From IMG/VR virus record IMGVR_UViG_3300028800_000002, positions 1 to 64,000 of that record: a stretch of DNA of 64,000 bases; one strand, given 5' to 3'. Source of the DNA: a virus. Position 1 is the stretch's first letter. The number at the start of each line of letters is the position of its first letter. The notes beneath the pieces were generated by a model. It was not told where the DNA came from. It ran no database searches and saw nothing but the letters and a program-made list of their open reading frames with translations. A program made the position numbers and the translations under genes. Shown one piece after another: positions 1-64,000 of the stretch.

Positions 1-2
1 GG

Positions 3-221
3 GAAGCCCGCAAGCTTGAACAAGTCCTGGCCAGAACTCTCAATCAGCCTAAGGCTATGGGAGTGAACTTCAAGACCGTCACCCAGGTGGAGGTACTGCC
101 GGGCTTAGTCCGTATCGAAGGCACTGATGCCAAAGGGAGACATACCGTCGAAACCCAAGTAATCCCAGACCCTCAGAAGCCACCCATCAGATACTATGTA
201 ATTACTGGAGACTCCCGCTAA
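3..221 (+). CDS. 5'-truncated hypothetical protein
   Basis: Frame open from the window edge (EARKLEQVLAR...YYVITGDSR); TAA at 219-221 abuts the ATG at 222. Confidence 0.7.
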   Translation, partial: EARKLEQVLARTLNQPKAMGVNFKTVTQVEVLPGLVRIEGTDAKGRHTVETQVIPDPQKPPIRYYVITGDSR

Positions 222-3200
222 ATGTCGAACTATACCCCTGAAGAAGTCCAAGCCGCTGTTAGCAAGATTGTACGGTCCACTGTGTCCCATCCTACGGGTG
301 CCCTCGGCAACAGGGACACTTCGGCGACCTTCAACGAGCTCCAAGAGGCAGCCGCAGGGGTCTTTGTACTGTACTACAATGCCCCCTTCTACTGCATCAA
401 GCTCGGCACCACAAGAGTCGCCGATTCAGTACAAGCTCAGGCCCAAACCGTCTCTGACCTCATCGATGCAGTCAAGGCCTGCAGCAAGCTAACGACCCCT
501 CTTACCGACATCTCTGCCCTCGCTAACGCCAATTCTGCCCTACAAGCCCTCGGTAGCGCCGTTGGCAACCGAAAGGACGGCTTCCAGGACATCACCCAAG
601 TCCCCGCCTACCAGCGCTACGCCGCCTCCATCTCCCTGTTCATCCAGCAAGGGGGCGACAACATCAAGAGCGCTCCCTCCACCATTGACCCCCTAACAGG
701 CTCCCCTACAGGCGGAGTGCCTACGTCCAGCGTCATAGACACCCCCGCCGGGGCTCGGGCGAAAATCCCCGGTCTTGTGACGGCCCTCCAATCTCAGCAC
801 CAAGCACTCATCGCCAGCGCAGGGTTGCTTGCTGGGGCTATGGACGACTTCGCCTCGATGAACTTGCCCCAGGTGGCAGCCCAGGGGGTTATCTCTCGCT
901 CGAGCGACGTACTCAAAGAGCACTACAACGCCCTAGCAGCGCAGGACGAGAACGCCCGCCTCACCAACCTGCGCGCAATCATGTTGGACCTGCTCACCCA
1001 GCAACCACTGGTAAGAGCATACGGCGCCGCGCTGGGCCCAAGCGAGTACATCAGGGCTTATGCCAACGGGATTGCCTACAGCGATGCGACTAACCTGTCC
1101 ACGCCAGCGACACTTGTGGCTGAGCTACCTGGTCCTTACTCGATTGTAGAGGCAAACCAGTTCATCCGATTGGCCATCGATGGGGCAGCTTCCTACGAAT
1201 ACCCGTTGCCCCTCGGGCAGATCGCCTCCATCACAGGGACGGTGACTGAGCCTTTCACTATCGTGGACGACCTCATCCTCCCCAGCAACAACAAGGTTCG
1301 CGTGCTCTTCGACGACCCCAATGCAAGTTCACCGTACACCGTGGACTTCACGTTGACGGCTGGCCCTTCAAGGTCCTCTGCTGCCATCGCCGCTGAAGTC
1401 AACGCAGAGCTCGTGGGCACGGACCTCAAATGCACGCGTTCTTTTAGCCCCTTGAAGTTTGACTCACTGGTAACGGTCACCTCGCTCGGTGGGCTTGGGG
1501 CTAGGTTCTCCATACTTGGTGGATCACTCCTAGGACTTGGGATTGTCGTGGGTGATGAGCTCGACGTGGTAACTGGGCCAGATGCCGGCACAACCTGGGT
1601 GGTGCAGGCTGTGGACCCAGCTGGGAACTACGTGGAGGCGCTTGGGGTTGGTGCGGTCACTCCGGTGGCGCTTCCGGACGACATCGAGGTCAAAGTGGGG
1701 CCTGCCAAGCGGGCGTTGACTCTAGAGGACACCAACCCAACACTCAGCCTTTACCTGCGTCGAACCATTCGGATCATGAACGACGCCGGTAATATCTACA
1801 ACCAAGGGGCGGCCACGTTAGGCTGGTTCCCCGGAATGGAGTCGCGCTCTCGCCCGGTAGCCGCCAAGGATGTGGCTGCCAACCTATCTACGTCACGAAG
1901 TGATATCACCGCGGCTGCAGTGTTCTCAGCTGTCCACTACACCGGTTCCGCACACTCAAGTGCCTCAGATGCCGGGCTAGTAGTGCTTTCCAAGTACCAA
2001 GCTGAAGGAACTCTTGATGGCGGGACCTTGGCCATATTCTCGGTATCTGACGGCAGCGACCCATCAGCTCACGTTGGTCTAGGGGATCAGTGCGTGATTA
2101 GGTCGACGGCAACAAGTGCTGACCTGAATGCGCAAGGCAGCGTGACCAACGTCAGTTCAACATCCATGGCTGTCTTCTTTTCAAGGTCAGTGAGTCCTGG
2201 AGCTGTCAGTATCGAAGTAGGGCCTCAAGTGAACTTTGCCTTTGGCGCCATCCTCAATGTCACTGATGGTAACAACAAAGGACGTTACGCAGTTCGAGAG
2301 AATCAAGGCATCGGAACTACATGCTTATTTGAGATACCCATTGAATCAGCATTGCCTGTGCCTAAAGATGGCTCGAGCAACGTGAATTTCTCGGTAGAGT
2401 TCGGTGTTGAGTACCTTTCAATATCGAGTCGATTGGAGCAAGTCACCAGTGAAGTACAAGCAGCCAATGCTAGCAGTGGGACGGGCGCCGAGTACTTCTT
2501 CCATGCAGCGAATCTTCCTGCGAGCGCCATTGGCACGACGTCCTATTTGCAGTTTGTGCCTACTTCGAGCGGTAGGCCCTCATGGCCCGAGGGCATTGAA
2601 GCGGGGGACCTCATTCTTGTGTTTGCTACGGACATTTCTGTACTGAACAGTACATTCACCGTGGTGGATGCATCAAATTCCAACAGAACCAACGTCATCA
2701 AGCTCACCCCTGATATCGAGGCCAACGCCATCTACGCGTTCTCACCCAACACAAACCCCCCGCTGGCACTCATTCGCGTGGCTAAGGTAGCCAACTATTC
2801 GACGTTGAAGGCCGCCCTCGACGCATGGACAACCGCAGATACACAGCAGACGCAGTATTTCAGGGACTTGTCGAGGTACCTCAATCCTGTATTGCTCAAC
2901 GCTAAGCCCACAGCAGTTGAGATTGGCAATGCAGTGCAGCAGCTAACATTGTTGCAGGGTGGGGTTACCGCATTGGCAGACGACCTTAGCGTCTATGCGT
3001 CCCCAACGGAGCCAGCGGTGGATGCATTATTGGGCTCTTTCCGGGATAAGGGATCTGATAGGGCCATTGATTTGCTGCTGAACGGACAGTTCTCGGCATT
3101 CTTTGGGCTCGACATGGAAAGTACAAGCTACTCAGGCACGCTTACAAAAGCTGCTCGAGAGCTTGCGGTCAACGACCTGCCCGTGCGCAAGACAGCTAGA

Positions 3201-3338
3201 ACTGCTCTTGCTGGGCAGACTTCATTGGGCGTCATCCCTGACCAGAAGGATTTCGAGTACACCTCGGATGACGCTGATTCGCCCGATACCCCGGATATCC
3301 CCGTGGGTGCGGACACTTCAACAGGAACAAGCTACTAA
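222..3338 (+). CDS. Large (1038 aa) putative virion structural protein
   Basis: Long ORF with a helical N-terminus, a beta-rich S/T/G/V middle and an acidic tail; no catalytic motif recognised; function inferred from size and composition. Confidence 0.6.
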   Translation: MSNYTPEEVQAAVSKIVRSTVSHPTGALGNRDTSATFNELQEAAAGVFVLYYNAPFYCIKLGTTRVADSVQAQAQTVSDLIDAVKACSKLTTPLTDISALANANSALQALGSAVGNRKDGFQDITQVPAYQRYAASISLFIQQGGDNIKSAPSTIDPLTGSPTGGVPTSSVIDTPAGARAKIPGLVTALQSQHQALIASAGLLAGAMDDFASMNLPQVAAQGVISRSSDVLKEHYNALAAQDENARLTNLRAIMLDLLTQQPLVRAYGAALGPSEYIRAYANGIAYSDATNLSTPATLVAELPGPYSIVEANQFIRLAIDGAASYEYPLPLGQIASITGTVTEPFTIVDDLILPSNNKVRVLFDDPNASSPYTVDFTLTAGPSRSSAAIAAEVNAELVGTDLKCTRSFSPLKFDSLVTVTSLGGLGARFSILGGSLLGLGIVVGDELDVVTGPDAGTTWVVQAVDPAGNYVEALGVGAVTPVALPDDIEVKVGPAKRALTLEDTNPTLSLYLRRTIRIMNDAGNIYNQGAATLGWFPGMESRSRPVAAKDVAANLSTSRSDITAAAVFSAVHYTGSAHSSASDAGLVVLSKYQAEGTLDGGTLAIFSVSDGSDPSAHVGLGDQCVIRSTATSADLNAQGSVTNVSSTSMAVFFSRSVSPGAVSIEVGPQVNFAFGAILNVTDGNNKGRYAVRENQGIGTTCLFEIPIESALPVPKDGSSNVNFSVEFGVEYLSISSRLEQVTSEVQAANASSGTGAEYFFHAANLPASAIGTTSYLQFVPTSSGRPSWPEGIEAGDLILVFATDISVLNSTFTVVDASNSNRTNVIKLTPDIEANAIYAFSPNTNPPLALIRVAKVANYSTLKAALDAWTTADTQQTQYFRDLSRYLNPVLLNAKPTAVEIGNAVQQLTLLQGGVTALADDLSVYASPTEPAVDALLGSFRDKGSDRAIDLLLNGQFSAFFGLDMESTSYSGTLTKAARELAVNDLPVRKTARTALAGQTSLGVIPDQKDFEYTSDDADSPDTPDIPVGADTSTGTSY

Positions 3339-3997
3339 TGTCAATACGACTGGTGTTATTTGCAGATCGCCCTCACACCATGCTGGTGTTTGTACCTGAA
3401 GATGATATGGATGGCTTTGTACTTCCACGACTACAATCGCCATTCACGTTAGAGAGCGTACGGGCAGCATTGGTAGAAGCACGCACAAAGGACAGGTTTC
3501 GTGTTGAGCTACTGCCATCCGCTACCCGCTATGACGCTGTCATCAGGAAGAAACTACTCGATGCTCGGTCAGAACGAGCTCAAAAGGATAAACTGGCTAG
3601 GAGTTCATTCATTCTTGCGCAGAAGACCTCAAACAGCGAGGAAGAACGAGATCGTGCAGCTTTACTGGAGCGCAAAGAGACACTTGACGACCGTCTGCGT
3701 AGAGCCAAAGCAGAGCTCTCGTCTGCAAGGACACTAGCTTCCACCTCTGGGAATTACATGCACCCGGCTGCCTACAGGAGGCTTGAGAACGAGGTGAATG
3801 CCTTGACCACTGAGTCCCAAGCACTGCAGACTCGTATTGGGGAGGCCTCTCAAAGCATAAAGGCGGCCAACATCAAGAAGAACACAGGTGTGCTTCGCTT
3901 GTTCAAAGACATCGCAAGCCAAAAGCTTCCTCTCGAGTTGTTTAGGGAAATAATGGGCGAAGCTCTAGAGGAGAATGACCGAATTCAAAATGCGTAA
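3338..3997 (+). CDS. Hypothetical coiled-coil protein
   Basis: TAATG-coupled to the upstream gene; K/E/R/L/A-rich heptads. Confidence 0.75.
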   Translation: MSIRLVLFADRPHTMLVFVPEDDMDGFVLPRLQSPFTLESVRAALVEARTKDRFRVELLPSATRYDAVIRKKLLDARSERAQKDKLARSSFILAQKTSNSEEERDRAALLERKETLDDRLRRAKAELSSARTLASTSGNYMHPAAYRRLENEVNALTTESQALQTRIGEASQSIKAANIKKNTGVLRLFKDIASQKLPLELFREIMGEALEENDRIQNA

Positions 3998-4229
3998 ACA
4001 AATAAGGATTCTCTATTTGCACGGGGTTGACCCACTCAAGTGGATGAAGAAGCACGACATTGAAGCCTTCACCGCGCCTTGCCAGGATTGCGGGAAAGTA
4101 CAATCAACTATGTTGCCGATGATTTTCGGCAGGCAACCAGGTCTTGCTATCGACTGCGCTTGTGGCTCACACGTTCCGTACACCTTCGCGCTTCCAAGTG
4201 ATTGGAGCAAGGGGCTAACGGGAGAGTAA
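3975..4229 (+). CDS. Small Cys-containing hypothetical protein
   Basis: CQDC and CAC motifs; overlaps the upstream stop. Confidence 0.6.
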   Translation: MTEFKMRKQIRILYLHGVDPLKWMKKHDIEAFTAPCQDCGKVQSTMLPMIFGRQPGLAIDCACGSHVPYTFALPSDWSKGLTGE

Positions 4230-4295
4230 GGGATCAAAAAATGAAGGTAACTGAAGAAACTGTGATTACCCCATCGGCAAGCAGAGCAGCTCAAC

Positions 4296-4649
4296 GTGTA
4301 TTCAACATGGATAATGCAAACTACTTCGCTTGTTGAACTGCCTGACATTGATTGGGAGGCAGTACACCAACTGTACATAGTCAACTCCTGGGTTTGGGGA
4401 ATGGTGCTACGAGAGTACATTCCCAACATCTATCAACCGCGCGCCATGGCGCAGGAGCTACTCGACAGTGTCCAGCATGCAGTAAGTAGACCGCGGGCAG
4501 TCAGCAGCGGGCATATAACCGTGTTCCAGAAGAGATTTCTCTTCTGGACTTGGTACAACTTACGCCTCGGGGACTTTGGATCAGGCACAGCGCTTGTGGA
4601 TGCGCCGAGAAAGAAGAAGATACATGGGAAAGCTGACAATCGAAGTTGA
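4296..4649 (+). CDS. Hypothetical protein (start uncertain)
   Basis: ORF in a co-oriented gene run; no clear RBS at GTG 4296. Confidence 0.55.
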   Translation: MYSTWIMQTTSLVELPDIDWEAVHQLYIVNSWVWGMVLREYIPNIYQPRAMAQELLDSVQHAVSRPRAVSSGHITVFQKRFLFWTWYNLRLGDFGSGTALVDAPRKKKIHGKADNRS

Positions 4650-5061
4650 AGAAGGTCTTGACGGCGTATCCACCACCAAGGTGAATCTTGATGGTAAGCC
4701 AGTGGGGATATTGACTAACCTGTCCTTGTTTGCGAGCGATGTCGTAGTCACCGTGAATGCCACATTTGCAGACCTGGCCTCGAACATGCCAGGGGCTCGC
4801 GCGATGGCGAAGCTGTCGTTCGCAACAGTATCGATAAACGTCAATCACGATGCGGAGGTGTCGCCAACCCTACATTGGTCGTTGGTAGATAATCGGTTTG
4901 TGCTTTTCGCTGATGGCACGGAGAAGGCTTTCGTGCTGGATGACAAAACACACTACCTCGGGTTTTTGGTTGACAACAACCCAGACTCTGGTCCTGATGT
5001 ATCCTCTGTCGACTTTCACGATTGCTGCAGACAGCTCGAGGATAAGGTAACTACAAAGTAG
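4624..5061 (+). CDS. Hypothetical protein
   Basis: ATG at 4624 (MGKLTIEVEE) overlaps the upstream end. Confidence 0.65.
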   Translation: MGKLTIEVEEGLDGVSTTKVNLDGKPVGILTNLSLFASDVVVTVNATFADLASNMPGARAMAKLSFATVSINVNHDAEVSPTLHWSLVDNRFVLFADGTEKAFVLDDKTHYLGFLVDNNPDSGPDVSSVDFHDCCRQLEDKVTTK

Positions 5062-5069
5062 AGGACTCC

Positions 5070-5525
5070 ATGGGGCTTACTAAACGATTGAATGAGTTCA
5101 AGGTAAGGCAAGAGCAACGCAAGGAGGATGAGGTCAGTGGCATAGGGGAGGTTTTCCACATGGAGAACCCTCCTGAGCAGATGCGAGATCGCGCTGAAAA
5201 GCTGAAGCACCTAACAGATAAGTACGCACCCCAGCTGGCGGAGAGATGGTGTATGCACGGCTGTGACCCAAAGGTTGTGGGTTGCGTCGTATACCAGAGC
5301 CGCACAGTTTGCGCATACTTGGCTAACGTTGAGGACTTCATTCCCCACTTACGTAGAGGTGCCGAGCTGGATGTCATCATGTACCGCGAGTACATGGACG
5401 ACCAGTTGCGCAATATTCCAGAGGGGAAGGGAAAACGGATGGCTCTTTACGTGTGCTTCAACGGCTCCGATGGCATTATGACCGCAGGTGTGGCCTACAT
5501 AGCCATTGACCCGATTGAGAACTGA
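5070..5525 (+). CDS. Hypothetical protein
   Basis: GAGG RBS; 151 aa ORF in the gene run. Confidence 0.7.
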   Translation: MGLTKRLNEFKVRQEQRKEDEVSGIGEVFHMENPPEQMRDRAEKLKHLTDKYAPQLAERWCMHGCDPKVVGCVVYQSRTVCAYLANVEDFIPHLRRGAELDVIMYREYMDDQLRNIPEGKGKRMALYVCFNGSDGIMTAGVAYIAIDPIEN

Positions 5526-5526
5526 C

Positions 5527-5763
5527 ATGATTACGCAGCGCGAAGCCTTAGATATGCTGCGTACCATTTGGGGTACTCCTACTGGATACGACCTCGTTGC
5601 CATGCGGCGACTGCAGGAGGAAGCACTGCCAGGGGAGCACCCTATGCACACCGCGGCTAGAATTGCGCAATGCCCCAAGCTCAGCAAGGCGAGCCCGTTC
5701 GATTTCTTGTACGTTCAGGAATGCCTGGCTGAGCTGGTCAATCAAGGAGAACCCCGTGTATAA
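5527..5763 (+). CDS. Hypothetical protein
   Basis: ATG directly after the upstream TGA. Confidence 0.65.
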   Translation: MITQREALDMLRTIWGTPTGYDLVAMRRLQEEALPGEHPMHTAARIAQCPKLSKASPFDFLYVQECLAELVNQGEPRV

Positions 5764-6274
5764 CGAGAATGAATATCAGACGAAGAAGCGTGAACTACTG
5801 ACGGCTATCGCTAGGACCATTCAGGAGTCCATTGAGCGTTGGCCTGACCTCGAAGTAGTTGTAGTCACCAGCACCAACGATGGTGAGTACGTAGGCGTAT
5901 CCGCCTCCGTGTCTACGGAAAGGGCTGAGGATATTCTGCGATGTGCCCATACCGCCAGCGGGCATGTGGACCACGTTGAACTTATCGACACGACAGCTGC
6001 TAGGTCGATTGAGGACGAGGCCATCGCGTTCCACCGTGCTCGATTCTTGAGCTCTGAAGAGATTGCAGACTTCCATCGAGTAGCAGCTATTCTTGGGTTT
6101 GGGCATGTGCGTGAAAGCTTGGATCTGTCGTACCTAGCGCTGGATCTGATGCTTGCTGGCGATACGGTACACCTTGCACTAATAGAGAAGTTCCGCGCAG
6201 GCATGCTCACGCTGACTGGTGCTTTGACACCCGTACAATTGCCTCCCGCGAGGGATAATAATCTAGAGAGGTGA
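5756..6274 (+). CDS. Hypothetical protein
   Basis: AGGAG RBS before GTG 5756; overlaps the upstream stop. Confidence 0.7.
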   Translation: MYNENEYQTKKRELLTAIARTIQESIERWPDLEVVVVTSTNDGEYVGVSASVSTERAEDILRCAHTASGHVDHVELIDTTAARSIEDEAIAFHRARFLSSEEIADFHRVAAILGFGHVRESLDLSYLALDLMLAGDTVHLALIEKFRAGMLTLTGALTPVQLPPARDNNLER

Positions 6275-6276
6275 CT

Positions 6277-6882
6277 ATGCCGGTAAAGAAGTTGACTAAG
6301 GCATCGAAGCGACCTGTAACGAAGAAGAGACCGCCTCGTGGTAAAAATCGTCCGAGAGGTCCAAGCTCCACAGATTATCTGCGTCCGTTAGCGGAGAAAT
6401 TCCTTGGGACGTACACTGCCCACGCGGAAGAGGACACCTGTAGTATCTTATTCCTCTCAGAAAAAGAGATGGTTGAATGGTACGCAGAACTAGAGAAGGG
6501 GGAGCACCCTCCTGTGCTGCTGAGGTTTGCCCCAAGGCATAATCCAATATACACGGCATGGGTAGGTCCTAGGGTTGTGCACCGTTGGGTTGCCTTATCG
6601 CAAAATGCTGGGGTAATACAACTCGTCTGCATGATGGCGCCCGACGATGGTGAAAGTCACCCATTCGGGGCAGTTGCTACGCGCAACAAGGAAAACCTTT
6701 ACTTGCGTGCAACCTACGGGACTAGGGAAGAAGCAGCTGCATCGTACATAATCGTGAAGGCACAAAAGCTCACCGCTTTGGCCCAAGAGATTCAATCCCA
6801 CTACGCCTGTATCGAGAAGCACAAGGCATCAATCGAGAGCCTATTGGCTGAGTCTTCTATCGTGGAAGAATGGGTGGCATGA
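6277..6882 (+). CDS. Hypothetical protein with basic N-terminal tail
   Basis: GAGGT RBS; K/R/P-rich N-terminus. Confidence 0.7.
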   Translation: MPVKKLTKASKRPVTKKRPPRGKNRPRGPSSTDYLRPLAEKFLGTYTAHAEEDTCSILFLSEKEMVEWYAELEKGEHPPVLLRFAPRHNPIYTAWVGPRVVHRWVALSQNAGVIQLVCMMAPDDGESHPFGAVATRNKENLYLRATYGTREEAAASYIIVKAQKLTALAQEIQSHYACIEKHKASIESLLAESSIVEEWVA

Positions 6883-7127
6883 AGTATTGGATTACGAAGT
6901 ACGCATTGACTCAAGGCATCTTTGAGGTCGAAGGAATAGTGCTGCGCGACAGCCCGAAGATGCTTCATAGGACCAAGAAAGATGGCAGCCCTCACGAGTA
7001 CTACCACAAGCCGTATTGGTACGAGTCACGCGAAAGGGCAGTTGCTCACGCAGTTATTCAGTGCAGACGGAAGGTTGATGCACTCAACAAGCAAATCGCA
7101 AGGTTGGAAGGTTTGGTGTTCAAGTGA
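6879..7127 (+). CDS. Small phage hypothetical protein
   Basis: ATGA overlap; begins MKYWITKYALTQGIFEVE. Confidence 0.7.
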   Translation: MKYWITKYALTQGIFEVEGIVLRDSPKMLHRTKKDGSPHEYYHKPYWYESRERAVAHAVIQCRRKVDALNKQIARLEGLVFK

Positions 7128-8254
7128 CATTTGATGCAGACAAATGGGACGGCAAGGATAAGCTGCCGACCCTCTATTCATGCACCGCCACAGGCGCCGT
7201 CAACACGTGGGAGGTGTGGTTAGACAGCGGCGGAATTGTAGTAGTGCGCTGGGGTCAAAAGGGTGGCGCATTACAAACGGCCACCTTCCAGTGCACAGGC
7301 AAAAACATAGGGCGTTCGAATGAGACAAGTGCTTTTGAGCAGGCGAGGCTTGAAGCTATCTCCAAATGGAAGAAGCAGCTCAAGAAAAAGTACTACGAGA
7401 GGCTCGAGGACGCGAATAAGCCCCACCTTCGCCCCATGCTGGCAGCCAAGTTTGTTGACCATAAGAGCAAGGTCAAATTCCCGGTGCATGTACAGCCCAA
7501 GTTTGATGGGGTGCGCTGCCTGGCCTATCGCCTCTATGTGGATGAGCCCGTGGCTCTCTACAGCCGCGGTGGTGACCCGTATGACGTAGAACACATCCGC
7601 CTTATCCTCGATGGCTTCCTGGAGGCAGGGACCATGCTTGACGGTGAAATATACGTGCATGGGATGAGCCTGCAGCAAATCATCTCCTTGGTGAAGCGCC
7701 CACAAGAAGAGAGCAAGCAGCTCAACTACCACGTGTACGACTGCGTAAACCTCGAGCTGCAGGGAACCGAGTCTTGGGAAGAAAGGCACCGCCACTTAGA
7801 GGAATGGTTCGAGGTCAATGCGCCACCAGCAACCATCGTTGAAGTTTCCTCTTTCCTGGCCAATAGCGAGGCACATGTGGCAATGCTGCATGACGACTTC
7901 GTCAAGGACGGGTACGAAGGCGCCATTGTGCGCACGTTCACCGGGACTTACCGCATTGGCTATCGCTCACAGGATTTGCTCAAAGTCAAATCCTTCGACG
8001 ACGCGGAGTACGTCATTGCAGGTTGGACTGTGGGAAAAGGCAAGTTCGCCAACGTGCCCATCTTCAAGTGCAAACTCAAGAACGGTAAGACCTTCGATGT
8101 GGCCCCGCGGGGCACTGACGAGGTGAGGGCGCGGCTCCTAAAGGCTGCAGACTCCATGATTGGGAAACCTTACACAGTAAGACATTTCGGCTTCAGCGAT
8201 ACCGGCGTGCCCAGATTCCCAGTAGGTATTGGGATACGCGAGAAAGGAACTTGA
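7124..8254 (+). CDS. lig: ATP-dependent DNA ligase with N-terminal WGR-like domain
   Basis: Motif I QPKFDGVRC (adenylated Lys), LDGEIY, YHVYD, EGAIVR, LLKVKSFDDAEY, C-terminal PRFPV. Confidence 0.92.
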   Translation: MTFDADKWDGKDKLPTLYSCTATGAVNTWEVWLDSGGIVVVRWGQKGGALQTATFQCTGKNIGRSNETSAFEQARLEAISKWKKQLKKKYYERLEDANKPHLRPMLAAKFVDHKSKVKFPVHVQPKFDGVRCLAYRLYVDEPVALYSRGGDPYDVEHIRLILDGFLEAGTMLDGEIYVHGMSLQQIISLVKRPQEESKQLNYHVYDCVNLELQGTESWEERHRHLEEWFEVNAPPATIVEVSSFLANSEAHVAMLHDDFVKDGYEGAIVRTFTGTYRIGYRSQDLLKVKSFDDAEYVIAGWTVGKGKFANVPIFKCKLKNGKTFDVAPRGTDEVRARLLKAADSMIGKPYTVRHFGFSDTGVPRFPVGIGIREKGT

Positions 8255-8255
8255 A

Positions 8256-8465
8256 GTGGGCAGTATTCCATTCTCAAGTACCCCAAGCTATGGTCCTTGC
8301 CCATTTTGTGGGAAGCCATCGAACACCTTGGTCTCTATGGCCACCGGTCAATGGAGGGTATTTTGTAATCAACAGAAAGCCTGCGGATGCCGTGGGCCAA
8401 AACGAGATACTGCCAAAGGGGCTATTCGAGCTTGGGCAATCCGAGCGCGACAGAAAGGAACTTGA
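8256..8465 (+). CDS. Lar-like (restriction alleviation) zinc-binding protein
   Basis: PCPFCG...VFC...CGCRGP...AIRAW pattern typical of the Lar family; GTG start after an AAGGA RBS. Confidence 0.65.
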   Translation: MGSIPFSSTPSYGPCPFCGKPSNTLVSMATGQWRVFCNQQKACGCRGPKRDTAKGAIRAWAIRARQKGT

Positions 8466-8482
8466 TGGCCTGCACAGGTAAT

Positions 8483-8770
8483 ATGGACAAGATAGTACAA
8501 GAAGCTCGAGTTGCAGTTATCAAAGAGGCTGTACGCCCAATGGGCTCTCCATACATGGAAGTCCTTGAGCAGCTGATCCTCGATGCTAGTCAGGCTGCCA
8601 CCTGGAAAGAATGGGCACTCGAGGCCATGGACAGCCACAATATCTGCGAGAAGTCTGCGCTCAAAGAGCCTTTTGACCCAGATGTGGCTAGGGAGGCAAT
8701 CGGAGAGTGCCTATCAATTCAGACATGGCCTACACCGAGACGGAACGACAGCAACAATAAAGAAACCTAA
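8483..8770 (+). CDS. Hypothetical protein
   Basis: ATG 8483; TAATG-coupled to the next gene. Confidence 0.65.
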   Translation: MDKIVQEARVAVIKEAVRPMGSPYMEVLEQLILDASQAATWKEWALEAMDSHNICEKSALKEPFDPDVAREAIGECLSIQTWPTPRRNDSNNKET

Positions 8771-9165
8771 TGCCTACAATTTGCGAGGGGTGCCTCTTCT
8801 ACTATCCACGGAACACTCCATGGACTTGCGAGCTTGAGAGGCACCCCGCCACCTGTGGCTCAGCTAGGATTCTAGCGCCTGAGCCACCCACAAAAGGGAA
8901 ATACATCATGTACTACATATTTGAAGTCAATGGTTCGTCAGTTGTTCTGGACTCTGCAGAGGTTGCTTTGCAGGTCATCAATAGGAATTCAGATCGAAGG
9001 ATCTCGATAGACCAAACAAGTCGCTGGGAAACGTGGGCAATGGCCACGCTTAGGGAACTTGGCCTAGAAGATCAATGCACAGTTGCCGGGAGGTTTGATC
9101 CTGACGCAGCGCGTGTTGTACTTACTCGCGAATTGGTTTCAAGGCAGCCAGACAAAGGGGAGTGA
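8770..9165 (+). CDS. Hypothetical protein with N-terminal Cys motif
   Basis: CEGC...C...C; coupled start. Confidence 0.6.
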   Translation: MPTICEGCLFYYPRNTPWTCELERHPATCGSARILAPEPPTKGKYIMYYIFEVNGSSVVLDSAEVALQVINRNSDRRISIDQTSRWETWAMATLRELGLEDQCTVAGRFDPDAARVVLTRELVSRQPDKGE

Positions 9166-9479
9166 CGATGCCGTTCCCGTACCGAGTCCCCGTCGGGAGT
9201 GTCTTCATCGAATGTGAAGGCCCCGACGAGGTACTGTCGCTGGTGAAACGGCTAACGGGCGAGCCACAATGTGCCAAGGCTAGTACGCCAGCTATACTTG
9301 CGGAAGAGAGCCAATCGGCAGTTTGGATGCATTGGGCTAAGTATCTCATCTACAAGTACGACTTGTGCGAACCAAAGACTTCCGAGGACCTCAAGGAAAA
9401 CGAAGCTAGGGACATCATCGAGGTATTCTTAGACAAATTGATGGGACACAAGGGAGCAAAGGACGGCGAAGATGCCTGA
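9162..9479 (+). CDS. Hypothetical protein
   Basis: GTGA overlap; GGGAG RBS. Confidence 0.65.
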   Translation: MTMPFPYRVPVGSVFIECEGPDEVLSLVKRLTGEPQCAKASTPAILAEESQSAVWMHWAKYLIYKYDLCEPKTSEDLKENEARDIIEVFLDKLMGHKGAKDGEDA

Positions 9480-9963
9480 GTTACTCTTTGAAACATTGAA
9501 TCGTGCGCTCAGCCGCCTGGTGAAGTGGCGCTCAGTATTTGCAGGTTGGCAGTTAGGGACTCGAGCCATTGATGAAGGTGGCGAGCTTGCCGCAGTCAGA
9601 GACCACGTGGACATTACGCTGGTTATGCAAACAGAGATCTCCGCCTTGCGTAAAGTACTGCGTGTAGACCCAGTGCTCTGCAAAGATGCGGCTGATCTTG
9701 AGCCCAATAACATACTCGAAGGTGTGCGCGCGCATCGCGCTACAACATTGGTTATGCGGGCAGAGCTCAATGCGTTGCTGGATGTACTTGTATCCAACAA
9801 AGTCATTACTATTGAGCAGTACCAAGAGTCCATGCTGGCTGAGATAGAGCTGGCCACGCTGGAATTAGAAAGACGGTTTCCGGGCGCCAAAGCTACCGAC
9901 AATGGCATGGTGTTCACTCCTGAGTTCCAAAAGACAATGAAACTCTACAAGTTCCCTCCATGA
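9472..9963 (+). CDS. Hypothetical protein with internal duplication
   Basis: TLVMQTEISALRKVL and TLVMRAELNALLDVL repeat units. Confidence 0.7.
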   Translation: MPELLFETLNRALSRLVKWRSVFAGWQLGTRAIDEGGELAAVRDHVDITLVMQTEISALRKVLRVDPVLCKDAADLEPNNILEGVRAHRATTLVMRAELNALLDVLVSNKVITIEQYQESMLAEIELATLELERRFPGAKATDNGMVFTPEFQKTMKLYKFPP

Positions 9964-10415
9964 GCTACCCACGGCTGTTCGACTTCATCGACATGTACAT
10001 AGAGGCTCGGCTACCCAAGAGCGCTTACGTTAGAGAGCCAGGGTTCAAGAGCCTCTATGTGCGTTTGGGGCCTCGGTACTACGGGGAGCTCAATATCTGG
10101 TACAACGCATTGGACATAGCCAACGTGGCTGTCCGTCGGGAGAACTGCGGCACTTTCACTAAGCTCATCGGTGCGCTACAAGCAAGGTACCCAACGCTGG
10201 GCATTTATGTAGAGAATGTCGGGACTGAACGCTTTGCCAAAGGGCTAGTAGGTCACTTGGCTTTTGTGGAATCTGAGTCCAACATGAGCTGCTACTGGTT
10301 GATAAATGAGACTACGCAGATAATCCCTCGTGAGACTATCTGCTGCCCTGTTCTGCCGATTACAGATCAATTACCAATAGAACTGGAAGTGTGCAATGTC
10401 ATCAAGGCTGACTGA
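9960..10415 (+). CDS. GNAT-like acetyltransferase-fold protein (tentative)
   Basis: LDIANVAV..ENCGTFTKLI..IYVENV..RFA resembles GNAT motifs A and B. Confidence 0.4.
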   Translation: MSYPRLFDFIDMYIEARLPKSAYVREPGFKSLYVRLGPRYYGELNIWYNALDIANVAVRRENCGTFTKLIGALQARYPTLGIYVENVGTERFAKGLVGHLAFVESESNMSCYWLINETTQIIPRETICCPVLPITDQLPIELEVCNVIKAD

Positions 10416-10626
10416 CGCCGAGAAGAAATACGTGTCGCAGGTACTCATGACGGCCTGCCGCAATACGCCCTTGGAACCACAGACAACGCTGGTGGGTGTC
10501 TATCTAAAAGAACCCGTTACTCAGTTGCTGGAGAACTGGGATGAAATTCGAAAGAACATTCACCCAGAGGGAACCAAAACCACCGTGGTTCATTCGGACG
10601 TCAAACGGCGCATCATCAAGCCTTAG
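10396..10626 (+). CDS. Hypothetical protein
   Basis: ORF in the coupled run. Confidence 0.6.
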   Translation: MSSRLTDAEKKYVSQVLMTACRNTPLEPQTTLVGVYLKEPVTQLLENWDEIRKNIHPEGTKTTVVHSDVKRRIIKP

Positions 10627-10636
10627 GAGGTGAACC

Positions 10637-10960
10637 ATGGGAGGTTATTACGATAGAGCTACTGCCCTTGTGCAGAGTTGCGCCAAGGTTCTTGAACGCC
10701 ATGGGCAGAAACTTGGGATTCTTCGCGATCTCGAGGCCACTCAGTCCAGCACTTGGCTGAAAGACATGGCTGACGAAATGCGCAAAGCCTGCGAAGAGGA
10801 TGTCGGGACACCAGGTTGGCATGCCTGGATTAGTGCTTTGTTGCTACGGAACAAGCTCATTGAGCGTTCTCTGGGCAATACAACGGCAGCTGACCTAGAG
10901 ATGCGCAAGATCTTGGAAGACGCATTGCGCAAGGCGTTGTCTCATGACGCAGGCAGCTGA
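10637..10960 (+). CDS. Hypothetical protein
   Basis: Strong AGGAGGT RBS. Confidence 0.75.
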   Translation: MGGYYDRATALVQSCAKVLERHGQKLGILRDLEATQSSTWLKDMADEMRKACEEDVGTPGWHAWISALLLRNKLIERSLGNTTAADLEMRKILEDALRKALSHDAGS

Positions 10961-11219
10961 CGATCTGCGCTACCTCAGGGACATCGCGCAGGAAATACAA
11001 GAGCGCGGATATCCAGTGCTTCCTGGCTCTCTGCGCTCGTTTCTAAAGACCAAGTCTGCGCGCCGTGTGGCTGAAATCCTCGAGCAATTAGCGAGGCAAA
11101 ACCTGGATAAGAAAGCTGAGGTGGATCGCGCACAAGCAGCGGTGAATCACCTAAGGGATGACATGCAATGGGCGACAGACGCTCTTTTGCTTGAAGAGCG
11201 ACGCCCCAGAGAAAGGTGA
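10944..11219 (+). CDS. Hypothetical helical protein
   Basis: Overlaps the upstream stop. Confidence 0.65.
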   Translation: MTQAADDLRYLRDIAQEIQERGYPVLPGSLRSFLKTKSARRVAEILEQLARQNLDKKAEVDRAQAAVNHLRDDMQWATDALLLEERRPRER

Positions 11220-11286
11220 TGTCGCTGCAGGTGCTTCCTAGGGCATCTGCGGTTAGGGGCCGGGCATTAGTGCCCGGTCTCTTCTT

Positions 11287-11544
11287 ATGAGCGGAGGAAA
11301 GTTGCGCAAGAGCATTACATTGTTCACCAGGCCCCACCTGGAAGATCCGCAAGTTATCATCGAGAAAAATGGATCAGCTTGGTTGCTTCTGCGTATTAGG
11401 TGGTGGGATTTGTCCGCCTTGTTATGGTGGCTGCTTACCCCTAGCTACAGAAGAGCGAAGTACATTGTCCACTTCGAGAGCGGCATCATGGTCCATTGCT
11501 GCGCAGTCTGCTTATCCGAGAGCTGCTGGGATGTTCCCAGGTAG
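11287..11544 (+). CDS. Hypothetical protein
   Basis: ORF in the co-oriented run. Confidence 0.5.
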   Translation: MSGGKLRKSITLFTRPHLEDPQVIIEKNGSAWLLLRIRWWDLSALLWWLLTPSYRRAKYIVHFESGIMVHCCAVCLSESCWDVPR

Positions 11545-11556
11545 GAATTGAAGTCC

Positions 11557-11778
11557 ATGAGTAATGAAGCACCAGTAATTTCCCTTGCAGAATACCAACG
11601 CCGCGAAGATGCCCTGGAGGGTATTTGTCTCTCCTGTGGGGCAACAGTGTCCGGTGTCGAAGGGGATGCTGAAGAGTACACATGCCCGTCGTGCGGTGAG
11701 GAGAGGGTGCAAGGAATACAAAATGCAATGGTCGATGGTAATGTTCTCATCGAGGGAGCCGAGGAAGGGTTTTTATGA
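11557..11778 (+). CDS. Zinc-ribbon protein
   Basis: GICLSCG...YTCPSCG. Confidence 0.7.
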   Translation: MSNEAPVISLAEYQRREDALEGICLSCGATVSGVEGDAEEYTCPSCGEERVQGIQNAMVDGNVLIEGAEEGFL

Positions 11779-12014
11779 ACAATGAAACTGTGCAGGAAAC
11801 AGAGCATGTAGCGTCCAGCTTTGTGACAGAAGCTTCAGCGCTACTTGCCATTGCCAAAGTGCTTTCTGGCATGCCGCATTCTCAAGCATTACGCGTGCTT
11901 GCCATGGCATGCCTGGTTTGCGAGAGGTACGACGAGGCCTTGAGGGTGACACAAGATTTGATGGACGCTTCTGATGGAAGCTTCACCCATACCGTGCCAA
12001 CATCGAGTCCATGA
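11775..12014 (+). CDS. Hypothetical protein
   Basis: ATGA overlap; GAGG RBS. Confidence 0.65.
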   Translation: MNNETVQETEHVASSFVTEASALLAIAKVLSGMPHSQALRVLAMACLVCERYDEALRVTQDLMDASDGSFTHTVPTSSP

Positions 12015-12196
12015 CGTTTTCTGAATATGCGAATTACCGATTCATAGAACTTCTCATCAGCTGGGGATTTTGGCTGCTGGTGTTTGCGGGTATTGGTGGT
12101 GTGAAATTGGCGCTGTTTGTACGAGATGTACGGCGCAGTCACCGGGAGTTCGAACGTTTGAGCAAAAAGCTCATGGAAGGTATCGATGAGGATTGA
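12011..12196 (+). CDS. Small single-pass membrane protein
   Basis: Hydrophobic stretch LLISWGFWLLVFAGIGGVKLALFV; ATGA overlap. Confidence 0.6.
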   Translation: MTFSEYANYRFIELLISWGFWLLVFAGIGGVKLALFVRDVRRSHREFERLSKKLMEGIDED

Positions 12197-12198
12197 CT

Positions 12199-12354
12199 AT
12201 GGTAAAGCGTCACGAGCACGGCGACCCTGACATTGATCCTTGGTACGTTCACGCTGTGTTGAATAGTCCACGGCTCACGTTCTTGACTCTGCTGATCGTG
12301 AGCCTTCTTTCAGCGGCACTTCTTACGGTGCTCATCGTGTCTGATTACAGGTGA
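12199..12354 (+). CDS. Small membrane protein (51 aa, absent from the ORF track)
   Basis: GAGG RBS; translates MVKRHEHGDPDIDPWYVHAVLNSPRLTFLTLLIVSLLSAALLTVLIVSDYR. Confidence 0.6.
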   Translation: MVKRHEHGDPDIDPWYVHAVLNSPRLTFLTLLIVSLLSAALLTVLIVSDYR

Positions 12355-12358
12355 AGCT

Positions 12359-12556
12359 ATGCAGTACAGGCTACGATTCCATGGGCGCCAGCGCGGTGCT
12401 ATTGGAATCTTTTACGACGTTGAACACGAGGTGGATGCTGCCAACGAGGCAGAAGCTATTGACCTCACAATGGAAAAGTACGAGCCATGCCCAGGTGGGC
12501 AGTGGGGATCCGAGATCAAAGTGACTATGCTTGGAGAACCTGACGATGGCCCCTAA
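12359..12556 (+). CDS. Small hypothetical protein
   Basis: ORF in the run. Confidence 0.6.
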   Translation: MQYRLRFHGRQRGAIGIFYDVEHEVDAANEAEAIDLTMEKYEPCPGGQWGSEIKVTMLGEPDDGP

Positions 12557-12968
12557 AGAGCGTATACCTAAGATCGGGGAATTTTGGTACTCGACGAGGA
12601 TCAAGCCGGGAACTAATGAGCAATACGTTGAGCGCTGGGAAGTTGATCGTGTACTAACCTCTAGGCTTGTGCTGCGGCGCGGGAAGGATAGGACGGTTAC
12701 CATCAGTCGAAAAACTCAGAGAGAGGTCGGGGCTTCTGGCTTCTTCATGTCCATGTATTACCCCAACATAGGCGACCGTGGGCTTGAACTTGAGCACGCA
12801 TTTCGTCTGCAGGTGGCTAAGTACAGGCTCGTCTCTGCGGTACAGGATCTTCAGAAAGCAATGGAAGATAACGAGCAGCACTTGGGCATTACCCGATACT
12901 TATCTGCTGCCAAGAGCATTGAGGATTTGACGTTGGAAATAATAGGTACATCCGATGCGAAAGACTAG
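12546..12968 (+). CDS. Hypothetical protein
   Basis: GGAG RBS before ATG 12546. Confidence 0.7.
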   Translation: MAPKERIPKIGEFWYSTRIKPGTNEQYVERWEVDRVLTSRLVLRRGKDRTVTISRKTQREVGASGFFMSMYYPNIGDRGLELEHAFRLQVAKYRLVSAVQDLQKAMEDNEQHLGITRYLSAAKSIEDLTLEIIGTSDAKD

Positions 12969-13362
12969 CGAACTGAAGGAATTGGAGCGGCACCGAGATA
13001 TCGCGCAAAGGGCCGTCTCCGTTACTGACTTCCTGTGCATCCATGGGTTCTTGCCCGATGTGCAGACGAGGCTGATGGCAGCCCGCGTGATGAAGTACTT
13101 GTACAAGTACAAGTTCACCCTCGTGGATAAAGGGTTCAAGGACTACATGGTTCTGCTGCCAGGGGTCAAGCCAAACAAAAAGTGTCGAGTGCTTCTTGGA
13201 GAAGGCGAGGAAGCCACACCGCCGTGGCGTCCAAGACGGGGAGCAATCCCTGGGAGAGAGGTTATTCATGACGACAGTAAGTGTGGACACCGACGATCCG
13301 GGGCTTCGAGAAGAACTGCACCAGCTCGTCGTGTCGTGTCGAAGAGACGCGCTGCCACCTGA
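12955..13362 (+). CDS. Hypothetical protein
   Basis: Overlaps the upstream stop; 3' end overlaps the next gene by about 95 nt. Confidence 0.55.
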   Translation: MRKTSELKELERHRDIAQRAVSVTDFLCIHGFLPDVQTRLMAARVMKYLYKYKFTLVDKGFKDYMVLLPGVKPNKKCRVLLGEGEEATPPWRPRRGAIPGREVIHDDSKCGHRRSGASRRTAPARRVVSKRRAAT

Positions 13363-13669
13363 CGTGGCTTCACTGAAGGTCATCAACCTTCTGAAGACCT
13401 ATGCGCATTTCACTCAGGGCGAGGTCACTGCAGAAGAGGTCAACTACTACATCAGTTCCCTCATCGAATGGATTACCAAAACCATCAAAAGCCAAGATCC
13501 CAAGGGTATCGAAGCCATCTGCAGTCTATGGGATGGCGAAGATTGGAAAAGCATCCAAGAAAAGCTATTGACTGATGGAAGCACTTGGCATGTTTGGTGG
13601 ATGGACGGTGTACGCAAGTACATCGCCATCGATCGTGGCTGGCTGCCGAAGGGGTCGGTCTCCGGATGA
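13268..13669 (+). CDS. Hypothetical protein
   Basis: GAGG RBS before ATG 13268; ATGA overlap with the methyltransferase. Confidence 0.7.
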   Translation: MTTVSVDTDDPGLREELHQLVVSCRRDALPPDVASLKVINLLKTYAHFTQGEVTAEEVNYYISSLIEWITKTIKSQDPKGIEAICSLWDGEDWKSIQEKLLTDGSTWHVWWMDGVRKYIAIDRGWLPKGSVSG

Positions 13670-14523
13670 ACAGGATAATTCTTGGAGAAAATTCAAAGGT
13701 CATACCTGATCTTCCAAAGTGTAGTTGTTCCCTCATCTACATTGATCCCCCGTTCAATAGCGGAAAAGTGCAGTATAGAGACGTCGTCTCTGTAGCTAGG
13801 GCTGGTGGTGTTGGGGATCGTATAGGGTTCGGTGATAAACGCTACAAGGTATTGTCAAGTCACATGAATGTTGGCTCGTTCAACGACTCCTTCAATGACT
13901 ACGAGCATTGGCTCGTATCTAGGATTGAGGCGGCCATCGACTGTCTTACCGATAATGGCTCGTTGATAGTGCACCAAGATTGTTGGGAGGTGCACTACAT
14001 CAAAGTAGCATTGGACAAGTTGTTTGGCAGTAGAGACCACTTCATAAATGAGATCATTCGATCTTACGATTACGGAGGCAAGAGCAGGAAGCGCTGGCCC
14101 CGTGGGCACGAGAACCTACTGTGGTACGCGGTCAATCCACGGGATTTCATCTTCAACCACGACGACATCGACCGTGTCCCATACATGGCTCCTAAACTAG
14201 TGGGGCCCGTCAAGGCCGCAGCGGGAAAAGTTCCCACTGATTCTTGGTGGTACTCAATTGAAGGTACTAAAGGCCATGAATGGACAGACAATCAGTACGC
14301 GACTCAAAAACCAGTAAAGTTGCTTGAGCGTATAGTGAAAGTACATTCCATGCCTGGTGACACAGTGCTGGACTTCTTTGCTGGGTCAGGTACCACTGGT
14401 GCAGCCGCGGCAAGGCATGGAAGAGACTTCATCCTCGTTGACAACAATCCTAATGCCATTCGGATTGCAAGAAACCGTCTCTCCAAATATAATCCAACTA
14501 ATACCGATTACTCATTGGACTAG
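13666..14523 (+). CDS. Orphan DNA methyltransferase, N4C/N6A beta class
   Basis: Motif IV IYIDPPFN precedes TQKP and motif I VLDFFAGSGTTG. Confidence 0.92.
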   Translation: MNRIILGENSKVIPDLPKCSCSLIYIDPPFNSGKVQYRDVVSVARAGGVGDRIGFGDKRYKVLSSHMNVGSFNDSFNDYEHWLVSRIEAAIDCLTDNGSLIVHQDCWEVHYIKVALDKLFGSRDHFINEIIRSYDYGGKSRKRWPRGHENLLWYAVNPRDFIFNHDDIDRVPYMAPKLVGPVKAAAGKVPTDSWWYSIEGTKGHEWTDNQYATQKPVKLLERIVKVHSMPGDTVLDFFAGSGTTGAAAARHGRDFILVDNNPNAIRIARNRLSKYNPTNTDYSLD

Positions 14524-14532
14524 GATTTACCT

Positions 14533-14760
14533 ATGGACGCATTGGACGTTAGAGTTACTTGGGTTCCACGAGCGGACCATTACAAGGTTAGTCTGATCAT
14601 TGGGAAGCATCATTTCACCAGCTTCCCGAACAAAGAGGAGTACAGTACGAAGGAAGGTATTGCCGATCCTATCGCTGAGGCTGCTAGGATCAAAGCAGAT
14701 TTGGTGGCCACTCTTCAGGCGAATCTACCCAATGGAACGATACAAGAACAGCGAATCTGA
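14533..14760 (+). CDS. Hypothetical protein
   Basis: TAGGAT-N6-ATG leaderless-type start. Confidence 0.6.
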   Translation: MDALDVRVTWVPRADHYKVSLIIGKHHFTSFPNKEEYSTKEGIADPIAEAARIKADLVATLQANLPNGTIQEQRI

Positions 14761-14851
14761 GCCAAGCAGTACACTGTTCCTCGTCTTGGCCCTGGCGATG
14801 GTGTTGGGGCCTCTGCTTGGACTATTCCTCAAAAGGTGGATCGCATTATGA
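14732..14851 (+). CDS. Small single-pass membrane peptide (39 aa)
   Basis: TLFLVLALAMVLGPLLGLFLKRW; stop overlaps the next ATG (ATGA). Confidence 0.5.
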   Translation: MERYKNSESEPSSTLFLVLALAMVLGPLLGLFLKRWIAL

Positions 14852-15123
14852 ATGAGACTCAGACCTTTCGCCCCGGGGAGATAATACAACTCACCGAGCT
14901 AGCGGTAAGAGAAAACCTGCCAGCGCACGCCACTGAGGACGATATGTACGCGGCGCTCGACCGCTGCGGCATGGCAGTGGAAGAGATCTTTGAGGAGATT
15001 GATCGCCTTTTCATGGGCAGGGATGCCCCAGTGGAGGCTATGGCATTTGTGATTCGCGATATCCTCTTTCAACGTTACGGCGAGAGACTGGATGAAGTTG
15101 CTGGACATCGCATTTGCTTTTGA
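14848..15123 (+). CDS. Acidic hypothetical protein
   Basis: AAGGT RBS; ATGA overlap. Confidence 0.65.
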   Translation: MNETQTFRPGEIIQLTELAVRENLPAHATEDDMYAALDRCGMAVEEIFEEIDRLFMGRDAPVEAMAFVIRDILFQRYGERLDEVAGHRICF

Positions 15124-15135
15124 ATAGGAATAGAC

Positions 15136-15429
15136 ATGGCCTGTAAGTGCGACAATTGCCAGCGTGATGAAGACGAAGTTGAAATCCACCACGTATGCGA
15201 AGACTGTATGGCTCCCGCTCAGCCTGCTGCCTCAAATGAGATTCCAGACCACATCAGCAAAGTCTGGGATCTCCTAATCGACGTGCAGGCTGATCCAAGT
15301 CACGTGCATCACATTTTGACCATGCACCCCAAGGAGCTCGACGTGTATCTCCTGCACGCTATGGCCGCTATTCAACTTGCCTGTGAAGTGCTGGAAAAGG
15401 CCTACCCATACACGGGACCAGAGTTCTAG
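15136..15429 (+). CDS. Hypothetical protein with N-terminal zinc finger
   Basis: CKCDNC...VCEDC; AGGA RBS. Confidence 0.7.
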   Translation: MACKCDNCQRDEDEVEIHHVCEDCMAPAQPAASNEIPDHISKVWDLLIDVQADPSHVHHILTMHPKELDVYLLHAMAAIQLACEVLEKAYPYTGPEF

Positions 15430-15431
15430 AC

Positions 15432-15518
15432 ATGGAGACTGTGCGCACGCTATTGATGTCTGCCACAGTCGCGCTGTTCATGATGGCTTCAATAGTGGCT
15501 TGGTGTACACGGAGCTAA
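15432..15518 (+). CDS. Small hydrophobic peptide (28 aa, absent from the ORF track)
   Basis: METVRTLLMSATVALFMMASIVAWCTRS; lies between the upstream stop and a terminator. Confidence 0.45.
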   Translation: METVRTLLMSATVALFMMASIVAWCTRS

Positions 15519-15547
15519 AGAAAAGGCGTTCCCTGTGGAGCGCCTTT
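15513..15547. terminator. Intrinsic terminator between convergent genes
   Basis: AAAGGCG/CGCCTTT stem; minus-strand tail TTTTCTTTAGCT. Confidence 0.7.
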
Positions 15548-15571
15548 CTCGCAACAAAGCCTTTTTCTTAG

Positions 15572-16108
15572 CTACTTGGCATTGGTACGAGGTTCGGGGC
15601 ATTTCTCTCTCATGATGGAAGACAGCCTCTTGATGTTTGCGCGGCAAGAGCGGTTTGTAGGCTCAAGTTCCAAGGCTTGGTTCCATAGTTCGAGCGCCTT
15701 GCTGGGCTCTTCACGGTAAGCGGCGAGACCCCGTTCGAACAGCTCCATGGCGATGTCGTGTACATCCGATGCCATGATATCGAGTGGGTGCTCGCTACGT
15801 CGGTTCTCCATGGAACGGATGCATTGAAGCTGCTCTGGGGTAAGGTCTTCCCAGATGCGCGGCAATCGTTGCAGTACTTGCCGGTGCATGGCAGAGGCAG
15901 CCTGCAGTAGGACTTCCTCTAGATTGCTTTTGTTCAATAGAGGTTTGTAGCTGCGCTCAGCCCTGTGGCAACAGTATCCCTTGTGCATGACGCAGGTCAC
16001 CACTAGGCTGCTGCGCTCTACAATCTCTGTTTGCACGTGTACTCGAACATCTTGTGATATCTCTGCGTTTGTTGAATTCACAACTCCAGTCAGTAATCTA
16101 GTTTCCAT
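15572..16108 (-). CDS. Hypothetical protein with C-terminal TPR-like motif
   Basis: KALELWNQALELEPTNRSCRANIKRL. Confidence 0.6.
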   Translation of the reverse strand: METRLLTGVVNSTNAEISQDVRVHVQTEIVERSSLVVTCVMHKGYCCHRAERSYKPLLNKSNLEEVLLQAASAMHRQVLQRLPRIWEDLTPEQLQCIRSMENRRSEHPLDIMASDVHDIAMELFERGLAAYREEPSKALELWNQALELEPTNRSCRANIKRLSSIMREKCPEPRTNAK

Positions 16109-16118
16109 TGTTTCCCCC

Positions 16119-16385
16119 TTAGCTTAGTGGTGGTTGAGAGCTGATCCTTAGCCTGGTAAGCCCATCAGAGACCACTCGAACTCTTCGCTGAATGTCTTCT
16201 GGGATTTTGTCGCTGAACAAAACATGAGCTACTTGAGCTGACATCAAGACCAACCTCTTGCGACGATCAGTCAATAGTCTCCAGCCGTCGAGCAACTCAT
16301 TTATTGGGACTTCCACTTCAGAGAGCTTGTTCAGGTACAGCAGTGCCTCGAGCCCCTGGATTTCTTCCTCGTTCATTGTAGACAT
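16119..16385 (-). CDS. Hypothetical protein
   Basis: AGGAGG RBS and an upstream repeat promoter. Confidence 0.75.
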   Translation of the reverse strand: MSTMNEEEIQGLEALLYLNKLSEVEVPINELLDGWRLLTDRRKRLVLMSAQVAHVLFSDKIPEDIQRRVRVVSDGLTRLRISSQPPLS

Positions 16386-16407
16386 GGCAGGTCCTCCTTC
16401 TGCCTTT

Positions 16408-16439
16408 CTTATTCCCTTTTTACCGACGTATTTACGCGG
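16408..16439 (-). promoter_or_regulatory. Repeat promoter copy
   Basis: CGTAAA-N17(ends GGG)-AATAAG-AAAGGCAGAAGGAGG-ATG. Confidence 0.7.
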
Positions 16440-16501
16440 AAACCCCCTGCATTCTAGATGCTGCAGCTTTCATGCTAAGCTTGATTCGTAGGAGTCACCA
16501 A

Positions 16502-17014
16502 ATGCCCAGATGGCACAATCAAGTCGGAGCTAGTGTTCTAGCCGCAAACCAAGCCAGCATTGCCGGCCCTGTGGCGATCTATGGAGCGAGTTGCTATCTG
16601 GACGTAGAACGGCAGACTACCTTGCATGGCGTAGTCACACTCGGGGACACTGCGGCAGATGAGCTTATTGTCAACGCTACCGAGGAAACTGCTGGAGTTC
16701 GCGGAACGGAGATGGTTGATAGGGCTAGGCTCCTCAATATCGGTGACGCAAACTACACGATGGTAATTACCGATGTGCGGGATTACTACCTTGCTCTGCC
16801 AGCCACAGGCACAAGGACATTCAAACTCTTGGTGTCTGGAAACTTGGCGGGCCATGCCGTTTGGATTATCAATGGGGGCTCGATAGACCTGCAGATCAAT
16901 AACACCGCTGACAACCACTACGGAACTTTACCTGCTGGGTTTAGCGCGCATTACCTTCGCGATGGCACCACATGGGACTTGATAGCCCTCTGCCCTAATA
17001 CATACCCGAGCTAA
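16502..17014 (+). CDS. Fibre-like beta-rich protein (tentative)
   Basis: AGGAG RBS; beta-rich; C-terminal AHYLRDGTTW resembles fibre tips. Confidence 0.5.
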   Translation: MPRWHNQVGASVLAANQASIAGPVAIYGASCYLDVERQTTLHGVVTLGDTAADELIVNATEETAGVRGTEMVDRARLLNIGDANYTMVITDVRDYYLALPATGTRTFKLLVSGNLAGHAVWIINGGSIDLQINNTADNHYGTLPAGFSAHYLRDGTTWDLIALCPNTYPS

Positions 17015-17073
17015 GTCATGTTGTCGGCTAGGGTTATCCTTAGTATGGTAGAGCGAGTATCGAGGCACAATTC

Positions 17074-17667
17074 ATGACCGACTTAGAGCTGGCACAGGAT
17101 GTAGCGACTAAAACTGCAGAGAGACTTCGTGAGGTATGGGTAGAAGAGCTCAATGCCCTAAGGGACCAGTGGCTCATGGATCTGGGGAAGTTACGAGATG
17201 ACTTGACTGTTGAGGGGCTTATCAGGGGAGCCTCGTGTGGCCTCGATTGCCCATTGCGCAAGAAAGTTACGTCTTCCGTCAAGGGTGCAACCGTGCTGGT
17301 GGTCGATGACTACCCAGGGGTGAAGACCGTGTTGGTGCGAATCCTTGAAGACGCCGGCATGCATACCTTTGGAGCTACCACTGGGGCTGAGGCAATTGTC
17401 ATTCTTGCCGAGCAAAAAGACATTGACGTTGTAATTTCAGACGCCGTAATGCCAAAGAACGGGCATTCGTTGCTTGAGTTTGTGCGCGAGACTTACCCCA
17501 CGATAGAAGTCATCATGACCAGTGGTTACACCAATGTATCGGAGAAAGCGCGTGAGCTCGGTGCATTTTGCTTTCTACCGAAGCCATTCTCCGCAGATCA
17601 GGCTGTGATGTTGATTGAGAAGGCTGTCGAGTTGAGGCGCTTCAAGATGGCACGGGCAAAGCCGTAG
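17074..17667 (+). CDS. Response regulator: N-terminal coiled segment plus C-terminal REC domain
   Basis: VLVVDD, DVVISDAVMP (phospho-acceptor Asp), IMTSGY and FLPKPF are all intact. Confidence 0.9.
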   Translation: MTDLELAQDVATKTAERLREVWVEELNALRDQWLMDLGKLRDDLTVEGLIRGASCGLDCPLRKKVTSSVKGATVLVVDDYPGVKTVLVRILEDAGMHTFGATTGAEAIVILAEQKDIDVVISDAVMPKNGHSLLEFVRETYPTIEVIMTSGYTNVSEKARELGAFCFLPKPFSADQAVMLIEKAVELRRFKMARAKP

Positions 17668-17695
17668 CTAAGAAAACAGCCCTGCAGCTGCTTTC
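17666..17695. terminator. Intrinsic terminator between convergent genes
   Basis: CAGC/GCTG stem; minus tail TTTTCTTAGCT. Confidence 0.55.
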
Positions 17696-17703
17696 AACTC
17701 TAA

Positions 17704-18243
17704 CTACTCAAGCTCCACAAGGCCAAGATCGTTGATGGCACTTAGCGTGACCGCCAACTTCTCAGTCAATGGGAAGATGGCAAGGATGTGCTCAGCCGGA
17801 TTGGTATAGAAAACGTAGTGCTCGAGAGTTGTATCTGCCCGCACGACGTTTTCATCCAAGTCCGCTTGCCTGTGCTGATGGTAGTTTTGCTGCCTAATAT
17901 TAGCTATGCCAGCGCCAAGGTCTTCCTGGTTAGCAAATTGTGTGAGAGCCCCTTTGAACGTACAGCGCGATTTGTGGCGCCCCTTGCCCGATGTTAGGTA
18001 GCATTCAAAGATTTCAGTTTGCGTGGGCTCGAATGAGAATTGAGCTTGGTGCTTCACCACCTCAAATGCCCAAGGTGTCCCAGGCTGGCAGCCTTTGATA
18101 AGGCCTTGCGCTTGGAGAGTTGTGCAGATGGATTTGGGAGTTAGGATGCGAGTATTGGCGTAGGCGCTGTAGCAGATGCTGACCGCAAAGAGGATTGCTG
18201 TAGTGAGGCTTAGTTGTTTCGTGGAGTAATTGAAGTTGTACAT
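17704..18243 (-). CDS. Secreted hypothetical protein
   Basis: Signal-peptide-like N-terminus; AGAAGGAG RBS; repeat promoter. Confidence 0.7.
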   Translation of the reverse strand: MYNFNYSTKQLSLTTAILFAVSICYSAYANTRILTPKSICTTLQAQGLIKGCQPGTPWAFEVVKHQAQFSFEPTQTEIFECYLTSGKGRHKSRCTFKGALTQFANQEDLGAGIANIRQQNYHQHRQADLDENVVRADTTLEHYVFYTNPAEHILAIFPLTEKLAVTLSAINDLGLVELE

Positions 18244-18263
18244 GGCATTCTCCTTCTACTCTT

Positions 18264-18292
18264 CTTATCCCCGCTTTTGCATGGTAATTGAG
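18264..18292 (-). promoter_or_regulatory. Repeat promoter copy
   Basis: CTCAAT-N17(ends CGGG)-GATAAG-AAGAGTAGAAGGAG. Confidence 0.75.
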
Positions 18293-18293
18293 G

Positions 18294-18321
18294 AGCTAAA
18301 GAAACGGCGAGGGCCCGTTTC
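18294..18321 (-). terminator. Intrinsic terminator
   Basis: GAAACGG/CCGTTTC stem; tail TTTAGCT runs into the next -35. Confidence 0.7.
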
Positions 18322-18327
18322 AATACG

Positions 18328-18561
18328 TCACGTGGTCATGTACGTCATGTAAGTCATCTTGCAGAGAGAAGTTCTCAAGTACAACTCTGGCTTACTATCT
18401 AGAACCAACGTGGTCTTCCTGACTCCAGATCGAGCGAAGGTTTCAGCGTCGACCTGGCTGCAATGTGCCCCGTCTTCCCTACTGAACAATGGGCACTTCC
18501 ACGAGCAATGGTCATGGTCTTCAATACAGGCAGTGGCAAGTACAACTAAAACTCTTGGCAT
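18328..18561 (-). CDS. Small Cys-rich hypothetical protein
   Basis: HCSWKCPLF...HC...C; followed by a terminator. Confidence 0.55.
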   Translation of the reverse strand: MPRVLVVLATACIEDHDHCSWKCPLFSREDGAHCSQVDAETFARSGVRKTTLVLDSKPELYLRTSLCKMTYMTYMTT

Positions 18562-18562
18562 A

Positions 18563-18964
18563 TTACCCTGCTAGGTTGATGGCGTTGTCGGTTGGCAATC
18601 CTTTGATGTATCGATACTTGAGTGGTTTGGATAGAGATCCCTCCGCGCCGAACCACTCGAGCTTTCCTTCTTGTACCAAATGAAAGAGCTCATCAATAAC
18701 GCGCTCCATCATCCATGTCCCTTCGTACTTGCAGACGTAACTAGTGATTGTAGTTTCAAGTCTCCACTTCTTGCGCTGTACAAACCTCAGTATTTTCTGC
18801 TGCACTTCATGCCAGCAGTCTACGCAGTCAGGGGCACACTTGTCCTTAGTGCCGGTACCCATCGTGTGCCCCTGACTGAAGTCGCACCACTTTTTACAGC
18901 GTAGGCATTTGAAGCGAGCCCTGACGGTCCTGTCTTCAATGTTGATGGGTTTCGATGCGGGCAT
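18563..18964 (-). CDS. Zinc-finger protein with possible winged-helix C-terminus
   Basis: CLRC...C...CAPDCVDC; LFHLVQEGKLEW. Confidence 0.55.
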   Translation of the reverse strand: MPASKPINIEDRTVRARFKCLRCKKWCDFSQGHTMGTGTKDKCAPDCVDCWHEVQQKILRFVQRKKWRLETTITSYVCKYEGTWMMERVIDELFHLVQEGKLEWFGAEGSLSKPLKYRYIKGLPTDNAINLAG

Positions 18965-19229
18965 GATTGGATCCCATCTGGTAGCAGATGAATGACCAAG
19001 TGGCGCACAATAGCAGTAAGGCTATCGACAATGCTTCCGTTCCCAACCAAGAGGGCTTGGATGGCGGAGGAATCAAGCTGCTACGATGTACCGGAGGGGT
19101 CAAGATAGCTTCCTTGCATTGGTGCGAGTTGGGCATTTTCCAACACCCGCAGCGTTCACAGAACGTCGTTGGCTTCATGCGTTGTGGCATAGGGTCTCCT
19201 ATAGCCCAGTGGGCAATGAGTGCAATCAC
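18936..19229 (-). CDS. Zinc-knuckle plus membrane-anchored small protein
   Basis: CERCG...HQC; hydrophobic C-terminal segment. Confidence 0.5.
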   Translation of the reverse strand: MIALIAHWAIGDPMPQRMKPTTFCERCGCWKMPNSHQCKEAILTPPVHRSSLIPPPSKPSWLGTEALSIALLLLCATWSFICYQMGSNHARIETHQH

Positions 19230-19804
19230 AGGGGCAATCCTAGTTTACGCTCGTTCAATTCGCGCCCGGCTAGCCACAGAAGGGCGTCCTGAGCGGCGAT
19301 GGCTACCGTGGTGTGGATTCCTTGCATGTCTGGGGCCCTGTCGTTGGCTAATTTTCCTAGCAGCTCTCGGATGTAACTCAATCGGAAGTTGCTCTCAGCC
19401 AAGTCCGATGCTTGAGATTGAACTAGATCAGCGATCTCTCCGGCCTTGGTTATTAGGGAATCCACTTTGGTCAACAACCGGTTATGTTGTGATCCAAAGG
19501 GCGCTGCGGGCGGTAGGGCACTGATGGCGGTAACGTCATCGCCAGCTGCCTCGATCAGCGTATCCTCATCGTCCGTGCCATCTGTGCTTTGAAATCTGAG
19601 GTGCCCATCTCCCTTGAACTGTCCGATGAAGTTGTCCTCTTGTCTCACGCAGTTGTAGATTAGCTGGTCATTTACGACTTTGTAGTTGAAGCAGCACCAG
19701 GTATCGCCGTGTCTTGAGATGTAGAATTTCCCTAGCAGTAACCTCACGCCCAAGGGCTCAGGAACTGGCAGGTTGACTTCAGTGATTTCTTGGGTTTGTG
19801 TCAT
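19226..19804 (-). CDS. Hypothetical protein
   Basis: GAGG RBS; 192 aa. Confidence 0.7.
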   Translation of the reverse strand: MTQTQEITEVNLPVPEPLGVRLLLGKFYISRHGDTWCCFNYKVVNDQLIYNCVRQEDNFIGQFKGDGHLRFQSTDGTDDEDTLIEAAGDDVTAISALPPAAPFGSQHNRLLTKVDSLITKAGEIADLVQSQASDLAESNFRLSYIRELLGKLANDRAPDMQGIHTTVAIAAQDALLWLAGRELNERKLGLPL

Positions 19805-19846
19805 GTAATTCCTCTTTTTCTAGGATTGGTGTATGATTTGTCCTCT

Positions 19847-20110
19847 ATGGAAAACCCCGCCGAATTCATGCGTGATGAACTACAGAAGCTCAGCGCCGCT
19901 GGAGCTCTGGGTAACTTCTGGGAAGGCGCCAAGCATGAACTCGGTCCTGCACTAGGTGCTGTGGGCGGGGCTGGCGTCGCCAAGATGGTTGGAGTTGATC
20001 CATTGGCAGGAGCTGCCGCCGGCTACGGCTTGGGAGCCACCGGCGACATCGTCAAAGCCATCAAAGAGAAGCGACTAGCGGCGCAGGCAGCGCGTGCCCC
20101 TCGAGTCTAA
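19847..20110 (+). CDS. Small Gly/Ala-rich protein
   Basis: ATG 19847 after TATGAT; FMRDELQKLS followed by glycine-zipper-like GAAAGYGLG. Confidence 0.65.
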   Translation: MENPAEFMRDELQKLSAAGALGNFWEGAKHELGPALGAVGGAGVAKMVGVDPLAGAAAGYGLGATGDIVKAIKEKRLAAQAARAPRV

Positions 20111-20754
20111 GCGGCGCGAATTCCCGAAGGTTTCCTGGTAACCCCAGAGAATTCAGTGACGTCCCCAGAGCGATAAGGAAGCTTGTACTCTTTCACTAGA
20201 GCCAGGAATAGCTTACGCGCTTCAGGGCAGATGAAGGCTGGACTCATGCAGAGGCCAATCCCAGTGCAGCCTTTCAGCAGTGTTCGCAGCGAGAAGCGCT
20301 TTGGATCTCTGAACAATCCTCGTGTTCTTTTCCAGTCAGTCTTATCGTTCCAATAGAGTCCACCGCTGCAGGCTCCAAGGGTCGAATCCTCACTGGGTCT
20401 AACCCAAATGTACTCTCCTTCGGTGCGCCATGTCACATAAGATACCCAGGAACCACAATGCAGTTCCCCGATGGTTTGCTCCCTAATGTCGGAGTGATAG
20501 TCGATGTTGATGAGTCGCCTTGCCTCTGACCTGTTTACGTTCCAGAGCAGTTGTTGGTGATTCATCACGGCGGTGACAGGTACCGACTCTGGGCGCTCTT
20601 CAAGTAATCTTCCCACTTCGAAGAGCATGCGCAGTGGATCAAGATCCACCCAGTAGTCGATATTTACGGACAGGTAATGTGGCTTATCTGTGAGCAGCAA
20701 GGTTACCTCCCTTTTGTACTTTTCATTGATTGTAGCTTCACGCATTCTTGGCAC
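20107..20754 (-). CDS. UPF0489-like / arginase-deacetylase-fold protein (tentative)
   Basis: NHQQLL...LINIDYHSD...LHCGSWV carries the DxHxD metal motif. Confidence 0.5.
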   Translation of the reverse strand: MPRMREATINEKYKREVTLLLTDKPHYLSVNIDYWVDLDPLRMLFEVGRLLEERPESVPVTAVMNHQQLLWNVNRSEARRLINIDYHSDIREQTIGELHCGSWVSYVTWRTEGEYIWVRPSEDSTLGACSGGLYWNDKTDWKRTRGLFRDPKRFSLRTLLKGCTGIGLCMSPAFICPEARKLFLALVKEYKLPYRSGDVTEFSGVTRKPSGIRAA

Positions 20755-20978
20755 ATGGGGAAGTTGTCTTCAGAGGACGTGGGCCGTTCGTGGATCTTCA
20801 CGTTCTCGCAGCATTGCGTGTCTGCTACGCGACCTTCCCTAATTTCGAGTACTAGGTGCCACTGGTCATCAGTGCACTTCAAGTACCGACTGCCCTTCCA
20901 ACCTTCAACGAATTTACCGTCAAAGGGGAGTGGCATTTGCTTCATTCGTGGCGTTGGTGTTCTACTTGGCTGTGTCAT
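20703..20978 (-). CDS. Hypothetical protein
   Basis: GATAAT-N6-ATG at 20978; CC and CxxC motifs. Confidence 0.55.
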   Translation of the reverse strand: MTQPSRTPTPRMKQMPLPFDGKFVEGWKGSRYLKCTDDQWHLVLEIREGRVADTQCCENVKIHERPTSSEDNFPMCQECVKLQSMKSTKGR

Positions 20979-20985
20979 GTACTTA

Positions 20986-21222
20986 TTATCTCCGGCTAGG
21001 GGAGAAACCAACTCTTCTGCAGATGCTTTCTTCTTCGGTGCATTGGCTGTTGCATTGCAGGTGCTTGGCGGAACCTACTTCATGGTGAGAGCTGCAATAA
21101 CTCTCGCAGCGGAATCGCGCGGCGCGGCAAGTGTTATCGTTCTCCCCCGCGCTAGCCAACGCGGCCGCTAGGGTTGCAAACAGCAGAACGAGAAGAAGGC
21201 GGTACGGGCGTTTTGTTGACAT
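20986..21222 (-). CDS. Small secreted Cys-rich protein
   Basis: AAGGAG RBS; signal peptide ending ALA-SA; six Cys in a CX6CX3C...CX3CX6C pattern. Confidence 0.65.
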   Translation of the reverse strand: MSTKRPYRLLLVLLFATLAAALASAGENDNTCRAARFRCESYCSSHHEVGSAKHLQCNSQCTEEESICRRVGFSPSRR

Positions 21223-21610
21223 TGTGTCGCTCCTTGTCTTGTAGGTGTTTTGGCTTTGGAACATTCAAGTGGTCACCGATCAGTAGCAGCACCTCCATAG
21301 GAATTGGCAGTTGGCTCCCATTGTTGCTGCTGTAATGCGCGATGACCTTGCTCAATCCTCTGATGGTTCTCTCTATGTAGATGACCTCGTCAGACTGCTC
21401 AGGCGTGTACATGTAGTACGGTGTGCCTGTGCTTTGAGCACGATAAACGGGTGGATCGAATGTGGCGTCAAATTGAAGGTTGTCGCTGTACTCAGCCAGC
21501 TTCGCGGTCACTAGTTTCCTTCCGACAGCCTTTATCGCTGTAGTCGTGTGTTTTCCTTCAGGGCAATGAATCACTATCACTTGCCCTACACACCAGTTTT
21601 TGATACTCAT
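21152..21610 (-). CDS. Hypothetical protein
   Basis: AAGGAG RBS. Confidence 0.7.
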   Translation of the reverse strand: MSIKNWCVGQVIVIHCPEGKHTTTAIKAVGRKLVTAKLAEYSDNLQFDATFDPPVYRAQSTGTPYYMYTPEQSDEVIYIERTIRGLSKVIAHYSSNNGSQLPIPMEVLLLIGDHLNVPKPKHLQDKERHNVNKTPVPPSSRSAVCNPSGRVG

Positions 21611-22163
21611 GATTTGACTCCTTTGATTTGCTTGACGAAATTTTCGACGTCGTAATACATCGCGGGACCATAATCCCAGGCGTCTACACCAACATCGATT
21701 TGATTGTCGTGAACCGGGGTTTTTCTGTGGCTATGCCCATGAATGAGAATCTCTCCTGGTTGCTGCCGAGGGCGCAGGTGGCGAACTTGTCGGGTTTCTC
21801 AAAGGTGGGCTCAGGCTTGTATGGGTAATGATTCACTCGGCAGGTAACCCCGCCAATGTCGATGACGGCTTCCTGAAGAACCAGGGCAAACCCGAGTTTG
21901 GCCATGGCCGCCATGGATCGGTCGTGATTGCCAATGATCAGGATTTTTGTCCCGTTCAGTTCTTCAAGGATCCCGTCATAGGTCCCATGGAAGAAGCAAT
22001 CTCCTAGCCATAGAACCGTGTCATCGTCTTCGATGACGTTGTTGTACCTGTCGATCAGCTCTCCATTCATCTCATCCACAGTGCCGAACGGCCTGACACA
22101 GTACTTGAGGATGTTGGAATGCCCGAAGTGCGGATCTGCGTAGAACGCTGCAATTTGTCTCAT
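21607..22163 (-). pseudogene. Calcineurin-like metallophosphoesterase split by a single-base frameshift
   Basis: Frame 0 has DPHFGH, LGD, GNHD and NHYPY; the conserved LIHGHSH...IDVGVDAWDY end is in the -1 frame and stops in an ATGA overlap with the next gene. Confidence 0.85.
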
Positions 22164-22182
22164 TGTGGCTCCTTCTATTGTT

Positions 22183-22211
22183 CTTATCCCCGAAACGTGC
22201 GGCGAGTTGCG
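22183..22211 (-). promoter_or_regulatory. Repeat promoter copy
   Basis: CGCAAC-N17(ends TTCGGG)-GATAAG-AACAATAGAAGGAG. Confidence 0.75.
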
Positions 22212-22244
22212 GCCATGCACCAGCATTGGGGGTATAATTTAGAT

Positions 22245-22326
22245 CGACGGAGGAGAGCACTCCAAAGGATGCCTCCTCCGATCAGTTACGGGGAGCTACG
22301 AAAAGCTGGGTTGTACCAGCCTTTCA
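22245..22326 (+). ncRNA. Candidate small RNA (about 80 nt)
   Basis: GGGGTATAAT at 22229-22238; CGGAGGAG/CTCCTCCG hairpin; terminator hairpin. Confidence 0.3.
22294..22324. terminator. Intrinsic terminator
   Basis: GCTGG/CCAGC stem; minus tail TTTTCGTAGCT; plus tail CTTTC. Confidence 0.65.
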
Positions 22327-22332
22327 TTCTGA

Positions 22333-23085
22333 CTACGCGTCAGCCACTGCGGTCATGATGACTTTTGGAGCCCATTCGAATATCTTCCCCAGAGCATTAT
22401 TGCCCATGGCCGATATCTCGTCGGCGTTCGCCAACTGCTCGTTCAGTAAGTAAGTCTTTCCAGCCCAGTGGGCATAGTGTAGGTTTCCCTGAGCCGCTAC
22501 ATACTCTTCGACCAGAGCTACAACTTCTTGGTCCAGCTCATAGTCAGAGGCTTCAGAGTCCAAGTTTATGATAGTGAGCCACTCCTCAATTGCCATCGTT
22601 AGCATTTCCATTGGGTGATCGAGGGCCTCGTTGATCCTCGAGCCCTTCATGTCGTACTTGAGGCAGTTCGAGTAATGCTTCAGTTCCAATGGGATCCAAT
22701 TCAATATCTGCGCACCCAGGTCGAATACGCTGTCTGGCCTCGTTAGCCTCTCTCGTATGTAGTTCGCAGCCGTAAGCATGATGAGCTTCGCTAGTAAGGG
22801 CCCGTGCATGGCCAACAGCCCTGAGGTACGTAGGATGTTCATCGCATCCTGGAAGTCCAACGCATTATGCTCGTTTTCCCCAAAGTCCCCATCGTTGGCG
22901 TCGACCGAGGGGACTTCATCAATAACGTCAGAGTCCGCGCCACTCAACTGCACTTCGCGGCTAAGGTTGGACACGCCTTGGATGATTTCATTCAGACGAA
23001 GTATCGTCGATCCGCTGATGATGGCCGCCGCAGGAACTTCAATCTCTTCGTCAGAAACGTCTGTGATGCTTTTGGTATGTGACAT
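22333..23085 (-). CDS. Acidic hypothetical protein
   Basis: AAGGAG RBS before ATG 23085; repeat promoter upstream, terminator downstream. Confidence 0.75.
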   Translation of the reverse strand: MSHTKSITDVSDEEIEVPAAAIISGSTILRLNEIIQGVSNLSREVQLSGADSDVIDEVPSVDANDGDFGENEHNALDFQDAMNILRTSGLLAMHGPLLAKLIMLTAANYIRERLTRPDSVFDLGAQILNWIPLELKHYSNCLKYDMKGSRINEALDHPMEMLTMAIEEWLTIINLDSEASDYELDQEVVALVEEYVAAQGNLHYAHWAGKTYLLNEQLANADEISAMGNNALGKIFEWAPKVIMTAVADA

Positions 23086-23104
23086 TGTGAACTCCTTCAT
23101 GGTT

Positions 23105-23132
23105 CTTATCCCCGAAGGCCTGCAGTTTTGAG
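23105..23132 (-). promoter_or_regulatory. Repeat promoter copy
   Basis: CTCAAA-N16(ends TTCGGG)-GATAAG. Confidence 0.75.
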
Positions 23133-23133
23133 T

Positions 23134-23168
23134 AGCTAACGAAAGGGCAGGCCTAGGCCAACCCAATC
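23134..23168 (-). terminator. Imperfect terminator
   Basis: GGG..GGCC-TA-GGCC..CCC; tail TTTCGTTAGCT. Confidence 0.45.
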
Positions 23169-23177
23169 GTTCTCATG

Positions 23178-23738
23178 TCAGCCCTGGGCTGCTTGAGGAA
23201 TCTGGGGATTGCAGTAGCTCCAGAGTGCCGCTGCTTTCTCCATCTCGGTGAGCTCTTCATCCCAAATCATTAGCGTTAGTCGTGTTGCTGCTGGATCCGT
23301 GTTGAGTTCCGTAAGCACGCATGTGTACAGCGCGCGCATTCTCGTTGCGCCAAGCTCAAGTATTTCGGGGATATTCATAGATCGTACAAGGTCTATGCGA
23401 GGAGTTTCTAGGCTTTCGTCTTTACGGTCAGGTGCACCCGACGGCATTGTTATCGAGCATTGCCTAGATCCCGGAGGAGGCTCTTGACTAGCTGGAAGCT
23501 CTGGTCGCATATGAGCCAACGCCGATTGATCTACCGCGTCTTGAATCATCTGAGCGACGTTCAATAGCTCTACGGTTGCCGCTTGAAATTCGGAAAGCTC
23601 CCTCGTGGTAGTTATGGCCGAAGCGCCGTTGAGCGATGCGTACAATGACGCAATAGTGAGCCTGATATTGCTACGGATGTTAGCGACTGAGGGTTCTGAG
23701 GTTTCAAAAGTTTCTGAGGTCTCTGTGGTATTTGGCAT
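23178..23738 (-). CDS. Hypothetical protein
   Basis: AGGAGG RBS; repeat promoter. Confidence 0.75.
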   Translation of the reverse strand: MPNTTETSETFETSEPSVANIRSNIRLTIASLYASLNGASAITTTRELSEFQAATVELLNVAQMIQDAVDQSALAHMRPELPASQEPPPGSRQCSITMPSGAPDRKDESLETPRIDLVRSMNIPEILELGATRMRALYTCVLTELNTDPAATRLTLMIWDEELTEMEKAAALWSYCNPQIPQAAQG

Positions 23739-23745
23739 GGCTGCC

Positions 23746-23770
23746 TCCTTCTAACCTTCTTATCCCCGAA
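23746..23770. repeat. 25-bp exact direct repeat, copy 1
   Basis: tccttctaaccttcttatccccgaa, identical to 28668-28692. Confidence 0.9.
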
Positions 23771-23787
23771 TTCTTCGAACTATTTCC
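23759..23787 (-). promoter_or_regulatory. Repeat promoter copy
   Basis: GGAAAT-N17(ends TTCGGG)-GATAAG-AAGGTTAGAAGGAGG. Confidence 0.75.
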
Positions 23788-24064
23788 TTCGTAGCGTGAA
23801 GATGTACTCCCCCACTGGTGTATTCTCGGGAACGTAGCTCCACCTCCTTGGGCTGCGCCTACTCTGCCTGACCTTTGTGGTGTACTGATAGTCGTAGTCC
23901 AGACTGTCGGGCTCAACTATCTTGATATCAACTTTCACTAGACTTCCGTCTAAAAGGGAAACGGCAAGTAGACGGATCTTGATGGACCGCATGTACAGGT
24001 TTGGGAAGTTCTTGCGTAGACTTTCCTTGAAGGGATTCAGCAGATTTAGACGTGCGCGTCTCAT
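23780..24064 (-). CDS. Basic hypothetical protein
   Basis: GGAGG RBS; ATGA overlap with the upstream gene. Confidence 0.65.
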   Translation of the reverse strand: MRRARLNLLNPFKESLRKNFPNLYMRSIKIRLLAVSLLDGSLVKVDIKIVEPDSLDYDYQYTTKVRQSRRSPRRWSYVPENTPVGEYIFTLRRK

Positions 24065-24984
24065 AACACCTCCAACACGTAGTGCTGCGCAAACACGGCG
24101 CGTACTACAGACGCCGGGTAATACCCCACGTTGCCCCAACGGATGTCTCTGACCTTTTTGATAGCGTGGTGTTGGATCCTGCACAAAGCAGAAGCCCTTC
24201 GTCCTAAACTTTGTGCTTGCTTGTCACTCAAATCCTTCTTGTGCACGTTTGCCCACCCGCGGATAGTGTACCGTGCAGCGGACTTAGGATTACTTGTATT
24301 CTTAGGAATTGGTGTGTAGGGTGCGGGAGCCTGCCTTGGCGGTGTAGGGATAGGCGCAGGCGCAGGCGGGGCAGGGGGTGATGGCTCAATAACCTCAACT
24401 TCTTTTGTTGTTGTTGGTTTATGTATCTGCCGCAACTCTAAGGCCAATACGCGGCTGTCTAGTACGTCGATGGCCTCCTCGTAGTCAGCTATCTTCAGCG
24501 CTTGATCATGCAGTAACTTTGAAGCTTGTACTAGGAGCGAGGCAGGGTTGACGACATCCAATGCTGGAAGCGCCCTGTGCTTTGGTATGGCAATAGGTTG
24601 CTTGCCCGCCGCCGTGTGCTCGGCATAAAGACTCAGCATTGCAGTGAAGGCTTTTACGAGAACTACGCACAGGCGCTTTCCCTCTGTTGTCGCTGTTCGA
24701 GACATCAGGTAGATCGCCTGTGGAGCATTCAGCAGTACATCTCCTGTCTGTGAAATGCTTGAATTCTCGGTGGCCACGGTGGCCGGTGTGATAATGTCCC
24801 CGAATTCAGCCAGTTCTGATAAATTGCGATCTACCAGTCTTCTCAATACCCTCAAATCCTGCTGACTTATCAATCGGGATATCTCCCGCAGCGATATTCG
24901 TGCCTGTCCAGCACCTATGAGTGAGTTTATTGCTAAAAGAAAGGGTATTCCTTCTACTGTTTTGGTGATGTTGTACATGGTCAA
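24061..24984 (-). CDS. Antirepressor-like DNA-binding protein
   Basis: N-terminal LLNAPQAIYLMSRT...LVKAF, then a coiled coil, a Pro-rich linker and C-terminal LGRRASALC...VRDIRWGNVGYYP, as in phage antirepressor-like proteins. Confidence 0.55.
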   Translation of the reverse strand: MTMYNITKTVEGIPFLLAINSLIGAGQARISLREISRLISQQDLRVLRRLVDRNLSELAEFGDIITPATVATENSSISQTGDVLLNAPQAIYLMSRTATTEGKRLCVVLVKAFTAMLSLYAEHTAAGKQPIAIPKHRALPALDVVNPASLLVQASKLLHDQALKIADYEEAIDVLDSRVLALELRQIHKPTTTKEVEVIEPSPPAPPAPAPIPTPPRQAPAPYTPIPKNTSNPKSAARYTIRGWANVHKKDLSDKQAQSLGRRASALCRIQHHAIKKVRDIRWGNVGYYPASVVRAVFAQHYVLEVL

Positions 24985-25211
24985 GACCAGCCCTTCCCGT
25001 CTGTAAGTCCCTGCAGCATTTTGACGCTCGTTGGGACTGGCCCCGACACAGCCCCATTACCGGCGTTGATTTGCTCGCGCAGTTCTTCGGTCTCTCTGCG
25101 CAAATGAAACTCGTATCGACGCACCCATGGCGACTTCTCTGGTTGCCATAGGAGATCACGTAGGGCAGAGATATTGAATGCCCAGCGTGCTTGGTTTGTA
25201 ACAGCATGCAT
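24981..25211 (-). CDS. Hypothetical protein
   Basis: GGAGG RBS; TTGA overlap with the next gene. Confidence 0.65.
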   Translation of the reverse strand: MHAVTNQARWAFNISALRDLLWQPEKSPWVRRYEFHLRRETEELREQINAGNGAVSGPVPTSVKMLQGLTDGKGWS

Positions 25212-25264
25212 GTGAAACTTCCTCCAGAGTTATTATCCCTGGAGGAAGCATAGGTTTTCTACAG

Positions 25265-25861
25265 TTACAGCTCTTCCACGCGGCCTAGTGCGGCAATAGC
25301 TGTTGCCAGTGCGGCAACAATCTTGCTGTCGTCCTTGGTGGCTATGAGGGCTTGTTCCCGATTTCCCGTATACGGGTCGTTGGGGGCTCCCGCTGGTGCG
25401 ATCTGGGATTCAGTCAAATGCTGGTGTCGTCTTTCAATGTGCCAGGTCAAACGCTCTGTCAGAATGTGGATGACATGTTGAATTGGAGGATCGCCCTCTT
25501 CGGCAGGCAAGTGCGGATTGAATGCCCCGTCGCGCGACAAACAGGCATAGGAGAACAACAAAGAGCCGATAGCTTCTTCGACGGTTTTGCCCGTGTGCTC
25601 AATGGCTCTGTATGGAGTACTTGCCGAGTAAAAGTCTTCTACTTTCCCAGAGACATCGTCCTCGCTGTGGTACTTGAGAACTTGGAATTCTATGACGCGC
25701 TCATGACTGGCTTCCACGTGGGTGAGTTGCATCACAAACTCACTATGGCTGCGTGCCGTGTTTGCTAGCACCTTAGGTGGCTCGTAGCTGGGTTGTGTCC
25801 CATGGGTGAGGATGGGGCTGTCTGTGTAGTTCTCAACTACTTTGTTCTTCGATGATTCCAT
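25265..25861 (-). CDS. Hypothetical protein
   Basis: AAGGA RBS before ATG 25861. Confidence 0.65.
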   Translation of the reverse strand: MESSKNKVVENYTDSPILTHGTQPSYEPPKVLANTARSHSEFVMQLTHVEASHERVIEFQVLKYHSEDDVSGKVEDFYSASTPYRAIEHTGKTVEEAIGSLLFSYACLSRDGAFNPHLPAEEGDPPIQHVIHILTERLTWHIERRHQHLTESQIAPAGAPNDPYTGNREQALIATKDDSKIVAALATAIAALGRVEEL

Positions 25862-26025
25862 ACTGTCCTTTCGCCTCCGATGACTGGTTGAGGAGCTCGG
25901 GGGCAAGATGCAGCATGCCTTTCTTAGATTGAGTTGTCCACTTTGCAGTTTGCGAAAAACCCAATGTCCTTTACTTGCAAGTACTTGGATCCACGTGTGG
26001 CCTACGCATTGCACTCATGCGGCGC

Positions 26026-26238
26026 ATGAGCCTTGTATCACTCATCATCGTTCTGGTTGTAGTTGGTGTATTGCTTTGGCTGGTCAACTCGTTCATACCG
26101 ATGGATTCCAAGATCAAGCAGATCTTGAATGTAGTGGTCATCATCGTAGTAGTGCTTTGGTTATTGAACGTGTTCTTGGGAGGATTCGGTAGCCTCTCCA
26201 CGGTGCACGTAGGGCCAACCATTGGTAGAGTGCGGTAA
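26026..26238 (+). CDS. Thivi_2564-like two-helix membrane protein
   Basis: MSLVSLIIVLVVVGVLLWLVNSFIPMDSKIKQILNVVVIIVVVLWLL matches the family pattern as recalled. Confidence 0.75.
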   Translation: MSLVSLIIVLVVVGVLLWLVNSFIPMDSKIKQILNVVVIIVVVLWLLNVFLGGFGSLSTVHVGPTIGRVR

Positions 26239-26253
26239 GCATTCACTGGAAAG

Positions 26254-26288
26254 CGAAAGGCCCCGGTTGTTTCCAACCGAGGCCCTTC
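26254..26288. terminator. Hairpin/terminator
   Basis: AAGGCC-cc-GGTTG-tttc-CAACC-ga-GGCC-CTT. Confidence 0.55.
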
Positions 26289-26402
26289 TACCCAGCAAGG
26301 GAGGGACTACATGGCACTCAGACCCTTCTATGGTACGCCAGTGCTCTTGAGCGAGTCCTCACGTCATTGTCAAGTTTTTGGGCGGCGGGTCGGTAGTGGA
26401 TG

Positions 26403-26417
26403 TGTTACCTTGGGCCC
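26403..26417 (+). promoter_or_regulatory. Extended -10 promoter, leaderless start
   Basis: TG-T-TACCTT-N6-ATG. Confidence 0.5.
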
Positions 26418-26627
26418 ATGGCGAATTCTACTAACGATAGTCTGCAGGTGGGCGCTGTTGTAATTTTGAACTCGGATACGCGGACAAAACCGCAGTTGAT
26501 GTCGTTGGAGGTGGTGGATGAAGTGGCCAAGACCGGAACTGCCACTTGGTTCGACTACAACAATGGGCTGCGTCGAGAGGCTTTTCCACTCGCTATTCTG
26601 AAAGCCGCACCAGTAGTTGCCGACTAA
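26418..26627 (+). CDS. DUF2158/YodC-like small beta protein
   Basis: VGAVVILNS...LMSL...TWFD...RREAFPLAIL. Confidence 0.6.
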   Translation: MANSTNDSLQVGAVVILNSDTRTKPQLMSLEVVDEVAKTGTATWFDYNNGLRREAFPLAILKAAPVVAD

Positions 26628-26629
26628 AA

Positions 26630-26672
26630 CGAAAGGCCCCAGGACACCATGTCCCGAGGCCCATCGTTAGCT
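26630..26672. terminator. Hairpin/terminator between convergent genes
   Basis: GGCC-cca-GGAC-accat-GTCC-cga-GGCC; plus tail CGTTAGCT. Confidence 0.55.
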
Positions 26673-26691
26673 TGGTCGGCTGAGATTTAGT

Positions 26692-27855
26692 TTACGACAC
26701 AGCCTTTCCGTCGAGGGTAACCGTGCCGCCGGTGACGACAAGCGTGTGCACCGTCTGGGTCGGAGTAGGCGTGGGAGTAGGCGTGGGAGCTGGGGTACTT
26801 CCCTGCAGGGCTGCCAAGAGCTTGGCGCCGATTGGCACTCCTTGCCCAGTGCAGCAGTCGTAACCAGAGCGCGCGGCATAGGTTCCGTTGTTGCCTGAGG
26901 TGATGTCTCTGGACCAGCCGGATAGTTTGTAAAGGGATGGATTGATGAAACCGACGTTGGCGCCGAGCTCTTGGGACAGGCAAACGGCCAGAGCTGCCCA
27001 CATAGGCGCGACCGCTGAAGTTCCGCCGATTACCATCTGCTGACCGTCAACGATCACGATCCATCCGGTGTTGGGGTCTGCGTTGCCTGCTACATCCGGC
27101 ACTCCACGGTACTTGGCCCCTGGCACATTGGCCGATGCCTGCCATGAGGGGAGAAGGAAGGTCCCGCTAACACCACCGCCGGTAGCTCCGCCGTTGCTTC
27201 CATCGTTCCAGACCGTCTCGCTGATGGGCTGGGTGCTGTTGATGGCAGTGCCGCCGCAACCAAGAACATGCGGAGAACTTGCTGGGAAGTCGACGTGTTT
27301 ACCCGATTCTCCATCGCTCGAGCCGTTGTCCCCTGCTGCGCAGGTCACCGTGATTCCAGCTGCGCCACACGCGGCAAATTCTGCATCGAAGGCCTGCATG
27401 GTGGCTGCGCCCCACTGATCTTCGGGTGCGCCCCACGAAATGCTGATGGCATCCATCTTGTCGAGGCGAGCTTGCTTGATGGCGGCGAGAAACCCTGCAT
27501 CAGTGTTATCTGCCATGTACAAGTGCAGTTCTGCACCTGGCGCCATGCCTCCTATCACGCACAAGTCGAGCATTACTTCACCATCGGCTCCGTTAGGATC
27601 GCCTGGTGAATTCTGCGCACCGTCGATGCTATGGAAGACAACGGGTTTGACGGTGAGACCCATCCCATGGAAGTAGTTGTCGAGGTCTCTTTGAACAAAA
27701 CCACCACCAAGCTCAATGACAGCGGCCTTTTTACCTGCCCCCGTGGCCCCTGAGGGGAATCCGTAGAAAGCTGCAAGTTGCTTGGGAGTGAACTGTGAGC
27801 TTGTGGTTGCTGCAAAGCGAAAACGTGCGTGCTTGAGGTATGGTCGGCATTTCAT
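26692..27855 (-). CDS. Peptidase S53 (sedolisin/kumamolisin-like), mature domain only
   Basis: Catalytic Glu/Asp DGEVMLD, oxyanion AAGDNG, nucleophile GGTSAVAP, RGVPDVAGNADP, Ca-site GYDCCTGQGVP; PT linker at the C-terminus. Confidence 0.93.
   Translation of the reverse strand: MKCRPYLKHARFRFAATTSSQFTPKQLAAFYGFPSGATGAGKKAAVIELGGGFVQRDLDNYFHGMGLTVKPVVFHSIDGAQNSPGDPNGADGEVMLDLCVIGGMAPGAELHLYMADNTDAGFLAAIKQARLDKMDAISISWGAPEDQWGAATMQAFDAEFAACGAAGITVTCAAGDNGSSDGESGKHVDFPASSPHVLGCGGTAINSTQPISETVWNDGSNGGATGGGVSGTFLLPSWQASANVPGAKYRGVPDVAGNADPNTGWIVIVDGQQMVIGGTSAVAPMWAALAVCLSQELGANVGFINPSLYKLSGWSRDITSGNNGTYAARSGYDCCTGQGVPIGAKLLAALQGSTPAPTPTPTPTPTQTVHTLVVTGGTVTLDGKAVS
26762..26789 (-). repeat. 12-bp tandem repeat encoding a Pro-Thr linker
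   Basis: ggagtaggcgtg repeated on the + strand. Confidence 0.8.
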
Positions 27856-28023
27856 GGTAGGTAACGGTCTCTTTCTGGCATACGCCGATGTGAGGTCTGT
27901 GACTAAAACTAGCTAGGGTCAATACTCAACGGAAACTACAACAGAAGTACCGATGAATTATACCTCTTTGTCAAATTTGATCTTGAGCATGCCGATGAGT
28001 GGCTGCTGAGCTAAGCTGCGCGC

Positions 28024-28302
28024 GTGCCATCATCAAAACCCCGTTCCAAGCCAACCATGGTTAGAGTACCCCTAGCAGACTTGGAGTCACTCATTGCTGT
28101 ACTCGGTAGCTGCGAAGACAATTTTTGTAGTAATCGCCTTCAGAATCAAATCGATCTTCGCACCCAGTACCTACGGTTCTCGGCGCTACGAGACGAGGCC
28201 TTAGGTGACTCTGCTCCAGATACCGTGCGAGCGCGCAGGCACACCACGGAGATTGTTGAGGTCGATGCGAGATCACCTAATCGTAAAAACGATTTCAGGT
28301 AG
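28024..28302 (+). CDS. Hypothetical protein
   Basis: TAAGCT-N6-GTG start; ends at a terminator. Confidence 0.6.
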   Translation: MPSSKPRSKPTMVRVPLADLESLIAVLGSCEDNFCSNRLQNQIDLRTQYLRFSALRDEALGDSAPDTVRARRHTTEIVEVDARSPNRKNDFR

Positions 28303-28330
28303 CTAAGGAAAAAGCCTTGCGGCTTCTTCC
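28301..28330. terminator. Intrinsic terminator between convergent genes
   Basis: AAGCC-TTGC-GGCTT; minus tail TTTTTCCTTAGCT. Confidence 0.7.
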
Positions 28331-28336
28331 AGTGCG

Positions 28337-28657
28337 TCACAGAGGGGCAAGTAGTATTTGCCCGCTTTGCTCTATTTCTTCACTTTGTACTTCTTGCGCA
28401 GCCTGGCTCTGCAGACCCTGCTCACGCAGTGCTGCTCCATAGACCACTACGTCTGCCCACTTGCTGATTTTGTCCAAGAACGGTGCAGTGTCATCAGCCA
28501 TGAACAACGTGGGATTCGAGCTGCAGGCAGAGAATGCTGCATAACTTCTGGCATAGGCCTCAGCCAACGTCGGCAGGTTTGGCACAAGTTGCGGTAACGT
28601 GTTTCTTCGTTGAATGTCCTGGTCCTTGAGTTCTATCGCGCTGTTTGATTGTGTCAT
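28337..28657 (-). CDS. Hypothetical protein
   Basis: AGAAGGA RBS and repeat promoter. Confidence 0.7.
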   Translation of the reverse strand: MTQSNSAIELKDQDIQRRNTLPQLVPNLPTLAEAYARSYAAFSACSSNPTLFMADDTAPFLDKISKWADVVVYGAALREQGLQSQAAQEVQSEEIEQSGQILLAPL

Positions 28658-28667
28658 TGTAGTAGGT

Positions 28668-28692
28668 TCCTTCTAACCTTCTTATCCCCGAA
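28668..28692. repeat. 25-bp exact direct repeat, copy 2
   Basis: tccttctaaccttcttatccccgaa, identical to 23746-23770. Confidence 0.9.
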
Positions 28693-28709
28693 AGTTCGGG
28701 AATATTGCG
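28681..28709 (-). promoter_or_regulatory. Repeat promoter copy
   Basis: CGCAAT-N17(ends TTCGGG)-GATAAG-AAGGTTAGAAGGA. Confidence 0.75.
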
Positions 28710-28717
28710 CAGAGGTC

Positions 28718-28745
28718 CTCAAAATGGTTGGTATTGCGAGATAAG
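28718..28745 (+). promoter_or_regulatory. Repeat promoter copy, divergent partner of 28681-28709
   Basis: CTCAAA-N16-GATAAG. Confidence 0.55.
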
Positions 28746-28785
28746 AGTTGTAGACCCACCAAGCTGGTACAAGTAAGGCAAGTTC

Positions 28786-28968
28786 ATGATCATTCACCTA
28801 GTGCCATACGAGCAAGTTTTTCTGAGCGTCACCATCTCGCTCGATGAAGCTACATCACTTTCGGACGCTCTGGTGAGTAGCCACAATGAGGTAGCACTGG
28901 AGTTGAACAAGTTACTTGAAGACGGCATCGACAAAGCAGCCAAGCTGCAGGACAGGAGAACCAGGTGA
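28786..28968 (+). CDS. Small hypothetical protein
   Basis: Downstream of a + strand copy of the repeat promoter. Confidence 0.6.
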   Translation: MIIHLVPYEQVFLSVTISLDEATSLSDALVSSHNEVALELNKLLEDGIDKAAKLQDRRTR

Positions 28969-29429
28969 GATTTCGAGCCATCAGTACGCGGACACGGGAA
29001 CAAGTCGGTAAGGAGTTTGACGCCCCTGATTGGGGAGCAGCCAAAGTCATCGGGGCCATGCAGGAGACCTCGGATACCCGGGTGGTTATTCAGGAGGTGC
29101 ATCCGGCGCAGGCATCATTGGACTCCATTGATGTCGCAGAGGAACTAGACAAGATGGCTAAGGGGCGCGAAGAGGATAAGGACCTCCCGTTACAGGAGGT
29201 GGAACGGAGGTTAGATCATTGGCTTCACCTTTACATCCAAACCTCCACCCTTGAACTACCTAGGGGGTTCCGACTAGTCCCCCACGTTCACAGGGGCATT
29301 GACGCCAGCATGAGAGGCCAGTGGTCGGTCACTATCACCCTGGTGCAGGATGATGAAAAGCAGGAGACCGAAAAGGGGTCCTCTCCGAGTGCCAGGGGAG
29401 GAAACGGCAAAGAACCTGCTGGTTCGTGA
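28965..29429 (+). CDS. Hypothetical protein
   Basis: AGGAG RBS; GTGA overlap. Confidence 0.7.
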   Translation: MRFRAISTRTREQVGKEFDAPDWGAAKVIGAMQETSDTRVVIQEVHPAQASLDSIDVAEELDKMAKGREEDKDLPLQEVERRLDHWLHLYIQTSTLELPRGFRLVPHVHRGIDASMRGQWSVTITLVQDDEKQETEKGSSPSARGGNGKEPAGS

Positions 29430-29474
29430 GCTTGCGCTTGGCGAAGATCTCCTTCACCATTTTGTTCTTTCGAA

Positions 29475-29545
29475 TCTATAACGATACTCAAGTCATATGT
29501 TCAGTGGTTTAGGGTAGAGGAGACCTCACTCCAGATCGTTATAGA
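29475..29545. repeat. 11-bp perfect inverted repeat beside an A/purine tract
   Basis: TCTATAACGAT (29475-29485) and ATCGTTATAGA (29535-29545); A-rich run at 29546-29575. Confidence 0.8.
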
Positions 29546-29589
29546 ATAAAAAAAAGAAAAAGAGAGAGAAAAGAACTTCGAGGTAGAGC

Positions 29590-30021
29590 GTGAGATACCC
29601 CAGATGGATTCTTCATTACAAGGCCCCTCTGGCAGCCAAGCTGCTTGAGGGAAATACAATCAACATTGCCCATGATTTGAAAACCTGGCCACAACACTTT
29701 CAAGCAATTCGTGCTGGAGACAAGACCTACGAGATTCGTAGAAACCACGATAGGAAGTTCCACGTTGGTGATGTGTTGAAGCTGTCCGAGTTCGTCCTTG
29801 CTGAGTACGATCCATATCGAGCAGACAACCCTGGCAGCTACACTGGTCGCCACGAACTAGTGCTGATTACCTACGTTGGTAGCGATTCCTACTCTTCCTT
29901 GGCTGCTCCGCACACTTGCGTGGCAATGAGTATTGTCAAGCTGGGCTTGAATGAATTGCACAGCTATGGAGTTGAGTACAACATTCACCCTTTGCCCAGA
30001 CCGATCAATGCCAGTATGTGA
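29590..30021 (+). CDS. DUF3850 / ASCH-domain protein
   Basis: HDLKTWPQHFQAIRAGDKTYEIRRNHDRKFHVGDVLKL. Confidence 0.85.
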   Translation: MRYPRWILHYKAPLAAKLLEGNTINIAHDLKTWPQHFQAIRAGDKTYEIRRNHDRKFHVGDVLKLSEFVLAEYDPYRADNPGSYTGRHELVLITYVGSDSYSSLAAPHTCVAMSIVKLGLNELHSYGVEYNIHPLPRPINASM

Positions 30022-30050
30022 CAAGGCATGTATGGCAAGGAGAATCAACC

Positions 30051-30293
30051 ATGGATGACCTTCGAGCAATTCCCTCTGCGAGTTCCCCTACCATAGCTAA
30101 GGTAGTTGCACTCAAGCTCCCGATGGAAACCATCAAGGGGTTTGTAGGCTGGCTCTCGCGGGAGAACTCCGATCTGACAGTGGCCACAGTTTTCGAGAAC
30201 ATCGATGGCTTACTTTATTGGTACTACAACATTGATGTAGTTAGGTTGCAGGAAGAAGTTGAGCGGCGCAAAGCGCCCAGGAATCCGGCATAA
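30051..30293 (+). CDS. Hypothetical protein
   Basis: AAGGAG RBS. Confidence 0.7.
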   Translation: MDDLRAIPSASSPTIAKVVALKLPMETIKGFVGWLSRENSDLTVATVFENIDGLLYWYYNIDVVRLQEEVERRKAPRNPA

Positions 30294-30388
30294 CGAAACG
30301 TGTGAGGCAACAATGGCTCTTATTCGAATTGAGGTAAGCACCGACCCGTCACTGACGATGGGGATGGAAGCTTACCTAAGCGAGGTAC

Positions 30389-30835
30389 ATGGCAAAGACG
30401 TTCAGCATCAAATGGGGAAAGGACGGAGTCCCGGTGGGCAAGGGAGCCGTACCTCCGGCAATCGGACAACTTCTAGCTGCAGGGCACTTTCGGCAAGAGC
30501 CGAAGAACGACTTACTCACGCCTCACCAGCTAAAGTCCAAAAGGCTGGCTGAGGCTCTTCGGATAGTTGAACGAGATAACCCGCATAGGGTGATGCCTGA
30601 GCAGATTTGGGAAGACTTGGACATTCGATCTCGCAGCGAAGAGGGGACTCCTCGCAGGATCAAAGTTGTAGCGCTCTGCTGGTCAGAGAAGGGCTACTAC
30701 GCATTGGCGGAGAACTTGACCACACATCGTAGATCATTCGTCAATCTCAAGTATTTTTGCGTTCGCCGTAAGAGAGGTTTCAAAAGGATTGATGCCGGAG
30801 CAGATAACCAACCGAGAGGGCCTGACGTTTCATGA
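30389..30835 (+). CDS. Basic hypothetical protein
   Basis: GAGGT RBS. Confidence 0.65.
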   Translation: MAKTFSIKWGKDGVPVGKGAVPPAIGQLLAAGHFRQEPKNDLLTPHQLKSKRLAEALRIVERDNPHRVMPEQIWEDLDIRSRSEEGTPRRIKVVALCWSEKGYYALAENLTTHRRSFVNLKYFCVRRKRGFKRIDAGADNQPRGPDVS

Positions 30836-30983
30836 ATGGTTCAAGGCCGCCAATGCTTGGGGCGCAAACGTAGTTGACAAAGACACAGGGAGAAAAGCTT
30901 GGATGGCTGGGGAAGACCCGACCGAATACGCCGCTCGAGCAAACGAGAGCGAACAACCCGTCATTGTTTTGTGCATGAGGTAA
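30792..30983 (+). CDS. Small hypothetical protein
   Basis: AAGGA RBS; TFHEWF...AWMAGEDPTEY. Confidence 0.55.
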   Translation: MPEQITNREGLTFHEWFKAANAWGANVVDKDTGRKAWMAGEDPTEYAARANESEQPVIVLCMR

Positions 30984-30985
30984 CT

Positions 30986-31516
30986 ATGAACGTCAATGAC
31001 TTACGGGTGGGATCGTTGTATCTGCTTATGAACGGACGCATCATGCGGTATCAAGGGCCCTGGGGGCTCGACAACTACGCACATGTCCCAGCAGCGCATT
31101 GCCTTGCATTCAGTTCCCCAAGTGTTGGCGTTGAGTCTCCAGCCACTGGGTACTCATCTGAGGCAAATCGAATAATCCGTGCGATGCGACACGCGGATTT
31201 GCCCTGGCTTCAAAAGCGTATGGCTTCAGAGAAGGCTAGGGATCTCGAGTGGGAAGAGACGCGCCACGTCATTTACGAATTGGAAAGGCAACAACGCATG
31301 GATCCCAATACCGCACTCCGTAATATGCGTGATGCAACGCGCGCACTCAGGTTGCAGGACGACGCAGAACTTGACGCTGATAAGAAACTGCGGGAGCGTC
31401 GAAGCACGCGCGTGGATTATGAGCCCGTGCTGGAGGCCATTGAGCACTTCGAAGCGCTAGACGCATGGCTAACTAGCGGTGGATTTTTACCCACAGACTG
31501 GGACAAGAACCGATGA
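30986..31516 (+). CDS. Hypothetical protein
   Basis: GAGGT RBS; ATGA overlap with the ATPase. Confidence 0.7.
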   Translation: MNVNDLRVGSLYLLMNGRIMRYQGPWGLDNYAHVPAAHCLAFSSPSVGVESPATGYSSEANRIIRAMRHADLPWLQKRMASEKARDLEWEETRHVIYELERQQRMDPNTALRNMRDATRALRLQDDAELDADKKLRERRSTRVDYEPVLEAIEHFEALDAWLTSGGFLPTDWDKNR

Positions 31517-33213
31517 CACTGAATATTTCAAAGACAGTGCAATTGCCGCTCGAGGCGGTGACGAGCACTTTTGGACTCCTCGCGGTCAGGGGCGCCGGCA
31601 AAACTAACGCAGCGCGCGCTCTCGCTGAGGAGATGTTTGCAGCAGGGCTACCATTCGTGGCTATCGATCCTGTGGGGTCTTGGTATGGATTGCGCGCGGA
31701 TAAGGATGGAAAAGCTGCAGGAGGTTTGCCCATCTTCATCTTTGGTGGTGACCATGGGGATGTTCCGCTCACGCGCGGATCGGGTGATCTGGTTGCGGAC
31801 ATCATTGTCAACGACCGTTTGGCCTGTATCATCGACCTGTCGGGGTTTGACTCGGAAGCCGATAAGAAGGCTTTCCTGCTCGCATTCGCGCGCCGGTTCT
31901 ATCAAAAGAACCGAGATCCCATTCACCTCTTCCTTGAGGAGGCAGACGACTACATCCCTCAGAATCCCATGAAGGATGAATTGCAGCTAAAGCGCGCGTG
32001 GGAGAACATCGTGCGCCGGGGGCGCGGGCGCGGCATTGGGATGACCCTTATTACTCAGCGCAGCGCCGTGGTCAATAAGGACGTGCTCACCCAAGTGGAA
32101 ACGCTTTTTGTGATGCGTACGACGGGCCCGCAGGACATCAAAGCCATTGAGGGGTGGACTAAGTACCACGACTTTGGGCACGACTTGCTCAGCAAGCTGT
32201 CGGGGCTTGAGGACGGGGAGGCCTACGTCTGGTCTCCGCATTTCCTCAAAACCAACAAGCGGTTCAAGTTCCGTATGAGCACTACCTTCGACTCTGGGGC
32301 AACTCCCAAGAACTTGAAAGGTACGGCGGCTAGGAAAATAGCCACGCTGCGAGATGTCGACGTGGACAAGTTGAAGGGTCGCATCGAGGCCACTGTTGAA
32401 AAGGTCAAGTTGGAAAACCCGGCGCTGCTGCGCGGGGAAGTAGCACGTTTGAAGCAGCAACAACTAGTCGACAATGCAGAAATACAACGTCTTCACACAG
32501 AACTTTCAAAGGCAAAGCCACCAGTGGACCTCAAAGGGCTCAATGCCCTTATTGAGAAGTTGGCAGTTGCCTCCGAGAAGACCGAAGGTGCGGTGAACAA
32601 GCTGCATGGGATGGTGAAGGCATCGCCCATGACATCGGGGCAGGTTGCTCGAGTAAAGGATGTCCCTTTGACCTATGCGCAGAGGGTACCAAGCAGGAAA
32701 CCACTGGAATTGCCTGCGGGCGCGCGCACCGACGGGGAGTTCAAGCTGCAGGCTTGCCCGCGCAGCTTGCTCGAGGTTCTCGTAGTTCACTATCCCAAGT
32801 CCCTGAAGGCCTCTGCGGTCTCCATTCTTTCGGGGTATTTGGTCAAAAGCAGCGGATTCCAGAATGGACTCTCAACGCTGCGGGTGGCCAAGTTGATCGT
32901 GGGCAAAAGCGACGCCCTTACCGCCACGGAGCTTGGTTGCAGTGTGGCTGGAGAAGTTTCAGCTCTCCCATCTGGTAAGGATTTGCTCGAGTATTGGAAG
33001 AACAAGCTCGACAAGTGCCCAGCAACGCTGCTGCAGGTTATCTACGATGCAGGCGTAATGCGCGAGCAAGCAGTCGCAAAGAAATACATCGCGGAGCACG
33101 CTGGCTACTCAGAATCGAGTAGTGGATTTCAGAATGGGTTGAGCACATTGCGCACGCTTGAGCTCATTACTGGCTACAAGGAGATGAAGGCAGCCGATAC
33201 ATTTTACGATTGA
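31513..33213 (+). CDS. HerA/FtsK-superfamily ATPase with coiled coil and two C-terminal wHTH-like repeats
   Basis: Walker A AVRGAGKT, IDPVG, Walker B HLFLEEAD, arginine-finger segment RRGRGRGIGMTLITQR; SSGFQNGLSTLR occurs twice. Confidence 0.85.
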   Translation: MTLNISKTVQLPLEAVTSTFGLLAVRGAGKTNAARALAEEMFAAGLPFVAIDPVGSWYGLRADKDGKAAGGLPIFIFGGDHGDVPLTRGSGDLVADIIVNDRLACIIDLSGFDSEADKKAFLLAFARRFYQKNRDPIHLFLEEADDYIPQNPMKDELQLKRAWENIVRRGRGRGIGMTLITQRSAVVNKDVLTQVETLFVMRTTGPQDIKAIEGWTKYHDFGHDLLSKLSGLEDGEAYVWSPHFLKTNKRFKFRMSTTFDSGATPKNLKGTAARKIATLRDVDVDKLKGRIEATVEKVKLENPALLRGEVARLKQQQLVDNAEIQRLHTELSKAKPPVDLKGLNALIEKLAVASEKTEGAVNKLHGMVKASPMTSGQVARVKDVPLTYAQRVPSRKPLELPAGARTDGEFKLQACPRSLLEVLVVHYPKSLKASAVSILSGYLVKSSGFQNGLSTLRVAKLIVGKSDALTATELGCSVAGEVSALPSGKDLLEYWKNKLDKCPATLLQVIYDAGVMREQAVAKKYIAEHAGYSESSSGFQNGLSTLRTLELITGYKEMKAADTFYD

Positions 33214-33234
33214 TTTCAACAAAGGAGCAGTTAG

Positions 33235-33528
33235 ATGGAAAGTACAAAGGGCCCCTACCGAGGCCCACCTCCGTACTTATTACGAATCTCTAGCAGAGCA
33301 AATCCCAAGCACCGCACGATTGCTGGGGCTGCATTTCCGGTCAACTTCGGCCAATTCAATTTGGTGCTGAATCCTGGAGTAGTCCTCTCGTGGACCGACG
33401 ACGTCTGGGTTACACTAGTACCAACCAAAGATGTCGAACGAGAGCCAATGGACCCGGGATGTGCAAGTGATGGCGTCGATGCTGCGCCAACCTCAGGAGG
33501 GGGAAGAAGAGATGACTTCCCCCTCTGA
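33235..33528 (+). CDS. Hypothetical protein
   Basis: AAGGAG RBS. Confidence 0.65.
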   Translation: MESTKGPYRGPPPYLLRISSRANPKHRTIAGAAFPVNFGQFNLVLNPGVVLSWTDDVWVTLVPTKDVEREPMDPGCASDGVDAAPTSGGGRRDDFPL

Positions 33529-33553
33529 GTTGACCCCAACCTCCTCTAGTATC

Positions 33554-34144
33554 ATGAGCCGGAGACCCCGTGTATTGCTTGACGTGGATGGGGTCATTGC
33601 GGATTTCGTGCAGTTGATGGTCAATGCTGTTCGGAATCTCAAGCTCAGCGATGTCCCCATAACTTGGCGTCCCGCGCATTGGGATGTAGCAAAGGAGTTG
33701 GGGCTTACCAGGAAGCAGGAAGACGCCGTTTACGATGTTCTTCGTCTCCCTGGGTCTGCGAACATGCTGCACCCGCTCCCTGGGGCGATACAAGGTGTGA
33801 AGAAGCTCGCGGGTTTGTTTGATGTGGCTTTTGTGACAACCCCATTGGATGGCGGCCAAACCTGGTGCTTCGACAGGATCGAGTGGCTTGTGCGGCACTT
33901 CGGTGAGGAGCTGGGTAACCGCTGGGTATTTACAGAGAACAAGTACTTGATCTACGGGGACTTCCTAGTTGACGACAAGCCTTCGCACTGCTTGGACTTC
34001 AAGAAGGCCTGGCCAGGAAGTGTCCCTCTTCGCTGGCTTGCCCCTGGTATGACAGTTCAGGATGGTATTGCTCACGTCAGTACTTGGCGCGAGGTAGAGT
34101 TTGCCGTTAGACGTTGGGGCAAACGGATGTCACTGGCTGTGTAA
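33554..34144 (+). CDS. 5'(3')-deoxyribonucleotidase, HAD/NT5C family
   Basis: LLDVDGVIADF (DxD motif I), FVTTP, KYLIYGDFLVDDKP. Confidence 0.88.
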   Translation: MSRRPRVLLDVDGVIADFVQLMVNAVRNLKLSDVPITWRPAHWDVAKELGLTRKQEDAVYDVLRLPGSANMLHPLPGAIQGVKKLAGLFDVAFVTTPLDGGQTWCFDRIEWLVRHFGEELGNRWVFTENKYLIYGDFLVDDKPSHCLDFKKAWPGSVPLRWLAPGMTVQDGIAHVSTWREVEFAVRRWGKRMSLAV

Positions 34145-34153
34145 CTCGCTGAT

Positions 34154-34178
34154 GGCGCCCGCAGGGGCGCCTTTAGCA
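34154..34178 (+). terminator. Intrinsic terminator
   Basis: GGCGCCC-GCAG-GGGCGCC then TTTAGC. Confidence 0.7.
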
Positions 34179-34203
34179 TAATTACTTGTTGTGAACTCCC
34201 ACC

Positions 34204-34233
34204 AGCAAACTTCGCTCGCGCCGAGGCAATAAG
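34204..34233 (+). promoter_or_regulatory. Repeat promoter copy (variant)
   Basis: AGCAAA-N18-AATAAG-GGAGGTAAAGGAG; follows a terminator. Confidence 0.5.
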
Positions 34234-34256
34234 GGAGGTAAAGGAGACTAGCCAAT

Positions 34257-34721
34257 ATGGCCGCTAGGCGCCCTATTCTTTCGAAGTATCCTCATCTGCG
34301 CGCAGTGCTGCAAAATGATGCCAGGGCCAATGCCGAGTTCAATGCAGCGTTGAATGAGTGCTCCTCTCAAGAGTCTTCCTCTGCGGAGCTCAACCAAGCC
34401 TTGGAGGAACTAAGAAGATCAGAATCCAACTTGCAGGAGCAATTCAATAAGGCCACCTCCGCTGAAAGAACCTTAGAGAAGTCGATTCGCTTCATCCGTT
34501 TATTGGGGGAGTTACTCGAGGCGCAGACGAATTTTAGTCCTTACACAGAGGACTTGGCAGAGAAGAGAAAATACAACATTGAATTTAGCCCAGCGCAGAT
34601 TAGGCTAGCCCTTCGTTGGTATTGGGACGTTCTTGGGTCTGCGATGGAGAATTCAATTACCCGTTCTGTAGTTTTTGATCCAGCAGCGGAGCGCGAAGAT
34701 GACAATGATCCCACCCAATAG
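34257..34721 (+). CDS. Coiled-coil hypothetical protein
   Basis: AAGGAG RBS; promoter-like repeat upstream. Confidence 0.75.
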   Translation: MAARRPILSKYPHLRAVLQNDARANAEFNAALNECSSQESSSAELNQALEELRRSESNLQEQFNKATSAERTLEKSIRFIRLLGELLEAQTNFSPYTEDLAEKRKYNIEFSPAQIRLALRWYWDVLGSAMENSITRSVVFDPAAEREDDNDPTQ

Positions 34722-34998
34722 GCGCTTCTTACCAACCCCTAGCGGGCAACTAGTATGCATCGATCATCGGTGCTCCGCCGTTGTAGATGATGACTCTGTT
34801 GAGTTTGCTCGCAAGCTTCAAGAGGTTTTGAACTCATATACTCAAGATGGCTACACGATGCAGACGATGATCCCTCGAGATAAAGATCAGGGATTGGTGG
34901 TCGTCTTTCAGAGGGTGAGCCTGATGGATACTACTGAAACAGCACAAGGGGAGCGGTCGCCAGTCGTGGCTCCCCCATCACAAGGAACGAGGCATTGA
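34699..34998 (+). CDS. Hypothetical protein
   Basis: Overlaps the upstream stop. Confidence 0.6.
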   Translation: MTMIPPNRRFLPTPSGQLVCIDHRCSAVVDDDSVEFARKLQEVLNSYTQDGYTMQTMIPRDKDQGLVVVFQRVSLMDTTETAQGERSPVVAPPSQGTRH

Positions 34999-34999
34999 C

Positions 35000-35590
35000 A
35001 TGGATGAGGCAGTTATAGCTAGTCAAATTGATCCGAGAATCAAAGAGCTGCGGCTCAAGGACATACAGCGTGAGCAGTGCGCGTGGTCATTGAGCAACTT
35101 CGGGGAGCAAACTACTGGAAGGATGGCCCTCGGCCTCATCGAAGAGTTGGGCGAGGTAGAAGAGGCTTGGGCAGAGGACAACACAGAGAAGCTCTTCGAC
35201 GCCATCGGCGATGTTGGCATTTACATGCTCAACTACTGCAACATCGTAAACTGGGATATTGCTAAGATTTTTGCTGCGCGCACCCCCTGTAACCCTGACG
35301 CTCAAAGATATCCACAACGTGTAACACCATTGATGCGGGCTATCGCCCACCATCAGCTCAAGGGAGAGCAGAATATCCGTGGTGGCAGCGCCCATCATGC
35401 AAGGCAAATGGAGCTAACGCTGTGCCATGTGCTGTATCAGATCGATCAGCTGTCGTATCGGGCCATGCCCTGTGGGGATTTCTTCACCATCTTGGATTCG
35501 GTTTGGGTAAAGGTCAGCAAGCGCGACTGGGTGAAGAACCCTGACAACGCGGATGTGGTGGCAGAGGAGCAGGAGATCAAAGATGCCTAA
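35000..35590 (+). CDS. MazG-like all-alpha NTP pyrophosphohydrolase
   Basis: LGLIEELGEVEEAW...DAIGDVGIY (EExxE...D metal motif). Confidence 0.8.
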   Translation: MDEAVIASQIDPRIKELRLKDIQREQCAWSLSNFGEQTTGRMALGLIEELGEVEEAWAEDNTEKLFDAIGDVGIYMLNYCNIVNWDIAKIFAARTPCNPDAQRYPQRVTPLMRAIAHHQLKGEQNIRGGSAHHARQMELTLCHVLYQIDQLSYRAMPCGDFFTILDSVWVKVSKRDWVKNPDNADVVAEEQEIKDA

Positions 35591-36338
35591 TGGAGGTATT
35601 CTCACAGGCCCTGAAATTCGAAATGCCATCTATGCAGGGGACATTGAAATTGACCCGCTTGTTGGCCTCGAAGAAGGGACCTACGTCAATCCTGCCTCGT
35701 ATGACCTGACCCTTGGCAATAGGGTAGCAGTCTACTCACGTGCAGTCTATGCAGTGCTAGGTGGCGCGCATCGGGAGACCGACTCTAGCTTCTCAGAGGA
35801 TGAGATGCAGCGCATTGAACTTTGCATGGGTAATAACTTGTATCCTGATCCAACTAGAGTGTTGGATTCCAAACTTGAGCAGCATGCGCTCGAATTTACT
35901 ATGTACCCAACTAATGGTTGGTGGCTCAAGCCGGGAATTGGCTACCTCATGCATACGGCGGAGCGCGTAACTACCAAACGGTACGTGCCAGTGCTGGATG
36001 GAAAGTCCTCGATTGGGCGGCTTTTTATCACGGCCCATATCACCGCCGGTTATGGGGACCCTGGCTTCGATGGGCAGTACACTCTCGAAGTGGTGGCGAC
36101 ACATCCGGTGCTTGTTTATCCGGGCATGCGATTCTGCCAGATTCGATTCCACACACCCGTTGGAGAGCTTCTTGAGTATGGACATCGAGGTCATTACACC
36201 GGCAAGGCGTCAATGGGCCCTGTACCGTCTATGGCGTATCTCCAATTCACCGAACAGAGCGGCGACTCAACTGGGATCAATGCTGCTCCGGCGTCAGTCA
36301 ATGCCTGTTGGTCTGGGAGAGGATGCCACAATGGCTGA
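35583..36338 (+). CDS. dcd: dCTP deaminase
   Basis: VNPASYDLTLG, GKSSIGRLFI, TAGYGDPGFDGQYTLEV, PGMRFCQIRF. Confidence 0.92.
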   Translation: MPNGGILTGPEIRNAIYAGDIEIDPLVGLEEGTYVNPASYDLTLGNRVAVYSRAVYAVLGGAHRETDSSFSEDEMQRIELCMGNNLYPDPTRVLDSKLEQHALEFTMYPTNGWWLKPGIGYLMHTAERVTTKRYVPVLDGKSSIGRLFITAHITAGYGDPGFDGQYTLEVVATHPVLVYPGMRFCQIRFHTPVGELLEYGHRGHYTGKASMGPVPSMAYLQFTEQSGDSTGINAAPASVNACWSGRGCHNG

Positions 36339-36828
36339 AGATAATACTGTTGTAGTTGACCCATTCTTTAGTGCTAAGTTCTACGATTGCAAGGAGAGTG
36401 AGCAACTAAGCCACGACTCTGCTGAAGGAGCCATCGTGGACTTCTTCGAGGAATACAAAGAGGTTGGGGACGCTCTTGTTGCCGAGGTAGATGAGCGATG
36501 CCCACTCGAGGTCTCTGCGTATAACCATATCGCTATTACCGACGAAATGCTTCTTGATTGCGCGGAAGATGGGCTAGAGGCCGCTGCGGAGTCACTCAGC
36601 AACTATGAAGAGCTTTGGGATCCCGATGGTGATGGCCTTGAGATTACCAAGGAGCAATTGAAGGCTGTTGCTCCAAAGATGGTCGAGATTCTTCGAGAGT
36701 TGTTCAGTGGGGTAAAGGTCTGGGGTTGTGAGGTTGTTGCTACGCGCGAGTACAGCACGGAGGAGGTTGTAGCCATTCTTCGTGAGGATTCTCCGTCTAG
36801 GTTCCCGGAGGAATCCCCCAATGGCTAA
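36331..36828 (+). CDS. Acidic hypothetical protein
   Basis: GAGG RBS before ATG 36331. Confidence 0.7.
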   Translation: MAEDNTVVVDPFFSAKFYDCKESEQLSHDSAEGAIVDFFEEYKEVGDALVAEVDERCPLEVSAYNHIAITDEMLLDCAEDGLEAAAESLSNYEELWDPDGDGLEITKEQLKAVAPKMVEILRELFSGVKVWGCEVVATREYSTEEVVAILREDSPSRFPEESPNG

Positions 36829-37033
36829 AGTCGAATGCGCGGTTACATTCGACCAGGCCAAGAATGACCAAGGGAGGATGCAGGATTGCACCAAGGTGAC
36901 CTGCGGAAATTGTGGTCACACCACGCAGTCGTGGGGGACGGGCCCTGGTAGTGTGAAGCGCTGCCTCATGCTACTCAAGGAGGAGTGCCCTGAGGGCGAA
37001 TCCAACTTCTATGTAGGAGATGTTGATGACTAA
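36821..37033 (+). CDS. Small zinc-binding protein
   Basis: GGAGG RBS; TCGNCG...RCL...ECP. Confidence 0.7.
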   Translation: MAKVECAVTFDQAKNDQGRMQDCTKVTCGNCGHTTQSWGTGPGSVKRCLMLLKEECPEGESNFYVGDVDD

Positions 37034-37280
37034 GACGATTTGGGTAATGTGGAAGCCGGGGGAAGAACGCGTATACGCCATGGCGGTGCAGCCATCGGAG
37101 CCCTGGGCTACAAAGCAGAAGAAGGATGGATACTTCATCGCTAGCTTTGATGTTGAACTTCCAGACCCCACTGTAAGCCTGGTCGTGACGGGCCCGCTTC
37201 AAATGAGGGTGCACATCGCTGATCAGATTGTAGAGAGAATGCAGCCCTACCTGTCGCCCCCTGGTACAATCAGTACGTAA
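37026..37280 (+). CDS. Hypothetical protein
   Basis: AGGAG RBS; TAATG-coupled to the next gene. Confidence 0.65.
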   Translation: MTKTIWVMWKPGEERVYAMAVQPSEPWATKQKKDGYFIASFDVELPDPTVSLVVTGPLQMRVHIADQIVERMQPYLSPPGTIST

Positions 37281-37627
37281 TGCCGTCAGTCGCAAGCCCC
37301 TCTGCACAAGCCAACCAAGAGTCGGAAGGACTGGACTTGAACTTCCAGCTGCGGCTGGTCATCAACCAATCCTTGGGGGCTGTGCAGGGGAGGCAGGTGG
37401 CGGAGGCCTTCGCGGCCATTACTTATGAGGAGCTGGCTGACCAGCAGATAGAAAGAATTACTGGCGTTGGCACTACAACTAGGCCCAACGAGCTCGAACG
37501 GATCAACAAGATCGAGAGCGATATGCTGAATGCCGTTGCGCAAATCAGGAACATTCCTCCTGAAAAGTTCTTGATGAGCGATTCGTCACGGGACGTGAAC
37601 ACCCCGGTGGACCCTACTACTGAGTGA
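37280..37627 (+). CDS. Hypothetical protein
   Basis: Coupled start; TGGTACAAT upstream. Confidence 0.7.
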   Translation: MPSVASPSAQANQESEGLDLNFQLRLVINQSLGAVQGRQVAEAFAAITYEELADQQIERITGVGTTTRPNELERINKIESDMLNAVAQIRNIPPEKFLMSDSSRDVNTPVDPTTE

Positions 37628-37692
37628 ATGTGCCCTAGGCCACCACTCCGGTCTGCCTTTGCTCTTTACAAGCCCTCGTGCATAATGAGGGA

Positions 37693-38067
37693 ATGAGTGA
37701 CTCCAGTGCCCCTGTTCCCCCATGCAACAGCACGACGTGCAGGTGCTACCGAGAACAGTCTGATTTGACTCAGGAGCTGTTCAACAGCCCAGACCCGCAC
37801 ATTAGGATCATCGCGCACATGTCATCTCGGCAGCTATCGCTGGTTGAGTCCATGAACAATGTGCAGCTCACCCAACACGGGTTGATTCAAGCGGTAAATG
37901 GGCTTCGTGCAGACATGACAAAGGGGTTCAGGATCGTGGGCGAGCGCATATCGACGTTGCAGACTGATCATGGGGTAGTGGAAGAGGTGGTTGAGGAGGA
38001 CGATGAAGCACCTCAATCTGTAGCTGCCTCAATTGTCGGCACTATTCCGCCGAAGAGGCAACCGTAG
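37693..38067 (+). CDS. Coiled-coil hypothetical protein
   Basis: CATAAT-N6-ATG. Confidence 0.65.
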   Translation: MSDSSAPVPPCNSTTCRCYREQSDLTQELFNSPDPHIRIIAHMSSRQLSLVESMNNVQLTQHGLIQAVNGLRADMTKGFRIVGERISTLQTDHGVVEEVVEEDDEAPQSVAASIVGTIPPKRQP

Positions 38068-38137
38068 TCATGTAGTTTGTGACATCCGTACAGTTTTGGC
38101 GGATTGTCGTATGCTACAGTGTTTCGTGGAGGAGTTA

Positions 38138-38788
38138 GTGAGTAGTTGGAAAGCATTTGGTTGCTTCATTGCAGTGCTGTTGGCTTCATCGAAAGCTGGC
38201 GGGGAAGTTGACTGCCCCGATGGGATGGTACATGCACGCGGTAAGGTGTGCATAGACACCTATGAATGGCCCAATACTCCAGGGCATAGGCCGTTGGTAG
38301 GGGCTAGCGGTATTCCTGAAGGGGTGGGATCAGCCATAGATGCTGACATGCTTTGTCTCTCCGTAGGCAAACGCGTGTGCACTCGTGCGGAGTGGGTTTC
38401 AGCATGCCGTGGACCTGGCGGATCGAAATACCCCTATGGCCCAGAGTACAGAAGTGATGCGTGCAACACAGGCGCGCGATGGAAGGAGCTCGATACAAAA
38501 AAGGTAGCAAAGCGGGATTGGTACGAGCTAACGAAGCTCGATCAGAGTGTGCCGTCCGGCTCTTTTGAAAATTGCGTAAGCTGGGCAGGAGCTTACGATA
38601 TGGTCGGCAATGCCGAGGAATGGGTTCAGTGCGATGTTGGAGTTTATGGCTGGTGTTTGGCCGGAGGCTATTGGGCTTCTAAGAACGCCTCCTGCGACTA
38701 CGTAATTACAACGCACGCCCCGAACTGGCATTTCTATGAAACAGGCTTCAGATGCTGCTTGGATGCGGTAACTGATGAGGCCTGCTAG
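38138..38788 (+). CDS. Secreted FGE/SUMF1-like (C-type-lectin-fold) domain protein
   Basis: GGAGGAG RBS; signal peptide; CPDGM..VCIDTYEW, KRVCTRAEW, YPYG, YDMVGNAEEW, GFRCC. Confidence 0.85.
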   Translation: MSSWKAFGCFIAVLLASSKAGGEVDCPDGMVHARGKVCIDTYEWPNTPGHRPLVGASGIPEGVGSAIDADMLCLSVGKRVCTRAEWVSACRGPGGSKYPYGPEYRSDACNTGARWKELDTKKVAKRDWYELTKLDQSVPSGSFENCVSWAGAYDMVGNAEEWVQCDVGVYGWCLAGGYWASKNASCDYVITTHAPNWHFYETGFRCCLDAVTDEAC

Positions 38789-38801
38789 AGGAGTAGTTAC
38801 C

Positions 38802-39539
38802 ATGTTAGTACAAGCGTTGACCCCTTTGATTCTTGCCATGATTTTGCAGGAAGCCCCTAATGTCGCTAGAAACCCAAAGTTGCGTGATGACTTCGAAGCG
38901 GACATCACGGAAATGGTTTCTGTGCATGAGACGGTCTCTGATGGCCGCTTGATTGATGAGGGGTTTGACACATTGCTGCTTTCTGCAGTGAACTACAAAG
39001 AGAATCGCATGCGACTTCCTGCGCCCGACGGCGACTGCGGGATGCGTCACAAGTACAGCAATCTCCCAAGTGGTCAATGGCCCATCGGATACAAGCCTAA
39101 AGCCAAGGTGGTTTGTAATTCCGCAGGTCCCATGCAAATCAACAAAGGCTCCATTTACACGCTACCCGTTTGGGGTGAGATTCGCCATGAATTCCCAGAG
39201 CGCGGTTGGTTCGATGAGGCTCGTGGGAAATTGACAGGGGTGGATGCATTCACCAAGGATCAGTTGAATGATCCGGTAATCAATGTGCGAATTTCCTACG
39301 CCATCCTTCAGCATTGGAAGAATACCTGCTCCATGCCCAACGGAGATCCGGCGCCTATCGGCGTATGGCTAACAGCTTACCGTTACGGGAAATGCCCGGC
39401 AGTTAGCCATGGAAAGTACTACATTGACGCCGAGGCTAAACGTCGTTGTGGCATGGCAGTAGATTGGGCCAAGCAGTTGTCTTCTGACGACGATGGGGCT
39501 GCGTACACAGGGGCAAAAGAACCCCCGTGCACGTACTGA
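38802..39539 (+). CDS. SLT-like lytic transglycosylase with hydrophobic N-terminus
   Basis: SAVNYKENR (catalytic Glu position), AGPMQIN, LNDPVINVR, LTAYRYG; GAGGAG RBS. Confidence 0.6.
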   Translation: MLVQALTPLILAMILQEAPNVARNPKLRDDFEADITEMVSVHETVSDGRLIDEGFDTLLLSAVNYKENRMRLPAPDGDCGMRHKYSNLPSGQWPIGYKPKAKVVCNSAGPMQINKGSIYTLPVWGEIRHEFPERGWFDEARGKLTGVDAFTKDQLNDPVINVRISYAILQHWKNTCSMPNGDPAPIGVWLTAYRYGKCPAVSHGKYYIDAEAKRRCGMAVDWAKQLSSDDDGAAYTGAKEPPCTY

Positions 39540-39551
39540 TATGATCGTTGC
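39537..39551 (+). promoter_or_regulatory. Extended -10 promoter, leaderless start of GH25
   Basis: TG-A-TATGAT-N6-ATG; no SD. Confidence 0.55.
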
Positions 39552-40241
39552 ATGACTGTCTCTACGTATGGTGTTGATGTCTCTGGCTATCAGCCTGACG
39601 GAAGAGTTCCGTGGTCTGACCCTAGGGTGGGGTACGGTATTGTAAAAGCCACGGAGAATGTTACGCGTTCGAAGGGGCTCGCATACCATGTGGCTGCCAT
39701 ACGAAAGGAGCAGGGTGCGAGAATGGCGGAGGCTGGGGATGCAGTTTTGCAGCTTGGCCTCTATCACTTCTTCCATGTGGAAAGCCCCGTGGCGCAGCAA
39801 TTGGCTGCCTTCAACTCCGCGGCCATTGACGTGGGTTACGGCATTGGCGACATCATCCCAGCGGTGGACTTGGAGAAGTACTCTACGCATGCGGTGACTC
39901 CCGCGTGGCGAGAAGGGTCTGAGGAGTTGTGCGCTGCACTGGCGCAGCGTTATGGCGGTTGCATGCCGTACATCAATGACTCTGTTTGGTATGCGATGGG
40001 TAAGCCAGCATGGGTGTTGAACTACGATCTCTGGGTTCCTCAGTACAACTACAACGGGAAGTTACCTCTATCTGAGTGCACGGCTTCTCCCAGGCCGGGG
40101 CTCCCCAGGCTTTGGCAAAATTACGTTGGTCCGATGTTCGGAGCAGTAACTGGCAAGCTACAGGAGAGTAATTCTCCCGTGGGTGTAGACCAGAACATGC
40201 TGTACGGTGAGTTCCAGTTGATCCTCTCGCTTGACAGCTAG
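39552..40241 (+). CDS. GH25 muramidase (endolysin)
   Basis: YGVDVSGYQ, IVKATE, GLYHFF, catalytic DxE in AVDLEK. Confidence 0.88.
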   Translation: MTVSTYGVDVSGYQPDGRVPWSDPRVGYGIVKATENVTRSKGLAYHVAAIRKEQGARMAEAGDAVLQLGLYHFFHVESPVAQQLAAFNSAAIDVGYGIGDIIPAVDLEKYSTHAVTPAWREGSEELCAALAQRYGGCMPYINDSVWYAMGKPAWVLNYDLWVPQYNYNGKLPLSECTASPRPGLPRLWQNYVGPMFGAVTGKLQESNSPVGVDQNMLYGEFQLILSLDS

Positions 40242-40331
40242 TCGGGTGGGTTGTAACTTCTGCGGGCGTACTTGATTCTCGACTGCAGATTTGGCATTGT
40301 TCTCACGGATACGTTGAAGCGAAGCGATGAG

Positions 40332-40371
40332 CAGCCTCCTGACACCACAGGGGGCTGTTCTTTTTTTAGCT
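40332..40371 (+). terminator. Intrinsic terminator after the lysis enzymes
   Basis: CAGCCTCCTG/CAGGGGGCTG stem then TTCTTTTTTTAGCT. Confidence 0.8.
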
Positions 40372-40379
40372 CCTTGTTG

Positions 40380-40393
40380 TGTTAGTATGAATC
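40380..40393 (+). promoter_or_regulatory. Extended -10 promoter, leaderless start of the gp25-like gene
   Basis: TG-T-TAGTAT-N5-ATG; no SD. Confidence 0.55.
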
Positions 40394-41050
40394 ATGCCCG
40401 TCGACTTCCAGGTCTGTTTTCCTCAGGAGACCGCGAAGATCAGTAAGGTCAGGACTGTCCCAGGGCTGGCCGTGCGCACGCTGGATATCTATGGCGATGA
40501 CTTCTTGGCAGCGGAGGATGTGCTGCTCAATCAGGTTTCAGTTCCATCGTTCATTGTGCTCAGTAAGAACCGGCTCTTGGCGGAGGTGCCGCAACTGCTG
40601 ATTTCTTCCACCATAACCTCAGTGATGGTTCTCAGTCGGCGTTTGCTGATCTCCTCGCGCAGCTACATTCGTTTCAATATCGGCCGAACTCCGAGCAAGA
40701 CACGCGGCATTTTGAAGTTGATGCAACTGTTCTTGAAGCTGCTGCTGACTACTCCGGGCTCCGACATCTTTGCCCCAAAGTCTGGAGGAGGGGCACTAGT
40801 GCATCTTGGGCAAAGCGTGAGCACTGACGAGGGGACTGATATCGTAGCCGACTTCATAGTAAGCGTAGATTCAACGGCTCGTCAAATAGTGCAAATACAA
40901 GGGCGCACTCAGTCAGCGCCGCCCGACGAGCGACTGCTGTCGGCGAAGGTCTTGTCGGCTGGATTCAACAAGAACGAGACAGCCATCGTGGTGAGTATTG
41001 AGTTGACCTCGCAGGCAGGTGTCAGCGCTGTTGCCCGCTTCACTGCCTAA
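40394..41050 (+). CDS. Baseplate wedge protein, gp25/gpW-like with N-terminal Ig-like domain
   Basis: LKLLLTTPGSDIF..GGG resembles gp25-like proteins; first gene of the baseplate cluster. Confidence 0.6.
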   Translation: MPVDFQVCFPQETAKISKVRTVPGLAVRTLDIYGDDFLAAEDVLLNQVSVPSFIVLSKNRLLAEVPQLLISSTITSVMVLSRRLLISSRSYIRFNIGRTPSKTRGILKLMQLFLKLLLTTPGSDIFAPKSGGGALVHLGQSVSTDEGTDIVADFIVSVDSTARQIVQIQGRTQSAPPDERLLSAKVLSAGFNKNETAIVVSIELTSQAGVSAVARFTA

Positions 41051-41055
41051 TGGGT

Positions 41056-41086
41056 AGCTAAACAGTGCGCACGCCGCAAGGCGTGC
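41056..41086. terminator. Intrinsic terminator
   Basis: GCACGCC-GCAA-GGCGTGC; minus tail TTTAGCT. Confidence 0.7.
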
Positions 41087-41163
41087 CCTTGCCTGAGTGG
41101 CAACTTTCTCTTGCGAGACAACGCAGCTCTTATCTTAGTGATTCGCGCAAATGCTATGGACTC
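41056..41163 (-). ncRNA. Candidate small RNA (about 105 nt)
   Basis: Repeat promoter at 41170-41198; no SD or ATG; three hairpins; ends in a TTTAGCT terminator. Confidence 0.45.
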
Positions 41164-41169
41164 AAAATA

Positions 41170-41198
41170 CTTATGCCCGAACCCTGTCTGGAATTGAG
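41170..41198 (-). promoter_or_regulatory. Repeat promoter copy with no downstream RBS or ORF
   Basis: CTCAAT-N17(ends TTCGGG)-CATAAG. Confidence 0.65.
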
Positions 41199-41199
41199 G

Positions 41200-41235
41200 A
41201 GCTAAAAAGAAGAACCAGCTTGTGGCTAGTTCTTC
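41200..41235 (-). terminator. Intrinsic terminator after the lipoprotein gene
   Basis: GAAGAAC..AGC/GCT..GTTCTTC stem; tail TTTTTAGCT. Confidence 0.7.
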
Positions 41236-41246
41236 CTCTGGTGCAG

Positions 41247-42080
41247 TTAGCAAGATACCGCTCCATGCGCTCCGTAGTACTCCGTGCAACAACTGGTTTG
41301 ACAGTTAGCGCAGGATGCATGCAATGGATCGATCTCGCAACTGCCTCCCCATGCATAGCAGGCGCTTATGCATGCGTTGTACTCGGCTTCCACCAACGTG
41401 GATCCGCCAGTACCCTGGCTCGCTCCACCCGTTGATGATTTTCCACCGGTTGTCAGTGCACCACCAGTGCCTTGGTTTCCACCAGTAGTTGATGCGCCGC
41501 CAGTATTAGATGCTCCTCCAGTGCCTGCGTCAGGGCAGCCATAGGTGTTTAGGCAGATTTGGTAGTCTGCGGGGTTTCCGATAAGTCCTTCGCAGCCCTG
41601 CTTGGCAACGTCCAAGCATGTGGCATTTCCGCCAGTGCCCAGGGCACCGCCAGTCCCAAAAGAACCTCCAGTGGTTTTTGCTCCACCCGTCCCTTGGTTA
41701 GACTTGCCTCCAGTGGCAGGTGTTCCGCCAGTAGCCGGTGAGCCACCAGTAGTTTTTGTGCCACCTGTTGCCTGTGTGGTGCTAATTGAACTGGAACCTC
41801 CTGTTGCCTGCTGCCCGCCTGTGGTCGGTAGCGTTGTAGCTTCCCATGTATTTCCACCGGTGGATGAGGCGGTTGATGTCGGCGCGTTAGTTGAACCACC
41901 GGTAATGGTCTGAGATGTGTTTGATGATCCGCCTGTTGCATCTGGTTGAGTTGTAGTTTGTACTGCCGACATCCCTGCTACGTTGTCTATTACGGAGGGA
42001 GGTGGGGCTGCCACATCAACGTTGCCGCAGGCAGCCATAGCCATGGACAGCAGTAAACCTTCGAGGAATTTAGTAGTCAT
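41247..42080 (-). CDS. Lipoprotein with Thr/Gly (TGG) low-complexity repeats and Cys-rich domains
   Basis: Lipobox-like AMAAC; many TGG repeats; Cys clusters; repeat promoter and RBS upstream. Confidence 0.8.
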   Translation of the reverse strand: MTTKFLEGLLLSMAMAACGNVDVAAPPPSVIDNVAGMSAVQTTTQPDATGGSSNTSQTITGGSTNAPTSTASSTGGNTWEATTLPTTGGQQATGGSSSISTTQATGGTKTTGGSPATGGTPATGGKSNQGTGGAKTTGGSFGTGGALGTGGNATCLDVAKQGCEGLIGNPADYQICLNTYGCPDAGTGGASNTGGASTTGGNQGTGGALTTGGKSSTGGASQGTGGSTLVEAEYNACISACYAWGGSCEIDPLHASCANCQTSCCTEYYGAHGAVSC

Positions 42081-42100
42081 AGTGTTCTCCTTCTACCTTT

Positions 42101-42129
42101 CTTATTCCCGAATTTTCGGTGTTCTTACA
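42101..42129 (-). promoter_or_regulatory. Repeat promoter copy
   Basis: TGTAAG-N17(ends TTCGGG)-AATAAG-AAAGGTAGAAGGAG. Confidence 0.7.
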
Positions 42130-42151
42130 TGCTATGCTATGTCTAAGCACA

Positions 42152-45100
42152 ATGGCCGTTTTCGATTTGCAGGTGTTTTTACAAGAACGATTGCGCGCGT
42201 TTGACGAGAACATGGATGTCTCGTCAGGGTCCCCCGCGGACACGCAGGTAATCCAACCTATAATGAGGCGACTTGGGACTGACCCATTTACTGTAGATTC
42301 GGCCACGTTCATTACGTCGCGTTTGCAGCAAGCCTTCCCAGAAATGTCCACCGAAGAGGGGGACGCGCTCACAGACATGTTGGTGAAACCTAGTGTTCTG
42401 ATCCTTGATCCATTCGTACGGGAGGTATTCAGGATACGTAATGGCCAAAGCTTCAAGGATCCCACTATCCTTACAACGGATGAAGCAGATGCACTGGGGG
42501 CAAACCTCTTCAGCACTCGAGAGTTAGGGGATTTTGCTAGGGGCACCGGGCGCGTGTACTTTTCTCAGCCAAGGACAGTTTCGGTCACACCCGCCAACTT
42601 CTTCACTTCGAAGGGAGGCTTGCATTTCTTTCCTGACGGGAAGCAGGACATCACTGTGGAGGAGATGCTTCTCAATGTTGACGGAAGCCTTTACTACTTC
42701 GACATCAATGCCATCGCTGAGCAGGCTGGTACGTCGTACAACATCGATCCACGAGAACTTGTCAACATCGCCAATTTGGAGGGCACCGCGAAGGTCACGA
42801 ACCTTAGGCGCTTTGCATCTGGCAACTCGGCAGAGACCGCTGTGGAATTTGCTGGGCGTGCGCAGCAGGAGCTCACAGAGCGCTCCATGGTCACCTTGCG
42901 TGGCATAGGTGCTCAGATCCCTAAGGCATTTGCAGAGGTGACTCGCTTGGCCGTTGTGGGTTTTGGTGATCCGGAGATGCAGCGTGATGTCCTACGTGGC
43001 GGTGGCTTGGGTAATCTACTGGCTGGTGGGACTCTGGGCAAAACGGTTTTGGACGGCATCAACAAGGCTAACACCCGTCGATTTGCCGTGGATGACGTAG
43101 GCATTGACTTCACCGCACTGGTAGATTCCAACAACGCCAGCGCCTACGTGTTGACGGTCATGTTCGCGTTTGATGGTACGCCACTGATTCGTGATCTTCC
43201 TATTTTGAAGGTCATTGACTCGGTAACCTTGGATGTCGTTGATCAAGCATTTCTCCCTTACTACACGCAGCGCCCTTGGACTTTGAGAAAGCAAGAGCTG
43301 ACACTAAGTGGCATCCCAGGGGGTATTCTCTTCCCCGACACAGCGGCAGGTACCGTGTCCATCCCGGACAATGAAGTTCATGTTGGCGGGCATTACGACG
43401 TGTCGGTGCGCGGCAGCTCTTTTGACAGTTCCAGTCTAGTATTGGACAACATCACAGATGCTGATCCAGCAGCGGCTGGTGTCTCTTTGGTGTTTGTGTC
43501 GGATAGCGTAGTGCAGTTGAATGACTTGATTCTTGGGAATTCTCCGGGTGACAACTACGCTATAGGGGATGACACCTACTTGGCGTTGTACTACGCGCAG
43601 CAGTATGGGTACACTCTGCAAATTCTCGATGGAATTGCTGCAGGAGACTACCGAGTGACTGCACAAGTGCAGCTGTTTGGAGCTTCTCCCCAACTCACTA
43701 TTTCTCCAGCGGTTACCGACGCTGTGGCAGCTGCCGTATCAATACCCCCTGGGATTCCTGCTCGTTGGAGACTGGTGGATACGATTGATATTGATCTGAC
43801 AGAGCCTAAGGACACTAGGATTTCAGGTACTGACCTGCGGACGCTGCAGAACTCTGATACGGTTAGCACAGGGACAGCCGTCAATTTCGCAGCTTTGGGA
43901 GTTAGCGTCGGAGATACGCTGCGGGTGTTCGAGGGTCTCAGCAAGGGGGACTACAGTGTCAAGTCGTTTCCAACCTTCGACGCAATCAAGGTTGATCGCG
44001 CACTTGCTGCCACGGAACTCGGTATTGAGTACTCCATATTCAAGGCTAATACCGCGGGTGGTTTGCAGTTGCCCTTGATCCGTATAAGTCAGCTAGAGCT
44101 GTTGGACACCGCGGGGCAGCCAGTTGGCTCCATCATTCCGTACGCAAACCCAGTTGATATTCAAAGCCGTGCCTTTGAGAACCCTGGCCGTGGGGTGAAA
44201 AAAGATTTGCCGAATGCAACGCTAGGTCTTGTCTCGGTGCCCATAACTACTTTTGGGCTGCCGTTGGGACTGCAGACTTTGGTGATCTCATTTTCCGATA
44301 CGTCTACCTCGGTGATAGTGACGTTTGGTGGAACTTTTGGCTCGATGTTGTCTGCACAGCAAATAGTGGACTACATCAATGATCAGGCCGCCATTTCCAT
44401 TGGGGTGAATACGACGTTGGCAGTGCTTTTGCAGTACCAAGGGGATTACTATGTTGGGTTGGTTCCGCTCGATGTCAGTATGTACGTAGGACCTTGCTCA
44501 GCGCAGCCCATCTTGTTTGGTGGTGACGTGATGTATCGGGTTGGTGATGTTCGTGCGGATGGGATCATCTGGAACGACCCTACCTTGTCCATTTCATCGG
44601 ATAATCTTGACGTGGTGCAAGTACTTGATGGGGTACAGCCTGGTTTCTATGGGAACTTGAATCCGACGGACACAGTTTTAGTGTCATCTGGATCGGGGTT
44701 TGCCCCGGAGCTTGGGCGGCACATCAAAGTTGGATCCCGTTCTTTGGGCGGAGCTAGGTGCTACTTCTTGTCTCCAACAAGTATCGAATTTGGTGCTAAT
44801 TCCGTCTTCGAAGTGACGCTCTCTAGTGGGGCCATACTCAAGTACTTGCCGGATCCAACCTTGGGCGCTGTGCGGGTTCCTCCTTACCCAACAACCACAT
44901 ACCCAAGCGATGGCAGCGTAGCTGCGAGTTCCTACAGCTTTTATGCTTCCTACAATTTCGCTCAAGAGTCCACGATTCCTGGAGACATACTGACATTGCT
45001 CTATGTACCCATCGTTGGGACCACTTCTGTGGCTTCGATCATTGCGGGGTTGGTGGGGAAGTCACTTGTAGTATCTGTGGCTGGCAGCGCTGATCAGGTG

Positions 45101-46129
45101 ATCGTGTTTGGGCATGATAAGGCTAATAACGCGGACGATGTCCTGCGCGAGGAGTTGGTTGGTCAGATCAATACTGCAGTGGGCAAGCAGATCGCAAGCT
45201 TGTCGGCCACGAATTACCTCACCTTCATAGGAGACGTCAGCATTGTAGTTCGTGGCACAGGGACAGCCAACGGTCTTTTGGGTTACCCATTATCGGATTC
45301 ACCTAACAATTCCTTCAATGTGGGTGACAACGGGGTTTATACGATCACGTCTGTCAGCGACGGCGCCTTGCTGGTTACTCCTGCCTTTACCTATTCGGAG
45401 TCGAGCGTAAAGTACCAGATCAGTCGCCCGGGAACGCAGCGTTGTAGTTCCACGCAGATGAGTGCCAATACATCCGCAGCTGGTCTTTACTACTTTGACG
45501 TCGAGTTGGTGAGTGAAGGAACTGGCGATCAATACAACATCGACAGTAACGTGCAGCTACATGCCAGGGGATACCGCAGCGATGGGTACTACCTGACAAC
45601 CGAGGATTCGAATTTGACGTTCTCAGTTACAGAGCGTCCGCATTTGCACGTGTCTAGATCGATTCTTGAGGTGGGTGTTTCGGATAAGCCATCTAATGCA
45701 ACTCAGCTCAGCGGGCAAAACTTGGAGGTTACTTACGACAGGTCCACCCTCACATCAGATGTACAGAACTTTGTACTTGCTGAGACGGAGCGCGTGGTCT
45801 GCTCGAATCCCCTGTCTAGGCACTTAGTTCCACATTTGGTGCGATTCGATCTCGAATACGTAGGGGGCTCAAGCGCCGATATCGTCTCAAACGATATCAC
45901 CACCTACGTGCAGAAATTATTCCCATCAGACTTCCTAGAGGTTGGGGCACTTGTGAACATAGCCTACCAGCGAGGGGCCACCGGGGTTATGAACCCAATC
46001 GACCTGATAGCCATCGTGCACAATTACGACAGGACCGTTCAAGCGCAGCGGTCGCAGAATGCCCTCAATACTGGGAGATTGGCAGCCTTCATGGTTGACG
46101 TGATCAATGTGAATCGCCGTTCGAGTTGA
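42152..46129 (+). CDS. Baseplate J/gp6-like wedge protein (about 1325 aa)
   Basis: N-terminal GSPAD...RFASGNSAETAVEF...EVTRLAVVGFGDPEMQRD pattern; size and position. Confidence 0.7.
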   Translation: MAVFDLQVFLQERLRAFDENMDVSSGSPADTQVIQPIMRRLGTDPFTVDSATFITSRLQQAFPEMSTEEGDALTDMLVKPSVLILDPFVREVFRIRNGQSFKDPTILTTDEADALGANLFSTRELGDFARGTGRVYFSQPRTVSVTPANFFTSKGGLHFFPDGKQDITVEEMLLNVDGSLYYFDINAIAEQAGTSYNIDPRELVNIANLEGTAKVTNLRRFASGNSAETAVEFAGRAQQELTERSMVTLRGIGAQIPKAFAEVTRLAVVGFGDPEMQRDVLRGGGLGNLLAGGTLGKTVLDGINKANTRRFAVDDVGIDFTALVDSNNASAYVLTVMFAFDGTPLIRDLPILKVIDSVTLDVVDQAFLPYYTQRPWTLRKQELTLSGIPGGILFPDTAAGTVSIPDNEVHVGGHYDVSVRGSSFDSSSLVLDNITDADPAAAGVSLVFVSDSVVQLNDLILGNSPGDNYAIGDDTYLALYYAQQYGYTLQILDGIAAGDYRVTAQVQLFGASPQLTISPAVTDAVAAAVSIPPGIPARWRLVDTIDIDLTEPKDTRISGTDLRTLQNSDTVSTGTAVNFAALGVSVGDTLRVFEGLSKGDYSVKSFPTFDAIKVDRALAATELGIEYSIFKANTAGGLQLPLIRISQLELLDTAGQPVGSIIPYANPVDIQSRAFENPGRGVKKDLPNATLGLVSVPITTFGLPLGLQTLVISFSDTSTSVIVTFGGTFGSMLSAQQIVDYINDQAAISIGVNTTLAVLLQYQGDYYVGLVPLDVSMYVGPCSAQPILFGGDVMYRVGDVRADGIIWNDPTLSISSDNLDVVQVLDGVQPGFYGNLNPTDTVLVSSGSGFAPELGRHIKVGSRSLGGARCYFLSPTSIEFGANSVFEVTLSSGAILKYLPDPTLGAVRVPPYPTTTYPSDGSVAASSYSFYASYNFAQESTIPGDILTLLYVPIVGTTSVASIIAGLVGKSLVVSVAGSADQVIVFGHDKANNADDVLREELVGQINTAVGKQIASLSATNYLTFIGDVSIVVRGTGTANGLLGYPLSDSPNNSFNVGDNGVYTITSVSDGALLVTPAFTYSESSVKYQISRPGTQRCSSTQMSANTSAAGLYYFDVELVSEGTGDQYNIDSNVQLHARGYRSDGYYLTTEDSNLTFSVTERPHLHVSRSILEVGVSDKPSNATQLSGQNLEVTYDRSTLTSDVQNFVLAETERVVCSNPLSRHLVPHLVRFDLEYVGGSSADIVSNDITTYVQKLFPSDFLEVGALVNIAYQRGATGVMNPIDLIAIVHNYDRTVQAQRSQNALNTGRLAAFMVDVINVNRRSS

Positions 46130-46457
46130 TGATGGGTATGCTCCCATAGCGGGCGATGTTCGGGTCTCCCCGTTCTACGGTCATGCCATCGAATGGGTTC
46201 ATGGTGCGTCCGCAGGCGTGGCACTTCATCAAACTGCGAGGGATGAGCCAATTCTCGTCTGCAAATGCAAAGGTCGTTCCGCCGAATGACTTCTCCATGG
46301 TGGGCCCGCAGCCGTTCGGGCAATAGCGGTGCTGTCGGTAAAGAGCCTCTGCCTTCACGCTTTCTGGGGATAGGAGGTCTGGGATGCCTTCAATTGCCTT
46401 GAGAGCCACTGCAGGATCCAGTGGAATGAACGCGAGGGGTATGCCGTTGCCTGCCAT
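46104..46457 (-). CDS. Zinc-ribbon protein inserted in reverse orientation
   Basis: CPNGCG...CHACG; TACACT-N6-ATG. Confidence 0.7.
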   Translation of the reverse strand: MAGNGIPLAFIPLDPAVALKAIEGIPDLLSPESVKAEALYRQHRYCPNGCGPTMEKSFGGTTFAFADENWLIPRSLMKCHACGRTMNPFDGMTVERGDPNIARYGSIPIINSNGDSH

Positions 46458-46522
46458 GCTGCTAGTGTAATTGCGCTTTGGAAGTCGGCAATGCTGGCGT
46501 TTAGGTCGGTGTTCCAGTAGCC

Positions 46523-46537
46523 TGGTACAATCAATTT
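46523..46537 (+). promoter_or_regulatory. Extended -10 promoter, leaderless start
   Basis: TG-G-TACAAT-N6-ATG; no SD. Confidence 0.55.
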
Positions 46538-47443
46538 ATGTCAGCAACTGCATTGCTCAAATTCTCGCAGGGGTCCGTGGTTGGTGGTGCCGGTGAGGCT
46601 TTGATTGTCGGTTTGGGCACGTCGGTGAATTTGACAAATGCCGATAACTCCGACGTTCGGTCATGGCAGTTGGACCTTGTGTCCGTGGATCCCACGAGTG
46701 CTTTTTCTCCGTCAGCGCCTTACGCATACAACAACAACGGGAATGTTCCGTCATTGAGCATTACACCTGATGTGCGCGGGAGTTACCGGTGGGTATTGAA
46801 GGTATGGAATCTAGCGAACAGGCCGGGAGATCCCGTAGACGTCGACATCCGTAATTTCGCGGTTCCAGAGCTGAACGGCTTTATTGTACTTCCTCAGCAG
46901 TTATTCCCAATACCACTTCCTGATCCACGCTCAGGACTCCCAGGTGCGAAGCCCAACGAATTGAACTTCGGCAACCAGTTGAATGGATTTGCCGGTGATG
47001 GCAATAGCGATGGATTGATGAATCGTCTGATTCGTTCTGTGGATGGTAGCAGGGTTTGGCCTTTTCAGGTTGATACGACCACAGCGGGACCTCATGAGCT
47101 GTGCCGCGTAGATACTTCGAAGTGGCCGCAGAACTGTTACGTACGTGCAGTGTTTGACGTGATCGTTGATAACGCAGCTGGAAACAACGTTGGCTACTTC
47201 GACAGAACTAGCATCTACCGAAGGGTTGCCGGTTCGTTGACCCATTTGGCTACTGGCGAGCGTATTTTTGCGAATGTACCAGCGGATGACGGGGCCTTAT
47301 CGTTGAATACTTCGCACGTGATCAAAGCTACGGCGGACTCCGGCAGGTACATTGTGCTAACAGGGACACCAAGTGGCGCTACTTCCCCGGAGCTGGACCT
47401 AGTCTGGAAGGTCTCTGCTCAGTTCTACCTCTCCATCAGGTAA
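46538..47443 (+). CDS. Virion structural protein (Ig/PKD-like N-terminus)
   Basis: Beta-rich; SITPDVRGSYRWVLKV; lies in the baseplate cluster. Confidence 0.6.
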   Translation: MSATALLKFSQGSVVGGAGEALIVGLGTSVNLTNADNSDVRSWQLDLVSVDPTSAFSPSAPYAYNNNGNVPSLSITPDVRGSYRWVLKVWNLANRPGDPVDVDIRNFAVPELNGFIVLPQQLFPIPLPDPRSGLPGAKPNELNFGNQLNGFAGDGNSDGLMNRLIRSVDGSRVWPFQVDTTTAGPHELCRVDTSKWPQNCYVRAVFDVIVDNAAGNNVGYFDRTSIYRRVAGSLTHLATGERIFANVPADDGALSLNTSHVIKATADSGRYIVLTGTPSGATSPELDLVWKVSAQFYLSIR

Positions 47444-47476
47444 ATCCATGCCCGTACACAAGCTAATAGGTGCCGT

Positions 47477-50400
47477 ATGAGCGGCGGTTGGGGCTCTAAC
47501 TGGGGTCAGTACTGGGGAGGCTTTTTACTTCCTTCTAGCATTGTTCCGCCCACACCGGTCGCTTGCGCGCTGGAGTTCAATGTCTACTGCTTTTGCGAGT
47601 CGGACAACATGGGTGACATACTGACGGATTCCAATATCTCCGTCGTCAACCCAGCCCGCTTTCAGATCACTGACAATAACTACTTACATGTATCCAGCTC
47701 AGCGACTAACTCCAGCACTTCCGATGCTTTCTTGAATATCGACTACGCAGTACCTGCTACGCGTACGCAGCGCATCGACGCCATCTTCCATGACATACCG
47801 CCTAGTTTTTCAAGTATCACCACGTCCCACATTTACTTTGGGTCAGTGGATGAGACAGGCTTTGCTGCTGGATTGTTTATTTCGGCGACCGGATTGGCCT
47901 ACGCCGGAGGAGTAAACCTAGATAGTTCGCATGTTATTCACATTGGCGGGGCTTTTCAGATCATCCCTGGGACCGCTGGTTTGGTGCAGCCAGATGTACT
48001 TTACCGGTTTCAGATCGCGGTGGACGCTACGACAGCCACCGTCTACATTTTCATTGCTCAGCCGCCATCCCCCACGGAATATGACACGCCCCTAACTTTG
48101 GTCGCAATTCTTCCCGGGATAGCAAACGATGGTTTTGCCACGGATGGAGCTGCAGTAAGCGTCTGCGGTACGCAAGTGCATCCCTCTAGCGTTTACTTCA
48201 CGACGGTGTGCTTAGCCAATGGGTTGCTGCTGCAAGTCCCTCCCCCTATATCCAACGCCGGCAAAGACCAATCGTTGCGTACTTGTTCTATTGGGATGTT
48301 GGACGGTTCTTCTAGTTACGATCCGGAGGGAGGAACACTGGCGTTCAGCTGGCGTCTTGTAGATGCCCCTATTGGAAGCTCATTTGAGTTCGAAGGGTCT
48401 GATGGCTACACCGTTCCAGTGTCACCTCCCAATGGGTATACCGACAAATTCCATTCTTCCGAACTTGGTGCAGCCGCCGAGCTTGACCCGGTAGTCGTTG
48501 GCGACGTGCTTGTGTTTAGCATGCAGACGAGTCTTCCTGGGGTAACTCCCATTACGTACTTGGCCCCAGTCAGCGTACGAGAGACTGGAGTTGACGACTT
48601 AGGTTATTACGTGCAGCTCAATGACAATGTGCTTGTGGACTCATTAGTGGGGGCACATTTCAAGTTGTTGCGGCAACGGTTCTTGACTGGCGCCACCACC
48701 ATAAAGCCCACTTTTTATCCAGACATTCCTGGCCTTTACAAGTTCGACCTAGTGGTGTTCAACGGAAAGTACCTAAGCGAGACGTCGTATGTGGTCACCA
48801 ACGTTCTTGAGAGTCAGGTTCCCAAAGGGTGCACGCCCGACTTGAGTTTTGTCTGGCAGTACTTGAGCGACTTCTGGAAGCTCGTCGAGGATCGAGAGCG
48901 AATCCAGGTGTTTTGGGAAAGCATGGCCCAAGTGGTCGCTGCAGAGATGTTGACTCTTTGGCAGGTCGACTACTCGAAGAGTCTGCGTGATATTCAACGT
49001 ACGTTTCAACGCCGTTGGCTGCATTACGATTTGAGGCTTCCAGAGCCTGTACCTGACTTGACCGTAATTCGAGAATGCTTTGGGAGTGTCGATAGCTCCG
49101 TGGTCATATCAACCCCCATTGTTGGGGTGCACGGCACAGTGTTGGAAATTGTATCCCCTGCGCACGATCCAATTAGGATAGATTTCCCATTGGCGGATCC
49201 GTATTCAGCAACTGTCCTTCAGGGCATTTTACAGCGCAAGTTGCAGTGGGTGCACCCAGGCTACAACGTGTCGGTTGTTGACTCTGGGGTACTTCGGATC
49301 ACAGCATCAATCACATTTCAGGTTGGGACTGCTACGACGATTCCGTGCTTCACAATAGGCGACAGGAACCTTCCGATGTCAGGCACGCATGGAGTTCGTG
49401 TCGCTGCCCGGATATACTTGGTAGATCGTAGTCTTCAGGGGTTGGACATTCGTCTACATGACCTGCTTGCCATAGGTGGGGAAAGCTACAGGATTGTTCG
49501 TGTTATCGACGACAGCACCGACGTGCATAGGTTTCAGCGCATCATTGTAGAGTCCGATTTGCCTCTTCTTCCAGGCGTAGATTGGTCGTTACCGTCGCAC
49601 GTCACCAGCCGCCTCTTGGACTTCTACGACGGCCTGGTCACCGCCGGCGATACGGCCACTTTAGAACTGTTGGACGCAAACACCGACACTATGGCTCTGT
49701 TCGACGTGCCCGTTGTTGCTGCGTGCGCGGCGGAGGTCAATAAGCTTGCGGTGAACTTGGCATCGGTGGACTTGTACTTGTCCTCTACTGGATTCACAGC
49801 GAGGCTAGCCTACCTATTGCGAAGGACGAGGGTACCAGTAGGGAAACTTGTGGTCGATATCCCTTGCCTGCAGGAGTTCATCAGCGAGAAGTCCGATAGT
49901 GCCATCCTTAGGAGAAATGTCGATTACTACCTGGAGACGTTTCGTGGGCAGAACTCAGTCCGTTTTGTCGCCGGCAATGCAGGGGACGTAGGGGATGTTT
50001 GGGCTGGGAAAACTCCCCCGAGTCGAATGTGGGCCGAGGTCACTTACATAGACAACAGCCCAACTATTGAGGCTAACTTCGGCATACCTGCTCAGTTCAC
50101 GTTGGATCAGCTCGCTGAGTTGGACACCGATTTGGACTACTTGTCCGCCATCCAAGGCCTTTGGTATGCATACTTGAATGGCCCCACGATGTTCAACATG
50201 CGGGCAGGGGTGCAAATATTGCTGGGTCTTCCGTTTGCTGAGGAGCGCGGCATCATCGAGGAAATACAAGAGAGATTTTCAGTGGCCCAGGGCAGGATCC
50301 TTGTGCGAGATGTTGCCAACTCAGCTATTGTGCGCTCGTACACTTACCCAAGGACTTTGGATCTTGCAGTAAACCCAGCCACTGGTCTCCACTACGCGGT

Positions 50401-51397
50401 AGGGGACACCATCGCTCAACTGGCCCCCATGGTCTATGGATCTGATGTGATGGATTATGTAAAGAATCCCACTTGGTTTCAAGGTCTGTTGACGCAAGGA
50501 AACTTCCTTGAAGTGGAGAAGTTCCACAAGTTCATGGTCAGCGTGGATAGTTCAGTGTTTAGCCTCAGCTCTTTGATGTTCGTCATGAGTTTCATCATGC
50601 GAGTGAAGCCCACGTACACCCGCCCGATCTTCCTGGTCAAGAAGACGCAGGACATAGCCGATGTGAGCGTTACAGATGAGCTGGCATTCACGGGTCACTT
50701 GTACTTGAATGCTGGGCTTTGTGCGCCTAACTTCGGAGCGGTTCAGATGTTCGACGACTACAGCCCGGCGGCTTATGGCGTCAGGAACCAATTCGACGCG
50801 GATAGCGATCAGTCGACGCCACCCCCGATTTACCCGACTCCAGACTCCCACATCACTTGGGGATTTGACAAGATGTACTTGTGCCCCGTGGAAGAGGTTA
50901 CATTCTTGTGGTGTGTCAGCCATCCTGGTGGCGTCGTACCTTATGACGTCGGGTTCTCCTACGATGGTAAAGGGAATCGACCTTCCTACGTGTATACCGG
51001 AGTGTCAATCTCTGACGTGCCAATGTCCGGGTACCTTTTGTCTTCACAAGCTATCGCTAGTGCATCGAGCCCCATTACCTCGTTGCATCTGCGAATAGAG
51101 GGGGGCCTCTGGTTTGACTCAGGGGACTATAACCTTGTTGTTCTGGTGAACAGCGTCGATGTAGGTCATGTCGGGTTTGTAGTGGGTCCTGACGGGTATG
51201 TCGGCACAACAACCATTCCGGGTATTTCTGTCGCGCTAGGGGATACCATCGACGTGAGTATTATTCCAGGGAGCGGCTCCTCTGATAGAAGCCCGAATTG
51301 GGATTTTGTGAAGGTTACGCTGTACCAAGGTGAGGTTGTCTTTCAGTTTGACACTGGGTTACCCGCCGGTACGTACTGCTTTGAGAGAACGGCCTAG
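47477..51397 (+). CDS. Baseplate/tail protein with PKD(K319L)-like domain
   Basis: PISNAGKDQ...LDGSSSYDPEG..LAFSW...PIGS and PTFYPDIPGLYKFDLVV; 1306 aa. Confidence 0.65.
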   Translation: MSGGWGSNWGQYWGGFLLPSSIVPPTPVACALEFNVYCFCESDNMGDILTDSNISVVNPARFQITDNNYLHVSSSATNSSTSDAFLNIDYAVPATRTQRIDAIFHDIPPSFSSITTSHIYFGSVDETGFAAGLFISATGLAYAGGVNLDSSHVIHIGGAFQIIPGTAGLVQPDVLYRFQIAVDATTATVYIFIAQPPSPTEYDTPLTLVAILPGIANDGFATDGAAVSVCGTQVHPSSVYFTTVCLANGLLLQVPPPISNAGKDQSLRTCSIGMLDGSSSYDPEGGTLAFSWRLVDAPIGSSFEFEGSDGYTVPVSPPNGYTDKFHSSELGAAAELDPVVVGDVLVFSMQTSLPGVTPITYLAPVSVRETGVDDLGYYVQLNDNVLVDSLVGAHFKLLRQRFLTGATTIKPTFYPDIPGLYKFDLVVFNGKYLSETSYVVTNVLESQVPKGCTPDLSFVWQYLSDFWKLVEDRERIQVFWESMAQVVAAEMLTLWQVDYSKSLRDIQRTFQRRWLHYDLRLPEPVPDLTVIRECFGSVDSSVVISTPIVGVHGTVLEIVSPAHDPIRIDFPLADPYSATVLQGILQRKLQWVHPGYNVSVVDSGVLRITASITFQVGTATTIPCFTIGDRNLPMSGTHGVRVAARIYLVDRSLQGLDIRLHDLLAIGGESYRIVRVIDDSTDVHRFQRIIVESDLPLLPGVDWSLPSHVTSRLLDFYDGLVTAGDTATLELLDANTDTMALFDVPVVAACAAEVNKLAVNLASVDLYLSSTGFTARLAYLLRRTRVPVGKLVVDIPCLQEFISEKSDSAILRRNVDYYLETFRGQNSVRFVAGNAGDVGDVWAGKTPPSRMWAEVTYIDNSPTIEANFGIPAQFTLDQLAELDTDLDYLSAIQGLWYAYLNGPTMFNMRAGVQILLGLPFAEERGIIEEIQERFSVAQGRILVRDVANSAIVRSYTYPRTLDLAVNPATGLHYAVGDTIAQLAPMVYGSDVMDYVKNPTWFQGLLTQGNFLEVEKFHKFMVSVDSSVFSLSSLMFVMSFIMRVKPTYTRPIFLVKKTQDIADVSVTDELAFTGHLYLNAGLCAPNFGAVQMFDDYSPAAYGVRNQFDADSDQSTPPPIYPTPDSHITWGFDKMYLCPVEEVTFLWCVSHPGGVVPYDVGFSYDGKGNRPSYVYTGVSISDVPMSGYLLSSQAIASASSPITSLHLRIEGGLWFDSGDYNLVVLVNSVDVGHVGFVVGPDGYVGTTTIPGISVALGDTIDVSIIPGSGSSDRSPNWDFVKVTLYQGEVVFQFDTGLPAGTYCFERTA

Positions 51398-51425
51398 ATC
51401 ACGTGCTAGAATTGCTGGAAATACA

Positions 51426-52055
51426 ATGAGATTCATCGAGAAGATAGAGGTTCGAAGCAACCTGAGGCTAACGATGCGTGAGCGAGGCAAGATTCGCGCG
51501 CGTAGGGAAGGCCACAACATCTGGTTGAACTTGGGCAGAGAGTATTTAGCGAACCTGATTTCATTGTCTTCCTATGGTCCGGATGTTCCTCAAGAGGATC
51601 ACCGAATCAAGTATATGGGTCTCGGTATCGGAGGTTCGCGCCAGGTCGCTCCTGGAGTCGCAGATGTTGCCCCGATGTCTGTCGCCTACCCGGGAACGAA
51701 CCTGCAGACGGATACGGACCCTGAGACGCATACTCTCGAACGGCCCGTGCGCATTTCTGGAAGTACTACCGGTCCAACTGATCCGTATTCAGTTACGGAT
51801 GTTTGGCTAGGGACAGTACAAGCCCCTCCTGTGCACACTACACCAACTGAAACGACATTCATTCGGGTATTCACCCAAACGGAGGTGAGCTACCTGTCTT
51901 TCATTACGGTGCCACTGAGTGAGATCATGCTGTTCACTTCTGCAGCTAATCCCATAGGAAATCCCTCTAATACCGGCGTCGCCTACGACACGTTTGATAC
52001 TCTTTCCAAGACTGGTGATTTCGCACTTGAGTGCGAATGGACGATAAGGTTCTAA
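51426..52055 (+). CDS. Baseplate/tail-fibre attachment protein
   Basis: GHNIWLNLGREYLA..IKYMGLGIGG..LSEIMLFT..KTGDFALECEWTIRF; position in the cluster. Confidence 0.6.
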   Translation: MRFIEKIEVRSNLRLTMRERGKIRARREGHNIWLNLGREYLANLISLSSYGPDVPQEDHRIKYMGLGIGGSRQVAPGVADVAPMSVAYPGTNLQTDTDPETHTLERPVRISGSTTGPTDPYSVTDVWLGTVQAPPVHTTPTETTFIRVFTQTEVSYLSFITVPLSEIMLFTSAANPIGNPSNTGVAYDTFDTLSKTGDFALECEWTIRF

Positions 52056-52059
52056 GCGC

Positions 52060-54186
52060 ATGTTCCATCGACTAAACGTTCCCTCGTACTACGGCGGTCT
52101 ACCCGCGGGCTTCGACTACATCAACACCCCATCCTTGAGCGGAGGAAGTGGCGCCCCAGCCTACATGGACAACAAGAAGGCGGGAGGTCCAAACGATGGC
52201 ACGTACATGGTGGCTTTCGGGGAGGATGCCACGAGTAATTTTGCCAACCGCGGGATCAAGGCCGTCTCTGAAAACACCGACATACTTGATGACTTGCTGC
52301 GCAGGGATCTGGCGATTAGCGCTCGAACTGCGAATGTGACGGCAGGCAGTCCTGTAAGCAGTGTCACCATCACTGGGCAGGTCTTCGTAGCCACCTTTGG
52401 CACCCCCAATAACCAAGACCAGCGGGATCAGCTCATCAGCGTGCTGGATAGTAATGACGAGGAGATTCTAGATTCGTCTGGAGCGAAAGTAGTAGCCATC
52501 TCTATCGTTGACAACAACGTTAGCTCCACAAACCTAGTTGGAACTCAGGCATCTGGGTTTTTCGGGACTCCTACTATCAACTTCAACACGTCAATTCCTG
52601 CCGGTGTGACTTACCGCATTTATTACGGGGAGCGCAGCAATCTAGCCTCCCTTCCGCAGAATGCATTCACGACGATCAAGATTCGAGGGGCTCAGGAGGT
52701 TTCCGCCGACATTGAGCGCACGCTTCGTTCACTGCACTCCAGTTACGAGACTACATGGGATGCACCTTGGGATGCCTCTATTCGTTCTCTCACGCAGACC
52801 GGGTTGGATGGGCGTTACCGTCTTTCCACCGTGGATACGTCCGACCCGTACTCAGCGAATAGCGCAGGTGCCGGTGGGTACATCAAACGGGATGGACCTG
52901 CCCCGTATATCTCGCAACCTGCCTATGATCTTAGCCAATTTGGGCAGATAGGTGGTGGTGCCTACTACCCTGACCCGATCATGGCCTCATGGCGGCTGAC
53001 ATCGCAGAGAACCAACGTTGCCTCTAACTACAACAACTCTTTCGGGGGTGATGTAGGTCTTTTTCAAGAGTCTCCATTTCACAGCACTTCGGATGTGAAC
53101 GAACATGCAGGTGATCGCGTGGCTGGCCCACTAGTGTATGACGTTACCCCGAGAACGTTTACTGCATCCACTCTCGGAGGCAACCAAGTAATTACGCGAA
53201 TCACACCCAACTTCTTAGCCACAGTGAACCCGGATGCCACCAATACGGTGGATGGCAGGCGCACAGTTCAAGTATCGGTTAGTGACTACCTAAGGGACGG
53301 CTCAGGCAACATCGCAATTCGCTCTACTGACTTGATCGAGGTGAGTGAGCCAGGCACTGGGGTAATCATCGGTGTTTTCCGTGTTGATACTGTCTTGAGC
53401 GCCTCTAGGATGACGTTGCGCACGCTGCCCGGAGCCTATCCGCACATAGGTGCCGCTAATACTGCATCGAATGTGCTGCTGCGGTGGCTTCAACCAACGA
53501 TGCAACTAGGTGGCAGGTACCGAGACGCTACTGATGGGAGTCAAGGATTTCCGTACTTCACCGTGGCGGCACCTTCCCCAGCAGTAAATGCATGGAGTTC
53601 TAACAGGGGCACGCTCAATGCCGTGTTCTTGTCCGCCATTATGGATCGGACTCTCATAAGTGGTGGAGGTGGCTCACTCTACAACTCAATGGCTTGGGGC
53701 GGCTTCGGATCATCCGGGTATTGGTTTGTAAGTGGGCAACTAGATGGTGATGGCAGCATTTCTACAACTGGTGGCAAGCAGCGTTTCAACATCATAGGGC
53801 GGCGCACATACAACTATGCCCTTGGCGAGGGTGGAAGATCTGTTGTTTGGGATCCCTACGTAAACGGCAGCCAGGTGCACATCTACACGAGCTCAGCTCT
53901 TACAACGGTCTCTCCAGTGGTGTTTTCTGTTAGCACCACTAGCGGGTACATCCCGACAGCTGGAGATGAGTTCGACTTGTTCTTCACGGTTTTGGCCACC
54001 ACAGCCCCTGGCACACTCAGCATCACGTGGCCATCGGACTTCGTGTTCAGCGGTAATGATGATGAGGTCCCAGACGGTTACCCAATCTTTGGCCCTAGCC
54101 CGGCGACTATAACGATTCATTACAAGTTCCGGTACTTGGCGACGCCAAGTGCCACTGGTTGGTACGCCACTCGTACCGACTTCTAA
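52060..54186 (+). CDS. Tail fibre-like structural protein
   Basis: 708 aa, S/T/G-rich beta; follows the baseplate genes. Confidence 0.6.
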   Translation: MFHRLNVPSYYGGLPAGFDYINTPSLSGGSGAPAYMDNKKAGGPNDGTYMVAFGEDATSNFANRGIKAVSENTDILDDLLRRDLAISARTANVTAGSPVSSVTITGQVFVATFGTPNNQDQRDQLISVLDSNDEEILDSSGAKVVAISIVDNNVSSTNLVGTQASGFFGTPTINFNTSIPAGVTYRIYYGERSNLASLPQNAFTTIKIRGAQEVSADIERTLRSLHSSYETTWDAPWDASIRSLTQTGLDGRYRLSTVDTSDPYSANSAGAGGYIKRDGPAPYISQPAYDLSQFGQIGGGAYYPDPIMASWRLTSQRTNVASNYNNSFGGDVGLFQESPFHSTSDVNEHAGDRVAGPLVYDVTPRTFTASTLGGNQVITRITPNFLATVNPDATNTVDGRRTVQVSVSDYLRDGSGNIAIRSTDLIEVSEPGTGVIIGVFRVDTVLSASRMTLRTLPGAYPHIGAANTASNVLLRWLQPTMQLGGRYRDATDGSQGFPYFTVAAPSPAVNAWSSNRGTLNAVFLSAIMDRTLISGGGGSLYNSMAWGGFGSSGYWFVSGQLDGDGSISTTGGKQRFNIIGRRTYNYALGEGGRSVVWDPYVNGSQVHIYTSSALTTVSPVVFSVSTTSGYIPTAGDEFDLFFTVLATTAPGTLSITWPSDFVFSGNDDEVPDGYPIFGPSPATITIHYKFRYLATPSATGWYATRTDF

Positions 54187-54200
54187 CAGAAAGTGTTGCC

Positions 54201-54539
54201 ATGGCCATTTACAATTTCATTCAGCAGGTTTTCGATTCGAACCCGAAGATGGCCTCGTCCATATTGACGTTTTTAGGGTTGATGTTCACCACATGGCTAG
54301 CCAGGTACAAGATTGCCCCTTCCAATTGGATATTGATTGCAGCCAGGGTCTTCCTGGGGGCAGTCTTCGATCAGATTCATCCAGCAGCGTTCAAGAAGTT
54401 GGCTTTGGCTTCGCGTAAAGCACAGCTTTCCAGGAAGCTGAAAGTCGCCACTGCTAAGTTAGAGAAGTCAGAGTCTCCTGTAGAAGTTCCTGCAGGATCT
54501 GACACCACAGTGATTACGGAGAAGGATGTATTGTCATGA
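54201..54539 (+). CDS. Holin-like membrane protein
   Basis: Hydrophobic segments SILTFLGLMFTTWLA and WILIAARVFLGAVF; charged C-terminal tail. Confidence 0.5.
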   Translation: MAIYNFIQQVFDSNPKMASSILTFLGLMFTTWLARYKIAPSNWILIAARVFLGAVFDQIHPAAFKKLALASRKAQLSRKLKVATAKLEKSESPVEVPAGSDTTVITEKDVLS

Positions 54540-55033
54540 ATAAGTTGAGACTACTATTTTTGATGCTCATGTCTGCCCTACTGGGCACAGGTTGCGCGGG
54601 CGTTACAAAGCAGCTCACCGCGATTACGGTGCTCGAGCACTCAGCACTAGGCTACGTGCAGGATTTGACCACCATAGCCACTGAGGCGGTAGCTCTTCTG
54701 CCCGTGGATCAACAGGCGGCTCGGCGCGCACAGATTACTGCAGCATCTGCAGCCATTACCACGGCCATGTCGGCGAAGGATGTAGCCATGCAAGATGCGG
54801 CTGCAGCCAACAGCTTGGCTGGTATCGACTTTGGGAAACTGACCCAAGATGTGATCACTGCCGTACAGGCATTTGTTGCCTTGGTAGATTTGATTGGCAA
54901 CGATGTGGCCTCTACTAAGGCAGTGGCCGGCGCACCTACTGATGTCGTGCAGAAGTTGCACAAGAGTACTCAGGAGGTGAGTGCCGCGCTCATTGTGCAG
55001 CAGATGCGAGTAAAGGCGGCCTTGGCCCAATGA
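54536..55033 (+). CDS. Ala-rich helical lipoprotein (spanin-like, tentative)
   Basis: Signal MNKLRLLFLMLMSALLGTG-C; ATGA overlap. Confidence 0.6.
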   Translation: MNKLRLLFLMLMSALLGTGCAGVTKQLTAITVLEHSALGYVQDLTTIATEAVALLPVDQQAARRAQITAASAAITTAMSAKDVAMQDAAAANSLAGIDFGKLTQDVITAVQAFVALVDLIGNDVASTKAVAGAPTDVVQKLHKSTQEVSAALIVQQMRVKAALAQ

Positions 55034-55365
55034 AGTGGCTGGCCGTCGTATTGATGGCTGGGTTGATGGGGTCATGCATAGTGACCCCAGCTCCTAACCC
55101 TATTCCTCCACCCGATCTTGGCACCGGAGGCTCGCCTCCAGTATGGGATGCAGGTGGTTCCCCTTGCGATGTGATGTGCGCCAACTTGGCGGCAATTTCA
55201 TGCCCCGAGGGAGTTGATATCAATTGCGTCCCGTTGTGCATCACCATTACGACTGATACACGATTCTCGCCAACGGCGGGGGACGCCGCGCACTTCTTGG
55301 AATGTAGAACCAATGCGAAAACACAGGCGCAGGCCCAGCAATGTGGTCCCGCTAGCTGCAGGTGA
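55030..55365 (+). CDS. Cys-rich lipoprotein
   Basis: MKWLAVVLMAGLMGS-C; Pro-rich linker; Cys-rich domain; ATGA overlap. Confidence 0.65.
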   Translation: MKWLAVVLMAGLMGSCIVTPAPNPIPPPDLGTGGSPPVWDAGGSPCDVMCANLAAISCPEGVDINCVPLCITITTDTRFSPTAGDAAHFLECRTNAKTQAQAQQCGPASCR

Positions 55366-55369
55366 TGAA

Positions 55370-56110
55370 ATGAAGTTTGGAGCAATTCCGACACCGGCGC
55401 ACATCTTGGCTAAGGTTCCTTACATCCACAGCTACATGGATGAGGAACTTGCCCCCTTGATTCCAAATCAGACCATTTATTCAGCGGCTGTGAAGGGACA
55501 ATGGGGAGACCTAGGGAACATTCATTACAGCGATTGTATTTTCGCTGGCTTCGGTCATTACAAGCAATGCACTAGCGTGAATGCCAGCGGGGTGCAGGCT
55601 GTTGTAACGACCGATCAAGTCCTTGGCTGGTACAGCGACGTCAAGGGTTTTGTCAAAGGTGATCCAGCCACAGATAACGGGGCATACCCGATTGAGGCCT
55701 TGAACTACTTCGTCGATAGGAAAGAGATCGTTGCCTATGCACGCGTGAATCTATTAGATCCAGCATGCGTGGCTCGAGCCGTAAATCTCTTCGGTGGTAT
55801 CTACACGGTAGTGACAATGCCAACCGCCTGGAAGACATCAGTCGTTTGGGGAGCAGGGCCTAATAGAAGCGGAGTCTGGGCTCCTGGCTCTTGGGGAAAT
55901 CATTGTCTTTACGTCCCAGACTACAACTCCTCCATGACGCTGAACTCGGTGTCTTGGGGCACAATTTATCCCATCACCGAGGACGGCTATGAGGCGTATA
56001 TGCCCGAGGCCTACGTACTGCTCAGTGACTACTGGGTAAACACCATCGGGAAGACTATTCAAGGGTTCGATTTGAGTAGCCTCACAGATGCAATCAAGCT
56101 AGTCGCGTAA
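55370..56110 (+). CDS. Papain-like cysteine peptidase
   Basis: LGNIHYSDCIFA (Cys), DNGAYPIEAL, GNHCLYVPDY (His), NSVSWG. Confidence 0.6.
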   Translation: MKFGAIPTPAHILAKVPYIHSYMDEELAPLIPNQTIYSAAVKGQWGDLGNIHYSDCIFAGFGHYKQCTSVNASGVQAVVTTDQVLGWYSDVKGFVKGDPATDNGAYPIEALNYFVDRKEIVAYARVNLLDPACVARAVNLFGGIYTVVTMPTAWKTSVVWGAGPNRSGVWAPGSWGNHCLYVPDYNSSMTLNSVSWGTIYPITEDGYEAYMPEAYVLLSDYWVNTIGKTIQGFDLSSLTDAIKLVA

Positions 56111-56132
56111 CAAGGAAGCAAAGGCGTACGAG

Positions 56133-57080
56133 ATGGATCACGGTTCAAACACACCAGCAAACGGCATCCATGGCGTGATAGCCCTCCCGTACGCCAATGC
56201 GGCTGCTCGTTTAGCAGTCGCTAGCTTTCCCACCACGTATTTGTACCGGGTCGCCATCGACGAAGACACAGAGCTGCAATGGCTTCTCGCAAGTGTTTCT
56301 CCTGCGCGATGGATCCCACTTGGTTCAATTGCCACTGGTCTAAGGGCCACCGCAATTGCCATTTCAACAGAGAACATCAGCAGCCTTTCTGGATTAGACA
56401 AGATTGCTGATGGCGTAACCCTAGACACAGATGGGTATAGAGTGCTGCTCGACGGGCAAGATACTGCCACGCAGAATGGTCTCTGGGAGGTGCATGAGCT
56501 TGCTTGGGTTCGATCTTCCGACTACTCCGCGAACACCCACGTATCGGGGTCTATTGTTCCGATCTTGTCAGGTGTGACGTACAAAGGAACCTTGTGGATG
56601 TGCGACGCACCCGCAGGCTCTGATGTAGTTGGTACAGACAATCTGCACTTTGTTTGCGTAGGTGGGGCTCCAACGAACATCAAGGTTTCGTTCGACATAG
56701 ATTTGACGGTGGCAGGCAATGTGGTCATAGACACTCGCCCGGCAGTACCTACAGGACCTGGCAGATGGAAGTTGGTCTCCATTGATCTGCGTATAAAGGA
56801 GGCGTTATCAGGTGGTACTGCCCCTGTGGCACATCTAACCATTGGCTCGGAGTCAGCGGGGAATCAAGTAGTTACTGATCAAACCATCAATGAATCAGTT
56901 GCCGTGGGGAGCATCATAGGTGGTTTCGCCCTTTCCTCTTTAGGCTCAGATATGTCGCAATCTACTGGGTTTGAGGCCATGTACCCCGCGGAGCAGCAGC
57001 TTTTTGCTGGTGTATCTAACACAGGGGTGCCAACAGCTGGTGTAGTGACTGCCGTCATGATCTGGAATGCAATGCCGTGA
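56133..57080 (+). CDS. Tail/fibre structural protein
   Basis: DGVTLDTDGYRVLLDGQ..QNGLW...WVRSSD segment typical of phage fibre proteins. Confidence 0.65.
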   Translation: MDHGSNTPANGIHGVIALPYANAAARLAVASFPTTYLYRVAIDEDTELQWLLASVSPARWIPLGSIATGLRATAIAISTENISSLSGLDKIADGVTLDTDGYRVLLDGQDTATQNGLWEVHELAWVRSSDYSANTHVSGSIVPILSGVTYKGTLWMCDAPAGSDVVGTDNLHFVCVGGAPTNIKVSFDIDLTVAGNVVIDTRPAVPTGPGRWKLVSIDLRIKEALSGGTAPVAHLTIGSESAGNQVVTDQTINESVAVGSIIGGFALSSLGSDMSQSTGFEAMYPAEQQLFAGVSNTGVPTAGVVTAVMIWNAMP

Positions 57081-57092
57081 AGGAGCTAGGGG

Positions 57093-58115
57093 ATGCCACG
57101 TAAGTTTTTGTACACCCTTCACGCGCTGGTTTCCAATTACTCATCAAATTTGGTGACGCACTTGCTGCGTGACGGCGCAGGAGCCTGGTCAGTGATTGAG
57201 AATATCACTGCTGGTCCTACCTCAAATAACCTGTCATCTATTGCCTGTAATATTCAGGGTTCTCGTGTGCTGTTTGCTAACTACCCTTCTGGGACTGTAG
57301 TTCCATTAGGATTTTCCGGTAGTACTTGGGTTCCAGGTGCCCCCGTTTCAGCCCTTGGTGGAGGAAACATCTCCGCAGTAGCTATGTCCGATGACGGTAA
57401 GCACTCATTAGCGTCCGGGGATTTCACCGCTGATGTTTCTCCATTCGAGTTCGATGACAGCTCTGGTCTTTGGGTTGCTCAAGCTCCTGTTGTACTTCCG
57501 TCTTCGCACCTGAACACTGTAGGCATGTCCCGCGATGGGTCACGAGCTATGGCAGTCCCAAAGTATGACGATGCTGCATATCCACTTTTCCGTAACCCAG
57601 GCACAGGTACTTGGACTGCGGGAAGCGGTATGCCCATAAACGTCTCCTCTGAGAGGTTCTTCTCGGCAGGGTTCTCTCACGATGGCGATACTGTCGTTGT
57701 GGCGAGTAACTATGCGAGTTCTGACTCAGACGGCTTCGTCTGGAATGGCAGTGGCTGGGATCATGTAGCCGTGCCGTTCTCGTTGAACAGCACCTCTTGG
57801 CGCCCCGATGGGCTGTCTGTGCTTGGCGGCAATGGCGCGGGTGCGCCCGGTTCAATTACAGCGATCAACTATGATCCTGTGTCCCATGTATTTTCCTCTG
57901 GTCAGGTTATTAGCGTCCCCGGATCAGGCATTGCGCTCAAGACTGCTTTAGCCAACGATGGAATTGGCGATGCCGGTTTGGTTGCAGACTTCACGAGAAG
58001 TCAGGTTTTTCCTCTTGATTACTCGCGCAGTACAGGCCTTTGGTCGTTAGGGGATCCCATCACCAGCTTGCTTTTCTCCAACCCATGGAACATCCTGGTC
58101 TTCCCAGTCTGGTGA
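57093..58115 (+). CDS. Beta-propeller protein (WD40/YVTN-like)
   Basis: Blade motifs AMSDDGKH, GMSRDGSRA, GFSHDGDT, SWRPDGLS. Confidence 0.7.
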   Translation: MPRKFLYTLHALVSNYSSNLVTHLLRDGAGAWSVIENITAGPTSNNLSSIACNIQGSRVLFANYPSGTVVPLGFSGSTWVPGAPVSALGGGNISAVAMSDDGKHSLASGDFTADVSPFEFDDSSGLWVAQAPVVLPSSHLNTVGMSRDGSRAMAVPKYDDAAYPLFRNPGTGTWTAGSGMPINVSSERFFSAGFSHDGDTVVVASNYASSDSDGFVWNGSGWDHVAVPFSLNSTSWRPDGLSVLGGNGAGAPGSITAINYDPVSHVFSSGQVISVPGSGIALKTALANDGIGDAGLVADFTRSQVFPLDYSRSTGLWSLGDPITSLLFSNPWNILVFPVW

Positions 58116-58118
58116 GCA

Positions 58119-59303
58119 ATGACCGACTTGGTTGAAGTTTGGAATGAGACTACTGGCCCGCGGATGGTTGATACATCCGAGTTCGGTGGTGGCGGCACAG
58201 GTAGTGGTCCTCCGGGACCAACCGGTCCGCGTGGAGCGACTGGAGCGACTGGGCCTGCTGGAGCCACCGGAGCTACTGGCCCAGCTGGTGCTCGAGGTGC
58301 CACCGGTGCAACTGGGTCTACAGGTGAGCAGGGTATCGCGGGCGCCACTGGAGCTACGGGCCCTGCGGGTGCAACTGGTGCCACAGGCCCTGCTGGAGCC
58401 ACTGGGGCAACCGGTGCGACAGGTGCGACAGGATCTGCGGGTGCGACGGGTGCCACTGGAGCAACTGGTGCGACCGGTGCGACCGGTAATACAGGTCCTG
58501 CCGGAGGCGGTGGTACTTACCCAGGGACGTACACGTACGCGACGCTTCCTAGCGCGGTAACGGCAGGAATTGGTGCGCAGCAGATCGTGTCTGATGTGCC
58601 TGATTGTGTTTTCATTTCGAACGGAACGTCTTGGCAGCCATTCTGCAGCGGAGTCCCTGTAACTCCACCATCAATACCAGTCTCAGCGTTGACTGCATAC
58701 AACTCAAATGCAGCCACTGTGCTCACGCAGGAGGGCCCGTTCTGGAGATATACTTCGTCCGAGTCGCTAAACAACACACTCCGTGCTTGGATGGTTGGCC
58801 CTATCGCAAAGGATGCAAATGGCCAGTACAGCATTGAACTCGGCATAGATTCGGCAGACACCCTTATGCTGCTACCCTTTGGTACACTTGGGATTTTTGC
58901 CACGGACTCAACTCAAGGTTGTACTTGGTTTTGGTACACTCAGCCTTCCGGTGAGCAGGGCATGTCGTCCCACTATTTTTCTCCAGTACCTTTTTATGCG
59001 TCGTCTTCCGGGACCACTCCGGCGGGCCTTTCTAGAACGCTAAGATTCATACGACTTGGCTGCATTATTGGTCCAACTTATCTCATTGATCTATCAGTGG
59101 ATGGCGTGCATTGGGTTCGTGTTTTCAGCGGGGGTGGTTGGAACATCAACTTTGGTGCTCCTGTGATAGTTACTGACTTTGGCGTTGGTATTGATAATTC
59201 TGTGAACTACTCGAATGGCGTAGCCTCTGGGACCAGCAGGACATATGCTCGTATTTGCCACTTAGTGCAGACGGCAGGACCCCCACCTGCTCCTATCCTA
59301 TGA
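58119..59303 (+). CDS. Collagen-like tail fibre protein
   Basis: About 30 Gly-X-Y triplets (GAT/GPA) followed by a beta-sandwich C-terminus. Confidence 0.85.
58205..58505 (+). repeat. Degenerate 9-bp repeats encoding collagen G-X-Y
   Basis: ggtgcgacc/ggagctact/ggtgccact units. Confidence 0.85.
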
Positions 59304-59364
59304 CGGCTTTCCGCCAGTTTTGCTGGTATACTAGCGGCTGTATTGGGCTGCAAAGAGCTACTCC

Positions 59365-59904
59365 ATGATAGTCATTCAAAAGTACGCCACAGTGGCCGAG
59401 GCCAGGTTCAAGATCAGCGGGGGTATCGTTGGCGGTGTCAAGACCAATGAGCCATTTGGAGGCCTGGTGGGCACCACCATCACGTTTCTCAATCCCGCTG
59501 GGCATTGTACTTTTTCCCCAGCAACTGTTGCCGGATTTGGCCAGCTTCTTTTCTCAGACGTAAAGTCTCAGATTGAAGCATCTGCAGGGCTATCGAATGT
59601 AGATGTGGTGACTATCAACAACGTGTTGGGATTCAGGCATAGAGTCAGCGGGCAGTCTATCAAGTTGGACGCTGCGGATGAATCGGCCCGCACAATTCTT
59701 GGCTTCGAAAACAACAGTTACATCGGTGGGGTTTCCCTAAATGGACCATCCGGCGCACTGCCGAAGTACCTTGAAATGGTGACCGAGAACGGCGCCGTGT
59801 ACGTGTCAGCGGAGATTGCTGCCGATGACACAGAGTCAGCGATGTCTTTCGGTGGAAGTTACGCGGTTTCTATGGGCGGCGAACAAGCAAGGGCAAATGG
59901 TTGA
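59365..59904 (+). CDS. Structural hypothetical protein
   Basis: In the tail cluster; TGGTATACT upstream. Confidence 0.65.
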   Translation: MIVIQKYATVAEARFKISGGIVGGVKTNEPFGGLVGTTITFLNPAGHCTFSPATVAGFGQLLFSDVKSQIEASAGLSNVDVVTINNVLGFRHRVSGQSIKLDAADESARTILGFENNSYIGGVSLNGPSGALPKYLEMVTENGAVYVSAEIAADDTESAMSFGGSYAVSMGGEQARANG

Positions 59905-59907
59905 ACG

Positions 59908-62900
59908 ATGTCTGAAAAACTTTTAGCTGATTGGTCTGAAGCCGACGGCATCCCTCGGTCCATTGCATTGACGGTGGCTAGCTACGCAGCGCTGATGGCT
60001 GCCACTGCGTTCCCTGGGAAAGCAGCGTTTGACGTCAGTGATCAGGCGAAGCTGGTAGAACTTGCAGATTGCCGACAGGTATGGAGGATGACAGCGTTCT
60101 CCCCACCTGCGTGGGATCTGGATGACGCAGGGCCCGACGATCATACGGCAGACTTCCAGGTGATTGGGGTGCTGGCAAGCTTGACCGGCTTAGCCTCCAA
60201 TGCGTTTGATGTAGGAAATGGGACGTTAGCTGCCGGAAAACGAGTTTTGTCGGTGGTCCCTGGTGGTTACCAAGGACTCTTCATTCTGTCGGCGAATGGC
60301 TCAAATTGGGATTTGACTAGAGCTCCTGATCTGTCTGCCGATGGGCAGGTGATCAATGGTGCTGCGGTGACAGTCCGCTTCGGTCAATTCTCAGGTAACT
60401 TATACGTTCAACTAGGGACGTCGCTGTCCACCTTGTCTTACGCAGCCCCTAGCAACTTGTCAACGTCAGCTGCCCCCACGCTCACAGGCCCATCATCGAC
60501 ACTATTTGACTTTAGCCAGTCCCAGACGGTCGAGATCATACCTCTGGCTGGGAATAATCCGGTGGCAGGTACTTGGGAAACTCTCACTGGTTTGACAGCC
60601 TCCAATGGACAACCTGATGCTGATGGGATTCCCAGGGCTACGGCTTTTACGGAGACAGGCACTGGCGTGAGGGTGGCTAACCATACACCCGGCAACGTCC
60701 CACAAGCAGGTTGGGTTCGCGCTAAGTTCTCATATCTCCCTGGGCCTGCGTTTGACCCGAAGCACCTGATCTTCATGATCTCCGGGTACCATTGGCTGCT
60801 GTTGCCCACGCTACAGAGTCTGAAGTATCCGGGCAGTGACGCGAACTACACCGTCTATGGGTTGAACGGGACGGTGTTGTACTACTACGGGTTCAAGTTT
60901 ACACCCCGTGGTAAGTGGATTGACTGTGAGTATGAAACGAACATAGCGGCTGCCCACGTGGACGTTGCTCAATTTTGTTCTTTTACCACGCGTGGAGTGT
61001 CGGCTGCCGCTAGGGCAGGCGTGATTATTTCTGCAAGCAATGTGCAGCTGCAACAGGATCGCGTTGTGTCCGTGACGCCTGTACGAGGAAGCACCGATTC
61101 TCTTTTAGCCCAGAGCACCGACACTGCTCGTCCTGTACTTGCACCTGATATTTGGTTTGGGCATCCGGCGTTGGTTGAGGGCTATGGGAACAATTGCGCT
61201 CTTACCAAAGATATAGCTGCTTGCACACTAGCAACAGTTGGCGTGGTCATTTGGGTGGGATGCATACATCCGTCGACTACCTCTAGGCAGATTTATTCTC
61301 TCAACGGCACCGTCAGTAGACTTGCGCCGGAGGTAGATCCGACGGGTTTCTGGAGAATATCGCGTACCGATGATGCTGGTGTGACGACCTCTCACCTTAC
61401 AACGCATCCTGTTGCTCCTGTTCCGGTGCATGTTGAAATTGAGCAGGGGCCTACTTCAGCGACTCTATACATCGATGGGTTACCAGCGTCTGGCGGTGTG
61501 CTGGCCACATCCACCGTAGCCACGTTTACGAGTCACACGTTATTCGGAGGAGATTCACAATCTGTTGTTGAAACGCTTTCTGAGGCGTTTGGCATGGCAT
61601 TGACTGCCGCCCAAGTTGCCTCGCAATGCGCTGAAATGCGTGCTATGGCCTATCTTCCTGCGAAATGGCCTGCACTGCTCAACTCTGGTCAGAGCAATGC
61701 TGTTACTGTGAAGGGAACTACAAAAGCCTTGGTGGGTAATGGGATCTTCGCGCACCCAGGGTACGCCTTGTATGCTGGAGACAACGGTGGCTACGCCACA
61801 ACGACTGGGTGGGATACTGATCCCATCACGGGCCCAACTGGTGGTGTAGGCATACGCCTTGGGTGGCAGGCAGAAGCACAGAAGAATAACCAGCCGGCAA
61901 TTGCTATCAATATTGCGCATGGTGGCGCCGCCATTACAGCCTGGGAGCCAGGCGGGGCGGATTATGACTACATAGCCACTACACTTGCCACAGCGTTAGC
62001 ATCCTTTGGAACTCATCTGATTAGCGTCGAGGACATATTTTGGACACAGGGTGAGTACGAATCCAATGACCCCGGTACGGTTGCAGGGTATTACGCTGGA
62101 AAGCTTACGGCACTGATAGCCTACTTGCGTAGTTTGCCAGGGGTCAACCCCAATGCTTCGTTTGGGATTCATCGCGTCAATGAGTGGCTTGGCCCCGGAA
62201 CATTGGTCCCCGTTGTTTCTTACATGAGCTCGGCCCTTGTTAGAGCGGATGAGGATTTAGTAGCCGCCACGGTACCTAATTGCTACAAGACTGACCTCAG
62301 TGGTGGTGCTCAGACCAATTGGTGCGTGCACTACTCCCCTGCACAATGCATTGAGATCGGTCGCATTGCTTGGCGGACGCGTCATCGGCAGCCAGCCAGA
62401 ATACAAATTATCGAGGCGGACAGGCCGCAGCGCGGTACCTGGGGAGCAACAGGCGGCTGCTTTGATTTTGAGCACAACGTTGTACTGTCTGGCACGAATG
62501 TTGTGTCGGTGGCCAGTACTGAGGGTACCGCCATTCTTACATCGGCTGGGTCCCCCGTGTTGACCACGGACCCATTGGGAGGCAAGAAGCGGGTCACTGT
62601 TGCTGCAGGTCGCTACCTGCAGAGTTTGGATTCTGTACGGTGGGGTGTCTATTCAGGTGCATCGTCATTCCTTATGGGCATGCTGTGGTGGATTGGCTCC
62701 GGTGGCGAGGAGAATTATGCAGTGCTGTCTTCTCTTGATATTAGTAATTCAGCGTTTCTCATCAAGAGCAACACCATCTATCGTCAAGCGTACAGGAACG
62801 GTGGAGGGTCGGCGCTGGTATTTGATGCCCCAGCAGTAGCAGCGCCAGGAACACAGCAATGGGCCGTATACGGCGGTGATGGGACCAATCTATTCGCCAT

Positions 62901-63102
62901 AGACTCGGCAGGAATTCGTATTGCTGTAGATACTACGGGGGCTAGGGTTGGTGTAGACCGCTTGATGGTCAATCAGGCTCACTACAACACCCAGTCTTGG
63001 GGTAACTTCTCGTTGCGACGGTTGTACATAAAGCAGAGTACACCAGCACTTGTATTCAGTGATGGCATTGACCTTGCCACGGCATTTAGCGCATTGTTTT
63101 GA
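59908..63102 (+). CDS. Tail fibre/spike with LamG-like and SGNH (SASA/CE6-like) esterase domains
   Basis: LLNSGQSNA (nucleophile Ser), HGGAAITAWEPGG, IFWTQGEYES, WCVHYS; LamG-like TLYIDG. Confidence 0.7.
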   Translation: MSEKLLADWSEADGIPRSIALTVASYAALMAATAFPGKAAFDVSDQAKLVELADCRQVWRMTAFSPPAWDLDDAGPDDHTADFQVIGVLASLTGLASNAFDVGNGTLAAGKRVLSVVPGGYQGLFILSANGSNWDLTRAPDLSADGQVINGAAVTVRFGQFSGNLYVQLGTSLSTLSYAAPSNLSTSAAPTLTGPSSTLFDFSQSQTVEIIPLAGNNPVAGTWETLTGLTASNGQPDADGIPRATAFTETGTGVRVANHTPGNVPQAGWVRAKFSYLPGPAFDPKHLIFMISGYHWLLLPTLQSLKYPGSDANYTVYGLNGTVLYYYGFKFTPRGKWIDCEYETNIAAAHVDVAQFCSFTTRGVSAAARAGVIISASNVQLQQDRVVSVTPVRGSTDSLLAQSTDTARPVLAPDIWFGHPALVEGYGNNCALTKDIAACTLATVGVVIWVGCIHPSTTSRQIYSLNGTVSRLAPEVDPTGFWRISRTDDAGVTTSHLTTHPVAPVPVHVEIEQGPTSATLYIDGLPASGGVLATSTVATFTSHTLFGGDSQSVVETLSEAFGMALTAAQVASQCAEMRAMAYLPAKWPALLNSGQSNAVTVKGTTKALVGNGIFAHPGYALYAGDNGGYATTTGWDTDPITGPTGGVGIRLGWQAEAQKNNQPAIAINIAHGGAAITAWEPGGADYDYIATTLATALASFGTHLISVEDIFWTQGEYESNDPGTVAGYYAGKLTALIAYLRSLPGVNPNASFGIHRVNEWLGPGTLVPVVSYMSSALVRADEDLVAATVPNCYKTDLSGGAQTNWCVHYSPAQCIEIGRIAWRTRHRQPARIQIIEADRPQRGTWGATGGCFDFEHNVVLSGTNVVSVASTEGTAILTSAGSPVLTTDPLGGKKRVTVAAGRYLQSLDSVRWGVYSGASSFLMGMLWWIGSGGEENYAVLSSLDISNSAFLIKSNTIYRQAYRNGGGSALVFDAPAVAAPGTQQWAVYGGDGTNLFAIDSAGIRIAVDTTGARVGVDRLMVNQAHYNTQSWGNFSLRRLYIKQSTPALVFSDGIDLATAFSALF

Positions 63103-63104
63103 GT

Positions 63105-63141
63105 AGCTAAAGAAAGGCCAGGCATTGCGCCCTGGCCTTTC
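63105..63141. terminator. Bidirectional terminator at the end of the tail module
   Basis: GAAAGGCCAGG/CCTGGCCTTTC 11-bp stem; minus tail TTTAGCT. Confidence 0.8.
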
Positions 63142-63144
63142 CGC

Positions 63145-63348
63145 CTATGCCGCTAGGGCCATTAGGCACATCAGGAAATGCTCGGTTTTGGTCATCAATG
63201 GGCTATGCGCTGTTGACCACGACGTTCCGGAGAGGCCGCAGTTTACGCAAGTCCACATTAGACCGTGTCGAAGTATCTCCCCTTTGCACGATGCACTCAT
63301 CGGTAACCTTTCTGCGTACTTGAGTGCAGGTTTCCTCAGTGCGATCAC
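63145..63348 (-). CDS. Small Cys-containing hypothetical protein
   Basis: GTG start overlaps the TGA of the -1-frame ORF; CVNCG motif; ends at a terminator. Confidence 0.55.
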   Translation of the reverse strand: MIALRKPALKYAERLPMSASCKGEILRHGLMWTCVNCGLSGTSWSTAHSPLMTKTEHFLMCLMALAA

Positions 63349-63539
63349 ACCAGTTCACACTGGAGAACTCGTTGTAGTAACAAGTCGAGATTCGGATCGT
63401 CCTGTACCAGGACCCCTAAGCGCACGGCCAGGGTTCTCAATTGGTTGTAGCCAAGTCCTAGAAGGTAGGCCTTGTCTACTTCAATCGTGTCTTGAACCCT
63501 GGCTCTGATGCAGTTGGGCCAGACCTCGACTTTTACTCG
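63345..63539 (-). CDS. Start-less -1-frame extension of the 63533 ORF (frameshift product)
   Basis: 64 codons, RVKVEVWPNCIRARVQDTIEVDKAYLLGLGYNQLRTLAVRLGVLVQDDPNLDLLLQRVLQCELV; reachable through G_GGA_AAC. Confidence 0.7.
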   Translation of the reverse strand, partial: RVKVEVWPNCIRARVQDTIEVDKAYLLGLGYNQLRTLAVRLGVLVQDDPNLDLLLQRVLQCELV

Positions 63540-64000
63540 TTTCCCTGGTCTAGCACCTCTTCATCCTCGCCACCTGGCGTGTTGGCTTCCAGGATGGTCT
63601 TGATGCCTGGGATCTCCTCAAGTGCCATGGACACAATCTCTTCGCGGCTCATTTGGCCCGCTGCCGCCTGCTCGAGGGAGAGTAGGGTCAAGGCGCTATT
63701 GAACATGACAGCTACGGAAAGAGCCTCGATGGAGGACTGCATTCCGCCCAAAGACCCTTCTACGTTTTCCGCCAGACCAGACATCCCTTCGCAGCGCTCA
63801 GAGATTGTTTTCAGTAGCTCCATGGTCTTGGAGGCCCCAGCGGCAACAGCCGCCGTGGCTGGGGATCGGGCAGCAGCTGGATCGGTGACTGGTGTTCTGG
63901 CCTCTGTTTCTTCCGGTTCCGCGGCGGCCGCTGGCTTTCTCGCAGTAGCGGCACCGGCCTTACCCGTGGCTGGTTGCCTGGAGGCAGCTGGCTTCTTACC
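63533..64000 (-). CDS. 5'-truncated protein with K/A/P-rich linker, helical domain and acidic tail
   Basis: Frame open from 64000 (GKKPAASRQPATGKAGAAT...) into the listed 96-aa ORF, so the real start lies outside the window. Confidence 0.8.
   Translation of the reverse strand, partial: GKKPAASRQPATGKAGAATARKPAAAAEPEETEARTPVTDPAAARSPATAAVAAGASKTMELLKTISERCEGMSGLAENVEGSLGGMQSSIEALSVAVMFNSALTLLSLEQAAAGQMSREEIVSMALEEIPGIKTILEANTPGGEDEEVLDQGNE

Follow-up and report, generated by a model that had tools for sequence, protein, structure and literature searches.

In the G/GT pair of phage lambda, a -1 slip of the ribosome on the heptamer G_GGA_AAG gives rise to a minor, C-terminally extended isoform in a fixed ratio. 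The dnaX gene of Escherichia coli (tau/gamma) combines a heptamer with a Shine-Dalgarno (SD) sequence ~10 nt upstream and a downstream structure, and two isoforms are also made, while the frameshifting of the phage T7 gene 10A/10B has a distal 3' element. Long-distance interactions stimulate frameshifting too in plant RNA viruses, i.e., BYDV and umbravirus-like RNAs (PMC10602861). Among the heptamers frequent at the frameshift sites of insertion sequence (IS) elements is G_GG.A_AA.C, of low efficiency in E. coli (PMC4066793), and for IS911 a downstream three-way junction has been described (Rettberg, 1999, as cited in PMC4066793). The lambda-type G/GT frameshift is conserved across many phages, and the annotated phage frameshifts are almost all in tail-chaperone genes, on which the pipelines and predictors have been trained (PMC10885494).

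Here we describe a phage gene that, judging from its sequence and those of its homologs, very probably yields two proteins from one message by programmed -1 ribosomal frameshifting. The window, i.e., the whole stretch of DNA analyzed (64,000 nt), corresponds to the initial 64 kb of the genome (186 kb) of an environmental phage, with a metagenome-derived record. The features of the locus within the window are:

63533-64000, minus strand: 3' part of the zero-frame gene contained in the window (from the ORF list and its translation)
63556-63559, minus strand: GAGG resembling an SD, 10 nt ahead of the heptamer
63539-63545, minus strand: slippery heptamer G_GGA_AAC (X_XXY_YYZ in the phase of the zero frame)
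63533-63535, minus strand: zero-frame stop TAA, one codon past the heptamer
63345-63545, minus strand: -1 extension, consisting of GGG AAA, 64 codons and a TGA (63347-63345)
63145-63300, minus strand: downstream small Cys-rich gene (51 aa, MSASCKGE...), given as context and outside the recoding cassette

The open reading frame (ORF) of the zero-frame gene extends beyond the end of the window, and the complete gene (positions 63533-64201 of the genome) codes for 222 aa (the body hereafter). Its 3' end on the minus strand reads ...GAC CAG GGA AAC GAG TAA, and the TAA overlaps a GTA of the -1 frame that encodes an invariant Val, the position of the stop being fixed relative to the extension among the aligned homologs. 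Upstream, the -1 frame is limited by a TGA and opens just five codons ahead of the heptamer. The peptide that it encodes runs RVKVEVWPNC...LQCELV and contains a conserved WPNC.R segment followed by a HeH-like module (Y..LR.LAV.LGVLVQDDP..D.L.QR), and the predicted trans-frame product has 285 aa (residues 1-221 plus 64). Counting from GGG, codon 35 (TTG) is the earliest ATG, GTG or TTG of this frame in the window. An earlier note, made from this sequence alone, had pointed to the in-phase heptamer one codon ahead of the stop (63545-63539), to the GAGG ~10 nt upstream and to the open -1 frame of 64 codons with a start-less 5' portion, and all three were found as described. It had also claimed a coupling of the extension to the next gene through a GTGA overlap, which is physically present in the window but is not conserved. 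The homologs have a TAA at this place and 1-nt indels in the next ~40 nt, so that the conserved ATG at 63300, which is preceded by an AAAGG motif, is the most likely start of the downstream gene; the indels of the homologs fall between the stop of the extension and this ATG.

The neighbors on the same strand are genes for a 124-aa HeH protein, RusA, a 216-aa protein, a Cas4-like exonuclease, a Holliday-junction resolvase and a UvsX/RecA-like protein, and the distant loci share the gene order around the 222-aa gene. This gene sits thus in a recombination module and not between the tail tube and tape measure genes; the RusA, the Cas4-like nuclease and the UvsX-like recombinase agree with the non-tail context that had been proposed before. 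The 222-aa body had no match in Pfam, and membership in the tail-chaperone families was not found in either Pfam or PHROG. In PHROG, the body had a single match, weak (E 0.0059), to a major head protein family; it covers residues 25-191 (the linker and the adjoining helical region). No phage-encoded tRNAs that might modulate slippage were found in the genome.

In-phase XXXYYYZ heptamers within the last five codons are carried by 7 of the 397 ORFs of at least 100 aa in this genome, so that the pattern in a single sequence is weak by itself and the case rests on comparative data. We have used for this purpose 18 independently assembled homologous loci, retrieved from ENA, JGI, Logan, NCBI and IMG/VR (independent samples and assemblers), with identities in the body down to ~25%. 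Homologs at 92, 75 and 70% identity have 220-223 aa and the same stop; distant loci came from other metagenomes (L008-L015, L017, L018, L020, L024 and L026). The family comprises at least 330 clusters at 50% identity, from environmental phages of ~190 kb. No match was obtained among GenBank phages by tblastn with the body or with the extension, nor among viral contigs searched with the alignment of close homologs; bacterial and archaeal genome contigs searched with the extension profile gave no match either and hence no clue about the host.

G_GGA_AAC or G_GGA_AAA is kept in phase, 0-5 codons ahead of the stop, in 17 of the 18 loci, the exception being L022 with G_GGG_GAA. The heptamer is retained although the C-terminal tails diverge strongly (EGNE vs. 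KGK), and in the DNA of the close homologs AGGGAAACGAGTAAA is invariant. The conservation in homologs, a check proposed by the earlier note, holds at the nucleotide level and against codon usage, as seen in the 14 loci in which codons were counted. There, GGA ranks last among the Gly codons of these genes (12%), yet it is used at 13 of the 14 heptamer sites; AAA represents 22% of the Lys codons, yet it is chosen at every K-type site, and the codon preceding the site always ends in G (31% baseline). At the protein level, G[NK] appears within the last eight residues in 122 of 150 family representatives, compared to 4.6% of background windows, and the other 28 have tails without GN or GK. The SD-like element is less constant: 11 of 15 lineages have a GAGG, GGAG or AAGG motif 10-17 nt ahead of the heptamer and the other four lack it, a count confounded by the Glu-rich tails; a stimulatory role for it is possible.

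The region downstream of the heptamer behaves as coding sequence in the -1 frame only. In 17 of the 18 lineages it retains 64-68 codons free of stops, compared to 1-6 stops in each of the two other frames; L018 has the heptamer but an extension of only 30 aa, without the HeH module. Purifying selection was detected in the -1 frame (pN/pS 0.39 vs. 0.90 and 1.50 in the other frames), where third positions vary at 49/50 and second positions at 24/50. The extension is also better conserved than the body (identities of 52-98% and 25-94%, respectively, across lineages). The first 14 codons of the extension are conserved and contain no start codon, and between the upstream stop of the -1 frame and the conserved WP.C.R segment there is no ATG, GTG or TTG in 11 of 12 loci, nor in four further loci.

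Another way to express this frame would be as a separate small gene, read from a non-canonical start (ATC or ATT, codons 12 and 20) or from an internal TTG or GTG, perhaps coupled to termination. Indeed, in a divergent homolog (P0006) the gene caller annotated an ORF of 50 aa with its M at the position of Val17, the window does have the rare start codons ATC and ATT at these two positions, and the zero-frame stop lies within a few nt, a geometry in which termination-reinitiation is possible. We nevertheless consider a separate gene very unlikely. The conserved V.V.(T)WP.C.R lies upstream of every candidate start and is under purifying selection (pN/pS 0.54 for codons 3-16, upstream of any possible start), the positions of the rare starts vary across lineages, and inspection of the window sequence revealed no SD-like sequence ahead of the candidate internal starts. 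Furthermore, a separate gene would leave unexplained the strict in-phase conservation of the heptamer against codon usage.

A glimpse of what the extension may add to the protein comes from structure prediction. In the AF2 model, the 222-aa protein has an N-terminal HeH-like three-helix domain (helices within residues 15-65, pLDDT ~90), a disordered K/A/P-rich linker (residues 68-121) and a long helical C-terminal region (helices within 115-207). The extension was modeled with moderate confidence (pLDDT 62) as helices at residues 25-29, 33-42 and 53-64. In the fold search, residues 13-67 of the body superposed over 48 aa on the Rho N-terminal domain 1a62_A (Z 6.4, rmsd 1.6), and residues 23-66 of the extension model had their best match in residues 1-44 of the same structure (43 aa, Z 5.7, rmsd 1.6), with many SAP and LEM domains ranking next (Z 3.4-4.4). 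All these Z scores are of a size that small helical motifs can reach through a common arrangement. Both the N terminus and the extension thus model as Rho-N/SAP-like HeH folds (helix-extended loop-helix, ~40 residues), the extension weakly resembling the N-terminal domain of its own protein, and the Rho-N/HeH likeness of the extension suggested before has the support of the fold search. At the sequence level, the Pfam profiles Rho_N, SAP and HeH gave no match with the body or the extension (E up to 0.1), and 13 extension sequences gave no Pfam match at E up to 10; PDB sequence-profile searches returned weak coiled-coil-like matches only. Foldseek with the whole body model against PDB found nothing at E <= 0.001, and the search for look-alikes in the ESM Atlas gave no usable match. 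The models suggest that the added domain is small and probably DNA-binding, and together with the neighboring genes we infer a nucleic-acid-binding or bridging protein of the phage recombination module.

The sequence downstream of the heptamer also has the capacity to form a large RNA structure, made up of these elements:

63519-63532, minus strand: 5' arm of helix P1, AAGTCGAGGTCTGG, which begins 6 nt past the heptamer
63382-63395, minus strand: 3' arm of P1, CCGAATCTCGACTT, ~125 nt downstream of the 5' arm
63494-63502, minus strand: 5' arm of helix P2, CCAGGGTTC (from RNAalifold and pair counts)
63428-63436, minus strand: 3' arm of P2, GAACCCTGG (from RNAalifold and pair counts)
63399-63413, minus strand: small hairpin P3 (arms 63409-63413 and 63399-63403)

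The complementarity between AAGTCGAG (63532-63525) and CTCGACTT (63389-63382) that had been noticed in the single sequence turned out to be real and to form part of a covarying RNA domain. The long-range pairing P1 closes a domain of ~150 nt, with P2 and P3 inside the coding sequence of the extension, and RNAalifold recovered the three of them. Compensatory changes were found in 7 of the 14 pairs of P1 (3.0 +/- 1.0 in shuffles, 0/500) and in 6 of the 9 pairs of P2 (91% of cells paired), with little covariation in the 5 pairs of P3 (89% of cells paired); for the structure as a whole, 11 of 23 pairs were compensatory (6.1 +/- 1.4 in shuffles, 0/500), 90.4% of cells were paired (82.2 +/- 1.0 in shuffles) and the covariation score was 0.401 vs. 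0.241, values among which some are inflated by the use of related sequences and of a structure derived from the same alignment. The fold of the window RNA has -65.8 kcal/mol (z -4.49, first pair at nt +7), and 14 aligned homologs gave folding z values from -3.1 to -7.4; L024 and L026, apart from these, had -7.6 and -6.8. The structure emerges only when the full ~160 nt are folded: the first 75 nt past the heptamer had nothing significant (z -1.1 to +1.1) and neither had the first 100 nt in RNAalifold (-2.9 kcal/mol). In the clade L011-L015 the structure starts 9-12 nt past the heptamer, L017 has 0 of the 14 P1 pairs in its minimum-energy fold and L020 has a local hairpin in place of the long-range helix. 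The deviations of these last two indicate that the candidate stimulator is not uniform across the family. Rfam contained no matching family and no frameshift element for this region.

This RNA domain probably promotes the slip, although a different purpose, e.g., in mRNA stability, is conceivable. In the extreme, there would be only an mRNA-stabilizing or regulatory element at the 3' end of the gene, with the open -1 frame as its by-product and no trans-frame protein. The unusual stability and the covariation of the fold would fit such an element, as would the lower synonymous variability just past the heptamer (pS 0.52 vs. 0.67). On the other hand, an RNA element does not call for a long frame free of stops in nearly all lineages with both other frames interrupted, or for variation that falls mostly at the third positions of the -1 frame, or for a peptide that models as a recognizable HeH fold; besides, some of the compensatory RNA changes alter amino acids, and they do so at tolerant positions only. 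Altogether we find it highly improbable that the RNA is the whole explanation. As for an assembly or sequencing indel that would have split a single 285-aa ORF or left a decaying remnant, single-base indels at short homopolymers do occur and the record is metagenome-derived, but it is effectively refuted by the two-frame layout of the 18 loci, whose divergence and independent origin make an identical error not credible, by the purifying selection on the extension and by the lack of any homolog with both parts fused in frame, either in a search for longer proteins using the extension or with an extension-profile HMM, which had no C-terminal match in the 150 best HMM representatives.

Programmed frameshifting remains the reading that we favor, and it would operate as follows. 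Most ribosomes translating the 222-aa gene would stop at the TAA, and a fraction would slip back one base on G_GGA_AAC, with the tRNA-Gly moving from GGA to GGG and the tRNA-Asn from AAC to AAA. The slipped ribosomes would read the 64 codons of the -1 frame to give the 285-aa isoform, with the predicted junction ...DQGN-RVKVEVW (...DQGN-RVKVEVWPNCIR), in which K would replace N if the A site is empty. The stable RNA domain would probably favor the slip by pairing P1 with sequence located ~125 nt further on, and the nearby zero-frame stop and the upstream GAGG may add to it. Both isoforms would share the N-terminal HeH domain, the basic disordered linker and the long helical region, the long one gaining a second HeH-like module at its C terminus. 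The ratio of one-HeH to two-HeH protein would thereby be set by the frameshift efficiency.

On the comparative data this is very probably a family-wide new case of a known mechanism, a well-supported recoding in a different functional module, with conservation in hundreds of lineages of large uncultured phages. The extension escapes the gene callers completely, an empty gap of ~200 nt being left in every locus examined, and in the annotation of this phage protein family it should appear as a joined CDS. The RNA domain, supported by covariation, could become an object of study as a long-range bacterial frameshift stimulator. The protein is probably a nucleic-acid binder, and the ratio of its two predicted isoforms may be important in the recombination or replication of the phage. 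A broader reading, to which we would give somewhat less than even credence, is that a whole unannotated family is recoded through a low-efficiency heptamer driven by an unusually large RNA domain of ~150 nt, in which the closing helix spans the coding sequence of the very domain that it helps to express, and that the efficiency sets the proportion of one-HeH and two-HeH, potentially DNA-bridging, isoforms working with the recombination machinery. If true, the frameshift stimulator would have an architecture that is new for bacterial systems, and recoded phage genes would gain a new functional class.

How the locus stands with respect to the systems already described can now be specified. Like lambda G/GT, it has a heptamer of the G_GGA_AAN type where a phage gene is about to end, but the last base is here C or A instead of G, the gene belongs to a recombination module instead of the interval between tail tube and tape measure (with no tail-chaperone match in PHROG or Pfam), and there is a large covarying RNA domain downstream; to our knowledge, lambda G/GT frameshifting needs none. 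The likeness to HeH, SAP, LEM and Rho_N domains is one of structural superposition, the Pfam profiles being without match. With IS911 and the orfAB of the IS3 family the locus shares a heptamer (G_GG.A_AA.C is among those of IS elements), a zero-frame stop near the slip site and a downstream structure beyond a simple hairpin, and its upstream GAGG may correspond to their SD-like element; however, the product is not a transposase, and the coding sequence of the added domain lies within the ~125 nt spanned by the closing helix. As in dnaX, two isoforms of one DNA-metabolism protein would differ in their C-terminal domains, but the dnaX frameshift truncates the protein whereas the one proposed here extends it, and the dnaX signals are A_AAA_AAG and a local hairpin; the SD-like motif of our family is not universal. 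Finally, as in T7 gene 10 and in BYDV or umbravirus-like RNAs, the candidate stimulator lies well downstream of the slip site, although the distance is here ~125 nt, within one ORF, compared with the hundreds to thousands of nt of that group.

The window covers bases 1-64000 of a phage record that is 186,443 bp long and has direct terminal repeats. The gene sits on its minus strand at the right edge, and the flank beyond this edge was therefore taken in as L003 (genome 62501-72500). The minus-strand DNA at the gene end reads ...GAC CAG GGA AAC GAG TAA, and the elements considered here are the following:

63533-64201 (genome), minus strand: zero-frame ORF (the body), complete at 222 aa, only its last 155 codons within the window
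63545-63539, minus strand: heptamer G_GGA_AAC in X_XXY_YYZ phase
ending at TGA 63347-63345, minus strand: -1 frame, open from 5 codons upstream of the heptamer (behind a TGA), reading GGG AAA plus 64 codons (the extension)
10 nt upstream of the heptamer, minus strand: GAGG, seen in the window sequence
64198-64572 (genome; L003:1698-2072), minus strand: 124-aa upstream neighbour with a Cys cluster, just outside the window
63145-63300, minus strand: next gene, a small conserved Cys-rich ORF of 51 aa (MSASCKGEILRHGLMWTCVNCG...), conserved ATG at 63300

The in-phase heptamer, the open -1 frame of 64 codons and the SD-like GAGG about 10 nt upstream, on which the earlier note had based its proposal of a programmed frameshift, are thus all present on this strand. 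The earliest canonical start in the -1 frame is a TTG at codon 35. As a chance background, an in-phase heptamer falls within the last 5 codons of 7 of the genome's 397 ORFs of 100 aa or more; in one sequence alone such a pattern is not rare. Three other ORFs outside the window, all on the plus strand (genome 137792-139111, 143342-143692 and 114851-115219), end in an in-phase slippery heptamer (GGGAAAT, CCCAAAG and AAAGGGA, respectively), after which the -1 frame stays open for 143, 92 and 176 codons; they may reflect ordinary gene overlaps or be additional candidates for frameshifting, e.g., a tail chaperone.

A search of 5.8 billion proteins returned three relatives of 220-223 aa, at 92, 75 and 70% identity, in whose aligned contigs AGGGAAACGAGTAAA is invariant and substitutions downstream of it fall mostly at third positions of the -1 frame. 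Searching with an extension profile led to eight more distant loci in JGI metagenomes and to further ones from IMG/VR, several on contigs of 186-195 kb, and an HMM of the body gave 330 representatives at E <= 0.001 among 1.84 billion proteins, the DNA of four distant ones being added to the comparison. In 17 of 18 distinct lineages G_GGA_AAC or G_GGA_AAA stands in phase with 0-5 codons between it and the stop, the exception (L022) having G_GGG_GAA with a run of five G. The heptamer is kept despite otherwise unrelated C-terminal tails, acidic (...EGNE) or basic (...KGK), and it persists against codon usage: over 14 loci, GGA makes up 12% of the Gly codons in these genes yet 13 of the 14 slip sites, AAA accounts for 22% of Lys codons yet is always the Lys codon at the site, and the preceding codon always has G in third position (baseline 31%). 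Since GN or GK occurs within the last 8 residues of 122 of the 150 top-scoring HMM representatives, compared with 4.6% of windows in the background, the slip site is probably family-wide. One lineage (L018:2070-2162 and L019, representative P0063) still has G_GGA_AAA at 5 codons from the stop, while its -1 frame ends after 30 codons (...VAVAPWPGTMWPAADEEYDDVDE) without the helix-extended-helix (HeH) module, a convergent gene lying close behind; it may have lost the extension domain and retained the slip site.

Judged by identity, the extension is more conserved than the body (52-98% versus 25-94% across lineages). The coding constraint expected for the -1 frame was borne out, with an uncorrected pN/pS of 0.39 against 0.90 and 1.50 in the other two frames, which have 1-6 stops each. 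The conserved residues V.V.TWP.C.R start immediately 3' of the slip site, and in 11 of 12 loci the stretch from the preceding -1-frame stop to this segment contains no ATG, GTG or TTG, which also holds for four additional loci. Homologs kept the two-frame layout rather than a single in-frame ORF; no fusion of body and extension was found in a search for longer proteins or with the extension HMM against 150 representatives. On these sequence comparisons, we regard the extension as real coding sequence dependent on the upstream frame.

Short-range folding after the heptamer gave nothing suggestive. Long-range pairing had been proposed from two complementary octamers, which were found in place, and the homologs uphold it. 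The 5' arm of this helix (P1) begins 6 nt after the heptamer and the 3' arm lies about 125 nt downstream; complementarity is preserved where both arms have changed (window, GTCGAGGT/..CTCGAC; L008, GTCGAGAC/GTCTCGAC; L010, ATCGAGAC/GTCTCGAT; L022, GTCGGGGT/GCCCCGAC). In a gap-free alignment of 14 lineages (189 columns), 80.6% of P1 cells were paired, with compensatory changes at 7 of 14 pairs (shuffles: 3.0 +/- 1.0, with 0 of 500 as high); pairing fell to 20-48% when the 3' partners were slid by 1-3 columns. RNAalifold independently gave P1 and two further elements, the inner helix P2 of 9 bp and the hairpin P3. Taken as a whole, the structure had 90.4% of its cells paired, compensatory changes at 11 of 23 pairs (shuffles: 6.1 +/- 1.4, with 0 of 500 as high) and a covariation score of 0.401 versus 0.241, values to be read knowing that the structure comes from the same alignment, that the sequences are related and that both arms are also protein-coding. 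The 161-nt RNA of the window folds at -65.8 kcal/mol (z -4.49; equal stability in 0 of 200 shuffles) with pairing from +7; z ranges from -3.1 to -7.4 in all 14 aligned homologs and is -7.6 and -6.8 in L024 and L026. The very distant L020 has instead a 14-bp local hairpin after the heptamer. No Rfam family matched the element.

The same-strand gene order, 5' to 3', is UvsX/RecA-like, Holliday-junction resolvase, a 127-aa protein, Cas4-like exonuclease, a 216-aa protein, RusA, the 124-aa HeH/Cys protein and the frameshift gene, and the block from Cas4-like onwards recurs in distant loci. The context is thus, by gene content, one of recombination or DNA metabolism and not tail assembly, as had been anticipated. 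The 124-aa protein has an HeH-like motif (NYTELYQMCIRAGLAILPTTPRDMLIAYL) at its start, and in seven representatives (P0061, P0070, P0072, P0083, P0098, P0117 and P0146) this protein forms an N-terminal fusion with the frameshifted one, which suggests that the two work together. The GTGA coupling to the next gene did not hold: the GTG is not conserved, indels follow it and homologs have TAA for TGA, leaving a 67-aa GTG-start version at 63348 unsupported; the conserved ATG of the 51-aa ORF has an AAAGG motif upstream. Between this operon and a convergent plus-strand ORF of 1064 aa (59908-63102), a GC-rich hairpin (AAAGGCCAGG-GCGCAAT-GCCTGGCCTTT, then CTTT; 63113-63140, both strands) looks like a bidirectional intrinsic terminator; at the equivalent place in homologous loci the hairpin is a different one.

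An AlphaFold2 model of the body, built from an 11-sequence alignment, has an N-terminal three-helix domain (residues 15-65, pLDDT about 90), a K/A/P-rich disordered linker (68-121) and long helices (115-207). The extension is modelled with moderate confidence (pLDDT 62) as three short helices. The resemblance to Rho-N/HeH domains that had been suggested for it was recovered by exhaustive structural comparison, with the Rho N-terminal domain 1a62_A as top match (Z 5.7, rmsd 1.6 over 43 aa) followed by many SAP and LEM domains; 1a62_A is also the best match of body residues 13-67 (Z 6.4, rmsd 1.6 over 48 aa). Profile comparison aligned extension 26-48 to body 16-38 (E 0.0016, low probability), and the extension HMM matched N-terminal residues weakly and consistently in about 90 of 150 representatives. 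Each end of the long isoform would thus bear an HeH-like module. Because Pfam recognises neither, the modelled likeness is one of fold and not of family membership. An R-x-P motif (R75 and P77 in the window protein) is invariant family-wide despite its disordered surroundings, and in L014 (Ga0265297_10000229) the body reaches 281 aa, the linker having expanded so that long stretches of poly-Asp/Glu alternate with basic repeats of the RKPAKSKGKPA type.

Taken together, it is highly probable that the locus is a programmed -1 frameshift, which would yield isoforms of 222 and 285 aa and is probably stimulated by the covarying RNA domain of about 150 nt. A scan of 185,579 species genomes of bacteria and archaea with the extension profile found no relative, and hence neither a prophage copy nor a hint at the host; ARAGORN found no tRNA genes in the 186-kb genome. 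GenBank phages held no relative, and no published description of the gene family or RNA element was found in the literature. The mechanism itself is of a known kind. Frameshifting of this type is known in phage genes other than tail chaperones, including capsid, lysin and polymerase (PMC10885494), and G_GG.A_AA.C, less efficient than G_GG.A_AA.A and of low efficiency in E. coli, is yet common among the frameshift heptamers of IS elements (PMC4066793). What is new is the gene family, its setting in a recombination module, and the RNA element's size and span.
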